This document shows positions 1 through 64,000 of a stretch of DNA of 64,000 bases, in pieces. Source of the DNA: Eledone cirrhosa (lineage: Eukaryota); the NCBI GenBank assembly GCA_964016885.1, contig OZ024746.1, forward strand, positions 89,652,001-89,716,000, in the 5' to 3' direction. The translations under genes and the position numbers were made by a program. Position 1 is the first letter of the stretch. Every line of letters begins with the position of its first letter. The notes under the pieces were generated by a model. It saw only the letters and a program-made list of their open reading frames with translations, had not been told where the DNA came from and did no database searches.

Positions 1-527
1 AGATTATTAATGAGATTTCTTATTCGAAAATAAAATTCCCTACAGGTAAAACTTCATTCTGACCACTCTAACACAATACATTACTTACACACATTTTATT
101 ATTTTCTTACCTATAGATTATTTTATCTAAATTTTACTTTTCTTTGGTTCCATCTATATTCCTCTACTTGTTCTATTTTTAGAACAAATTATTTTTCTTG
201 AACAAAGAAATAACAAATATTTAGGATTGTTCTATACTGTTCTACTAGATATAACACACTGATATCTACACCCCTTTTCCTCCAACTTTAATCTTCCTTG
301 ACCGTTCGCAATTTTCTATACAATCTATCTAAATTCCTTTACACTCACAACTTTCTTTGCCTTTCTTAAGGGTCCTTCGATACCTCATCCCCTGACTGCT
401 AATTTATTCATCTACTACTACCAGCTTTTGATCTATATTGCCCCTTCCTATTTTTACTATTGGTCAATCTCAAACTTGTTCTTAAAAGGTTACTTATTCA
501 TACATGTGTTTATATTCTACAATAAAC

Positions 528-656
528 AAAACTCATTATTTCTGAAGACGGCGGGTAGGGAAGACGTATGTATATTTTCTTACTTTGATAACTTGTAATA
601 TATTTTACATAGATCAATAATAGAACCCCAGAAACGATCGTAAAATAATGAGTTTT
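528..656 (+). ncRNA. Type I hammerhead ribozyme with ~80-nt stem II domain, at the end of a probable PLE 3' UTR
   Basis: Perfect 14-bp stem I (528-541 AAAACTCATTATTT / 643-656 AAATAATGAGTTTT), CTGAAGA 542-548, GAAA 631-634, palindromic stem III ACGATCGT, GTA cleavage triplet at 640-642. The closing pair of stem II is imperfect. Confidence 0.75.
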
Positions 657-720
657 ACAAAGAATTACCCGTATCTTGTTTAATTTCATTGTTTTCACTA
701 TTTGTATTATATATATATAT

Positions 721-955
721 ATAACGAAGGAGTGGTGGTAAGGAACCATATGGACTATAACGCAACAAAGTACTCAATACTTAGGGTAGTAGATTGGGTA
801 AAGTATGACCCCGACGTTTTTTGGGGTTCTATTATTGATCTATGTAAAATATATTACAAGTTATCATACTTGTTCCTATTACACACTCTACTACCCTAAG
901 TATTGAGTACTTTGGTGCGTTATGATCCATCTGGTTCCTTACCACATTTCCTTCG

Positions 956-960
<5 letters not shown>
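721..960. mobile_element. Two inverted PLE 3' tails (family A) joined by a 52-nt spacer, embedded in (TA)n
   Basis: 721-816 is the reverse complement of the tail at ~864-960. The same tail recurs at 8775, 27615, 44361 and, diverged, 61820. (TA)n lies on both sides. Confidence 0.7.
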
Positions 961-1001
<41 letters not shown>

Positions 1002-2978
1002 TAATAGGAAATCTACCAAAATCCCATACACAAGTTATTATGATAGTGGAAGCTATGTCAGGATGCAATTGTCTAAACTGACGTAGAGGACACATTTTGT
1101 GATGTTGGTATCAATGTACTGGAGCTGAGAATTATAATCCTATCCTTACAACTAAACTACATTTGATCACAGCGTTCAGACATTCAGTGCAATATAAGAC
1201 TAAATGTCAAGTGTTGCGTAGTCTTGTTCTTTGACTGTCAAGATTTTATCCATAGCTGTCCCATAGTCTAGAGAAGTTATTCTCAGCATTCTCTTTCAGC
1301 GTCACCCTTCCAGATATTCCAAGATATTAGATGAATTGTAAAACACATGTAAACATCGATTGTTATTTATAAAAGCTCATTTCACTGCTCTAACTGTTGA
1401 TCCGAATTTGACGACTGCCTTGTTAGAATAATATGGTAGATGAGAAAGTTTGTGAAACCTTGTCCAGTGTTTGTCTACGTCTACACCACCAGATGCACAT
1501 GTTAAAAATGACTACCAAAACAATAAAACGAGAAGCAAAAATTCGTGCTTATAAGTAAAATCAGTTTTACATTTTACGACTTTCAGGTATTTTGATGTTA
1601 GAGACATAACTTGTTTCGTCAAATAAAAATATTGGTTCATTTTCATTCATTCTATGAAGTATGATAAATAATTTTTATTCATTCATATTATTACCCTCCA
1701 CGTCCATCTTCGTTTTTAGTGGCTTTTTTTATCAAGTAAATATAAAATTGACGTTAGAAAAGCCACGGAAAAATTTCAAATGACATTTTTGTATAGAAAC
1801 CTTCAATATTCTTCTTGGTTTGGATTCATTCAAATGAATTTTCTATATTTTTTTAGAGAGAAATAGAATTTTGTGTTCATCTATTTCTTACATTATATCT
1901 TCGTGCATAACAATATTAACGTTAAGTAGATTGTGAAAGCCTTAAACGAATGTAAGGAAGAAAAACTGTCTAAATACACGGAGAGAGGAAGGCGTATTTA
2001 TATATTTGAATAGAAAGGAAAAAAAAGTCAAAGCTTTCAGCAAAGAGCTTAAATCTTCATTGATTTATGTACCTGATTTTTATGATCAACAAATAAAAAA
2101 CAGGTAAATGTAACTGCACACTTTGTCTCATTCACATTTTATTCAATAACATATTTTCAGTCCTCTATTTTGGACACATCACCCAACATGTTGAGACTTA
2201 TCTAAATATCTATCAATGTTTTTTTATTATTATTCGCGTGTGGTCCAATACACTTCAATATCGCAATTGATGCGAATATTGAACAGAAATATAAGTTCGT
2301 TTCGTCGACAAATTTCCGAGGTGTTTTTAATATTTTCTTTATTGACCTCATTTATGGGGTGGGTGCCAAAAAGAGACAAGCAATATTGCGTAAAAAATCT
2401 GGGCATATTGAAGCAATATTGTCTTCAAATGTATTATGTACACAGAAACGATTTTACGTGATGAAAATCTGTAATATTTCTACTATTAATAAATTGAAGT
2501 TGCATTATCAGTTAACTTTTTAATTATGAAACTTTTGTTCATTCGGCGTTAAACCTACAAATAAAAAGGAGAAAAATAGTTTACAAAATTTATTAAAATC
2601 AATAGAAAGCTAACATAATTCATCTACATACATGAATTTTCTCTCCTTTCATTTGACCGCTATTTTAAACATCGGGCGAGGGGGAACAGAAGAGTAAGGC
2701 CAAAAGCTGCTTTAATGCAAAAATGATTTTTATTACGGAAAAATTAGCAGATTGTAAGTTGCAGGGGTTTCATGAACACACATCGAAAGAGTCAAATTTC
2801 CAAGAAAAAGTATCACCTTGAAGGGGATCCGCAAAATTATAAAGATAAAGAACAATAGAATCCAGAGTCACATCGAAGAACAATCTTCATTATCATTTTC
2901 TTCCTCCTTTTCTGAGTGGTAATCTATTTCGTTGCTTGGTTAGTTATTAGAACAAGCTGAATTCTTTTTCAAGGAAAT

Positions 2979-3160
2979 ATAATTGTTTCTACTATTGGCA
3001 CAAGGCCAGCAATTATCCCAGTGTATTACTGGCACTTTATTTTATTGACCCCGTAAGGATGAAAGGAAAAGTTAACGTCGCGGGATTTGAACTCAGATCG
3101 TAAATGGACGTAAATATGCTGGAAAGCATGGCGTCCGACCCTCCACCGATACTGCCAATC
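2979..3160 (-). mobile_element. tRNA-derived SINE (Meta-domain type)
   Basis: B-box-like GAGTTCAAATCC, central CTTTCATCCTTACGGGGTCAATAAAAT and AGAAACAATTAT end, shared with about 11 other copies in the window. Confidence 0.85.
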
Positions 3161-3459
3161 TAAATATAATGATATAAAATCTTGAGCTTGAGAAATATAA
3201 ACATCCAACGAGATAATCACGAAATTATTCATCCACAGATTCTAAACCTGGAGACTGGTGGAGATTCCGACCGCCTCTTCAGTTATATTAATGTCTCTCT
3301 TATTGATAAATATTGTTAGCAGTATTGTCAATCAAGCCAGTAGTGATGAAAAACAACAACAAAAATTAACCCTTAATATAGTCTTCCTCAATATAACATC
3401 TATTATTGTCTTAACAAGTGTGGGCGTTCATTGATGTTCTCTTTATTTTACTCACTGCT

Positions 3460-3536
<77 letters not shown>

Positions 3537-3544
3537 AGTCCTCG

Positions 3545-3785
3545 TCATTCACTAGTATAAGCAAACCATGGGCTGGCCACTCGGTGGACTCCACAGACAG
3601 TATAGAGGAGTCGTTTCCCCGGAGGATGGTAAGGGAAACGCGTTCGAAGAGCCGTTCCAGGACGTAGGCTTACGCCAGCGAGTAGCCATGTTTGTGCCGA
3701 CAGTTGTGAGTAGGAACGTCGTCCTAGGGCCAAGGGCACCAGAGCTCTCTACTGCTAGGGGTTCCACCCCATATTGCATTATTTA
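3545..3785 (-). mobile_element. 3' fragment of a CRE-clade non-LTR retrotransposon (RLE C-terminus)
   Basis: Translations PLAVESSGALG and (frameshifted) WLFERVSLTILRGN match the C-terminus of the element at 19581 (LAVYTSGVL...WLFQRVSLALLRGN). It ends near a (GA)n tract. Confidence 0.75.
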
Positions 3786-5627
3786 TTTAGATTTAATAAG
3801 AAATATTTTAATTCCAATTAGTTACAAGTTTACTTCTTGTCATCAAGATATGCTATATCAGTTCTTTTGTTTTCATGATCAATGCTGAACATTTCCTCAA
3901 CTGGATTGTAAAGATATTGAATAGAATCGAAATTGCCATTAAAAGGCTGCAGACAAGTTCGTTTATAAAACCACCGAACTTATTAGCAATACCTGGCATT
4001 CAGCATTAATCAGAACCAATTATTATTATTATTATGACTCATAAAGTCATAATAGTAATAATAATTGTATGACTCATAAAGAAATATTGTTTCCAGTGTA
4101 GCTTTGAATAACCTCAGTTTAGTGGAACGATTGATTGGTGCTGGATTTTCCAGGTATTCATTTTGTCATTATCTTGGGTGAATTTCATTTCAGACGTTTT
4201 CCTACAAATTTCACGCACAAATGCCTATGCTTGCACGTACCCACGCACGGTCTGAGTTTCAAATAACTTTAAAGTGTTATTAATTCGCTCGTTTTCACAT
4301 CTGTTGAATGTTTGGCGATTGCTTTTTTGAGCTGTATTTAGTTTCTTGACATTTAACCGAAGAGTTGCACTACGAAAGTATGAGCTGCCATCGAACTCAG
4401 GTGTGTAAAATAATACTCACATTAATTTTAATTTTCATGGTAAAGATGCTGCTGTATACGAGCATTGACAGAGTTGGTCTATATTTATGTTTTGATTATG
4501 ACTTGAAAAATGTAAAGCAATCTATATTGCGTTTTATCACAGCCAAATCTGACTGTTCAGATTTAAAAACAACTTGTATCATTGAGATCAGAAATGTTTG
4601 TAATTCTTTGAATTGTTTTGTGCAATTCATCTTCTACACACAATGTCTCAATAAGTTTCACTTGTTTCACTAGCCCTGTCAGTCATGTCACTCTCTTTTA
4701 TTGTCTGCTTGTCTCCCTATAAACCTTGTTCCATAATTGTAATAATTCTTTAATAGCTTAACGTTACTTCTCTTTATATCACTGCCTACCTCTCCGTCTC
4801 TGTGCCGCTGTCTCTTTCTTTCTCTGTTTCAACTATAGATATTCCCTGTTATATCAATCTTTTGTTCACCTTTACTTTTCATAAAACTCCTTTCCATGTT
4901 TTTTTCTTGTACGGTTCTCATTTACCTTTCTCTTTCTATACTATTATTACACTGTTATTCAGAACCTAAATTTTATTCAGTGTTCAAATGTCACTCGTTG
5001 ACATTTTTTTCTTATTTACTTTCTTTCGAGTGTATACGAATATTCCTCCTCATACATAAAATCATCTCTCTTCCACTTACATACACACACACACATACAC
5101 TCCCACCCAAACACACACACATACGCACAGGTCTTATCTTCTTCCACCTCATTATTGACTTTTGATTGCTTTCCTATCTTTGACCTTTTCATAACTCAGT
5201 ACACTTCTGGTCAATGGCCAGTGATCGAATTTAGATATTTTTATCTCTTCCCCGGCGTTGTCTGGTGAAGAAGAACGAACGTTAAAGAAAAAAGTAAAAG
5301 AATAGCAACAAATAGCAAAATAAAAGTACACATTAAAATGCTTTTTAATATATTTTTTTACAATTTATCGTAATGTTCTGAAGTATTTTTTGAGAAAAGA
5401 TAATGAGTTCGTAGCTGTTTGATAGGCAGTGAAGCTTAAAATAGACACTTGTTATCACGGATGCATATCATATTTGCTAAGTTTTGACAGATAAGTAATT
5501 GAATAGAGTCGATGCTCTCGATAGGTTATAGATCGTGGTAGTCTACATTTTGAATGTTCTGTTACATATCTGTATGTACATTATTATATCTGCTTCTAGG
5601 TGAAATTAGAAATACATAATACATAAA

Positions 5628-5680
<53 letters not shown>

Positions 5681-6449
5681 GTAATAAGTATGGACGAGGT
5701 GTTACATTATCATTAGGTTTATTCAGGTGTGACTCACATTTCGCGATTGATCACCTGAGTGTTCGATCTGTATCAATAGGCCCCGCCATATTAGTACTAA
5801 TTCACTCATTTGGAATACGGTGGTGATTTAAAATGTCGCAAATAGAATTAGGAAGCTTTACGAGAAATTGATTATGAAAAATAATGTAATATTAGGACAT
5901 ATGAACTCTAATGACTGAGCAATTGGCATATACATCCGTGGAAATGACTCCGGATTGCAATATATTCCTTTTACCACCCATCCGTTCTTTGTCCCCACAC
6001 TCTGCTTCGTTATCGTGTTTGATCATTTCTCTAATTATACTCCATCATTCTGTTATCAACACATACGCGTCAATCTCTGCCCATTGTCAACATTGTCAAA
6101 GCTTCACTCCACCCCCAAATATAACACTGGATGTACACCACCACCATTCATTCATTCATTTTCGAAATACATTTTCTTCACATCTTTTCTACCCTAATTC
6201 CACCACTTCACATAAATGTGAAATACTGATAATCTTTCTTTAAAGATGGTACAAAGCTGTAGAAATATACGAAGGGAAAATGAAACAAAACGAAACAAAG
6301 TATTATTTTCCCCAGTGTATTATAACATAGTATGACAGGACTATTACCCAGATGCGAATATGAAACAGTCCATGACAAAACAAACGTTCGATCAGTTTAC
6401 AGACTCTCAGTGCTTCAGAAGCCAAACACTCGGTTTTGTACATTGTGTT

Positions 6450-6500
<51 letters not shown>

Positions 6501-8433
6501 AATTAGTATATCTAGCAAAATATTTATACAGGTGTATACTTACGCTAGCAGAGATATAGGTTTTGTCTTAGTAACTTTGTGGTTCAATACAAAGAAATGT
6601 AGAACAATTATATAAAAGACGTAAAATAAGAAAATTATAATAATTAACTCACTTACTTAAATTTCATACCAACTAATTAGTTTCTGAAAGGGGATATACA
6701 TAGTCTCCAAATGGAGACCATGGAGAATCCATTCTTTATCAGGGAGTCATTCTCGGCTAAGATTCCTGGCGATTCGCGGACACAGGGATCTTCTTTTATA
6801 TAATCTTTTATATAATTGTTCTACATCTCTTTGATGCATAGTCATAGTTATCAAATTAGAAAACAAATGAAATTCAGGGGCCGACACTACCGACTTTCTT
6901 TAAAAAAAAAACAATTTAACGCGGGTAACTACAAGATAACCTTGTTTTGTAATACTGGCAGAAATTGAAGAAAATTTTCCCCATTGAGATTCTTAGCGGG
7001 TAAAAATTATTTATGGATGGTTGATACTCAGCTGCCAGTTGCCACGAAGACAGAAAGAAAGGAATTAGTATATAAAGTCCTTGACGATTGCTTGTGATTT
7101 CGAAATATTTAAAATTCTCTATATAATTTCCTTTTTATCACGTCCGAAGCAGTAACACTTCGAATATTTCAATAAATATTAACGAGTTACTCCCGTTTTT
7201 GTTCTTTCTTTTTTTAATGTGGTAGAGGGTATAAGATTTGCCTGCTATTTCTAGCAACTTCAATGACCACATAATTGGTTTGTAATTTTGTTTTAAAGTG
7301 TAAGGGTTTACACATTTATGAATTTCTAAGAGATACGTTTACGATGAGATACACCTTGAGTGCTTGAACAAGTAAATTTCCCCTTCTTTCGGTAAATGAA
7401 ACTACTCGGAGCGGATGGTTCGCCCCAGGGGCCCGGCGCGCAGCTGGTTTTTTGACCGCCATATAGTACCTTTAAATTATAGACCTAATCATAACAATTA
7501 GATGCATCACGCCTCCCTCTACTTAAGCAAATCCCCCTCCTGGGTAAATTAATAGTACTGGTTTGGTACAAGGATGGCCTAACGATGAGGGTTGACTTCC
7601 CACTGGCGCACCTGAAGCCTGTTATACATTCCTAGAGTGCTTGGAACAATTGATTTACATATCTTTCGCTAGGCGATCTCACTCGGAATGGCTGACACGC
7701 GGTTAGGATGGGCTCGCCGGAGCCTGCAGTCGCCTTCATGCTGTTTGACTGCTAAACAAAGACATCATCTTTACTCTATAATACTATTTAAGTTTCTTTA
7801 TAAAAGACTCTTTCTTTTCTTAAACCTCGCAACCAAAACCTTAACAATTTTAAACGGTTTAATTTTCAATTTTCTAATTTTTTTAATTTTATAATGTTAA
7901 TATTAAATATTAAATTTTTGTAACTTCATCCTATAGATCTAAACAAAAGTTTAACGTTCCAATCTTCTGCCCACACATTATAACATGCAGACCCCCACTA
8001 TATTTACCTCTGTTATAATATATACCTCTGTTAAGATACGGATCCTTTAGAATACATTTTTTTCGCGCCATTCCTGGCCTGAATGTAGCTTAACATAAGT
8101 ACGGACTTTTCTTCCTCTTTCTTTCTGTCTTTCTTCTTGTAGCTCGACATTAACGTTGACTTTTCTTCTTCTTCCTTTTATTCCCCCTCCTTTCTGTCTT
8201 TTTTCTTGTAGCATGATATTAACGCTGACTTATCTTCCTCTCCCTTTCTGTTTTTCTTCTATTTGACCGGCTGGGTAGTAGCACACTATAAACTTTAGCC
8301 CCCTTACCAGATAGCCTGAAGTAGACCGAATAGCCAGCACTTGAGGGCGACCGGCGAAAGTGGAAGATGCTAAATGGTCGGTCGTCCTCCGGTCTTTGAT
8401 TTTCAGCCCCATGGATTTTATCTATTACATTCA

Positions 8434-8510
8434 TTTATTATATTTCGAATACCTGATGATATCACCGGTCATACGGAACCCGGTCATTGAAATGATCATA
8501 GTATAATAAA
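8434..8510 (+). ncRNA. Type I hammerhead ribozyme (PLE-type, palindromic minimal stem III)
   Basis: CTGATGA 8453-8459, stem II ACCGG/CCGGT, GAAA 8489-8492, ATGATCAT palindrome, ATA cleavage triplet at 8498-8500, bulged stem I TAC/GTA plus TTTATTA/TAATAAA. Confidence 0.7.
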
Positions 8511-8700
8511 CCTTTCAAGGATTTACACATGTTCAGCCTCCTGTCATTTTATTATAATATGTAACTCCGTACTAGCACCACCAACTACAAAAACGAAGAC
8601 GGTTGAACTGCTTTACTTTGAGTACTCTCCATATTATTACATTAAGATTGACCATACGGAATAGACCAGCTCTATGCAGTGGTGAACCTTCAAACCTGAA

Positions 8701-8774
<74 letters not shown>

Positions 8775-8777
<3 letters not shown>

Positions 8778-9862
8778 CGAAGTAGTTGTGGTAAGGAACC
8801 AGATGGACCATAACGCACCAGAGTACTCAATACTGCAAGATAATAATATAACTTACAATCTCACCTGGAGCTTACTGTCCAGAGCTAACTCTTACACGGG
8901 AGGAGGAAACATTACAAATGCTGTTTACGAAGGATCAGCTCCTAAACAAAAAAGACGAACTGGTAACTGCATGAAAACACAGATTGCGTAAGACTTACCT
9001 CGCCCTCAACCCCCCTAACGATCCGGATGGGTAGACAAGGGCTGAAACACCCCACTTGCCGAATAAGATAGGGGAAACCCCAGCTTACATAGGTAGATGT
9101 ACCTCTTTTCTTTTCCTCTATGTTTTCTTCTTCTCTTTGTCTCCTCCTATCACCTCCTTCCACCACCGATCTTCTTCATTCTTTTTTTCCTCTTTTGCCC
9201 ACCCCGAGGCAGCCCATCGGGCCTCTGTAGCCTCATTACCCCCACCCCGGTAACTTAAAGATAGCATTGGCCGAATACGCTATACTAATTAATAATAGCA
9301 GCATCTTCTATTCTCAACTCAGTCTATAGCATTGGCCGAAAAAGCAACACCAACTAAATATAGCAGCTCTTTTAGAATCTATAGTTTTTGTTTTTTATCA
9401 CTTCTCACTATCAATTTTATATTTTTATATATCTTTCTCTGATTTTTTTAATTATTTTTTTATTGTCCTCAAATCTCAATTGATTTACCCATTCTATCAC
9501 GTCCCTCCTCTATTTTCTCCAGAAACCTTTTTTCGCCTTCCTCCTCTGGCCTCTTTTATACACAATACCTAGAATTTGCCGTATAGATTTCACTTTCAAA
9601 GCTTGTCCGGCTACACCCACTCCCTCATTGTTCTACAGGCAAGTTCATCCACCACCACCTCCTACCCACTGTCATGATATACTTATTTGTGTTTATAACG
9701 AATTTTGACCAATCATCTTGACAACTACAATCTTCCCATATAAGGAAGAACCCATTGAAAAGTTCGGCTATTTACTTACCAGACTAAAAATTCTAATTTA
9801 GTCCAGAAATAGCCGTCGAAACGGCTTGAGCTCTGCCGTCGGGGTCATACTTTTTCCTATAT
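8775..9862 (+). mobile_element. 5'-truncated Penelope-like element (Naiad-like, family A): inverted tail, GIY-YIG C-terminus, 3' UTR, HHR
   Basis: 8775-8834 is the inverted family A tail. From 8835 it encodes DNNITYNLTWSLLSRA, identical to the peptide at the end of the 25227-25424 ORF. The 3' UTR is homologous to ~25560-26145. (TA)n flanks. Confidence 0.8.
9738..9860 (+). ncRNA. Type I hammerhead ribozyme with extended stem II and variant core
   Basis: Stem I ACCC/GGGT with distal GGAA/TTCC, core TTGAAAA 9755-9761, stem II G-C plus CGGCTATTT/AAATAGCCG, GAAA 9818-9821, stem III CGGC/GCCG, GTC cleavage triplet at 9838-9840. Confidence 0.65.
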
Positions 9863-11756
9863 ATATATACATATATATATAATCCAAGATGACCGAATAA
9901 GAAAAAACAGGCGGTTATATAATAATGAAAAGTAGCTGTAAAAATAAAAAGCAGAACATAGCATTAGGTTAATATATTTATTGCCAGACAATTTAACATT
10001 CTTCAGATATACAGAACCTCGAATGGTGTTCATAATTCTCCATAACCTGTATGTTTATAACGTATCAAGTCGAAAATATTGCAAGTAATATAATGTGGTT
10101 TTATATCATATTAAACTAACATGCGCTATAAGACTTCAATACCTAAACTAAATACTTCATTTTACACGTTTTAATGTCAGTTTCTGTTTACAATCATCAT
10201 TTTTTGTGAGAGAATCGACGGAACTAAGCTTAATCACACAAACTGTTTGAACATAAATTCAGACAAATTACGCAAAACAGATGGATACTTTCATGCAAGA
10301 AGCATTACCAAAATGTTATTCAACTCCAAACCTACATTATCTAAGATAATACAACACACTCACTAATGTATTGATTGATATGAAAAAATAGACAAAAAGC
10401 AACTGGTTAGAAGATATTCGATCCTTTTTTTTTCAATCTTAACTGATCTGGGGTTGAACAGGAATAACAATAAACATGTATAGGAAACTAAACTCTAAGA
10501 ATACACTTTGGCTATGTTTGCATGATACGAAAGTAAACCTTTTGGCAGTACTTAGATACGGGTGTCGCCATATGCAATTGTAGGTTATGAAAACGAAGGT
10601 GAAAAAAAGATATGAATAAATACAAATAGCATCATATAAAACTAATCGAAGATATTTCCATAGGAGACAATTACATCGACATGACAGATTTTATATTTAC
10701 TATTTTAACCCGTTCCCCATATGTCACAGTCGGAAGAAGCTTCTGTTAATCATACTAAATGTCACTCTTAGGTCAATTGACCTGATATTTTCTTTCACTA
10801 AAACCATTGGAAATGTGTCAGATAACTGTCAGGATTCGAGCATGCTCATTTTGGTAAATTATTTTCATATTAGCTTTTTAGAATTACATTTTTATGTACA
10901 CGTAAAATGAATATACGTTTATTTCGCACATCGCTACACAATGTTTGTGATGATTATTCTTTGTTAAACATATTAAATTACATTTTTTTAATGCTTTGCC
11001 TCGAGCACATAACGCTAATACATCATGTAACTTCTCCCTCACTATATTGATTTTTATTCGTATTGATTTCGTATTTGAAGAGTTTTAAAATGCCTTGAGA
11101 AATTACATGTGTTCGTGTGTTTTTAAATATTTTTTGAATTCGACCTCAATACAAATCTCACGTTAAAGTTACACTTCTGAAGCAAAATAAATTTCCTACA
11201 TTCTTGATCGAAAAGAAGTTTCTTTAAACTAACAAAGCTACTGAGTATGACTTTACACCATTGAGTTATTTTATTTTGATGATAACAAACTATGTCATCT
11301 GTGATGGTTCTCGTGATGCACAGGTAATATGTATGTAGGAAATTGTAACATTAATATTGAAACTGTGATGGAATTTAAAATGTTGATTTAATATTGCGAA
11401 GCTTGTTAATCTGTAATACCATAGCGTGTATTATAAGGCTGTACATGGAAAAGTTAGTAAAACTCAGATCAAATGCTTTGAAATGTTTTATTTTACACAT
11501 TTACATTATGTTTGGTAGGACATGCTTTGCGAACATAATTATGGAAAATATTAAAGCAAATACCTGTTAAACAATGCAAATGTTTCATTTTCGCTAGAAA
11601 TAGATTGTATTCCATTCAAGCTATTTAGAAAGATTAGTATATTTATTAGAGTAGTAGATAGATAAAAAGCAAATTGCCCTACATTTCGTTGTCCCCACCG
11701 TCGTCGTCATTGTCGTCGCCGCCGACGCATCCACCGTGGTCGTCGTCGTATTCGTC

Positions 11757-12120
11757 GTCTTCTTCTTCTTCTTCTTCTTCTTCTTCTTCTTCTTCTTCCA
11801 ATTATTCCTGAGAGAGTCTAACCGGTCCTATCAGAAGCAACACACTCCAAATGGACCGGCTCAAACCCTATACAAGACTAAACGAGATCATACATCTTAT
11901 ACAATCATCTCCCTCATCGTCTACATCCTAGTCTCCTGCCGGTTGATGTTCCTCGTAAAAAATTGTACGACGTGTCTGTCCTTAGATATTCTAAACAATT
12001 GTCCACATAATCGGATCTGTGATCTATCGATTCGGACAAATAACCACATTATGTGGAGCTTCTCTCTGGTCTACAGGCTAATTATTGTATGAAATAAGAT
12101 TACTCTAACCACCCATCAGA
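11757..12120 (-). mobile_element. Degenerate RTE-type LINE 3' end with (GAA)n tail
   Basis: Homologous to the clearer copy at 23597-24090 (shared TCAGAAGCAAC, CTCAAACCCT and CTCCTGCCGG blocks). A (TTC)n tract lies at the 3' end on the minus strand. Confidence 0.6.
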
Positions 12121-13343
12121 GGAACCGATTTCTGTCTCATTTACCTGGGATAATACCCAAATCTTAGGACCACACGAAAGAGTAGACACGGACATTGAAG
12201 AAAGCGAGTTTGGCATTTACACCTATCTCATTTCATCAATACTCTAGTCAGGGTCAAGGACAAATTTAAAGAACAATTTAACGAAAAACCGTTCGTTAAA
12301 TGTGCCCTTTCTTCTGACGTGAGAGGCCGGTTCCATAAGGTCGTGCATACTTGTTCAGTCTATTAATTTTAATATCCAAATAAGATCTTTCGTACTCTAT
12401 TGGGCATTGTTTTTCTTGGCCCGTTGTCACCGGATATTCTGCAAATCTCTATATATAAAGTTGTAGTTCCTATATGGTTGTTTGTTTGTTCAAGAAATCC
12501 TCCTATGGTTTTGGCGATAGACCCCCATATCCATAAATATTCTGAAATTACATTGCCAGGGTAATTGGATAAGTATATATCATTTTAATCAAAGGATTAT
12601 CCGGGGGCACAAACCCCCGCTGAAAATCTTTTCCCTTTGAATTATATGAAATTGTATCTGCGCGCGTATGTATGTATATAAGTGTATGTTTGAGTAGGAT
12701 ATGCTTTTCCTAAGTGATACAGAGCGCGACGTAAACAACCGTTTGAAGGCTTGTGCCGATATGTATCAACAAGTGGGTGTGACTGGGTGCCGTGGAAGAG
12801 AGGGACAGAGGGTATGTGACTATATATACGTCGATGTATGTATGTGGGTGTGTGTGTGTCTGCGCATGTAGGCGTACGCGTGTGTATGCGTAGATAGGTA
12901 TGTGTCTGTAAGTGTGTGTGTATTTTTATGTGTGTATTCTAGTACGTGTGGGTGCTTAATCTGAAGTGTGAGCAGACGTGTGAAGTACTGAACCCAGCAT
13001 GACTCCATTGAAATGTGTCGGGCGGAAAATGGTTGATGAACTGTGTGGCAGCAGATATTGACAAGAACTTGTGATGACGTAGAGTAAAAACAGCCAATGG
13101 CATGACAATAGTGGAATGAGGGTTTTTTGAGGCTGTTGTTTTGATGATAACACCCCAGCGATAACATTTGCTCCGGACGTAACACCCGTGTCTGAAAGAA
13201 CCCGCAGAAGTAGAATCAGACAGATGCATACAAGGACCATGACTCGAGCTACATGCCGGCGAAACATTTGTAACACGAAATAAACTAAGTCCAGATGCAT
13301 CACTGATTTTTCGTTTCCTTTATAATATATATATAACCATACA

Positions 13344-13391
13344 CATACCGAGTTGAAGATCCGCGAAAGTGAAACAATTGTTCTCGGTATG
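13344..13391 (+). ncRNA. Minimal type I hammerhead-like motif in an ~85-bp insert within (TA)n
   Basis: Perfect 9-bp stem I CATACCGAG/CTCGGTATG, TTGAAGA 13353-13359, GAAA 13371-13374, palindromic stem III ACAATTGT. Stem II is weak. Confidence 0.65.
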
Positions 13392-13534
13392 GTGAACTAA
13401 CTGTTGTGTAACCGGTTCTATATATATATATATATATATATACAAAGCTCGGAATTAAAGTATTCCGCAGTTCACAGTAATAATAAAACTCACATGTAAT
13501 AATTTTTTACACACTTCTCTCTGAGGAATATTTT

Positions 13535-13581
<47 letters not shown>

Positions 13582-13789
13582 GTTATATAGTAAGGTGTAT
13601 TATTGGTTGTGTCATACGGTCCAATGAACTTTTGTTAGCAATATTAAGTTCTCGCTTTTTTATATCTCCAATTCCAATTTATGGGAACAGCTAGATTATG
13701 TAAAACGGAGTATTTGTATCAAAATAAATATCCAAAAGCATGTATACATTTCCAATCATTTTAATCAAGACACATTTTTCAATAAGGGA

Positions 13790-14230
13790 TAGATCGACCG
13801 TGTGATCATGATCGATTATCACCTTGGCTGAAAAATGCCTCACCAAGAACATTGTCTACGACTGTAAGGTCTCCACACTAGATAGAACGTTCCGGTTTGT
13901 TGTGGAAACTGCCACTGAATTTAAGGATTGATGGTATAATCACCACCATACCTTTAATAAAGTAGATAAAAAATAGCACGGCGCTTTCTGAATTAGTTTG
14001 GAAGCTTAAACATCAGAATATAGAGCCTCACCTTATCCTGGTCCATAGTTTGCTCAGCCCAACCCTATGACGGCAGCACGGGCATTTGTAATTTATGCAT
14101 AGCTGAAACCTTTAATATAATTAGAGGCGGCCCCCTACTAATCAATAGGAGAGCGGACCTTCTCAACACCTTCCAGAATAGAACCTCGAACACCTTCCAC
14201 AGTATTTTTGAAAGTAACCTGCCACTAACT
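13790..14230 (+). mobile_element. Degenerate PLE GIY-YIG endonuclease fragment (Naiad-like)
   Basis: Manual translation across frameshifts gives KCLTKNIVYDCKV...FKD*WYNHHHTF...STALSELVWKLK...WSIV...ICNLCIAET...INRRADL, collinear with the 30361 copy. Confidence 0.75.
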
Positions 14231-15983
14231 CCCTCCTTTTAACTGTAGCCATAGAATTCTCTCAATTAGCAAAAAATAGACAATCACTCAGGTAGTAAAC
14301 AGCTAAGATCGTTTGCGCACCTACACACTGTACTCGGTATTTTTCCACAGAGTTCTCACAGTTGAGTGCACGTTTACCATTACTTTAGAATACCTAGTTA
14401 GTATATAGCTAGAACAATTTCACACGCAGTTAAGACCGATTACGCGCATTCACCATTACTTTAGAATACCCTAAACATAGAGCTCTCTCAGTTAATAAAT
14501 AGACGTATTACACACTCAGTTAAGAACGTTTCGCTCTTTATACATAATTCTACACAGTACCCGGTTTCTTTAGACACGGAGTTCCCACAGTTATGACCAG
14601 TCACAATCTTGTCGATTGAATACTACACTAGGTTTTTGTCTAAGATCCTCTAACCATGGAGTGATCACAGTTGCTGAATGAACAATATTACTTACACGCC
14701 ATCAATGGGCTTACACACATCCCCGGGGTTTTGTTATTTTATTTTGTGTTGAGTAACACACCTCAACCACTCAAACACTTATCTTAAAAGCCAGAGGGCC
14801 CACATGACGGGAAAACGCACACACTGACACCTTAACTCAAATATCCAACCCTACATGTAGCCCTTTGCACGCACACGGGTGCTTGCACGCACAGACGCAG
14901 GGACTCATACACACACCACACACACACACACACACATATATATATAATAATAACATGTTCTAGAAATATCTCACCTATAAGATTAAATTTGAATTCTCAA
15001 ATTCCAACTAATTTCATATACGTTCAAATATCATTTTTTAAACGTTTCCTTTTTGGGGGACTGCCGAATCGATCTTAACGCTAAAATTTACAGTAGAAAG
15101 GTATACATTCCATACACGCCAACATAATGGTTGACATTGCACGCCCATGTAAACAGCCACATAAAGGAAGGGAGACAATCGATAGATGATAAATAACCAG
15201 CTCTCAATTTAGAACCTGGGTCTGGGATGAAGCAGATTTCTAATTAGTCTAGACATGGCAATATGTCTATCTTTAGGATTGTATTACAAACTATGATGGC
15301 TACTATTAATCATTTAAGATTATATTCTTTTACATATATTTGCATGAATATGGTAGATCTGAACCCAGAGTTGTTTGAGCACAGGGAGACGGAAAATACA
15401 CAGGCATTAAAAAAGGCATTAAAACTGAGGATTTCATCACATACATTTTGCCAGTAATTATTATCAAGTATGGTGACTCATTAGAAAAGCCATTAGAACG
15501 TCGAATAGTATGCTTTATGGTATTCTTTCAGGATATATGCACTGTGAGATTAAATTTCAATTTCACCAAGGTCAACTTTGCTTTTCATAATTTCGAAATG
15601 ATGAAAGGCAAATTTGACATCAGCGAGGTTTGATATCACATCGCATAGATCTTGAAAGAATACGGCAAATTATTATTCTATCTCTCCAACTGTCACTCTT
15701 ATTACTTATTCTCCTTCAGTCCTTAAAAATGTCGTACCCTTCTAAGACCTTGTTTCTGCCTTTTACGATTTGGCACCGACCTGGCTAACCTTTTGCGATT
15801 TGGCACCGACCTGGCTAATCATCTTCACCATGTCTCTGCTAATTATATTACTTATAGGGCTTATAGCTGGAACTAGTATTAATTTAATTCATTCCTCCAT
15901 TTCTGCTACCGTTATCTAGCCCTCAATTTTGTTGCAATGTCCTTCTCATATATTGGTATTTATTTATTTCTTCTTGTTTTGTT

Positions 15984-16102
<119 letters not shown>

Positions 16103-16219
16103 TGTTTTGTGTCCAACGTCCATTTTGGTTTCAACACGAATAGCTATTCATGGATATATCTCTGGTTCCTCTTGATGCGCTGGTGATGTATAGTCTTGTC
16201 TTTTAAAGTATCTTAAATT

Positions 16220-16404
16220 ATAATTGTTTCTACTTTTGGCACAAGGCCAGCAATAAACCAGTGTATTACTGGTACTTTATTTTATCGACCCCGTAAGGAT
16301 GAAAGGCAAAGTTAACCTTGGCGGGATTTGAACTCAGACCATAAAGGGACGTAACTCTTTGCTGCAAAGCATGGCGTCCGACCCTCTACCGATACTGCTG
16401 ATCC
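16220..16404 (-). mobile_element. tRNA-derived SINE (Meta-domain type)
   Basis: Same family as 2979-3160. Confidence 0.85.
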
Positions 16405-16550
16405 CTAGAAAGGGAGCTAATGAGCGGCATTTGCCCATTTACATTTGTCTTCCGAGTTTTCTGTTTCCTATGTTTCTCCAACATGTTTCTATTGATATAT
16501 ATATATGTGTGTGTATGTGTGTATGTTTGTGTTTGTATGTGTGTGTGTTT

Positions 16551-16605
<55 letters not shown>

Positions 16606-16620
16606 GGAGAGAGGGAGAGA

Positions 16621-16745
16621 GAATCCCTAGTTCAATCAGGGGTAACTGCAGAGAGAAAGGTACTCAATATATTAGTAGTGTGTAAATATCTGTTGATTTC
16701 CTTCGAATGAAACTGTTCTAATTTTGTAGAAGCAATTTCTATATA
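16621..16745. mobile_element. PLE micro-element (family B): inverted tail plus degenerate HHR
   Basis: Tail on the minus strand with GTACTCAATA at 16660, then CTGTTGA 16690-16696, TTC/GAA stem II, GAAA 16709-16712 and GTA^GAAGCAATTTCTAT. A near-identical partial copy lies at 17955-18045. Confidence 0.6.
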
Positions 16746-16759
16746 CTCTTCATTGACAG

Positions 16760-17290
16760 GATTTTAGGTACAGCCATATTGGATGTGGTATGAAGATTTG
16801 CGGATGTGGAATTACTTGTTTGGAATTTGGGTACGATATGGCAATACGTAACTCGTTGGAAGTTTCACTCCACAATACGCTTGATAGTTTGCTGCATTGC
16901 TGTGCTCAATGTAGAGCCACTACTTCTCTAAATTATAGTTAGAAAATCTCAGGAAAGAAAACAATCGCAGGTCAGATTGTACGGGGATACCGCAGGTTAT
17001 ATCCCGAGCGAGATATTGGCATAAACTCCATGAGCTCGGCTGATCGCGCATGAAGATCAAACCGGACTAATTAGAGACGGTTGCCTCTGACAGGACCCGC
17101 TGGAAGGCCTGCTTGATGCCGATATTCCAAGGAATAACTCGGTGGTGAAGGAAAAGAAGAGGAAGGAAATCTTTTTCATGCGAGATACTGAGAGGGAACA
17201 CTTACATACAGTTAAGGAAAGACAGATGTGGATTCTAAATCAGATGAGATATATATATTAAAGAATAAATGGAATGGTCCATCAAAGAAT
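16760..17290 (+). mobile_element. Highly degenerate RTE-like LINE 3' region
   Basis: Remnants resembling RTE C-terminal motifs (G-R-RGR-like GAAAAGAAGAGGAAGG) with many stops. The assignment is weak. Confidence 0.4.
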
Positions 17291-17425
17291 TCCATAAATT
17301 GTCTGAGCATCAATTTTATTCTCATATCGTTGCAGACTATAGGTTACGATGAAAGGTGAGACGTTAAGAAGCTAGTACAACGTTAAGAAGCTAGTAGTAT
17401 AACTAAGCAATCATACCAGCAGCCA

Positions 17426-18280
17426 TTAACTTTGCCTTTCATCCTTCCGGGGTCGATAGAATAAAGTACCACTAATGCACTGAGTAATTGCTGGCCTTGT
17501 GCCAAAAGTAGAAACAATTATTTTATCCCGGTGGATTGGCAGTATCGGTAGAGAGTTGGACGCCATGCTTTCCAGCATAGTTACGTCCCTCTACGGTCTG
17601 AGTTCAAATCCCGCCGTGGTTAACTTTGCCTTTCATCCTTACGGAGTCGATAAAATAATGTACCAGTAACGTACTGGCGTCGATTTATCGAATCCTCCCA
17701 ACAAAAAAAAAAATTACTGTCCTTGTGCCTATACTAGAAATAATTATTTTATCCATAGGGCGGTGGATTGGCAGTATCGGTAGACGGCCATGCTTTCCAG
17801 CAAAGGGTTACGGTCATTTATGATCTGAGGTCAAATCTCGCCGAGGTTAACTTTGCCTTTTATCCTTACGGGGTCAATAAAATAAAGTACCAGTAATACA
17901 CTGAGATAATCGCTGACCTTGTGTGTGTGTGTATGTGTATGTGTGTGTGTGTGTGAATACCTGGTTCAATCAGGGGTAACTGCAGAAAGAAAGGTACTCA
18001 ATATATTAGTAGTGTGTAAATATCTGTTGATTTCCTTCGAATGAAGCAGAAACAATTATTTTATTCAAGCACTGAGCGGTGGATTGGCAAAGTCTTTAAG
18101 AACGTTGGGCAAACGCTTAGCTCTATACGGTCTGAGTTCAAATAAGGCAGAGGTCTTCTTAAATCTTTCATACTTTCGAGGTAGATAACATGAAGTAACA
18201 GTTAAGTTCTGGGGTTTGAATGATCAACTTTCCTCTACTTCTAAATTGCTTTGTGGCACAGTTGAAAAAAAATATTTTAT
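17426..18280 (+). mobile_element. Cluster of four head-to-tail SINE copies (17426-17524 partial, 17530-17748, 17760-17923, 18077-18280 diverged)
   Basis: Repeated GGTGGATTGGCA heads, B-box-like GAGTTCAAAT, CTTTCATCCTT core and AGAAA(C/T)AATTATT ends. Confidence 0.85.
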
Positions 18281-19577
18281 TCAACAGAAATTTCCGAATC
18301 GTGCAAATAATTCATAATGAAGCCATGTGTACCAAGCGACTGTAATTTTATATTCCCAGTTCAACTACATTTCCAGCCATGTTAGTTTTTCTGTATTTTA
18401 TTTCAATTTCATTTTTCATCCTCACAGATTCATTATTTATTCAGCTGTTCATAGTGGTAATTAAAATTGATATTTTTTCATTCTTTTATCCTAATTCCAA
18501 ATATTTCAGAGCATCACTAATTATTCTAAACATGAATTAGATGGCAGTATTAGCTAAAATAATGCATACAATGTTAAATGGATTGCAATGCTTTTTCATT
18601 CGAGAACCATACGATTGTATATTCCGTTATGGCTTTGGCATATCTCTTGTGACTTTAAACCAAAAGTAGTACCAAAATGTTTTCTATCGTACGTTATGCC
18701 TCCAACGTCCCATACGTTGTATTTTCCTTTGAATCCAGTTGTCTTTTCTATACATAAAAACTTATAAAATCATTGTACTAACCGACATTAATCAAATATT
18801 GTAATAACATTGTTTAGAGTATTGTCGGGTAGCTTGCTGCAATTTCAATATTCTGATATAACCATACGATTCGGTTCACAGAGCTGATGCTCACGGAGAA
18901 AATAATTTGATTGTTAAATAGGTAACTTCGTTTTGCCGTAAAATAATAAATGAATTATGAAATCTCAATAGGTACATAGTTCTCGTAGAAAAAAACAAAC
19001 ATTTGAAGTTAATGCACAATTCATATATATATTTTAACATTTACATTTGTGCTGTTATTTTTTTTAATTTTTGTTGTAAAATATAACATCGAATTGATAG
19101 ATAAGAAAACACTTATGAAATTGTAAATGTGACACAGCAGACAGAGATAGTATGAATAAAGGAAAATGTATACACAGAACTGTAAAACGGAGACATATTT
19201 CCTTTATTAATACGACTAGATGGTTTGTCAATGAAATTAAAATATATTTGTTTCATTTCTATTCATATATTTATAGATAACAATACCATTGAAATATTGT
19301 TTAGTGTTGTTACATACATATTCAAAACTGCAAAATAAGTCAAGAGCTTAATAAATCCCATTAAAAATACTAAGAAGGCGGGTAGAGATCAAGCTAAGAA
19401 AATATAGAATGACAATTAGGAAAGCGTCAGAATTGAATACTACGATATGCGCTTACATTTAAAGACAGACGGAACAATCATCAATAACAGTTTTATACTT
19501 TTCAAAGTTTATATACATCACAATTGTTTGAATCGGAGCAGGAATAAGCAAAATAAATATATATATATACATATATA

Positions 19578-22501
19578 CAACTACAACGGTACGCGATGTG
19601 GCCCACCCACAGCCCCGGCGGACAGAATGGAGAAGGCGTTTCCCCGGAGGAGGGCAAGGGAGACGCGCTGGAAAAGCCACTCCAACTCGCGGGGCTCACA
19701 CCTGCGGTTGGCCAGCTCAGCGCCTATAGTGGTGAGTAAGGCGGTAGCCCTGAGGTCGAGGACACCAGAAGTATACACTGCCAGGGTTACGACCGCAAAC
19801 CTGTCGGAGAGCGACCGGTATTTGAGGAGTTTGGCCCCCTCAGCCCGACGTGCAGGAGAACCTGGGTCAGTCGCAGACTGCAGCAGGTTGCGTCTGAAGA
19901 AAGAGTCGGTGCAAGTGGCATCCCGGAAGAGAGGTTTGCCACCGCGGAACGGGAAGATGGTCATGCCATCTGGCCTTTTGCCGTCCCCTCGATCCAGCCC
20001 CACCGGCTCGAGCTGGGAAGGGAAGCTGCAGGCCATGCTTAATGACCTCGTTGAGGGCAGCATGGGGTGGAATGCGGCCGGCACTGTGGCGACAGGAAAA
20101 CGGGTGGAGATCGAAAGAGTGCACGGTGGCACCGCAGCGACATTGGTGTGGCTAGCAGATTCCGAGGCCTAGCCTCCCGGAAACGCCGGTTCGCAGGCTA
20201 TGGTTGTCTAGCTGCGTGCCAGTGGAGAGGGAGGGCAGGGCATCGAGCCATGTACCACTGTGGGGTTTGGAGGCCGCACGAAAACAAGCATGGCGGTGCT
20301 CCTCGAGCTGGCGCGTGAGCCTGTCCGAGGCCAGGATGCACTGGATGGCATCCCAAGTGCGTCTGGGGGAGTTGACGTCAACAGGCAGCCTCACGTTCTC
20401 TGAACACGGAGATCGGGGACCGGAGGCCAAGGCCGCCATACCTGACAGGTAAAGTGGCCTGTTGACACCCTATGTCGTCAAACTTGACGTTGCATATCCC
20501 CTCGGCTGCTGCTCGGATGCAAGTATCGAGGTCAGCGAAGAGAGATGTCTGGGTATGGCACGGAGCGCTGCGGAGTGTATAGTGGAATTAGGCATGGCGA
20601 AGCATTTCCTCAGTAGAAAGAGAGCTGGGTTGCCATTAATCAAGTCCAGTCGGCTCGTGAGAGTCTGGAGCTGTTGAAGTCTGGCCCTAATGGTGGAGCG
20701 GATGGCCGGCGGGTCGAATGGTGACCCGAAGATGAGGACATCCTCTTTGGGGGTCACCTGAATCTGGCGAATAATGGACCGCACGTCCAAGACGGAGGCT
20801 GCAAAGCTCGCAGCATCGAGGCTGACATTCACCAGCTCCAACTTAGCCGAGTTGACCTGGAGGCCGATTCCCGCCAGGGCAGGAACCACCGATTGAAGGT
20901 CATGGCAGACCGTCCTTACGGGCCCGCCCAACGTAGCACCTTTCATATACCAAACGTTGAGAGAGGCCGTGATACTCCGGGCGATGTGGTCAGTACCAAG
21001 GGCGAACAGGAGGGGTCCCAAAGGGTCGCCCTTTTGGACCCTAGTAGCCGAGGGTATGACCGTCTCAGCAGCAAGGAGTATGCTCGGGGCTCCATATGAA
21101 AGGTAGGCCAGCGGGTAGGCAGAGGGGGATCGGCTGAGGCAGGCGTCGCGCAGATGATCCCGGCGTAACGAGTTGAAGGCATTCCTCATGTCAAACTTGA
21201 CAATGACGTGCGTGGAGTCCCTGGATGCCGGTTCCGATGGGCAGCTGTTGAAGAACTTCCTGGTTGCATGAGCGCCCCTCAGAGCCACTGGACACGCCGA
21301 CACCCAGTTGTACCGGACTAAACTCCTCACCCAGTTCGTGTGTTAAGGACTTCCAGATCACCTTGGCAGCCAGCCTCCGGAAGACATTGCCCACAGCAAT
21401 GGGGCGTATGCCACCCACTTTCTTCCTGAGAGCGGTGAGGCTGGCCGAAAAAAGAGGCCTCGGGCGTAAGGGTCCAGGGCACCATGGATGAGCCTATTGG
21501 TGAGCGCCACAATTGCACTCAGAAGGCGGCATCCGGCCTCATAGGAGAGGGGGATGTCAACTCCTTGATGTGGCCTGGTCGGAGACCATCAACACCTCCG
21601 CAGCTGCTAGGTGGGAAGGAATTGAAGGCGGACATGATGTCTGCATCAGTAGCCGGGAGGAGCAAGTGGGGGTCGGGTGGGGGTATGGGTCTGAGATCAG
21701 TGGGTGGCTCAGGGTTTTTGTGTCGCAGAGCAGCCAGGACATCCTCGGTGGGTTGGAGGACAGTGTCCTCTGAGGCAATAACGCTGACTGCGGCCGAAAC
21801 ATCACCCATTATAAGCTTGGCGTTTACCTGGTCACGCAAACGCTTGGCGCTGGCCCCGGAGTGGAGGATAGGGGTACCTGAAGGTGGGGTGTATGGCGTC
21901 CCTGGGCACGCTTGGAATGGGCGCTCGCCCAAAGGACGAGACATTGGCCTTGACGAAGGCTGCTGTTGACCGGCCGCCCCTGTCAGCGCCAGAGCTGGGG
22001 AGGCCGAAGGCGAGTGTGGCGAAATAGAACAACCGCTCCCAGTCACTGGCTCGATTGGAGTCCAGGGCGCTCTTAATCGAGGAAGCGAGGGCATCGACTA
22101 CCGGCACCAGTGGGATCTTCTGAAGCCGCCTAAGCCGAACGATGTTGACCAGCGAGGCTCGGGCGTCAGGCAAGCTCGCTGTCCCATCTGGCGGTGTGCC
22201 AACGGCCGTGGCTGGGAATACGTGGGGAAGAGGTAGCTCCTGCACCTCCAGGCTGCGAGGGTATTAGATGCTCGACGAGTCTAGCCAACACACGTGAGGT
22301 GTTCGAAGCAGCCGCACCCCAGACAGTTCCGGCCCCTATTTCGTTCGTTAGTGGTGCTGCAAGTGCTGCAGGTGTCAGCTTGGAAGGGTGGGGGATGGGG
22401 CGTGCGGCCGGGGACTGGGGTACCCAGCGGCATCAGGGGTGGGTGGCTGGCGTGTGTGGGTGGAAGGGAAAGTGCTGATAAGAGGGCCTCATAGCTCACC
22501 T
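19578..22501 (-). mobile_element. CRE-clade non-LTR retrotransposon (RT plus restriction-like endonuclease), frameshifted and inactive
   Basis: GGIRPIAVGNVFRRLAAK, KFDMRNAFNS, VQKGDPLGPLLF, SGTWLDALP, RLGL, and RLE EPVGLDRGDGKRPDG...DATC. The catalytic YxDD reads WYMKG. It is a GC-rich island flanked by TA repeats. Confidence 0.9.
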
Positions 22502-23417
22502 ATATATATGGAGGTGCCAGAAAACGAGAGCTGATCCTGGGGTTGGCTTCCTCTTGTTAACGCTAGAGTTGTTATTGTTAATATCACTGTTGTCGTCGTT
22601 GCCTTCCTCTTGTTAATGGTGACGATATAGAGCGAAATACAAAGTCTACCAGCAGACAATTATATAAAAAAAAAGTATATAGAAATAAATGTTAACATTT
22701 CTGTCTGGGATATAAATATTTGTCTTACACTATCGCATACATCGTAACGATATTCTTAATGGACGCGCTTACAATATTTGAATATAACTGAACCGTCGTG
22801 TCATTTAACTTGAAAGGTGGAGCAAAGTAAAATGCGAATAGTGAATTTGGAGTGTCAATCCCTTGTGTTCTTTTTTTTTGTTTGTTTTTTTTTCAATACC
22901 GAACTTACAGTTTTCCAGGATTTATGGACTCATTTGTTTTTATTTTTCCTTCAAAAGGATGGAGGCGTTTTATCTCCTCATGAAACTGACATTACTTAAT
23001 GATGTTTGTCATCTATGGCTTATTCCTATGTATTATTTCATAACTTTATAGAATGTTTAGAATGGTTGTGCAGTGTTCTGTGTCCAGCCAGGTTTGTACA
23101 ACAGGTAAGAAAAATGATGAATCGGTTTCTTCTGATAGGAGCCTCTTCCACGTCGGAAGATCGAAGTGTGTTTTCTTGTCTTCTTCAATACTTTCATAAA
23201 CGGCTTCGGAGATTTAAAATTTATGTTTCCATTGGTGCTTGCTTCCATTTCCACACGGTGGCTCCCAACACTCCGAGTTCAAATTCCGCTTGTCTTGTTG
23301 CTGCTGCTGATGTTGAAATGAAAGATGAGAAGCTGCATTAATGGTATATGTAGACTGGTGATAATAGTAGCTATTTATATGTACCTGTGAGGATGGTGAT
23401 GATGATGAAAATAAGGG

Positions 23418-23522
23418 AAATTGGATTAAAACGATCCCAGTGCAATACTGACACTATATTTATCGACCTTGTAGATATGAAAATCAAAGCTAACCCAAGC
23501 GAGATTTGAACTCAGAACTAGA
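23418..23522 (-). mobile_element. Diverged SINE copy
   Basis: GATTTGAACTCAG (B-box, minus strand), TTATCGACC and CCCAGTG blocks of the SINE family. Confidence 0.6.
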
Positions 23523-23596
23523 GAGGGTTTACGGGCAGTCCTCTTTTTTTCATGGATGATCTGATTATCTTTGGCAGGAATGAATCTTAGTGTGAT

Positions 23597-24090
23597 TCTT
23601 CTTCTTCTTCTTCTTCTTCTTCTTCTTCTTCTTCTTCTTCTTCTTCTTCTTCTTCTTCTTCTTCTTCTTCTTCTTCTTCTTCTTCTTCTTCTTCTTCTTC
23701 TTCTTCTTCTTCTTCTTCTTCTTCTTCTTCTTCGACAACTTATTTCTGAGAGGGCCGAGGGGCAATCTCCTCAAACCCTCCTTCCAGAGTGTTGTTTCAG
23801 AAGCAACCCTTTCCAAATAATCCGACTGGATCCCCAAGTGAGACCAGCTACGTTTATGGAAATTATCCATCCATCTTGCTCATGGTCTCCTTCTGGCTCT
23901 CCTGCCGGCTGGCGACCCAACTATCTCTTTTCCAGCTCTATGATGTTTCCCGAGACATTCTAATGACATGCTCCTATTATCGGAGCTGTGACCTTTCAAT
24001 TCGGAGAAGTAGCTGTTCTTACCTGGAGCGATTATCTGATCTCCGAGCTATGCACCCTATCGAGTAACCTACTCTCAATACCCTTCGTAG
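23597..24090 (-). mobile_element. RTE-type LINE 3' end with long (AAG)n tail
   Basis: Minus-strand peptides HVIRM, RARRRP*ARWMD and ERVASETTLWK are typical of RTE C-termini. (CTT)n lies at 23597-23733. Confidence 0.7.
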
Positions 24091-24109
24091 GAACCTTATT
24101 TCAGCCGAT

Positions 24110-24700
24110 TGTATTCATTAAGAGAGAGAAAGAAACATTATTGATACCTGCTCAAGATCAAACCCTAAACAAAATCTCGATGAAGTATATGTATAACCCG
24201 GATGAAAAAATGAGTACGTTATGTGGGAAAAAGTTGGAAGGTGTGTCACACACTGTGAGTGGCACCGACATGTTTGTGCAGAGGGAAAATAAAAGGTGTC
24301 ACGATAAAGTGTGTTTACACTTTCATTGGTCTTTATGCAAGTGTTCGCAACCAGTGAGAAATGATATCAGCACAAGCCAGAGAGGGTCCTAGAAAGTCAG
24401 ATTTTGAAACTCGTGTGTGAATTAACAATGGAGACAGATAGGGGTCTTAAAAATACAAGTCCAGACAATAACTTGTTGAGAAAAGTTACTCAACGGTGTT
24501 TTGTAATCGATGTAGTTTGCTCAGGAGACCATTACATTAATGGTCAAGTAACAAATTGATAGAATTCGTATCAGCTCAAGGAATTCAACATTGCATTAAC
24601 AACACTTTAGGAACAGCAAATATCGTGCAGAAAGTGATCTAACTGGGGTTACATAACGTGATAGTTCGTGGATTAAATGATGCAGTGTTAATATGATTAT
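24110..24700 (+). mobile_element. Degenerate R4/Dong-clade non-LTR fragment (zinc knuckle plus RLE)
   Basis: LCGKKLEGVSHTVSG...RCHDKVCLHFHWSLCK, followed by frameshifted HKPERVLE, TDR...PD and IDV motifs, collinear with R4/Dong C-termini as I recall them. Confidence 0.65.
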
Positions 24701-24712
24701 CACTGTGCAAAT

Positions 24713-24901
24713 AATAATTGTTTCTACTTTTGGCACAAGGCCAGCAATTACCCAGTGCATTACTGGTACTTTATTTTATCAACCCTGTAACGATGAAAGG
24801 CAAAGTTAACTTCGGTGGGATTTGAACTCATATCCTAAAGGGACATCACTCTATGCTTCAAAGCATAGTGTCCGACTCTCTACCGATACTGCCAATCCAT
24901 C
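24713..24901 (-). mobile_element. tRNA-derived SINE (Meta-domain type)
   Basis: Same family as 2979-3160. Confidence 0.85.
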
Positions 24902-25229
24902 GCCCTATGAATAATAATAATAATACGAATGCTGAAATCGACGAACACAAAGATGTAGAAGAAGGCGACCATGAAGAAGCCGAATATAAAGTCAAAGATG
25001 GATAGGGCAACAACGAAAAAAACAAAAGAAACTTCGGTACTTTCTGGCATGAAAAACATCATGGACTTTAGTAAACGTAGGACTATGAAATAGTTTTCTA
25101 CATAGCCTATAGAATCATCAACATAAATTATTGCATCTAACAAAGAAATGAAAAAAATATCATGTTAAACGATACCGAATATTTAGTCGTGAAAGATTAT
25201 ATTATGGACGGCTAATGCTTTTGACATCA

Positions 25230-26145
25230 CATGGCTCTGGACAGTAAGCTCCAAGTGAGATTATAGGTTATATTGTTATCTTTGAGGTCCCAGATGTGCC
25301 CCGAAAGTGTAGTTGCGTGACGCCGGGCCGGGCTTCGGAAACTATGTCTGTGTTGGTATAGCCGGATCTTGAAGTCACAAGCGGTTAATCCTATATAAGC
25401 TTTGTTGGCGGTGTCCGTCCTCACGTATGAGTATTTATGTAGTTTGTATTAGAATGTATGTATTGTAGCAGTACTTATATATATCGTATTAGTAGTCATG
25501 TTTCGGGATTCTGAATTAATATTTCGTATTAGTTTTTCTTTTTTTTAGTATTTTGGCCCCCTACTTGTTGACCTGTCTTTGTAAGATAGATTTGGCCGAT
25601 TACTACTAACTCATAAAATTATTTCATTACAATCTCGTATTTAGTATTCCGTCCCACCTATTAAACTTCTCTATAGCTTAGCAGTACCAGTGAGAGATTT
25701 GATGATTGTGGAAGGGGAATAGTAACCAGAAATTGTTTTTTTTAATATTTTTTATATTTTTAATATTTTCTATATATTTAGTCCATTTAAATTTACTTAT
25801 TGTTTCAACTTCCTCCCACCTCCCCTTCTCTAGTATACTTTTTTTCGACCTTCTATCCTTAGAATCTGCTGTAGTTGTCACTTTCAACGCTTGACTGGGT
25901 TTCCTCCACTCTCTATTCTACTGGCAAGTTCAGCTACCCCTACCTTACACAAAATGCCATGGTTGAATCATGTGTTTCAACAACAAACTTTTGACCAATC
26001 CTTGTGACAATCACTTTTACCATATATGGAATTACCCCCTGCGAAGTTCGACTATTCATTTACCAGGATAACAATTTTAATTTAGTCCAGAATTAGCCGT
26101 CGAAACGGCTTGAGCTCAGCCGTCGGGGTCCTACTTGTTCCTATA
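25230..26145. mobile_element. PLE family A copy: inverted GIY-YIG fragment (25230-25425, minus) plus 3' UTR and HHR (plus)
   Basis: AYIGLTACDFKIRLYQHRHSF...TTLSGHIWDLK on the minus strand. The plus-strand UTR is homologous to 9260-9860. Confidence 0.8.
26022..26145 (+). ncRNA. Degenerate type I hammerhead ribozyme (paralog of 9738-9860)
   Basis: Stem I ACCCC 26034-26038 / GGGGT 26125-26129, core CTGCGAA (degenerate), GAAA 26102-26105, stem III CGGC/GCCG, GTC at 26122-26124. Confidence 0.6.
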
Positions 26146-26369
26146 TACATATATATATATTTTTTTAAAACAAACAAACCGAGCATTATAATAAATGTTA
26201 GGTAAACCGATGCGAGCCTATATATATATATGTGTGCATGTATGTATATATATACATATTACTGTACGTCTGCATACATATATGTATGTACGTATAAATA
26301 CATACATACTTAGATTTAAGTAAGTGCCGTTCTAAGAGTGAGAAATGAAATTTCGTTTCATTCTATTCC

Positions 26370-26405
<36 letters not shown>

Positions 26406-26879
26406 TAATTCACCAATCTCTCTTCTCCTCTCCTATCTCCTCTCGTATCTCCATCTCTCTCTTTAATATTGGTTACAGTTGAACTGTGTATATATATATA
26501 TACACACACAAATACACCCATATATATTAATAAAAGAATAAGTACCCCATTCAGGCACACAGTATGTTCTCCTAGTCATTCCTTAGGATGAGCTTAACGG
26601 GTAGAAGGTAAACCGAATTATATTATAGATTATGTAAGTAAATAATTATTCAATTATATAGAGAATCTTAAATATGTATTAACAAATGAGGATGATAAAT
26701 GCGTACTTACAGTGCTTATAAATATGTAATGTATTATAACTAGCGTGAAGATAAGGTGAAATAGAGTGAATAGTAGTGGAAATAACAAAAGAAAATTCTC
26801 ATTACAGATACCAGTATAATTAATCTTTAGAAATACAAGTTATGAGAGATAAATTTAAAGAAATGAATGGAGGAGTAGG

Positions 26880-27580
26880 CAAAACAATGTGGAGATGCTG
26901 TTATGAGTTCATTCCTATGATTCAAAAGCCTTCATGCTAACATAGTGGTTTCATTGGTTTACGAAATACAGCGGGATCAGAACTTTCCACCTCCATCATT
27001 CGCCTTTACGAAATCCACAATCGACCACTGCAGATTATAGGATGATTTAAATGTATTTAAAGAAATGACAAACGTTGCTGAGGATTTGGAGCTGTTTAAA
27101 AGGTCATTCTTAGAATAATGAAACTGGCAACTGTAACGGGTTTTTAATGAATTGGTGGTAACACCTATGTAGAAGTTAATCGAATAAGTGGTATATACAA
27201 TGCAGTTATTAACTATATTTTTCTCAAGGCATGGATAGCCTTGTAAAGGAAAATTATAAGAAATTATACAGTTAGAATCAGAAATAGATTTGGTATCGTT
27301 CCCAGATGTGGGTCGAGGAAAATCATTATTAAAGTGTATCTAAATTGCTATTTTATTAAAAATGTTCGTATTAGTATTAGACTTTATCAAGTTCGTGGTT
27401 TTAGTGAGGATAGATAGACTTAGATTAGGGATTTCACGGTGGTTACATAAGGTTGTATAGTCTGATGAATTAGGTGCTGCAGAAAATGCTACATTAACTG
27501 TGTTATTGTTAATTGAGAAATGGTACCTATGTTCAGCTAGAAAGTTTCTAAGATGTTGAAAAATAACTTTTTCAGGGAGT
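26880..27580 (-). mobile_element. Degenerate PLE linker plus GIY-YIG fragment (Naiad-like)
   Basis: HRYH..NNNTVNVAFS..PN, then CLEKNIV...FYIGVTTNSLKTRY...LQWSIV...KF*SRC...LNHRNELI (manual translation). Confidence 0.7.
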
Positions 27581-27606
27581 GATACCAAATCTATTTCCGA
27601 TTGTAA

Positions 27607-27890
<284 letters not shown>

Positions 27891-29453
27891 AGCATCAATA
27901 AGATAGGGTTTAAGCATTATAGTCAGTATACAGTAGCCTCCTTATCAAAGTAAAGATATCTTTGGTAACGAAAAAAATATTTTTCGCTATTTTTCTCCGT
28001 GAACGGCACAATATCATTAGCTGTCAAGAATACAGCACAAGAATCGCTACACGGAAAGTAAATATTATTGTTCCCATAGCAATGCAACATCCTCTCAAAT
28101 ATTCGACTGTTCAACGCTAATTAGCTTGCAAATCTCACGTTTGAAATAAATGCATATTAAACAGCTTCCAGAGGCTCTGACAATATATGCAGTTGATTTA
28201 TGAGATAAAGATTGCTTTTCTTAAACATACAAGACTTTCTCCGTGCCGAGAATCGTACAGATAGCATTTAGTTACTAACATGCTGAGACTCTGATACTAA
28301 TTAGATATTTCAAATATATATAACAAAATTATTTATTATGCTATTCTCTTCTATATCATATATTTATTATACTTACATATTCTATATATGTACACTAATA
28401 CATTATATATTTACTAAACACTTTAAGCTAACTCATTTTACTTGCTATTGTGTAATGTAGCAATACATTGGGTGTTTCGCTCTCAACTAATTGTACATGT
28501 TCACAAAGGAATTATGAAATTCAGCTAGTATTTCCATGTTTGCAACAATGAAGACGAGCAGAGATTTCAAAGAATCTCCATTGTATCAACTAATTCATGT
28601 AAAGAATTGATGAAATATGTTTCCCTAGCTAGATGTACTATCAAGTTAATAATTTGCAGTGGTTATAATTATTGTAGTGGTGTAGTTGTAATTTAAACAT
28701 ATTAAAGTACATTTGTTAAGGTGTGTTATATCTAGCTCTAAACTTTGAAATTTGTAAGACGGTAGGGAATGATTTATTTGTAAACTTGCTGATATTTATA
28801 GCATAATGAGGGTTCACATAAACAATCACTTTTGGCTCAGTTATCAATTAGCAATTTTTATTGATTCAATCTTATATTTACACGAATCGGCAATGTCGAC
28901 ATAAAATAAACTATTTAACGTTCAGTTGAAATGTTTCTGTCGATCAATAAATACAAATTCAGAGTAATCAAATGGCAGAATTATTAGTGTCGAAAGATAT
29001 GTATTCGGGTGCTTGTTTCAAAAGAGCTAGTGACTTGACGTCAACACTTAATCCTTGGGTATTCTTTTCTGAATTTGGATTTGGTCTCCGGTTTGAGAAA
29101 ATCTGGACTGAATTCTTCTCTTCCACTATTCCCTTCTCCAATGTCTTGATGTGCTATTTCGTAGTAAATGGCAAATGTGCATTATTCAAGTTCAGAATGG
29201 GGTGCCACTCCTTAATTTTAAGTTTCTCTTAAGCTAACAATGTCTATATTTCAGGTGTTTATAAAATGGTTGGGGGTCGGTCATGGTTGATGGATTTAAA
29301 GAAAAGGGAAATCCTTTAAAAGCTAATTCTTTAAAGCTCTACTTAGAGTGACAAAGGCCAAGAGAACTCTAGAAACCAGTTCAAAATATTGGGTGCCTAT
29401 CATATCATTATTGTCATATTTCTCTTAAACTATATGCCAGGTGCCGACAGACA

Positions 29454-30360
<907 letters not shown>

Positions 30361-30800
30361 CTACACAAAATAATAACCGACAGGTTAACATCCAAAATAA
30401 TTGTAACTGTAGATCTAATAGAACCTGCCCTTTAGATAAACAATGCTTAATCAAGGATATCATATACTCATGCACCGTCATAACTAGCAACTCTTCTGAA
30501 ACCTATATAGGCTCTACTTCAAACTGCTTCAAAACCATATACAATTCGCTCCTCCATTCTTTCAAAAAACACAGTCTAGCCAACTCGACTTCACTATCTA
30601 CCTACATAGACTATCTAAAAACTAAAAATAGATCTTATACACTTAAATGGGAAGTGATAGGTAAGGCGGCATCGTACAAACCACCTAATAAATTTTGTAA
30701 CCTCTGTCTACTAGAGACCCATACTATAATCTTTTCAAACCATAACCCCCTTAATAAAAAATCAGAAGTGTTCGAGTCGTGCCAGCCCGCTTCCGACACT
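30361..30800 (+). mobile_element. PLE GIY-YIG endonuclease fragment (Naiad-like), open frame, 5'-truncated into (TA)n
   Basis: CNCR...[12 protein letters not shown]...[11 protein letters not shown]...[10 protein letters not shown]....KWEVI..A..Y.....CNLCLLE...LNKKSE in ORF 30099-30950. Confidence 0.85.
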
Positions 30801-32180
30801 CCTCCCAAAACTTTAAAGCCAATATATAGCAATGTCAGACTTGAACCCATCACCACTTCTAGCACTACACCTCACTGGCACACCTTACACCACAACTCCA
30901 CACTCACTGATCCACCCTATCTTAACACAAATCGTTCCACCTATCTATAACTTTGTACATTAGAAATATCCCCATGTACACCTACTTTTAGTATAATTAC
31001 TTTCAATTACTTATAATTATATAGTGGTACAATACAGTCTATGTAAACTTTAAATACCAGATTCGACAATGGATTATTTGTGCAAATGTATTTCTATGTG
31101 GAGTGCTATCATTGCATATATATAACATTTATTTATTAACATAAGAGATCTGTATAACCTATATGTTGTGTGCAATGAATTGTGTATGAGTTATATGTGA
31201 ATTATATATGCATGTATAACTTGATGGATGGATTAATGACATTGTAGGTGAGAAATGCTTTTTGGTCTGCCCTAGAGATGTATTTAGCTTTGTCATGCAG
31301 TCAGCCATACGCTGCCCCAGAGCTTACCAGGGGTTATATAGACGTAGTTCTAATAGGTCCCCTGACAGGTACTGTTAGTAGACTACATTTGCATAGATCT
31401 TTGATATAAGGATGTGGCTCTTTGTATGGAATATTTAGTTGTAGCACTCTATGATAGGAAGTAATCATCCTAATATAGGTACCTTTAGTACTTCAAGATA
31501 GAGTAGACTGTAATTAAAAATAGGACACCTAAAAATAGGATACCTATATAACCGTCTATATAAGGGACTCAATTGAGACACCTTATAATGTATGTTGGAA
31601 TAATAAATTTAGTTATAGAAATCAGCTAGTTACCTCCCCTTACGCATTAACTCCCCTTAATCACACACATACTTCCGGATAATATAGCGATGTATATTTA
31701 ATGCATCAACCATCCAATGCGAAATCATCGTTAATTATGTGAAGGACGTATAAACTATATATTACGTTTCTTGAATGTAAAAATGGTTGTGGATACAAAA
31801 ACCATAACTTTCTTTTGCTTCTCCTTTATACTATTTTTCTGCACGCATACTTCTGTATCATATACAAAAAATACCTTACCACTACAACCTCCATAATACT
31901 CTTACTTACTCGCTTTAAGTGCTTCTATTACATGTAACACCCTGCCGCACAATAATCATATATAAATGAGATACACGTGCATGCCCCACGTGTAACTAAC
32001 GCATAAAATAACTAAAATAACTACTACGTCTGACTGACAAACTATCCTCTTGCATTATCTATGTTAACTGCAGATTGTATTTTGATTTTGCTTTGATTTT
32101 GTTTTAATGTGATTTTGATTTTGTATTTGTTACTGGCCTTGGCCTATATAAGACACCATTATTATCATTATCTTTGTTTT

Positions 32181-32240
<60 letters not shown>

Positions 32241-32253
32241 CAGAAGCAGCAGC

Positions 32254-32294
<41 letters not shown>

Positions 32295-32957
32295 CAACAA
32301 CAGCAATAACAGAGTATGCACTTCTTTTTCTCCGTTCATGTTCAATAATAATTACGAAATGTAAGAACAAAGAAAATGTATGATTTCATTTCCCTGGGCG
32401 AGGGGATTGTCATGTCATTAATATATCTACAAGATCAATGTAATTTATAAGGTTTCACACCATATTATTATTAGATGTTCTATGTTCTCTTCTGTTCCGT
32501 TTTCACACCGTATTAATTCTTATTCCTTGACTAGTTTTCAGCACCTTTAGCAAAAGACGATATAATATATAGATAAATACATACGTGCATTTCAACACAA
32601 GTCACTAATCTACTCACAATCAATCAGCCAAACGTACATAAATGAATACGTACACATACCTTCATTCACACATGCATGATAATACATGTCTGCCATAAAC
32701 ATCGCTTAATAATTCTATCTATCAATCTCGTCTTCCGTCTCTAGTAATCCCAAACATTCATACACATGCCTACGCGCGTGCGTGTGTGCCTGCATTTGTG
32801 TGTTGATAAACGTGTGTGTTAATAGATCTGTTTATGAATTATCAATCAAAGCATTAACGCACACATTGTATGCATTTTAAAATGAAAGTTTTATAGTGAT
32901 TTTGAAAATACACACACTCACACATCCCCGACTCATACCCCCCCCCCCACACACACG

Positions 32958-33031
<74 letters not shown>

Positions 33032-33082
33032 TGTATATATTTTCAATGTACTGCGTTGTTAGTTTTGGTAATTTTGTTATTA

Positions 33083-33155
<73 letters not shown>

Positions 33156-33167
33156 GCATGTGTGTGT

Positions 33168-33390
33168 AGGTCCCAAGGAAGATCGAGGGTAGCCATATTT
33201 TAAAAAGATACTCAATACATTAGTATAGTGTAAACATTATTTTTTAATATTGCCTTTCATCCTTACGCGGTCGATAAAAGAAAGTACTAGTAATGGTGGC
33301 CTTGTACCAAACGTAGAAACAATTATTTAATATAGAAATTACTTCTACAACATCAGAACTGTTTCTTTCGTATGAAATCATCATAAGTAT
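33168..33390 (-). mobile_element. PLE family B-like end (degenerate HHR plus tail, collinear), interrupted by a SINE fragment
   Basis: Minus strand reads ATGATGA (33384-33378) TTTC-ATAC-GAAA GAAA CAG...TTG TA^GAAGTAATTTCTAT, then a tail with TATTGAGTAT at 33217-33208. Confidence 0.55.
33251..33328 (+). mobile_element. 5'-truncated SINE fragment
   Basis: GCCTTTCATCCTTACGCGGTCGATAAAA...GTAGAAACAATTATT. Confidence 0.8.
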
Positions 33391-33650
33391 GAAGTAGTTC
33401 TATTCCTGTAGAACTCAGTTCTCTCTCTCTCACTCTCTCCCTCTTTATTTCTCTCTATTTCTCTCTCTCTCTTTGCTCCGAACGCGTCAAGGAACAGTCT
33501 TTTTTTTCTCAGGGGGTTTCTTGGTAAGCCCTATCAACCTCACGGTGATGATGCAGGGCGAAACTGGTGTCGGGACTTTGAAGGAAAAATAGATATATTT
33601 TTGTCTATTATTTCTTCATATTTTATAATTTGACACACACACACACACGC

Positions 33651-33734
<84 letters not shown>

Positions 33735-33752
33735 ACATACACACACACACAT

Positions 33753-33853
<101 letters not shown>

Positions 33854-34022
33854 AAATTAAGATAATCAAAATTATGGGTGTCATGCCAGAAAGACATGCG
33901 CCATATCACCTGCAAAATAAGCTCTAAGATTCTAACGAATAGGTCCGAGCATTTTATAATAACCATTATAGTTATTATAAAATGACTATTCATGTTTATT
34001 TATATGTTAATCAATTTCTAGT

Positions 34023-34110
<88 letters not shown>

Positions 34111-35877
34111 CAAAAATAAGAGTAACATGGTTGGCTGTACAATAAGGGCTTTATTCACAGTGTGACAATTGTTACTTTGATCTGGTATTTCTCGAATTCG
34201 CTAATCGCTTGATATTGCGTCAATCGATCTCCAAGTATAACCTACATAGAAATCACCGTGAACTCGCTGCATCACAATGGAAGCGTCTTGTTGAGTCAAA
34301 CTAAGCCATACGTTAATACCATCCACAACACGGAGTACTCTAACAGGACTACCTCTAAGTGGATTGCCTATAACGATAACTTGTTATCTCGTATATATAT
34401 ATATATATAATTTTCAATCATATTTTATTATTTGTTTGACCAGAATAGCTTGCTCGCTTCTATGCCTTGCGGTTATTGGTTTAACCATCGTCTCTGTGTT
34501 TGGCCTTTTAACGTAAGTTTATTGCTTTAGTTCACTCGTTTCTATTGAGCGCTTGCCACACATCTCGGAAGTTGTTTTTTGCTAATTTCCAATAGCCGAA
34601 ATGCAATTATCGCTGATTTATATTTGTATTAATCTCCAGAGTCTAACTATTAACCAGTTAATTTTAAAAACTATTCTGTCGAGAGCTTAATTCGTTTTGT
34701 GATATTTTGCAATTTTGAATTAACCACACATACTGAATTCATCCGCCAAGACTAGAGGTTGTCTTCCTTGTAACCCCCACGTGGGTTCAGATAACGGTCA
34801 GTTCCTTGGCTTTGCATAGAAATAAATGCCTGTTGAAAAAGTTACTTCTTTTTCGATCATCATACAAAAAGCTTAACATTATTTGTTTAAGCAGACAGTA
34901 CCTGATTTAGGAGTTGCAGAAACACCATATTGGATTTTACCACCGTTTCCTGGGGTCCTGGTATAATTTTCAATCATATTTTATTATCGGAAGTTGTTTT
35001 TCGCTAATTTCTATATTCTAGATTCTTTTCTTTTTCTTTAATACTTCTTTACAAAGCCTGAATAATCGTGATTAATTTGTTTGTATTTAGCAGTGATCAG
35101 TCGGACGACGCATACTATTTAGGCCCCATGATATCACCAGTTGAATCGGGATTGTCTCACAGGATATAAATGAACAAATTCTACCTTCGTATTTTAGTTT
35201 TATAGGCCTTAATGAAAGTTCATTTATCATCTAATTACCCAACTTCCCTTCTTTATCCCAGAACTCCGTTTCTTACACATGCTTCGTAATTCACTTCCAA
35301 ATTCTTTGTATATATATATATCTGACATTATGTCTTGCGATCGTGACTTATCGGCTTTAATCAACTTTTAAATGAACCTTAACTTCCACCTACGTTTACG
35401 TGAAGTGTTTTAAATTTATATACTTTTTACACATATTGTGATAAATTTCAAACGTTTATGTTTATTCTGTAACATATCCGTATGTTCATGTGCCTAATCC
35501 TTTCATTTCTATCTTATCTCGCTTATGGTATTACTTTTCTGTTTGATCTGGTTTATGTATTTAGTTATTCTGGTATTGTTAAACAGCATTTGTGAGAGGG
35601 TGCATTTACTATATGGGATAGAGCATATGTAGCTCACTTTTTTAAACATATCTGAAGAACTCATAATCTCGAAATCAACGCTAAACAATGCTCACTAAAT
35701 TATACTTAATAATGAAATTGTCAATGGTCCCAAGAAGGATTTAGAGCGAAACGCGTTTAATGAGAATACATATTTGTGAACTTATTTCTCATTCTTTGAT
35801 AAGTTTAAACTATTTCCAGCTGGAAAGTGCCCACGATTGTTGAACACAAATAACGCAAACATTTATTGCAATATATT

Positions 35878-35939
<62 letters not shown>

Positions 35940-36113
35940 CGAAAAAATTGATGTAAGAGAAGGAAGCCGTTAAAACATAAATAATAACGCCTCTAATATT
36001 TAACCCTGTTTACATAAGCATCGACCACATATGCACCCACTTTTGGCAAATAATCCTTTGTATCGTTTCTCTTTATACCTCATCTTTCTATCCTCTCTCA
36101 CGATACTATAACA

Positions 36114-36165
<52 letters not shown>

Positions 36166-36747
36166 GAATGGCTGCAAATTCACCGGAGAGTTTTGCAATT
36201 ACTTGTCTGATTATAGAGTTTGGTGAACTTTTAGGCCACTGACAGCCACTCGAACCTGTAACATATCCTGAACAAGCAATGCCTGTGCTTTGAAGGTTTT
36301 TTTAAGTAGAGAAAGGCGTTGCACTCGCCCAATCCCTCTCCCCGAGCATCGAAAAAACTACCCAAAATGGTGAATTAGTCAACATCATCGGATGCTTCCC
36401 AAGCCGCGGGTTTTTTTTTCAGAGGTTCCCTCTCCTAAAAGCTGTTGTCATAACAAATGGGGGCCTTTCACTCCCAGGTAAAAAAAAACAACTAAAAACA
36501 AAAACTTTTATTTGGATGGCCGTTGAGTCTGCTGATTTCCTCCGACATTTGCTCGGTCTTCTATTTCAGCCCCCAGGCTGTCCAAATATCACCCTCCTTA
36601 CCTAGCTAGCTTCGTGGGGTTGCCGGTTTAGTCACCGACGACCCGAACATGAGACAGGTTGTAGTGGGTTACACGTTACCAACAGCACTCGACAGTGACC
36701 TGACACACACACACACATATACACACACATACACATACACACACACA

Positions 36748-36801
<54 letters not shown>

Positions 36802-36936
36802 GTCAGAGCGACAACGTCTATACTTTAGGGTGTCGCGTGTGATTTGAACGTTATATCTAGCATAGAATCTATATAATTTGGTGATAGGCATCATTTATGG
36901 AAAATGTTATCTCTCATTCTATATTGTGTACACACC

Positions 36937-36978
<42 letters not shown>

Positions 36979-36986
36979 ATATATAT

Positions 36987-37018
<32 letters not shown>

Positions 37019-38446
37019 ATATATGCATATATATTTATATGCAACGTTGATATAGTTTGAATGTAGAAAATTACGAATTTTCTTTCTCTCATTCCATTTT
37101 TCGTGGCAAACCAAACTGCTATACTTCCATAAAATATGTACAAAAACATTCCTCAAAATAATTCAAAGATTATATAATTTACATTCTTATTTTTGCATTT
37201 CATCTTTGACAGTCATTAAATTATTTTTAATGTAATAGAACTGCAATATACGTTTAGTTGCATATAAATAAAATAAATCTAATTGAACTGAAACATTGTT
37301 CAAACAACTAAATAATTGAAGATAATTTCTACCACAGAATGAGCAATAGGTAAGGAAATATTAAACGTAATATACAAAATGATCTGCACTCGAAGCATGA
37401 CTACAGTTGAAAGAATAACAAATAAAATGCTTATTTGAAAAAGTTATTTTAATAGGAAAATGTAAGATAATTACAGTGGTTTCCCGTATAGAATGAAACA
37501 AATTCACATATATTTAAAATTGAATGAACGCAGCATAATTCAAATAATTAAAATATTTTTTTCAAATCCAGCACTTATTCTCTATCTCAATTTAGTTGAT
37601 TATAAATTAATTTAAAATAAGTATACACACACACAAACATTCACACGCACACGCGCCCCCCCCCCCCCCACACACATATATATTTAAACATATATGTGTT
37701 TGCGCGTGGATGTATAGGAGTGTGCGTACGTGTGTGCGTGCACGTGAATATATATGTAAATATATATATATATATATTTATATATACTTTCGGATTTTAT
37801 ACATTTGTAAATTGGCAACTGTTTCCTTTTTTGTGAGTTTGTGTGAACGTGTATGGTAGGGGGATGGTAGGGGAATATTTTCAACCTGTCTACTTTGATG
37901 TTTTAGAAATCCATTATTCTAATGGATTTCAACAGTTCAATCGCACATTCACCCTTGGGAATACTTTGTAGTCCGTATATAGAAAATTGGAAGCGTGCAT
38001 AAAAGTATGGTATCTTTTCTTCTATTTTTTTTTCTTAGAAGCATCAATTACTTTATTGGGGAACTACAAATGGGTTCAAACACCTTCATAGTGCTAAATT
38101 ACGCTTTCCTTAGATTATCTTCATATATTTCGCAGATGGCTTGATTACGTAATTTTAGAGCTCATATTTTAAAGAAGAAATACACAATTATAACTCTTAA
38201 CAATTCCAAGCTGATATTTAATACATTTTACAATGTTGCTTCGAAGCTGCCAAATGGAAAATATTTCTGCACAAAAACGTGCATCTTTTACAGAAAATTT
38301 CGTCTTAATCAATTGCTTATTTTATCGCGGTAAACAATTTTATGGTTCTCACTAACATGGAGGAGAATCATTATATGGTTTTACTATGCTGCATATGAAG
38401 ATGTATAAGTATCCTGGTTAGTTTTACCTACCTTAATCTACCATAA

Positions 38447-39075
38447 TTGTGTGTAACTCCACTGTCACAGATAGGGAGCAGTACCTTATTGTGTGTAGCC
38501 CCACTATCACAGATAGTCAGCAGTACCCTATTGTGTGTAGCCCCACTGTCACAGATAGGGAGCAGTACCCTATTGTGTGTAGCTCCACTGTCACAGATAG
38601 GGAGCAGTACCCTATTGTGTGCAGCCTCACTGTCACAGATAGGGAGCAGTACCCTATTGTGTGTATGTCCACTGTCACAGATAGGGAGCAGTACCCTATT
38701 GTGTGTATGTCCACTGTCACAGATAGGGAGCAGTATCCTATTGTGTGTATGTCCACTGTCACAGATAGGGAGCAGACCCTATTGTGTGTAGCCCCACTGT
38801 CACAGATAGGGAGCAGTACCCTATTGTGTGTATGTCCACTGTCACAGATAGGGAGAAGTACCCTATTGTGTGTAGCCTCACTGTCACAGATAGGGACTAG
38901 TACCCTATTGTGTGTATGTCCACTGTCACAGATAGGGAGCAGTACCCTATTGTGTGTAGCCCCACTGTCACAGATAGGGAGAAGTACCCTATTGTGTGTA
39001 GCCTCACTGTCACAGATAGGGAGCAGTACCCTATTGTGTGTAGCCCCACTGTCACAGACAGGGAGCAGTACCCAT
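38447..39075. repeat. 42-bp minisatellite, about 15 copies
   Basis: Unit TTGTGTGTAGCCCCACTGTCACAGATAGGGAGCAGTACCCTA in direct tandem, with no spacers. Confidence 0.95.
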
Positions 39076-39219
39076 AATTGCTTCCTCGGTTCAAATATTT
39101 TTTCTCTGTGTAGATAGTGTTTGTCTACTTTCCTTCAATTTATCATTTTTTTCCATTCTAGCATTCTTAATTTCCAATCTTCGAGATCGCATTCTTCAAA
39201 CGTGTACGAACATAAACAC

Positions 39220-39255
<36 letters not shown>

Positions 39256-39270
39256 ACACACCCACACACA

Positions 39271-39392
<122 letters not shown>

Positions 39393-39484
39393 ATTAAATT
39401 TTTATTTCTCGGCCTAGCACAGCTAATACATAATATAATGTAACTATGCACACGTACAATTACATACGCACTCAGACACACATA

Positions 39485-39542
<58 letters not shown>

Positions 39543-39634
39543 ATAAGCAAAAGGGATTATCAATTTGTTGGTAATTCAACAAATATAAATGTTTATAACT
39601 GATTCAGAGCACTCGACAAGTTTTCTTGAATATA

Positions 39635-39926
39635 ATATTCAATGATATTAAATAAATAGAAACCATATTTATTCTATTATATATATTTCAACGGTACCAC
39701 AACTTTCGTATGCATTCATCAGATAAAATACAAAGTTTGTTTTATAAATTTTAAGAGAAACTTGAACCGTTAAGGTATATTTACTTGGTTATGTCAACAT
39801 TTTTAAAACAAACTTTTTATTTTATCTGATGAATGCATACCAAGCTTTGGTACCATTGAAATATATATAATTGAATAAATATGGTTTTATAAATACAGTT
39901 TCTATTTATTTAATATCATTGAATAT
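39635..39926. ncRNA. ~290-bp inverted repeat made of two divergent HHR-bearing PLE ends
   Basis: Arms are ~39635-39748 and ~39800-39926. Plus-strand HHR: CTGATGA 39826-39832, TACCAA/TTGGTA stem II, GAAA 39858-39861, ATATATAT stem III. Mirror copy: TCATCAG 39716-39722 and TTTC 39686-39689. Confidence 0.7.
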
Positions 39927-40107
39927 GTATATATATATGTATATAAATATATATATATCAAGTAAGAATATTTTCGAAACAGCGAGCGAGTTTTGAAATT
40001 ATAAATATAAGCTATCGCCGTATTTTGACTAAGGAAATTAAAGAAATTATTTAGCCTGATAGTGGGTTAAGAACCCTCGGAGAAATGGAAAAAAGATGAG
40101 TATTGAC

Positions 40108-40175
40108 TTACATGGGAGTCGAACCCACATCTTTGGTTATCCAGACCACTGTGCTACCATTACACCAACACACCA
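40108..40175 (-). pseudogene. tRNA-like sequence (tRNA pseudogene or head of a second SINE family)
   Basis: A box TGGTGTAATGGT, anticodon-like arm TGGT-CTGGATA-ACCA, T arm TGGG-TTCGACT-CCCA. The acceptor stem does not pair. Confidence 0.6.
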
Positions 40176-40340
40176 CCAGTCTTCTTCCACATAACTCCCT
40201 CCCCCATTTCTACTAACGGATTCATTTTCATACACATGCACACACACATACACACAACTCCCTCCCCCATTTCTACTAATATAATCATCTTCCTATACAC
40301 ACACACACACACACACACATACACACACACGCACACACAC

Positions 40341-40371
<31 letters not shown>

Positions 40372-40499
40372 TACCCCCCCCCACGCACCAGCACACAAAT
40401 AAACATACATATCTCTACTTTCTTTATTTCAATAGAGAGTGTGAATTCTGACACCTCAGCGCACCAGCCATATTCACTGAACCAGAATAATTCTCCCAA

Positions 40500-41060
40500 T
40501 CCCGTTTTTCTTGACCATTATCTTTTGTTTGGCACAACATTCTCTAAAAGGCTACAAAATAAATTCCCAAAGGTAGGCGCGAGTTTAATATACTTGTTCA
40601 CGTGACAGCCATAATTTCATTTATAACCAACCAAATTACATTTCAGCACATCAGTCATACTAAGAACAACTATTTCTATCTCCTTTTCTTGACAATTATC
40701 TTTTGTTTGACACAAAATTCTGTAAATGGCTATAAAAAAATTCCAAAATATGGGCGCGAATTTAATGTACTTATTCACGTGACAGTAATAATTCCATTTA
40801 TAACCAATCAAATTACATTTATAAAAAAGGCCTTCCTGAGCCACTTTTTTTAAGTAAACAGAAATTCAAACACAAACTGGAGCGAAAGCTGATGTGCTTC
40901 TTCACGTGACTGCATCAACCAACCAAATTTCACTTAAATATGAAAAAACAATCTGATCCCCCCTTCTTTGAAGACAAATTTAATAAGAGCTTTGTAACGC
41001 GAACTGGCGCGTAATTTATTATACTTATTCACATGACAGACATCAACGAAACAAATTACT
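40500..41060. repeat. Degenerate ~130-180-bp tandem repeat
   Basis: A GGCGCG(A/T)..TTTA...TACTT.TTCACGTGAC block recurs at ~40576, 40754, 40880 and 41006. Confidence 0.6.
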
Positions 41061-41772
41061 TCTCTCAAAACCTAGCATTTCGAGCCACCCTTTTTCATAT
41101 AAAACGGAAGTAGCATTCAAATACCAACCAGATGTGACAAAAACCCCAAAACCTCCATCTCAATTCTACCTTTGAAAAACACATGATCTACGAAAACGGT
41201 AAAGGAACCATATAAATATATTTGTGTTTGTTTAATAACATCTGGTCGAGAGCTTATTCTGAATGTTACCGGAAATTATATTTCCTTTGTCTAACACTTT
41301 GAATGACCCGCCAAAAATCGGGGGTTATTTCCCTTGTTGCACGTGACAACTAAATATTCGATTCGCTGCTGCTAGCTGCAACATTTAGTATCTCGGCCCG
41401 TTCTTTGGTAGAATGAAATTCCTGTTGAAGAAGTGAGTCCTCTGTACGATCACGAATACCACGAGCTTGCCAGTTACGTAAGTCTGATATTTGATATCGA
41501 ATTCATAGAAACACTTTAAACGTATAACGTTTGATTTGTCCAGGTGTATTTTTTCAACCTGTAAGTTCTTTCGTTACTTTGGTATTGTGTGTTAGATTTT
41601 GCCTAACCCATTGTTCAATTTGTCAAGCTATTTAAACGTATGTTATTACTCTAAGGACCTACCTTCTTGAGTGCTTTGCTAACTCATTCATATCATAGGT
41701 CGAATTTGCTTGCACACCGTCAAATGATATGTAAGATATATGTATATAAATGTATATATATATATATATATA

Positions 41773-41878
41773 TACGAAAGTGAGGTTTTTTTTACAAAAT
41801 GAAAGAAAAACGAAGTGTCCTACACGAGTGAAATTATAAGGGAAAAAGATCAAATCGAAAATGCAACTGGAGTCCTAT
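41773..41878 (-). mobile_element. Short (TA)n-embedded terminal fragment (family D), probably a PLE tail
   Basis: Reverse complement of 53498-53572. It also shares CGAAAATGCAACTGGAGT with 53475-53492. Confidence 0.55.
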
Positions 41879-41898
41879 ATATATATATATATACATAA

Positions 41899-41945
<47 letters not shown>

Positions 41946-41953
41946 TGTATATG

Positions 41954-42379
<426 letters not shown>

Positions 42380-42542
42380 CGTGTGCATAGTTACATATAT
42401 ATATATATATACATGTGTGGTTGTACCTGCGTGTATATTTAGGTATGCATTTGACTAAGGCTAAATAGACAGACTTATTACACTGGAATTTCGCTTTATA
42501 ATCATAAGGCTACTTTATCGTATTGACAAGACATTTTGTGAA

Positions 42543-42609
<67 letters not shown>

Positions 42610-42779
42610 CGTGTGTGTGTGTGTGTGTGAATCAGACCATTCACCGACAAGCGAAAATAGAATCCATTCAGTTGACTCTACTTCCTCACACATCTTGAGA
42701 TTACGGATGATTTCTGAAGAGGTTACAGAATCTCATGAAAGGAGCAAACATTTCATTCATAGGCGTCATGAAGCTTTGT

Positions 42780-43650
42780 CGAATTTATTGTTTAAAAACT
42801 TGAATGCCCCCTAGTCATATATGTGAATATTGCATAAGGAGCCTTATATTATACTCCATTGATATTGGATTTCTCCATTGAATTTCAGTGACGCCATGCC
42901 TGTTCGAATATGGTTGGATTATATGTTGCTTAATGTCATTACTCTCTCAGAAAGTGATACTGTGATCCATCGGCAAAGTACCAGACATCAATCTGGTTTA
43001 TATAGATGGCATAGCAATCTTGGATAACATCATCTTAGAAGATGATGATTACACAGAGATGAGGCTCCATCGTAGTCCATTGAAGTCACCTTGAATACTG
43101 AGAAACTAAATTCTGTGCATCTCAATGCAAAATCAATAAACCATATGCATGCGTTAGATGTGTCATTGATTGAAGAAATAAATGACCCACTATACTTTGG
43201 CAATTTCATGGAAACAAAACAGAATATGACGTGGACACCATATTCGACAAGGTATGGAAACTCTCAACTCTGTATCGATGAAATGGGTGACTCGAACTAA
43301 GAAAACTTAGAAAATAAGCTATTTAAAGGAATGGCCCTTTCTCCTTTACGGAGATATGGCTGTTAAAGAAAATCCTCACAAAGTAGAACAGTGGCACATA
43401 TATACTTATGCAAAGAAGGATCGAGGGTATCACTAGGAAATCACACAGCAAATAAATCACATTATGTTTCCCATCTCGCTTCACTGATATCACAAAGGAA
43501 TGGAGATTACATTACCTGGAAGCAAGATGTATGCAGAACACTATTATTTAAGCAATATCTGACCCTATGTTTTAGCATCTTCATTGTGAATGTTATTTTT
43601 AACAATCAAAAGCCCAACAACGGCCTTCAGTTTAAGTTTCTCAATGGGAA
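42780..43650 (+). mobile_element. Highly degenerate RTE-like RT remnant
   Basis: NLVYIDGIAIL (YADD-like), NTEKL and LYFGNFM (YLGS-like) occur in the expected order, with many stops. Confidence 0.45.
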
Positions 43651-44136
43651 CGTGTCGCTCAACCATTCTTTATTCATTGCTGATAGTCATCAAATGCTCT
43701 CGAATATTATGTCCTCTGGGATTCGAGCAATGGTGTAGCAGTCGAATAGGTGTATTTGGGGAACAATAATTTAGTTGTTTTATTTCTTGTCTTTTTATCT
43801 TTGTAATGAGGCGTTTCTGTTAAAAGTGGATCTGCACTAGCTTTTGTCAGGAGATCTCGATGGGTTGTGTTTTGTGCACATATACAGTCGCTATAAATAT
43901 GTCTCAAGAAGGTTTAGTGTTGTAGGAGATGAGTAATCACATCTTTGACTGTATTGTCATTGTCCATGTCATGAAATGAATAGGCTGATGAGAGGTAGTT
44001 GTTTGTCTCATCTTGTTGGTGTAACGTTTCCTAAAGGTTGCAGAGAACCATGTGATGATCTGAAGGGTATGTATGACATGCATATCGAAACACATATCCA
44101 TCTCTCAGCGGATGTACATATGTATGTACATATGTA

Positions 44137-44244
<108 letters not shown>

Positions 44245-44310
44245 TATGTACAGATATATGTACATATGGATATACATATGTATGTATGTATGTATGTTTG
44301 TATGCTTGCA

Positions 44311-44357
<47 letters not shown>

Positions 44358-44362
<5 letters not shown>

Positions 44363-44465
44363 AACGAGTAGGACCCTACTCGTTTCTATTACCCACTCTA
44401 CTACCCTAAGTATTGAGTACTTTGGCGCGTTATGGTCCATCTGGTTCCTTACCACATTTCCTTCG

Positions 44466-44470
<5 letters not shown>
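44358..44470 (+). mobile_element. Solo PLE family A tail with short 5' fold-back, in (TA)n
   Basis: ATAGGAACGAGTAGG / CCTACTCGTTTCTAT hairpin, followed by the family A tail ending TTCGTTAT. Confidence 0.75.
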
Positions 44471-44550
<80 letters not shown>

Positions 44551-44575
44551 TATATACATCTATATATATATATGT

Positions 44576-44632
<57 letters not shown>

Positions 44633-44838
44633 TATATTCGTATGTATATATATATATATACGTACGTATACGTATATATACATATATATGCCGGCTTCCC
44701 GCTTGTTATCGAGTATGGCCATTGCACGATATGATATTATTAATAATTATCAATTAATGGTATCGTTCAATGCCTGTGCATGAAGATTCAACACACACAC
44801 ACGTACACACACACACACGTACACACACACACACACGT

Positions 44839-44906
<68 letters not shown>

Positions 44907-44935
44907 TCACATGCACTTATATACGCCTCATATAC

Positions 44936-44988
<53 letters not shown>

Positions 44989-45517
44989 TACATACTCTAT
45001 ATTTATATGGGCGGGTGTATTTTAATGCACATGTACATACACACACCATATATATTAATCCCATTATCCATCAATTTCTTTACATCTTTCATAATATTAG
45101 CTTTGTCCACGTTGTTACAACATCATGGCTATAGTTTAGTACTTAATTTATCGATCTGCATTTGACAAACATCAAATGTACTGTTTACAATGAAACAATT
45201 GTCATGATCAAAGATCGACACACGTGTATTAACGACCGCCATAATTAATATACCATTCTGAGGGCATCTAATAGGCCCATTTTGTAAATGTTCACTACAT
45301 ACATATCCGCTCAACGTTTCTAAACATCGATCATTGTTTACATTCTGTAACGGAGCTTCATCAGCCTCGCTTCGTAGCGAAGGTAACTCGTCCGTGCAGC
45401 ATACAACAAATGTGAATGCAGATTCCATGAACGACGATATCGTACTTCATCCGTCCTGGAGCTTTCATGCCCATTATGTTAAACTATTATTCATTATAAA
45501 AGACACGTGCGTTGAAG

Positions 45518-45618
<101 letters not shown>

Positions 45619-46952
45619 GGGGGGCATGTCTGCGTGCGTGTGGGTTTTGCGCGTTTCACTGGATGAATTACATACTGTCGGTTTTGCTGATCTAAAAACA
45701 AAATATAACTTCCCATGCGGATATATACATACATAATACATACATACACACTCACATGCATATACACATATATAAGTATATACGTTGCAAACGAAAATGC
45801 CTTCTCAGGTATAAATAGAGGGGCCACCACTTCATCTAACCTTTAACTGTAGAATTCCGGCTTTATATCCGCCAGGAGATTCTGCCACTGTAAATAGGAA
45901 AATTCACTATATAATGGAAGCACAAAACACCCGGAAGGTAATGAAAGGAATTATACCTGTCTAAGTTAAACATGTATAAGGTAGGTTTCATACAAAATCT
46001 CCATTCGTCCATGACAATAAACAACAATCTGTTTATTTCTCTATCGTTCTTCAGTGATAATACGTTGAAGAAAATTCTGACATTGACATGACCTCCAACA
46101 ACATGGAACATTTATAGATTTTCATTTACAATGTATGAATTGCTGTGTCCATGACTTATCTACAGACAAAATATATTTGAATTTTATTGTTCTATACTGA
46201 AACTTTAGCTATATTATGAAATATATCTTCGTAAATGTACAGAATTTTCTGCACAACGTGATGTGAACATTTTCGCCCCTGAAAATAGTAAACCATATGA
46301 CGTCTACATTACATTTAAAAAAACAAAGAATCAATAAATCAACCAATAATAAATAAACGTGTCTTTACATAAATAACAAATTACCATGGATGAATTTCAC
46401 TTGCTACATTTTATGAAGAAGAATTACTATTAGTTTAGAGACAAAAACCTTGTTTGCTTTTGCATTCATAAACATATAGAGTCATGACAGGATTCGAATG
46501 CAGAACTGTATTGGAGGAAATATATACACTCATAGATTGCCTACTCACATGCATCGATCTATATTATCGGAACAATAAAGTATAGAAATATTGCTTGGAA
46601 TCAAATACACACACACACACACATACACATATGAAACCAAGTCACAATCTTATATTGATTATTTAATATGCCAGATCGATTTATTTCCAAAGCAATGTGA
46701 GCAATAAACGTAATATAGCACAATAAAGAAGACATACAAATAGAGATAACATATCACTTAAGGATCGCTTAAGAAATTCTACCGCAAAAATGGTGACCAT
46801 AAACGAGTCAAAATATACATATATATTAATATATAAGCAATTGTACATAGATGAATAAATAAATATATATATAGGTATATAAATATATATAAAGATATAT
46901 ATGTGTGTATGTGCGTATGCACATAAACCCATATATATATATATATATATAA

Positions 46953-47074
<122 letters not shown>

Positions 47075-47252
47075 GTGTGTGTATGTGTATGTATATATAT
47101 ATATATGCATGTATATGTATATATTTATATACATGTATATATATATATATATACATGCATATATATATACGTGGGTGCGTGCGAGTGTGTCTGAATGTGT
47201 ACATACATATATTTGTACATTGGCTGAATATTATTATTATTATTATTATTAT

Positions 47253-47287
<35 letters not shown>

Positions 47288-47887
47288 TATCAATTATTCT
47301 TATAGCTATTCTGGTTGTTATTGTTGGAGTTGGCGTTGTTCAGAATGCTAAATATTAGCTCAGAAATATTTGCTGAATAAAACATTTTACCAAATGAAAG
47401 CGTTCCGGTATTTTTCAAACACCCTAGGTAGATCGATTCTAAGAAATGTTTTCATTTATCGGATCGGTGAAGTGTTTTATATAACTGGCACATAATAGAT
47501 TCCACCCTTACCTCACACACACTCACTATTGAATATGTTTCCGGTCTTTCACGCTATTTTATGATTCATGTTAGATAACTGTAGAGCAATACCTTTTGAA
47601 GTCTTCCCCTGTTCTCAACTGTATTTCATCAGTAGATCTGATGTGCTGCGTTAGAAAAGACATTTGGAATATATTCAATATTATCTCTAGGATCATAAAT
47701 ACATCACCACCATTGCTCAATCTTTCTTCCTCTCGTACTTTCTGTCTCAATGTCTTTCAAACACGAAGCGCCCGGCATATGGGCATACTAGCACACAAAT
47801 ACACATACATACACACATAGACACACACACATGTACACAATATGTGTCACATATACAGATATTCATATATATTGTATATTGTTTCAA

Positions 47888-47945
<58 letters not shown>

Positions 47946-47982
47946 CATAAGTACAACATTATAAATTCCATACATATATATA

Positions 47983-48045
<63 letters not shown>

Positions 48046-49031
48046 ACGTGTTCATTAATGTGCGTGTGAGTATGTGTATGTGTATACGCCTGTACATAAA
48101 GGAGATAGAGATTGATTCCATAAGAAACAAAATAAATGCGTATATCACTGTAGTTAATGGAACGAACCATTTTAAGTACATATATTCGCTAAACATCATT
48201 TGTTCTAAAGCCAGAAGCCTAAACTCATGTACCAGCAAATGCTATACTTAACACGGTAATGTTGATAAATATACCAGAATACACAATCACTATGAGTCGT
48301 TTTTGATTTACATTTCTCAACGTAGATTATATCACTTCATGTAAATATATTTACCACAAGAAATTACATATCTCCCTGTATTTTAGTTACCAATTTAGTT
48401 GTATTAACTAAACAGAATTACGACTCGTTTTTAGTTAAGGCATCCTCCAAATAGATGTAAAAAAACTATCTAATCATATTTGTTATGTCATTCTCTTATC
48501 AGCAAATGTGACAGTGGTAACAAACAGAAAGAACAATTTAAGAAAGTGATGGGAAAGTTATTTTTTTCTTTTAATATTGCGTTCCATATATGCAACACAA
48601 TTATGAAAAAAGAGTGCGTTTCTGATATTTCCCCATTTAAAGAAGACAGCACGTTTTCTGTGTTAATATCATGTGTATAATCGTGCGAATAGAGGTGTAT
48701 ACTGGATAAAATTTGTTAGCCTTTGTATATACGTATGTCACACAGATAGACACACACACACACACACATATATATATACATTAATAAAGTATGATTGCCA
48801 GGACTGAGAAAACATTGTTTATCACTTGGATAAAAGCATATACTAGTAAAATATTTTTTATAATTTGAATATAGTGCTTTCATTATTCACGAGATATATC
48901 AAATTCCTATGATTTTTCACAATTGCTAGTTATTCATTTGTTCGTTGTAAGTTACATGTCCTTCTAAATGACTATCTGTTCTCTTATGTCGCTCGTCTTC
49001 GTTCTGGTTTTAATTGCCAATATCTTGGAGG

Positions 49032-50010
49032 TCAGATTATATGATAGCTCATGAGAATATTGAGGAAATTGAAGGGGTGTTTTTCTATAATAATATTCTG
49101 AATGGAACTCGTAGGGATTGCACACGTTTTCGCCGCCCCTGTCAGGCTCTGGACAAGCGCCAACCTCTTTGCTAGCACCTTAGCCAAAATCATAACCTCT
49201 GTATAAAGCAGAGTTATGGACCTGAAGATATCTGAAACGTCATACTTTTTCGAAACTTTCCTCATCAGCGTTACTAATACTAGACTTACAGAACTGGGGA
49301 TTCTCTGGCAATACACAGCTGTGAGGTGGATGGAATACAGGCCTGGCATGACTACATAAGCTTCAGAGAGCAGACGATGTAAACCGGGCGGTATACGCCT
49401 CATACAGCTAGCCTGGGCTTCCCAATTCTCGGCTGCAGTTATCGCCTTTTCTCAGATCCCTAAGCCAGTCACCGAGAATGGCGGTTGGCCTTCGAGGTGA
49501 GAATTGAAGTCCGCCGCCTACTTCAACACCCCGCTCGCGCTGAACACTTGTGCAAAGCGCCTGGGAAAAGCTCCCCAGACCTCATTAGCATGGATTAGCA
49601 CGCGTCAATCTCGGTGTGTCAAAACACTGAATCATGGTTTGTTACCACGCTACTCCTGTGCCATTCGTACCCATCGAACAGTTTTCGTTCTCTCGTTTAT
49701 TAGAGAACGTGTTTTAGCTCTGACAATGCAGTCTTGGTGTTATACATTGAAAAATGGTCTAGTGTCATTCTCACTAAAACCTTGGTTGCAATGCCACTCC
49801 AAATGGCAACAACTTCACTAAATGCTATTGATTCTATTCCATTTTCTCACTGTTTTTGACGAGTGCTTCTGTCAGATTTCTCTGGTCTGAAGTCCTAATC
49901 TGTTTGCTGTGATCTTTGAGTGCCGGGAAGAAATGTTTGTAGCTTCCAGTACAGGGTCCCTGTCAGGGAGTTCTATCGAGTTCGACCATGCAGATCACGA
50001 ATTCGTGGTT
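49032..50010 (-). mobile_element. Degenerate L1/Tx1-clade LINE RT fragment
   Basis: FRSITLLYTEVMILAKVLAKRL...TCAIP..SIQN in ORF 49032-49403 resembles the RPITLLN-KILAK-LA-RL block of L1/Tx1 RTs. Confidence 0.7.
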
Positions 50011-50766
50011 TAAAATATCGATGATTTGGAATTGTACACATATTATTCTATCCCTATCAATTAATATAATGAGAAACCAAATCTGCAATATCGGTGACCC
50101 TGTATGATTGGGCCAGTTCCAGATTGGTGGGCATGTTAATGTTTGCGCTAGTATTATTGGCGGTTATGTTTTTGTTCATTTTATTCATAGTTTGTGTAGG
50201 TGGAGATGTTGTTAAGTTTCGAAATTCAGAATAACAATTATCTAGTATTAAGTTGATGTTGTTCCCGCTGCTGCTGTTGTTATTGTTGATGCTGCTGAGT
50301 TGCAGCAGTCACCGTAGTTGTTGTCATTGCTGTTATTTTTGCAGTTGTTATTGTATTGCTGCTATTCATAATAGTGTGTTCCTTCTCGTTTTTTCTGCTT
50401 TTTCTCTTGTTGTTGCCACTTTGATAGTTGTGATACTGTAGTTAATATTGTTGTTGATGTTACTGCTGCTGCTGTTTTTGATTTTGAATTTGACTATTCC
50501 ATTATGCGGAAAGTCCGCTATTCATTTCAACGGGGGAATTTTTTCTAATCCACCATTTCTATTTTATTAAAATGAGGGGCGTGTATGTGATAATAAACTC
50601 AAAAATTTAGCCAATAAATGTCTACAGATATAAACAAAAACAACCACCGCCTAAGATGATGGTTTGTTTAGATATAAAATTGTATATAATGTTTACATTA
50701 ATAACAAATGTTTTAGAGGAAGGGGAGCGAACAGAGAACAATAAGGACTTAATAACAACAACGATA

Positions 50767-50925
50767 ATAATTGTTTGTAATTTAGGCAGAAGGCCAGCAA
50801 TTTAAAGGAGAGAGAAATGTCGATTACATTGCCCCCAGAGCATTGGTGGTGCTTTATTTTATCACCCCGTAAGGATGAAGGGCAAAGCTAACCTCGGCGG
50901 GATTTGAACTCAGAATGTAAAGGAG
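50767..50925 (-). mobile_element. tRNA-derived SINE (longer variant)
   Basis: GGCGGGATTTGAACTCAG and CCCCGTAAGGATGAAGGGCAAAG blocks. It retains the central GTCGATTACATTG segment. Confidence 0.8.
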
Positions 50926-51418
50926 TGTGACTTTATACCACAAAGGAGGCTGTACGTCGCTCTTCCGATTTTTTCATTCCATAATAATAGTGTATATCTG
51001 CAGCTTTGTAAGGCATAACATGATGGGCATTTCTCCTAGTGATCTAACACTTACACACGCCACACATGCACGCACACAGACACACACACGTTTATATATA
51101 TGTATATACATGTATACACACACGCATACATACATATATATACATATTTATATATATATATATATATATAATATATATTTATATATATATATATATATTT
51201 CGTTTCTGAATTTGTTTAGCAAGATTCTTTATCTGAAATCGTGTGTTGAAACCGATATTGTTATACTTTGGGAGGGTCATGTTGCTAAACACAAACACAA
51301 ACACACACAGACGCCCGGATGTGGCGCATGCGCAAACTGAGCACACAACACACACACAGAAACAAAATGGCGTAGGATAGAATAAAGGAAAGGCACAGAA
51401 ACAAAGAAAGGAATCCCC

Positions 51419-51463
51419 AGTCACTGAAGAGGTTACATAGTGTGTGACGAAAGGACTATGACT
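51419..51463 (+). ncRNA. Compact type I hammerhead ribozyme with intact core
   Basis: Stem I AGTCA/TGACT, CTGAAGA 51424-51430, stem II GTTACAT/GTGTGAC, GAAA 51449-51452, minimal stem III AGGACT, CTA triplet at 51456-51458. It lies inside a ~33-bp inverted repeat (51255-51288 / 51596-51630). Confidence 0.75.
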
Positions 51464-51621
51464 ATATATAAACAACTATCTGGTTGTGGAACCAACCAAA
51501 CAACCAGAAATTTATAAGTTTGTAAATTTGTAAATTTATAAATTTATAAATATATAATAAATTGAAGTGAAAGTAACTGGTGCGTGTGTTTCTTATTGGC
51601 AACATGACCCTCCCAAAGTAT

Positions 51622-51692
<71 letters not shown>

Positions 51693-52319
51693 TATGCACG
51701 TGCATATATATAAATTCACAGAAACAATGGATTTAAAGGGAGCCTGAAGAGCTTTTGAAGCGATTCACATAAAATGACCGTTTAATCTAATCATTAGTTT
51801 AAGTACATGAAGGTACCTCACGGTATATTATGTATTCATAACTGTTGCTCTATTGTCGCTATATTAAGTATTCATAACAATATTCTATGTTTATATAAAC
51901 GAATTACATCATTCAAGCTTTTTGTTTGTATTTTACAACACAATGTTCTGCTACAGGCAATCAATGGCTTCGTGTGGCAATAAACGAAATATGATTTGTT
52001 AAGAAACATTGAAATTCTCAACATTCCCCCACCAGATATAACGTACATGTGTAACAATTTTCGAAAAAACAAACTATCCATTCTACAAACTATATTGAAT
52101 AGTCTTTCGATCAGTAAGTCACTACATTATTTACAAAATGTATCCCAAAGATATAAGAAAGTGTCATACATCCGATGTTTATCTTGCATATTTTATTTCA
52201 TATCAGTATGTGTCCTGGAGTCTAATAATATTATGCGTCATGCGTTTGGATATGATGTGTTTTTGCGAATTTGAAACTCCTATAATATTGAAAGTGCGTG
52301 TAATATGTATATATATATA

Positions 52320-53368
52320 TTCTCTCTCTCGTCTACGATTTCACAGAACTTACGTTCACCAAATTCACAGACTAGATCCCTTCTTCCTCCCGTTAGACCT
52401 GTACGGAATTCCTTCCTTGCTCATATTCCAACCAGGTTTGATGGTCTTTATTCTCTCTCGTTCACGTTTTCACCGAATTTAAATTCATAGAAATTTGGTA
52501 CTTGACTCCTTCTTCCTCACTTTTCGTTGCTTCACCATCTTTGTTTATTTACACTCGTGTCCCCTTTATTTACGTGTCCCAACGGCTTTTTTTAGCCGTT
52601 ACTCGCACCAACCGGAGGTATATGGTCTTTAAAGCGATGAAATACCAATGATAGTTGGAAGATCACTGATGAAGGACTAACCTTATTCATATGTAACCCA
52701 TTAGCAACCACGCAGCACGTTTATTCTCATATTTACACATATTTTTTTCCCCGCTATGACCCGTCTATTTCGTTCTTACTGCTACCTCTTTCTCTGTATC
52801 TTTATCCTCTCTAGCAGTCACTCTCTCTGTTAGCCTCTTCCTCACCCTTCACTCACTCCTTCTCTGTTACTACCTCTCCTCCTCCTTCTTCTTCCCGTTT
52901 GACCAGTGCGTAATTCTTTTCTTTCGCCCCCTTGGTCTGGCAGGTCGCTTTTTTTCTCTCTCTCGTCTACGATTTCACAGAACTTACGTTCACCGAATTC
53001 ACAGACTAGATCCCTTCTTCCTCCCGTTAGACCTGTACGAAATTCCTTCCTTGCTCACATTCCAACCAAGTTTGATGGTCTTTATTCTCTCTCGTTCACG
53101 ATTTCACCGAATTTAAATTCATAGAAATTTGGAACTTGACTCCTTCTTCCTCACTTCTCGTTGCTTCACCATCTTTGTTTGTTTACACTCGTGTCCCCTT
53201 TTATTTACGTGTCCCAACAACTTTTTTTAGCCGTTGCTCGCACCAACCGGAGATATATGGTCTTTAAAGCGATGAAATACCAATGACGGTTGGAAGATCA
53301 CTGATGAAGGACTAACTTTATTCATATGTAACCCATTAGCAACCACTCAGCACGTTTATTCTCATTTT

Positions 53369-53372
<4 letters not shown>
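52320..53372 (+). mobile_element. Partial tandem repeat (period ~634 bp, ~1.65 units), pseudo-LTR-like, between (TA)n tracts
   Basis: 52320-52737 is repeated at 52954-53372 with few differences. Each copy has CTGATGAAGGACTA (52666 and 53301). Confidence 0.65.
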
Positions 53373-53454
<82 letters not shown>

Positions 53455-53458
<4 letters not shown>

Positions 53459-53572
53459 GAAAAATGATGAAATCGAAAATGCAACTGGAGTGATTTCATC
53501 TTTTTCCTTATAATTTCACTCGTTTAGGACATCTCGTTTTTTTTCATTTTTAAAAAAAAACCTCATATTCTA
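53455..53572. mobile_element. Family D terminal fragment with 5' fold-back, in (TA)n
   Basis: AAGGAAAAATGATGAAATC...GATTTCATCTTTTTCCTT inverted pair. Homolog of 41773-41878. Confidence 0.55.
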
Positions 53573-53587
53573 ATATATATATATATA

Positions 53588-56027
53588 TTTCATAAGCTTG
53601 TAAGATCTTCATCAGGCAGTGATGGTCCACAGATTCAAAAGCCTTCATAAAGTCAATGAAAACCATGACCGCAGGAAGGCACTTTGCTCTGGCTCCCTCT
53701 AATATACTCCTCAACTTCCGAATGGGACTGGTGGCTGATCTTCCCTATCTGAAGCCATTCTGGTTGTCCCTGAGCTTATTCGCCATCTCGGTTGGATCTT
53801 GTTAAGAATCATCCAATTGAGGGTCTTTGCCAGAAGTGACGTCGGTGAGATCCCCCTGTGTTAGAGATATCTCCTTTCTTTGGCACTGGGACGAGGGTAC
53901 TGATCCTCCACTGCTTCGGGGCAACTCCTTTCTCCAGTGCCATTAACAAAATCACAACTCTTCAAAACCACTCCATCTTCTCCATGAGCCTTGCCCTCCT
54001 TGATTTTCTTCTTGGCTCTCTGAAGCTCTCCTCTGATGAAAGGTGATGTTGCAATATCCAGTTCCTCAAACAGCCGCCTGATCTCCCCAGTGTTCTGGGA
54101 TGTGGAGGGCGGCTCTCCTAGTAGGGTCCTAAAATAGTCCAGCCATTTCCTTTTCCTATCTCGGACCCTGTTCCCTGGATCTGCCTCGAATACCTTCTCT
54201 TCTTCCCTGTGATCTTGTTGATGTCATCCAGCTCTCCTTACATCTAGACCTGCCACCAGCTCTCTCCACACTTCTGATCTTGCCTATCAGTGCCTCCTCT
54301 CTGGCCTCAGTGTAAGCGGTACATAGTTCTTCCCTCATCTCCTCCATATTTTCCTTCCTCTCCTCCGTAGTATCAGCATAGAATTGGTCCTTGGCAGCTT
54401 TCAGGTGTTTTCTGGCTGCACACACTTTTGAGTCTGCACAGCTGACATGCTTCTCTTGTTCGGCACCAGGATCTCACTTCCTTCCGCCACTGCATTGGTG
54501 AAGTACCCGTAGCTCCTCGTCACACTCTCCCCAGTCCCTACAATCTCACCCTTCTTGCCTCTTCACACAGAGCTCTGAACCTGATCCACACTTCTACTGT
54601 GAACCTCTCCTGAAGCTTATCATCGTCCTTGAAATTTCACTAATCATAGCTTGCTCTCCGACTCTGAGCCTTGCTCTCTCTTTCTTAAGCTCACCGGGCC
54701 TCTCTCATAACAAGCCGGTGGTTAATGCCGAGTGTACTGAAATAGGTGTATAGTTCTGTGTTCAGAACGCTATTCCACCACTTTTTCCTCACCAGAATGA
54801 AATCAATATGGGACTTGGTCAGGTGCATGTCTGAGATGTAGGTCCAGATTTTCCCCGGATTCTTCCTAAACCTTAGGATAGTTGCATCACGTTCGCCTCC
54901 AACAGGGTGTCTCTCACTAGTCTTCCATTTCGGTTGGTGTTATTATGTATGTACCAACAGGGATCTTCACTGCTCTCCTTATTCAGATGTGATTGAAGTC
55001 CCCAAAACAAGCAGGATGTTTGGACCTAACATCACTGCTCTACACCAACACCAAAGCCCAAGTCAAGTCATTGCACCTGGTGGGATGACAGAGTTCTTTG
55101 AGATACTGGCTGGAGTGCTCCAGGGTGATGATTTGGCTCCCTACCTTTTTATTATCGCAGTGGACTATTGTATGTGGCTTGCGCTGGAGAAACACCAGTG
55201 CTTTGGATTTACTGTAATAGCGGCTCAGAGCAGGAGAGTTAAGGCTAAAATGATATCGGATGCTTAATTTACCGACGACATAGTTCGGGTGACAAACACA
55301 GTGAAGGAGGCCGAGGAGTTGATGCAGGAGGGGGAGATTGTGTCGATGATTGTGGGGCTGAGAATGAATGAGATTAAGACGAAATATCTGGTAGAGAATA
55401 TTAAGAAGCAAGAGAATATTACTAATGTAGGCGGGAAGCCGCTAGAATTGGTTGAGGACTTCCTGTATTTGGGAGCAAAGATTGGGAACACGGAAGTTGA
55501 TGTGGTCGAGAGGAAGTGCAAAGACTGGGCGGCGTGCCACAGCTTGATATGGGTGTGGGAGTCGGACCTTCGTATTGACCCGAATATCCGTTTCTTCGTG
55601 GATGTAGTGCAGTTTGTGCTGCTGTACAGGGTCTGAGACTAGGACACTGACCAATAACTCACTCAGATGGTGGATGGCTGCTACACGAAAATGCCTGGAT
55701 GGTTCTGAACATTAATCAGTATATACTGAGGATGAAGAACTCAGAGGTGTACCGGAGCCTCCCAAAAGTCAGCTCGAAAGTAGCATGGAGGAGATTGAGA
55801 TTAGCGTGACATGCCACCCACATCCAGAGTTGACACTGCACTCAGTGCTCCTCTGGGAGGCCCTGCATGTACACACGTACACAATGAAAGTGGAAGACCG
55901 AGGTTAACATATTTTGATGTCCTAAAGACAGACACTGGTCTCTTGGAGACGCAGGATATGGCAGTGATAACGGAGAGATAACAGCTGGAGAGAACTCGTC
56001 CATGGATCTCGGGAATTTGACCCGCCC
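53588..56027. mobile_element. RTE-clade LINE with 5' inversion: minus 53588-54988 (APE end to early RT), plus 54989-56027 (RT to 3' end)
   Basis: Minus strand: HIDFILVRKKW and AVMVFIDFMKAFESVD. Plus strand: GVLQGDDLAPYLFII, FTDDIV, DFLYLGA, SGRPRLTY. (TA)n on both sides. Confidence 0.85.
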
Positions 56028-56028
56028 T

Positions 56029-56063
<35 letters not shown>

Positions 56064-56300
56064 TTTTCACTAACTTATTTATTTGTTCTTGAGATATGTT
56101 TGCTGAGAGCTTATGACGGGAGCAGAACTAATTGAATTCTAGTCTCCTGGCATCACGTAAGTTTATAAATCGGTAGCCAATCGGCTATTGTGATGGGATC
56201 CCAGTTGCTATTCGCTTTACTAGGTTAGCCGTCAAAAGCATACATAGCCGGCACGGACTGGAGTCGAATTATTTCGATCGATTGGTTATTGATTAAATAA

Positions 56301-56415
56301 ATCCCGCTGACGAAGCCACATTCACCGATTATGCATTGTTGCATAATGTATGCGGACATAGGTTGCAGTACATCCTACTGCTGCATTAAGTGTAGCCGAA
56401 ACTCGAGTTTGGGAT
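56301..56415 (+). ncRNA. Type I hammerhead ribozyme with branched ~85-nt stem II domain
   Basis: Stem I ATCCCG/TGGGAT, CTGACGA 56307-56313, GAAA 56398-56401, palindromic stem III ACTCGAGT, GTT triplet. Internal hairpins TTATGCA/TGCATAA and GCAGTA/TACTGC. Confidence 0.7.
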
Positions 56416-56526
56416 CTACAGTAGGAACCCATTTACGTGTGTTGTATTGAAGCGAATAACTATGTGTATACTCTGGGAGTTTATTTAACACTACCTATCG
56501 ATTACGCTGAGATGCAACCGGTACTG

Positions 56527-56797
56527 GCAGTGATACCTAGTCTTCATTAAGACATATCTCTAAGAGAAGATCTCTCTGATATATGACCTGCATCCAATGA
56601 TGGAGACCAATACTTCCTAGAAGTGATACATATTCTTCATTAAGACATCTCTCTAAGAGAAGGTCACTCTGATATATAACCTGCATCCAATGATGTTGAC
56701 CAGTAATTCCTAGCAGTGAGACCTATTCTTCATTAAGACATCTCTCTACGAGAAGATCACTCTGATATAAGACCTGCATCCAGTGATGTAGACCACT
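56527..56797. repeat. 93-bp tandem repeat, about 3 copies
   Basis: TCTTCATTAAGAC at 56541, 56634 and 56727. Confidence 0.9.
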
Positions 56798-56916
56798 TCT
56801 TTTTAGGTAAATGCATACAATGTTGAAACACAGGGATTGGCCCCGTGCACAGCACTTCCTCACTTCAAAAACATTCAAGCACAGACATCGCTTGATATGT
56901 GACATTATCTTACGGG

Positions 56917-57106
56917 GTGGTGGATTGGCAGTATCGGTAGAGGGTCAAACACCATGCTTTGCAGCACAGTTACATCCCTTTACGAACTGAGTTCAAATCC
57001 CGCCGATGTTAACTTTGCCTTTCATCCTTACAGGGTCGATAAAATAAAGTACCAGTAATGTACTGGGTAATTGGTGGCCTTGTGCCTAATGCAGAAACCA
57101 TTATTT
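56917..57106 (+). mobile_element. tRNA-derived SINE (Meta-domain type)
   Basis: Full-length copy of the family. Confidence 0.85.
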
Positions 57107-57199
57107 TACGATGCATGGAGTTGCTGGTGAGACCCTGGTAAGTTCCTAGCACAAAAAAGTCAGGTCCATGATACTCATGCCTAAGTATCAATCGATGGC

Positions 57200-57870
57200 A
57201 TTACCCGATATCGAGTTGCACCCAGTATATATATAGTCGAAGAGGACAGGAAAGCCAAATATGTGTGAATTGCTTTGATGCGCGCGTTATCACCGCTGTT
57301 AATGTCAACAGGAACAACATTCACAACAACAATGACCACGCCATTTAAAATGATGAAGCCAAGGTACATGCGTCCCAATAGTGAGGCACCAGGTAATGAT
57401 GTGTTTGGTTGCGATTAAATCGAGAAGGTAGAAAGTTATGTTTATCTCGAGGAAGATCTAATTATGTGACGAGATTTGAATAATGAGATATCGCGGAGAA
57501 TAAGATCGGATTGGGGATAATGTAACACAGGAAAGATGGAGGAACAGCTGTTAATATTGGTGCAAAGAGCTATAGAAATATTGTTGATGGGAGGCTCCTT
57601 TCATAGCTGGAACGAGCAGATAAGCGAAGAGAGGGACTGAGTACCGTTTGGATACACATAGATGACTGGACCTGCCACCCGGTTCACTAATAATTAATGG
57701 GCCATGCAGTTGTCGAGTCGTACTCGCGCCGCAGAAATAACCTCTCGGAAGGCCTCATATTCGCATGGATTCGCAATATAATTTGACACCAATAACGAAT
57801 CGGAATAAATGCTGTGACCACCGGATTTAAAGCATCACGCGACATTCTGGCTCGTCAAGGTGATTATATG
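57200..57870 (+). mobile_element. Degenerate RTE-like LINE remnant
   Basis: IEKVESYVYL...EISRRIRSDW resembles the RTE post-RT block. Confidence 0.55.
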
Positions 57871-58410
57871 AATGTATATCTACGACTAAGCGCGCACACA
57901 CACGCATACACACACACACATACAGACACATATACACACCCATACACACACATATATATATATTCATCTATTTATATATATACATATATATACATACATA
58001 GTTATGTAATAAACAACATAAGGCAATTATTTCATTTACCAGTGGTTTCTTGAAAGCAAACAAATTTTGCTTTCAATCATTAGAATGAAAAAATCCTGGT
58101 GTATTTATTGACATTGGATTTTAAAAACAAAAATATAATCTGTATGAAAGTGAGGCTGGAAAAGGAAGAAGAAAAGGAAAAATAAACACACATGCACCCC
58201 CCCCACACAATTACATACACACACATATAGACATACACATATATATACATACATACACACACACATATATATATATATATATACATACATACACATATAC
58301 ATAAACGTACAAATACACATACATATACATACATACACATACACACACATACACATGTATATACATATACACATACACATATACATACACACACACACGC
58401 ACACACACAT

Positions 58411-58459
<49 letters not shown>

Positions 58460-58569
58460 CACACATATATATACATACATATACACACGCATACATACAA
58501 ATACATACATACACATGTATGTGTGTAAAACTCATTCTTAGAAGTTTTCATTGAACCTTGTTTAACTCT

Positions 58570-58603
<34 letters not shown>

Positions 58604-59021
58604 TAAACGGAATAGAAAATGCTGACAAATTGTTCACAGTTGAAAAATGGTTTAATTAGGAATAAAAGAGTATTAGTGATTGTATGGGTTAGTATTCAGT
58701 TGTGGTTTTAAGTTTTTAAGTTTTTACCGGTTGCGCATTTCTAAATGCTTTTCAAAAATAATTTTGAGATAGAGTGTCCGTGTTGTTTGCTCTGATTTGA
58801 TTAGTTTTGGGAATTCTACCTGTTTTTATGTTAAAAAAGTGGCTCCAGCGATACTTTGGTGTTTCAAAAATTCTTGTGGTCAAAACAATTTTGATTGGTC
58901 GGTAGAGGTCATGTGAATGTAAAAAATTGATTTTGCGCCAAGACTGTTTTTATGTTAAAAAAGTAGCTCCAGCGTTATTTGGTGTTTCCAAAAATTCTTG
59001 TAGTAGTAGTAAGGTGTTCGA

Positions 59022-59073
59022 TGTAGGGAAAAGTATGACCCTGACGGCAGAGCTCAAGCCGTTTCTGAGGCTA
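59022..59073 (-). mobile_element. Family A HHR 3' half (GAAA, stem III, GTC, stem I')
   Basis: Minus strand AGCCTCAGAAACGGCTTGAGCTCTGCCGTCAGGGTCATACTTTTCC matches 9811-9857. Confidence 0.7.
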
Positions 59074-59128
59074 TTATATATATTCACACATAAACAATTA
59101 TATAAAAATACACACACACAAATATAAT

Positions 59129-59203
<75 letters not shown>

Positions 59204-59292
59204 AAAAGAACAAAAGCATATAAAATACAATTATATACACACATACATATACATACAGATATATATAAACATATATACACATACATATACAT

Positions 59293-59370
<78 letters not shown>

Positions 59371-59480
59371 ATAATAATAAAATTGAAGACTAAAATCCAA
59401 AGAGGGCTCGATAAGGAAAATATATATCAAATATATAAGAGCCGTAGGCAGCGATTCTTTGCTTAAACTTTAATCTGTTA

Positions 59481-59536
<56 letters not shown>

Positions 59537-59539
<3 letters not shown>

Positions 59540-59678
59540 GTTATTCCGGGTTGAATCGGAGGTAACCACAGTAAGTAATATACTCAATACATAGCAGAGT
59601 ATAAAAGTTTTAATATAGATGAGATTCTATTAATGAATGAAACAGTTCTAGTCCTGTAGAATCTCATCTATATTAAAA

Positions 59679-59682
<4 letters not shown>
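59537..59682. mobile_element. PLE micro-element (family C): inverted tail plus HHR 3' half, in (TA)n
   Basis: Homolog of 42061. Perfect 25-bp inverted repeat 59605-59629 / 59657-59681, GAAA 59639-59642. Confidence 0.65.
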
Positions 59683-59722
<40 letters not shown>

Positions 59723-59961
59723 TACACATATACGCAACACACACATACACACAGAAATAAATATCTAAAAATAAAAAAAGGTTGGTATGTAAAGAGTAAG
59801 ATAGAAAGTAGGGGGGGGGGGGATAAGGAAAATAAATGACATAGGAAAAGGTTTAAATATAAGGGGAGTTAAGGGAGAAAAAGAATATAAGAGTACAGAA
59901 AGTGAGTTCAGAAGGTAAAAAAATCGTAGTGGATGTAAGGCGTAGAGAGCAGAGAAGAAGT

Positions 59962-60232
59962 TCAAGGTGGTTGAGTTATCGTAGGAATGCCAATCCAGTT
60001 ACAGATCAGATGTGATTTCAGGTGGGGACAACGTCTGAAGATCTCGGTTTTGGAGTTCAGGCAAGTTGAAGTGGCTTTCAAGTTTTGTAAAATCCTAAAT
60101 TTTTCAGTGGTACACAAAGAACAATTCTTTTTGCCCCTTTGGTACTCCCTCGAATGGTCTAAAATAGACACCTTATTTGCGAGAGCCATTGTTGTTCTTT
60201 TATCAGAGTTTTGTTCTTTTATAAACGCTTGA
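59962..60232 (-). mobile_element. PLE GIY-YIG C-terminal fragment (Naiad-like)
   Basis: SILDHSREYQRGKKNCSLCTTEKFRIL...CLNSKTEIFRRCPH (CxLCxxEK...LN..E...CxH). Confidence 0.75.
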
Positions 60233-60247
60233 TATAGCAGAAAGAGG

Positions 60248-60286
60248 TTCTTAACGTTTCGGTCGCTAGTCCTTCATCAGAAGGAA
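60248..60286 (-). ncRNA. Minimal PLE-type hammerhead ribozyme
   Basis: Minus strand CTT-CTGATGA-AGGACTAGCGACC-GAAACGTT-AAG with palindromic AACGTT stem III. Stems I and II are short or imperfect. Confidence 0.6.
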
Positions 60287-60710
60287 GAATGAGAAATAAG
60301 ATAGATTGAGGGGACGGGTGGGAAGGAATTAGAAAAAACATGTCTTTAGATAAAAATAACAGGTCCATTCATATAGACATCTCTTTCAAAACTGTCGGTG
60401 CTGGCCTTTTGTGTATGATTTATTTTCAGAAAATTGCATGATGGAGTGCGTCCTACCTCAAATGAAAAAAAAAACGTTTTGTGAAAGAGCTATACTTGAG
60501 CACGTGCGTAATCATGTGTGTGTGTGCGTGTGTGTATGTGTGTGTGTGTATTATTATACGTATTTATGTATAGTGAATGTGTATATATATGTAGTGAAAA
60601 TCATTTCACACCTTTTATTGTTAAGATTTTTGATGTTCTATTAAGAGAACCGATTTTACTGAAAACATCGAATAATGTACACCATTTTACCAGGGGGAAA
60701 AAATACTGGT

Positions 60711-60755
<45 letters not shown>

Positions 60756-61009
60756 CACACACACATACACACGCGTACATTAACATGTGTGTGAAATGTG
60801 TGTGTATATGTGAGGAAAGCTCTGTGTGTGCATGTAAGTACGAAGCTATGAGAAAAAGTACGTTAATATAAGGGCGTGTACTGAGCAGTGAAGGGAAAAG
60901 TGGAGTGAGCCTATATAACCGGCATGTATTAGTTGTAAGAGAAGCTGCTAATAATCAAGAGAAAGCGATATGAATCTAGGCATCTGATAATGGACGGGTA
61001 TTGGAGAAA

Positions 61010-61725
61010 TTATGGAGGTGTGTTGAGTCCAAGAGGGGAATAGGACCCAGGCCAGTGAATCAGATTTTTGATCAGTCCTGGTGCGCGAGGCCTGTTGTCT
61101 ATGCGGTCTAAGGATACCCAGAACTGCAACATGTATAGAAGAATGACCAGGAGACAGAAATGAGGGGCGACAGGAGTATCGAAACCGAGTCGTATGTCCC
61201 TCAAATGTTCGGCAAAACGGTCCGCCTTACGGCGTCCCATTTGTCCGATATATAAAGACCAGCAAATGGAACACCCCAAGGCATAGAGAATTTGGGTGGA
61301 TGTACAGGTGAAGAAATGGCGGATACGGAAAGACCCGTTAGGGCCTGTAAGACAGGTGAGGGTGTAAATAAAGGGACAACTGTTGCAGAGGCAACGGGAA
61401 CAAGGTTGAGAGCCTGGTGGAGTCGTAGGAGAGGAGGAAAAGGAACTGCGAACCAGGAGGTAGCGGAGGTTGCGGGCGCGCTTAAAAGCAGTAATGGGTG
61501 GGTTTGGAAAAAAGCGAGAAGTGATGGGGTCAGAAGAGAGGATACGGAACGAAGAGAGGATATGTCGCCGGAGTTGTAGGGTGATGGGGTGATAGGTGAG
61601 AGGGAAAGGAACACGGGTTTGGGAGGGCGGGGTGAGCTGTGAGGGCTGTGGTGCGGACGAGGTTGAGAGCAGCTTGGACCAGGGTGGAGGGATATCCACG
61701 CTGGATGGAACAGGAAGACATCCCT
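61010..61725 (-). mobile_element. Neptune-like PLE fragment: Cys-rich linker plus GIY-YIG
   Basis: RVPFPLTYHP...PITAFKRARNLRYLLVRS...PCSRCLCNSCPF...TCTSTQILYALGCSIC..LYIGQMGR....RFAEH...PVAPHF. Confidence 0.85.
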
Positions 61726-61748
61726 TTCTATATATATATATATATATA

Positions 61749-61938
61749 TGAAAATCCTCAGGACGCCGACGGCCGAGCTCCGGTCGTTTCGACAGCTAGA
61801 TCCAAACGCTGTTTCGATCGAGCTGTCGAAACGGTAAGAGCTCAGCCGTCGGCGTCCTGAATCTTTTCATATTACCCACTTTACTATCCCAAGTATCGAT
61901 TACCCTGGTGCGTCTACCTGGTATTTTTCCACACCCTT

Positions 61939-61945
<7 letters not shown>
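61749..61945 (+). mobile_element. Diverged family A end: ~120-bp fold-back of the HHR 3' half plus tail, in (TA)n
   Basis: 61750-61802 is the reverse complement of ~61816-61868 (GCTGTCGAAACGG..GAGCTC.GCCGTCGGCGTC). The tail ATTACCCACTTTACTATCCCAAGTATC follows. Confidence 0.7.
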
Positions 61946-61994
<49 letters not shown>

Positions 61995-62183
61995 TGCTAG
62001 GGAAAGGATCAGGGGTGTATAACACTCCACTTATCCAGCAGGCAGTATGAGGTTAGCTCAATGTCTGAGGACAGAGCCGTAATATAATAAATAAATAAAG
62101 CAGGCAGTATGAGGTTAGGGCGGATGAAACAATGTTAGCAAGTAAAGATATGCATATGCTATAAGCGTTCTTTGTTATTTATT

Positions 62184-62277
<94 letters not shown>

Positions 62278-62349
62278 ATATAATTGGCAGATGTGTCGTA
62301 TGAAGACAGACGTCCAATACTTTCAATGTTACTATTATTTAGCAACTTG

Positions 62350-62536
62350 GGGTGGTTGATTGGCAGTATCAGTAGAGGGTGAGACGCCATGCATTGCAGC
62401 ATAGATTTGCGCTCCTTTATGGTCAAATCTCACCGAGGTTAACTTTGCCTACCATCCTTACGGGGGCGATAAAATATAGTACCAGTAATGTACTGGGTAA
62501 TTGCTGGCCTTGTGCCAAAAGTAGAAACAATCATTT
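62350..62536 (+). mobile_element. tRNA-derived SINE (Meta-domain type)
   Basis: Same family, with a small deletion in the B-box region. Confidence 0.8.
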
Positions 62537-62715
62537 AGCAAATTTCTTTTGCATCTCTACACACCTACCAGTTTTAGTTTTATCCATTCTGGTCTTCGAT
62601 GACTTAGTCGATTTTACAATTTAAACTCACAATACATGTGTTGATCTTCCCTATCAGTATATATAACACACTATTCTCAGCTGTTCATTTCTCTCAACCT
62701 ATTCTGACACATGAA

Positions 62716-62756
<41 letters not shown>

Positions 62757-64000
62757 TATCACCACTATCACTATTATCACTACTACTACTTCCATACTTC
62801 CTACTCCCAGCAGAACTCAAACAACAACCACTATTAATACTACTGCTATTGCCATTTTTGCCATACTCTTGTTTATACAACACAATTGCCTCTTTATTGA
62901 TTTCATCTTTCCTAGTCCTTCCAACATAACCTCAAATAATATTTGAAATGACGTACAGTGATTAGTTGATATAGCACATCTGCTCTGCATAAATACAATC
63001 AAGCTGAACAATAAAGAACAAATGGTAACGGATCCAATCACAATAATAGGCATCCAAGATGAGTGATGACCTAGTGTTAAATAAGAATAACATCAACAAT
63101 TGTCATTACTTTATTCAGACAGCAGAAACGCTGAAGAGCATAAAAAGATTTGATAGTTTTACCAAGAATATGACACAATGAGTGTTAAGATCTGGTGTGG
63201 TCGAAGGTATTATAACAGCACCCTATCGCCTACGGAAGAATATAAATCAATTTCATTTATAAATCATCTTCCATTATCAAAATGATACTGCAATGCCAGG
63301 CATCTATTGTTTCAAATGTAAATATTTTTCTAAGAGATAATATATAATTGCTTCTATAGTTTCGAGATATAACGATTGCATACAAGCATCATTTTCCATC
63401 AATGTTTACATATTGGTTATAATCTATTGACTGCAACTTACTGCAAAGAAAACTGCAAATATTCATAATCTCAGAGAAATTGTGTTCATTACGACCCGAA
63501 AGTAATTTGTGTAAATGTCTGGGTATATATTGAAACAACTAAACATTATGTTGACATTTAAAAAAAATATTGTTCGTGGGTAATTTTATCATAAGAATTG
63601 GATGTAGAAATCTCTGTCTTTCATACTACCGGCAATGTTTTCGAAATACATAGTGACACGACATTTAACCATTCCTTTTGATAGCACGACATTCATTCAG
63701 AGAGATGTTATGCATATTCCCGTACTGTATATATTCCGCATCCAGGCTGGTGAAACATTGGAATCCACTCTGAATAGCGTCAGTAATTCCAAATATATTC
63801 TATGCTCAGACCGATCTATTCAATGTTAATTTGCATCTCGCTCACCAACGCCCGCTGATCGCTTCCGCTGCTTGATTCGCTTCAATTCCATCTTTTCCAT
63901 TCTTATTTATTTGTCTCATTCAATTTTCTTTTTATTTCCATTCAATGTTGTTGTTTTTAACATGCCTGTGTATAGCAATGGCATTGGAAGACATAGACAG

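What the first reader, a model, noticed from the sequence alone, without database searches (positions are those of the whole stretch)
59537..59682. Inverted tail begins at the predicted hammerhead cleavage site
Seen: the minus-strand tail runs from 59629 to 59537 and starts TA^GAATCTCATC, the same sequence that follows GAAA-CAG..CTG on the plus strand at 59657. This gives a perfect 25-bp hairpin in a 146-bp insert. Inference: the piece looks like a cDNA of the ribozyme's 3' cleavage product, which would be fossil evidence of in vivo cleavage. The inversion also rebuilds a long stem I around a degenerate core.
Basis: partly seen in the sequence, partly recalled or inferred. Interest (0 to 1): 0.7.

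Follow-up and report, generated by a model that had tools for sequence, protein, structure and literature searches.

The report
Penelope stub overshoots hammerhead cut site
This is one of about ten thousand short, back-to-back stubs of a Penelope-type jumping gene; its inverted arm starts two bases before the predicted ribozyme cut and its other arm runs straight through it, so this copy likely does not record cutting, although under 1% of sister copies end exactly at the cut and may do so.

Summary
The sequence is as described: a perfect 25-bp inverted repeat in a 143-bp insert within (TA)n. It is two head-to-head, 5'-truncated arms of the pLTR of a Hydra-type Penelope-like element with about 10,000 tail copies and a conserved type I hammerhead. 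The tail arm starts at -2 (+1 = first base after the predicted cut), and the partner arm (-28 to +23) spans the cut. The CUGAUGA box is missing, so the hairpin is not a ribozyme. In a junction-blind sample, 144 of 154 arms run through the cut and 85 of 154 stop at -36 to -46, the first base of stem I, 30 nt below a TATA box (likely transcription start). A small peak at +1 is real: about 0.65% of arms against 0.2% background. Those arms usually have partners confined to the 3' product (15 of 16 read by eye; 12 of 16 by script). Part of the peak is palindrome joining (14 loci, against 16 at a control palindrome). The scan noted both patterns before on other DNA of this genome.

The parts
59486..59538 (.). 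(TA)n target microsatellite, left flank
59539..59629 (-). Tail arm of the pLTR, element coordinates -2 to +89 (+1 = 59627); 3' end at the family's fixed +89 end
   Evidence: 88 of 91 bases identical to natural copy L035; tail arms end at or near +89 in the sample
59630..59630 (.). One untemplated T at the inversion junction (3 nt, TAT, if the tail arm is taken to start at +1)
   Evidence: alignment to L035
59631..59681 (+). Short arm, element coordinates -28 to +23: loop and 3' half of stem II, GAAA, stem III, GUA and the 3' strand of stem I; lacks CUGAUGA
   Evidence: 50 of 51 bases identical to L035; partner 3' ends cluster at +15 (17 of 55) and +24 (20 of 55)
59658..59659 (+). Predicted scissile bond (GUA^G) of the family hammerhead; spanned intact by the short arm
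   Evidence: core anatomy in 37 distinct copies; position follows from the established hammerhead consensus, not assayed
59605..59681 (+). 25-bp perfect hairpin formed by the overlap of the two arms
59682..59716 (.). (TA)n target microsatellite, right flank
42063..42194 (+). Second two-armed stub of the same family in the window
   Evidence: blastn, 84.5% over 142 columns; sequence

Best explanation
This insert is two head-to-head, 5'-truncated arms of the hammerhead-bearing end of a Penelope-like element in a TA repeat, likely written by that element's reverse transcriptase from both nicked target strands on RNA that had not self-cleaved. Shown: the arm coordinates (-2 to +89 and -28 to +23), the fixed family 3' ends (+89; +15 or +24), the pile-up of 5' ends at the start of stem I, and a full-length family member with an RT plus GIY-YIG ORF. 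Inferred: the RNA starts at about -45 (TATA box at -30, initiator-like CCAGATT); each nicked strand primes at one of the fixed internal sites; most cDNAs run to the RNA's 5' end and are joined with 0-6 nt of overlap or a few added bases. In this copy both cDNAs stopped early, and the -2 end is an ordinary early stop. A sub-1% minority of sister copies, ending exactly at +1 with both arms inside the 3' product, likely came from cleaved RNA.
For: Junction-blind sample, the first 100 of 10,076 exact tail 21-mer matches, gave 99 distinct tail arms and 55 inverted partners. 144 of these 154 arms cross the cut, 85 stop at -36 to -46, 6 stop at +5 to -4, and 1 stops exactly at +1. Genome-wide, 5,301 arms stop at -39 to -45 (16,551 carry the anchor), against 304 at +6 to -4 (13,798 anchors; 26 of the 100 listed belong to another variant) and 524 at -4 to -15 (18,941 anchors; 19 of 30 loci checked were true ends). 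Per position this is 6.8-8.4% at the stem I start, 0.65% at +1, 0.41% at -2 and 0.20-0.23% background. The TATA box lies 29-33 nt above stem I in 27 of 29 distinct upstream sequences with a TATA match, 20 of them at exactly 30, while the spacer varies. No recurrent leader or upstream exon follows the 88 of 137 arms that do not read through -47; the recurrent sequences are the partner arm. The tail arm stops more than 10 nt earlier than its partner in 12 pairs and the reverse holds in 3 (p = 0.035), as in this copy. [quoted passage not shown] Frangieh 2024 (PMC11167929, main text parts 1-2 read): a PLE protein nicks and extends both strands, starts internally at two sites, uses uncut RNA as its main substrate, and no RNA-seq reads began or ended at the hammerhead site.
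Against: The -2 class is about twice background (0.41% against 0.22%), and some apparent -2 ends are +1 ends followed by a chance TA, so a cleaved template for the tail arm of this copy is not excluded. The transcription start is inferred from motifs and end counts only. The same place also resembles a splice acceptor (T-rich tract plus CAG), and in D. virilis an intron end maps to the 5' end of helix I (PMC4209133, passage read). A cap-derived extra C could not be separated from partner-arm bases. Priming from both strands on one or two RNAs is not shown in vivo. The sample is the first 53.5 Mb of one contig, not a random draw.
Confidence: 0.75

Rival explanations
1. The tail arm of this copy is the cDNA of the 3' cleavage product (+1 to +89) plus three untemplated bases (TAT), joined to a cDNA from a second, uncut RNA.
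For: +1 is the highest position near the cut: 22 of 87 ends against 13.5 expected (p = 0.013), about 3 times background. 59 loci join a +1 arm to a whole-hammerhead arm, and the +1 arm is the tail arm in 15 of 20 read by eye. Inserts of a few bases are common at these junctions.
Against: It needs two added bases that match the template by chance. Where an arm ends exactly at +1, the partner reaches upstream of the cut in only 1 of 16 cases (by eye; 4 of 16 by script), whereas here it reaches -28. The 59 stem I joins have a 6-bp microhomology that explains them without cleavage. The tail arm is the shorter one generally (12 to 3).
Confidence: 0.12
2. One cDNA folded back or switched template and copied itself, giving the inverted arm; no second priming event took place.
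For: Many pairs have near-equal arm ends, also away from the hotspot (-10/-9, -57/-56, -169/-175). Stem I and GA(T)TC are self-complementary.
Against: The short 3' end (+24) also occurs in direct orientation at the end of a full-length element (L205). Self-copying through stem I predicts that the short arm starts at +1, which was seen in 2 of 20 loci against 15 of 20 for the opposite. This junction has no microhomology.
Confidence: 0.1
3. A longer insertion was later shortened by a deletion in the palindrome centre, which left the junction near the cut by chance.
For: Long palindromes are unstable (general knowledge). 6 of 98 ends near the cut were internal deletions.
Against: Both arms are nearly identical to a natural copy (88 of 91 and 50 of 51), which suggests a young insertion. 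Early stops with short inserts occur all along the element.
Confidence: 0.03

Closest known systems
Hydra clade of C-terminal EN+ Penelope-like elements (Craig et al. 2021, PMC8557442; abstract, passages and section 11 read)
   Same: Single RT plus GIY-YIG ORF, DKT, CxCX5C linker, CxxC and CxH motifs, (TA)n target, canonical hammerhead, pLTRs, inverted 5'-truncated copies and a tail on one end only.
   Different: RWR instead of RWK. The tail is about 65-74 nt rather than 30-40 bp. That paper does not map 5' ends onto the hammerhead in the passages read.
Anolis Poseidon element PAc (Frangieh et al. 2024, PMC11167929; parts 1-2 of 4 read, supplements not seen)
   Same: Two internal start sites that define the tail, cleavage and extension of both strands at AT-rich DNA, and uncut RNA as the main substrate.
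   Different: PAc is Penelope/Poseidon clade and its ORF starts inside the hammerhead. No reads were found at its cut site, whereas this family shows a small genomic excess at +1.
Minimal type I PLE hammerheads (Cervera and de la Pena 2014, PMC4209133, passages read; review PMC6765202, passages read)
   Same: Type I core in the pLTR, palindromic helix III, likely dimer-active; two natural copies co-fold with swapped helix III at -21.2 kcal/mol.
   Different: Helix III is longer here (4 bp around a CUAG-containing loop), and the base of stem II is a U-U mismatch rather than G10.1-C11.1. Cleavage was not assayed.
R2 and L1Tc retrotransposons with 5' HDV-like ribozymes (PMC6765202, passages read)
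   Same: A ribozyme near the 5' end that can define the RNA's 5' end.
   Different: There the ribozyme releases the element RNA from a co-transcript. Here under 1% of arms end at the cut, and most end at a promoter-like site.
L1 twin priming
   Same: Head-to-head inversion made by two primers at a cut target.
   Different: L1 arms do not overlap. These arms overlap extensively and have two fixed 3' ends.

Membership tests
Hydra-clade PLE | Single ORF with RT and C-terminal GIY-YIG | tested here: met
   L205 open frame with YRDD and YIG; Pfam GIY-YIG only E = 0.012, below its cut-off, and no RVT hit
Hydra-clade PLE | RWK motif, no GxKF/Y | tested here: inconclusive
   RWR present and GxKF/Y not seen, read from the translation
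Hydra-clade PLE | DKT in place of DKG | tested here: met
Hydra-clade PLE | CxCX5C linker; CxxC and CxH around the conserved E and N; no CCHH | tested here: met
   motifs read by eye from the translation against section 11 of PMC8557442; no profile alignment
Hydra-clade PLE | (TA)n target and canonical hammerhead in the pLTR | tested here: met
Hydra-clade PLE | Phylogenetic placement with reference Hydra RTs | not tested
   no reference sequences fetched
Type I hammerhead (family copies) | CUGANGA, GAAA and NUH core with stems I-III | tested here: met
   CTGATGA in 32 of 37 and GTA in 34 of 37 distinct copies; A-U to C-G double change in stem I in 3 of 37; loop II varies while its stem is fixed. 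Rfam gave no hammerhead hit in the window at E <= 1, and the monomer MFE is not the hammerhead fold
Type I hammerhead (family copies) | Self-cleavage activity | not testable with these tools
   needs an assay
Type I hammerhead (this copy) | CUGANGA box present | tested here: not met
   absent from 59539-59681
cDNA of a 3' cleavage product (this copy) | 5' end exactly at +1 and no arm crossing the cut | tested here: not met
   arms start at -2 and -28
Non-LTR retrozyme | Tandem non-coding hammerhead monomers | tested here: not met
   the insert is a head-to-head stub of a coding element's pLTR; definition from bioRxiv 10.64898/2026.07.22.740005, part 1 of 5 read

The most novel reading that the evidence does not exclude
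The genome holds a two-peak map of this element's RNA 5' ends: a large peak at the transcription start, on the first base of the hammerhead, and a small base-exact peak at the scissile bond, where both arms are confined to the 3' product. The second peak (about 40-100 of some 14,000 arms) would be fossil proof that a minimal PLE hammerhead cuts in the germ line, but only in about 1 of 100-300 templates that get inserted.
Probability: 0.5. Interest if true: 0.55.

Novelty: new member of a known kind. Interest (0 to 1): 0.3.

Why it matters
[quoted passage not shown] This copy does not settle it. The family's end map makes the question directly testable: it predicts a capped 5' end at about -45, a rare 5'-OH end at +1, and that uncut RNA is the normal template. 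It also warns that junctions near a hammerhead cut can arise from stem I and palindrome microhomology alone.

Tried and rejected
Rfam scan of the window: no hammerhead hit, mainly microsatellite-driven miRNA matches and one tRNA. RNA evidence: no RNA holder listed. Laying four contig runs (one study) on the locus showed only that the family is abundant; no piece spans the insert, so it is uninformative on this junction. Cap signature: C follows 7 of 13 arms ending at -45, but these bases can be the partner arm's first base or stem I fold-back, so it is inconclusive. Spliced or trans-spliced leader at the CAG before -43: no recurrent foreign sequence among 137 arms; not supported, not excluded. 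The recurrent GA(T)TC hairpin junction as proof of cleavage: rejected, because it occurs at 14 loci against 16 at the CTAG control palindrome (p = 0.86). Without that class the +1 excess is 18 of 71 against 11.1 (p = 0.022; overall chi-square p = 0.065), and partner confinement is 11 of 12 against 14 of 32 by eye (p = 0.006) but 8 of 12 against 13 of 32 by script (p = 0.18). The first DNA search favours look-alike junctions and was not used for counts of end positions. The arm-orientation table had an offset error and was not used; that count is by eye. Naiad, Neptune and retrozyme readings were rejected on domain order, motifs and layout. Lunse et al. 2017 was not held. A sequence look-up in earlier findings gave nothing.

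Full report
Observation. The insert lies at 59539-59681 between two (TA)n runs. Positions 59605-59629 and 59657-59681 are a perfect 25-bp inverted repeat with a 27-nt loop; 300 base shuffles gave at most 16. I number the element from the predicted scissile bond (+1 = first base of the 3' product). The minus-strand arm is -2 to +89 (88 of 91 bases identical to natural copy L035), the plus-strand arm is -28 to +23 (50 of 51), and one T lies between them. So the tail arm includes two bases that belong to the 5' product, and the other arm crosses the cut. The CUGAUGA box is absent and the RNA folds as a plain hairpin.

Family. A 21-nt tail word has 10,076 exact matches in the 3.0-Gb genome. [quoted passage not shown] Its DKT, CxCX5C, CxxC and CxH motifs and the (TA)n target match the Hydra clade as described in section 11 of PMC8557442. 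The RWK motif reads RWR, Pfam gave only a sub-threshold GIY-YIG hit, and no tree was built. The pLTR holds a type I hammerhead: the core box is intact in 32 of 37 distinct copies, GTA in 34 of 37, stem I shows a double change in 3 of 37, and loop II varies. The monomer does not fold into the hammerhead as its minimum-energy state, but two copies co-fold with swapped helix III (-21.2 kcal/mol), as proposed for PLE hammerheads (PMC4209133).

Where arms stop. I fetched all 100 places listed for the tail word (first 53.5 Mb of contig C1), a sample blind to the junction. It gave 99 distinct tail arms, 55 of them with an inverted partner. Partner 3' ends cluster at +15 (17 of 55) and +24 (20 of 55). 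Of the 154 5' ends, 85 lie at -36 to -46, 31 beyond -60, 6 at +5 to -4, and 1 exactly at +1; 144 cross the cut. Genome-wide pattern counts agree: 5,301 ends at -39 to -45, 524 at -4 to -15 and 304 at +6 to -4, against anchors of 16,551, 18,941 and 13,798. After correcting for filter retention (simulated from 117 real junctions), for indels (11 of 30 loci in the -4 to -15 class) and for a variant family (26 of 100 listed), the rates per position are 6.8-8.4% at the start of stem I and about 0.2% elsewhere. Position -45 is the first base of stem I, in a CCAGATT initiator-like word (consensus recalled). A TATA box lies 29-33 nt upstream in 27 of 29 distinct upstream sequences that had a TATA match, 20 at exactly 30. 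I read this as the transcription start; it is inferred. A splice-acceptor reading is possible (PMC4209133 maps an intron end to helix I in D. virilis), but no recurrent upstream exon was found among 137 arms.

Is there a peak at the cut? Of 131 arms ending at +1 to -4, 100 were listed and 98 analysed. Six were internal deletions, and I collapsed five duplicates by hand, leaving 87: 22 at +1, 21 at -1, 23 at -2, 6 at -3 and 15 at -4. Uniform stopping predicts 13.5, 16.4, 22.6, 8.6 and 25.9; +1 is in excess (p = 0.013), at about 0.65% of arms against 0.41% at -2. Sixteen of the +1 and -1 cases are joins through a small imperfect palindrome at +1 to +5. That junction is no commoner (14 loci) than a control palindrome inside stem III (16 loci), so it is not evidence of cutting; without it the excess is 18 of 71 against 11.1 (p = 0.022). 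The more telling sign is the partner. Where an arm ends exactly at +1, its partner starts at or downstream of +1 in 15 of 16 cases, against 14 of 32 for arms ending at -2 to -15 (p = 0.001; four calls corrected by eye). The raw script counts are 12 of 16 against 13 of 32 (p = 0.034), and 8 of 12 against 13 of 32 without the palindrome class (p = 0.18). Filter bias is too small to explain the corrected contrast. A further 59 loci, which the filter excludes, join a +1 arm to a whole-hammerhead arm through the 6-bp stem I homology; they need no cleavage and, if counted as +1 ends, dilute the confinement to about half. About 40-100 arms (0.3-0.7%) are therefore candidates for cleaved templates.

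Mechanism. Shown: the anatomy and the end distributions. Inferred: the element protein nicks both strands of (TA)n, primes at two internal sites (+89 and +15 or +24), copies uncut RNA towards its 5' end, and the two cDNAs are joined. This follows the in vitro behaviour of the anole element (PMC11167929: both strands extended, two internal starts, uncut RNA preferred, no reads at the hammerhead site). The tail arm is usually the one that stops early (12 pairs against 3), as here. This copy, with a -2 end and a partner reaching -28, does not fit the cleaved class; I give that reading 0.12.

Novelty. Inverted, tailed, hammerhead-bearing PLE stubs are described (PMC8557442, PMC2377424 passages). 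Five paper searches listed no study that maps genomic PLE 5' ends onto the hammerhead; supplements were not read and many journals are not held. Earlier agents of this scan reported the promoter-like pile-up and a minority of ends at the cut on other DNA of this genome. I had reached that reading before looking; those notes are unchecked and are not independent support. Verdict: the finding itself is an ordinary stub; interest 0.3.

Noticed in passing
G000 genome-wide counts: Two hammerhead words are strand-biased (8,159 against 10,782; 6,690 against 9,861) while the +6 to +21 word is balanced (6,890 against 6,908). This suggests about 2,600-3,200 extra same-strand hammerhead units somewhere, perhaps a tandem array.
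   Followed up: no
L291:743-1900 and L292:600-1300: Tandem repeat of 312 nt carrying a hammerhead core like this family's, in (TA)n, with an inverted terminal arm in L291; retrozyme-like. Similar arrays were noted earlier by the scan (e1-8673873, e1-8668780).
   Followed up: partly
L207-L210, L293: A variant of the tail (about 85-88% identical) with a microsatellite in place of the adjacent hammerhead and a different hammerhead further downstream. It forms inward-facing pairs 0.4-9 kb apart that enclose other PLE-type ORFs in L208-L210.
   Followed up: partly
window:42063-42194: Second stub of the family; the tail arm has a 17-nt deletion and meets the partner at stem I, a +1-type junction.
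   Followed up: partly
window:59383-59482: Another repeated stub between (TA)n runs directly left of the finding, abundant in the laid runs. A similar sequence follows the 3' end of the full-length element in L205.
   Followed up: no
window:60257-60280 (-), 49248-49268 (-), 45317-45364 (-), 51424-51452 (+), 27462-27485 (+), 42714-42740 (+): Further CUGANGA...GAAA motifs. Many other hammerhead families occur in the fetched loci; several have a TATA-like word 16-20 nt above stem I, which would put their start inside the ribozyme.
   Followed up: no
window:16630-16731, 17957-18020, 33205-33417: Older, 74-87% identical relatives of the tail and hammerhead.
   Followed up: no
L341, right of the +1 end: The sequence beyond this +1 end looks like a U6 snRNA piece (recalled resemblance, not searched).
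   Followed up: no
window:40104-40174 (-): tRNA match above the Rfam gathering score (42.1 bits).
   Followed up: no
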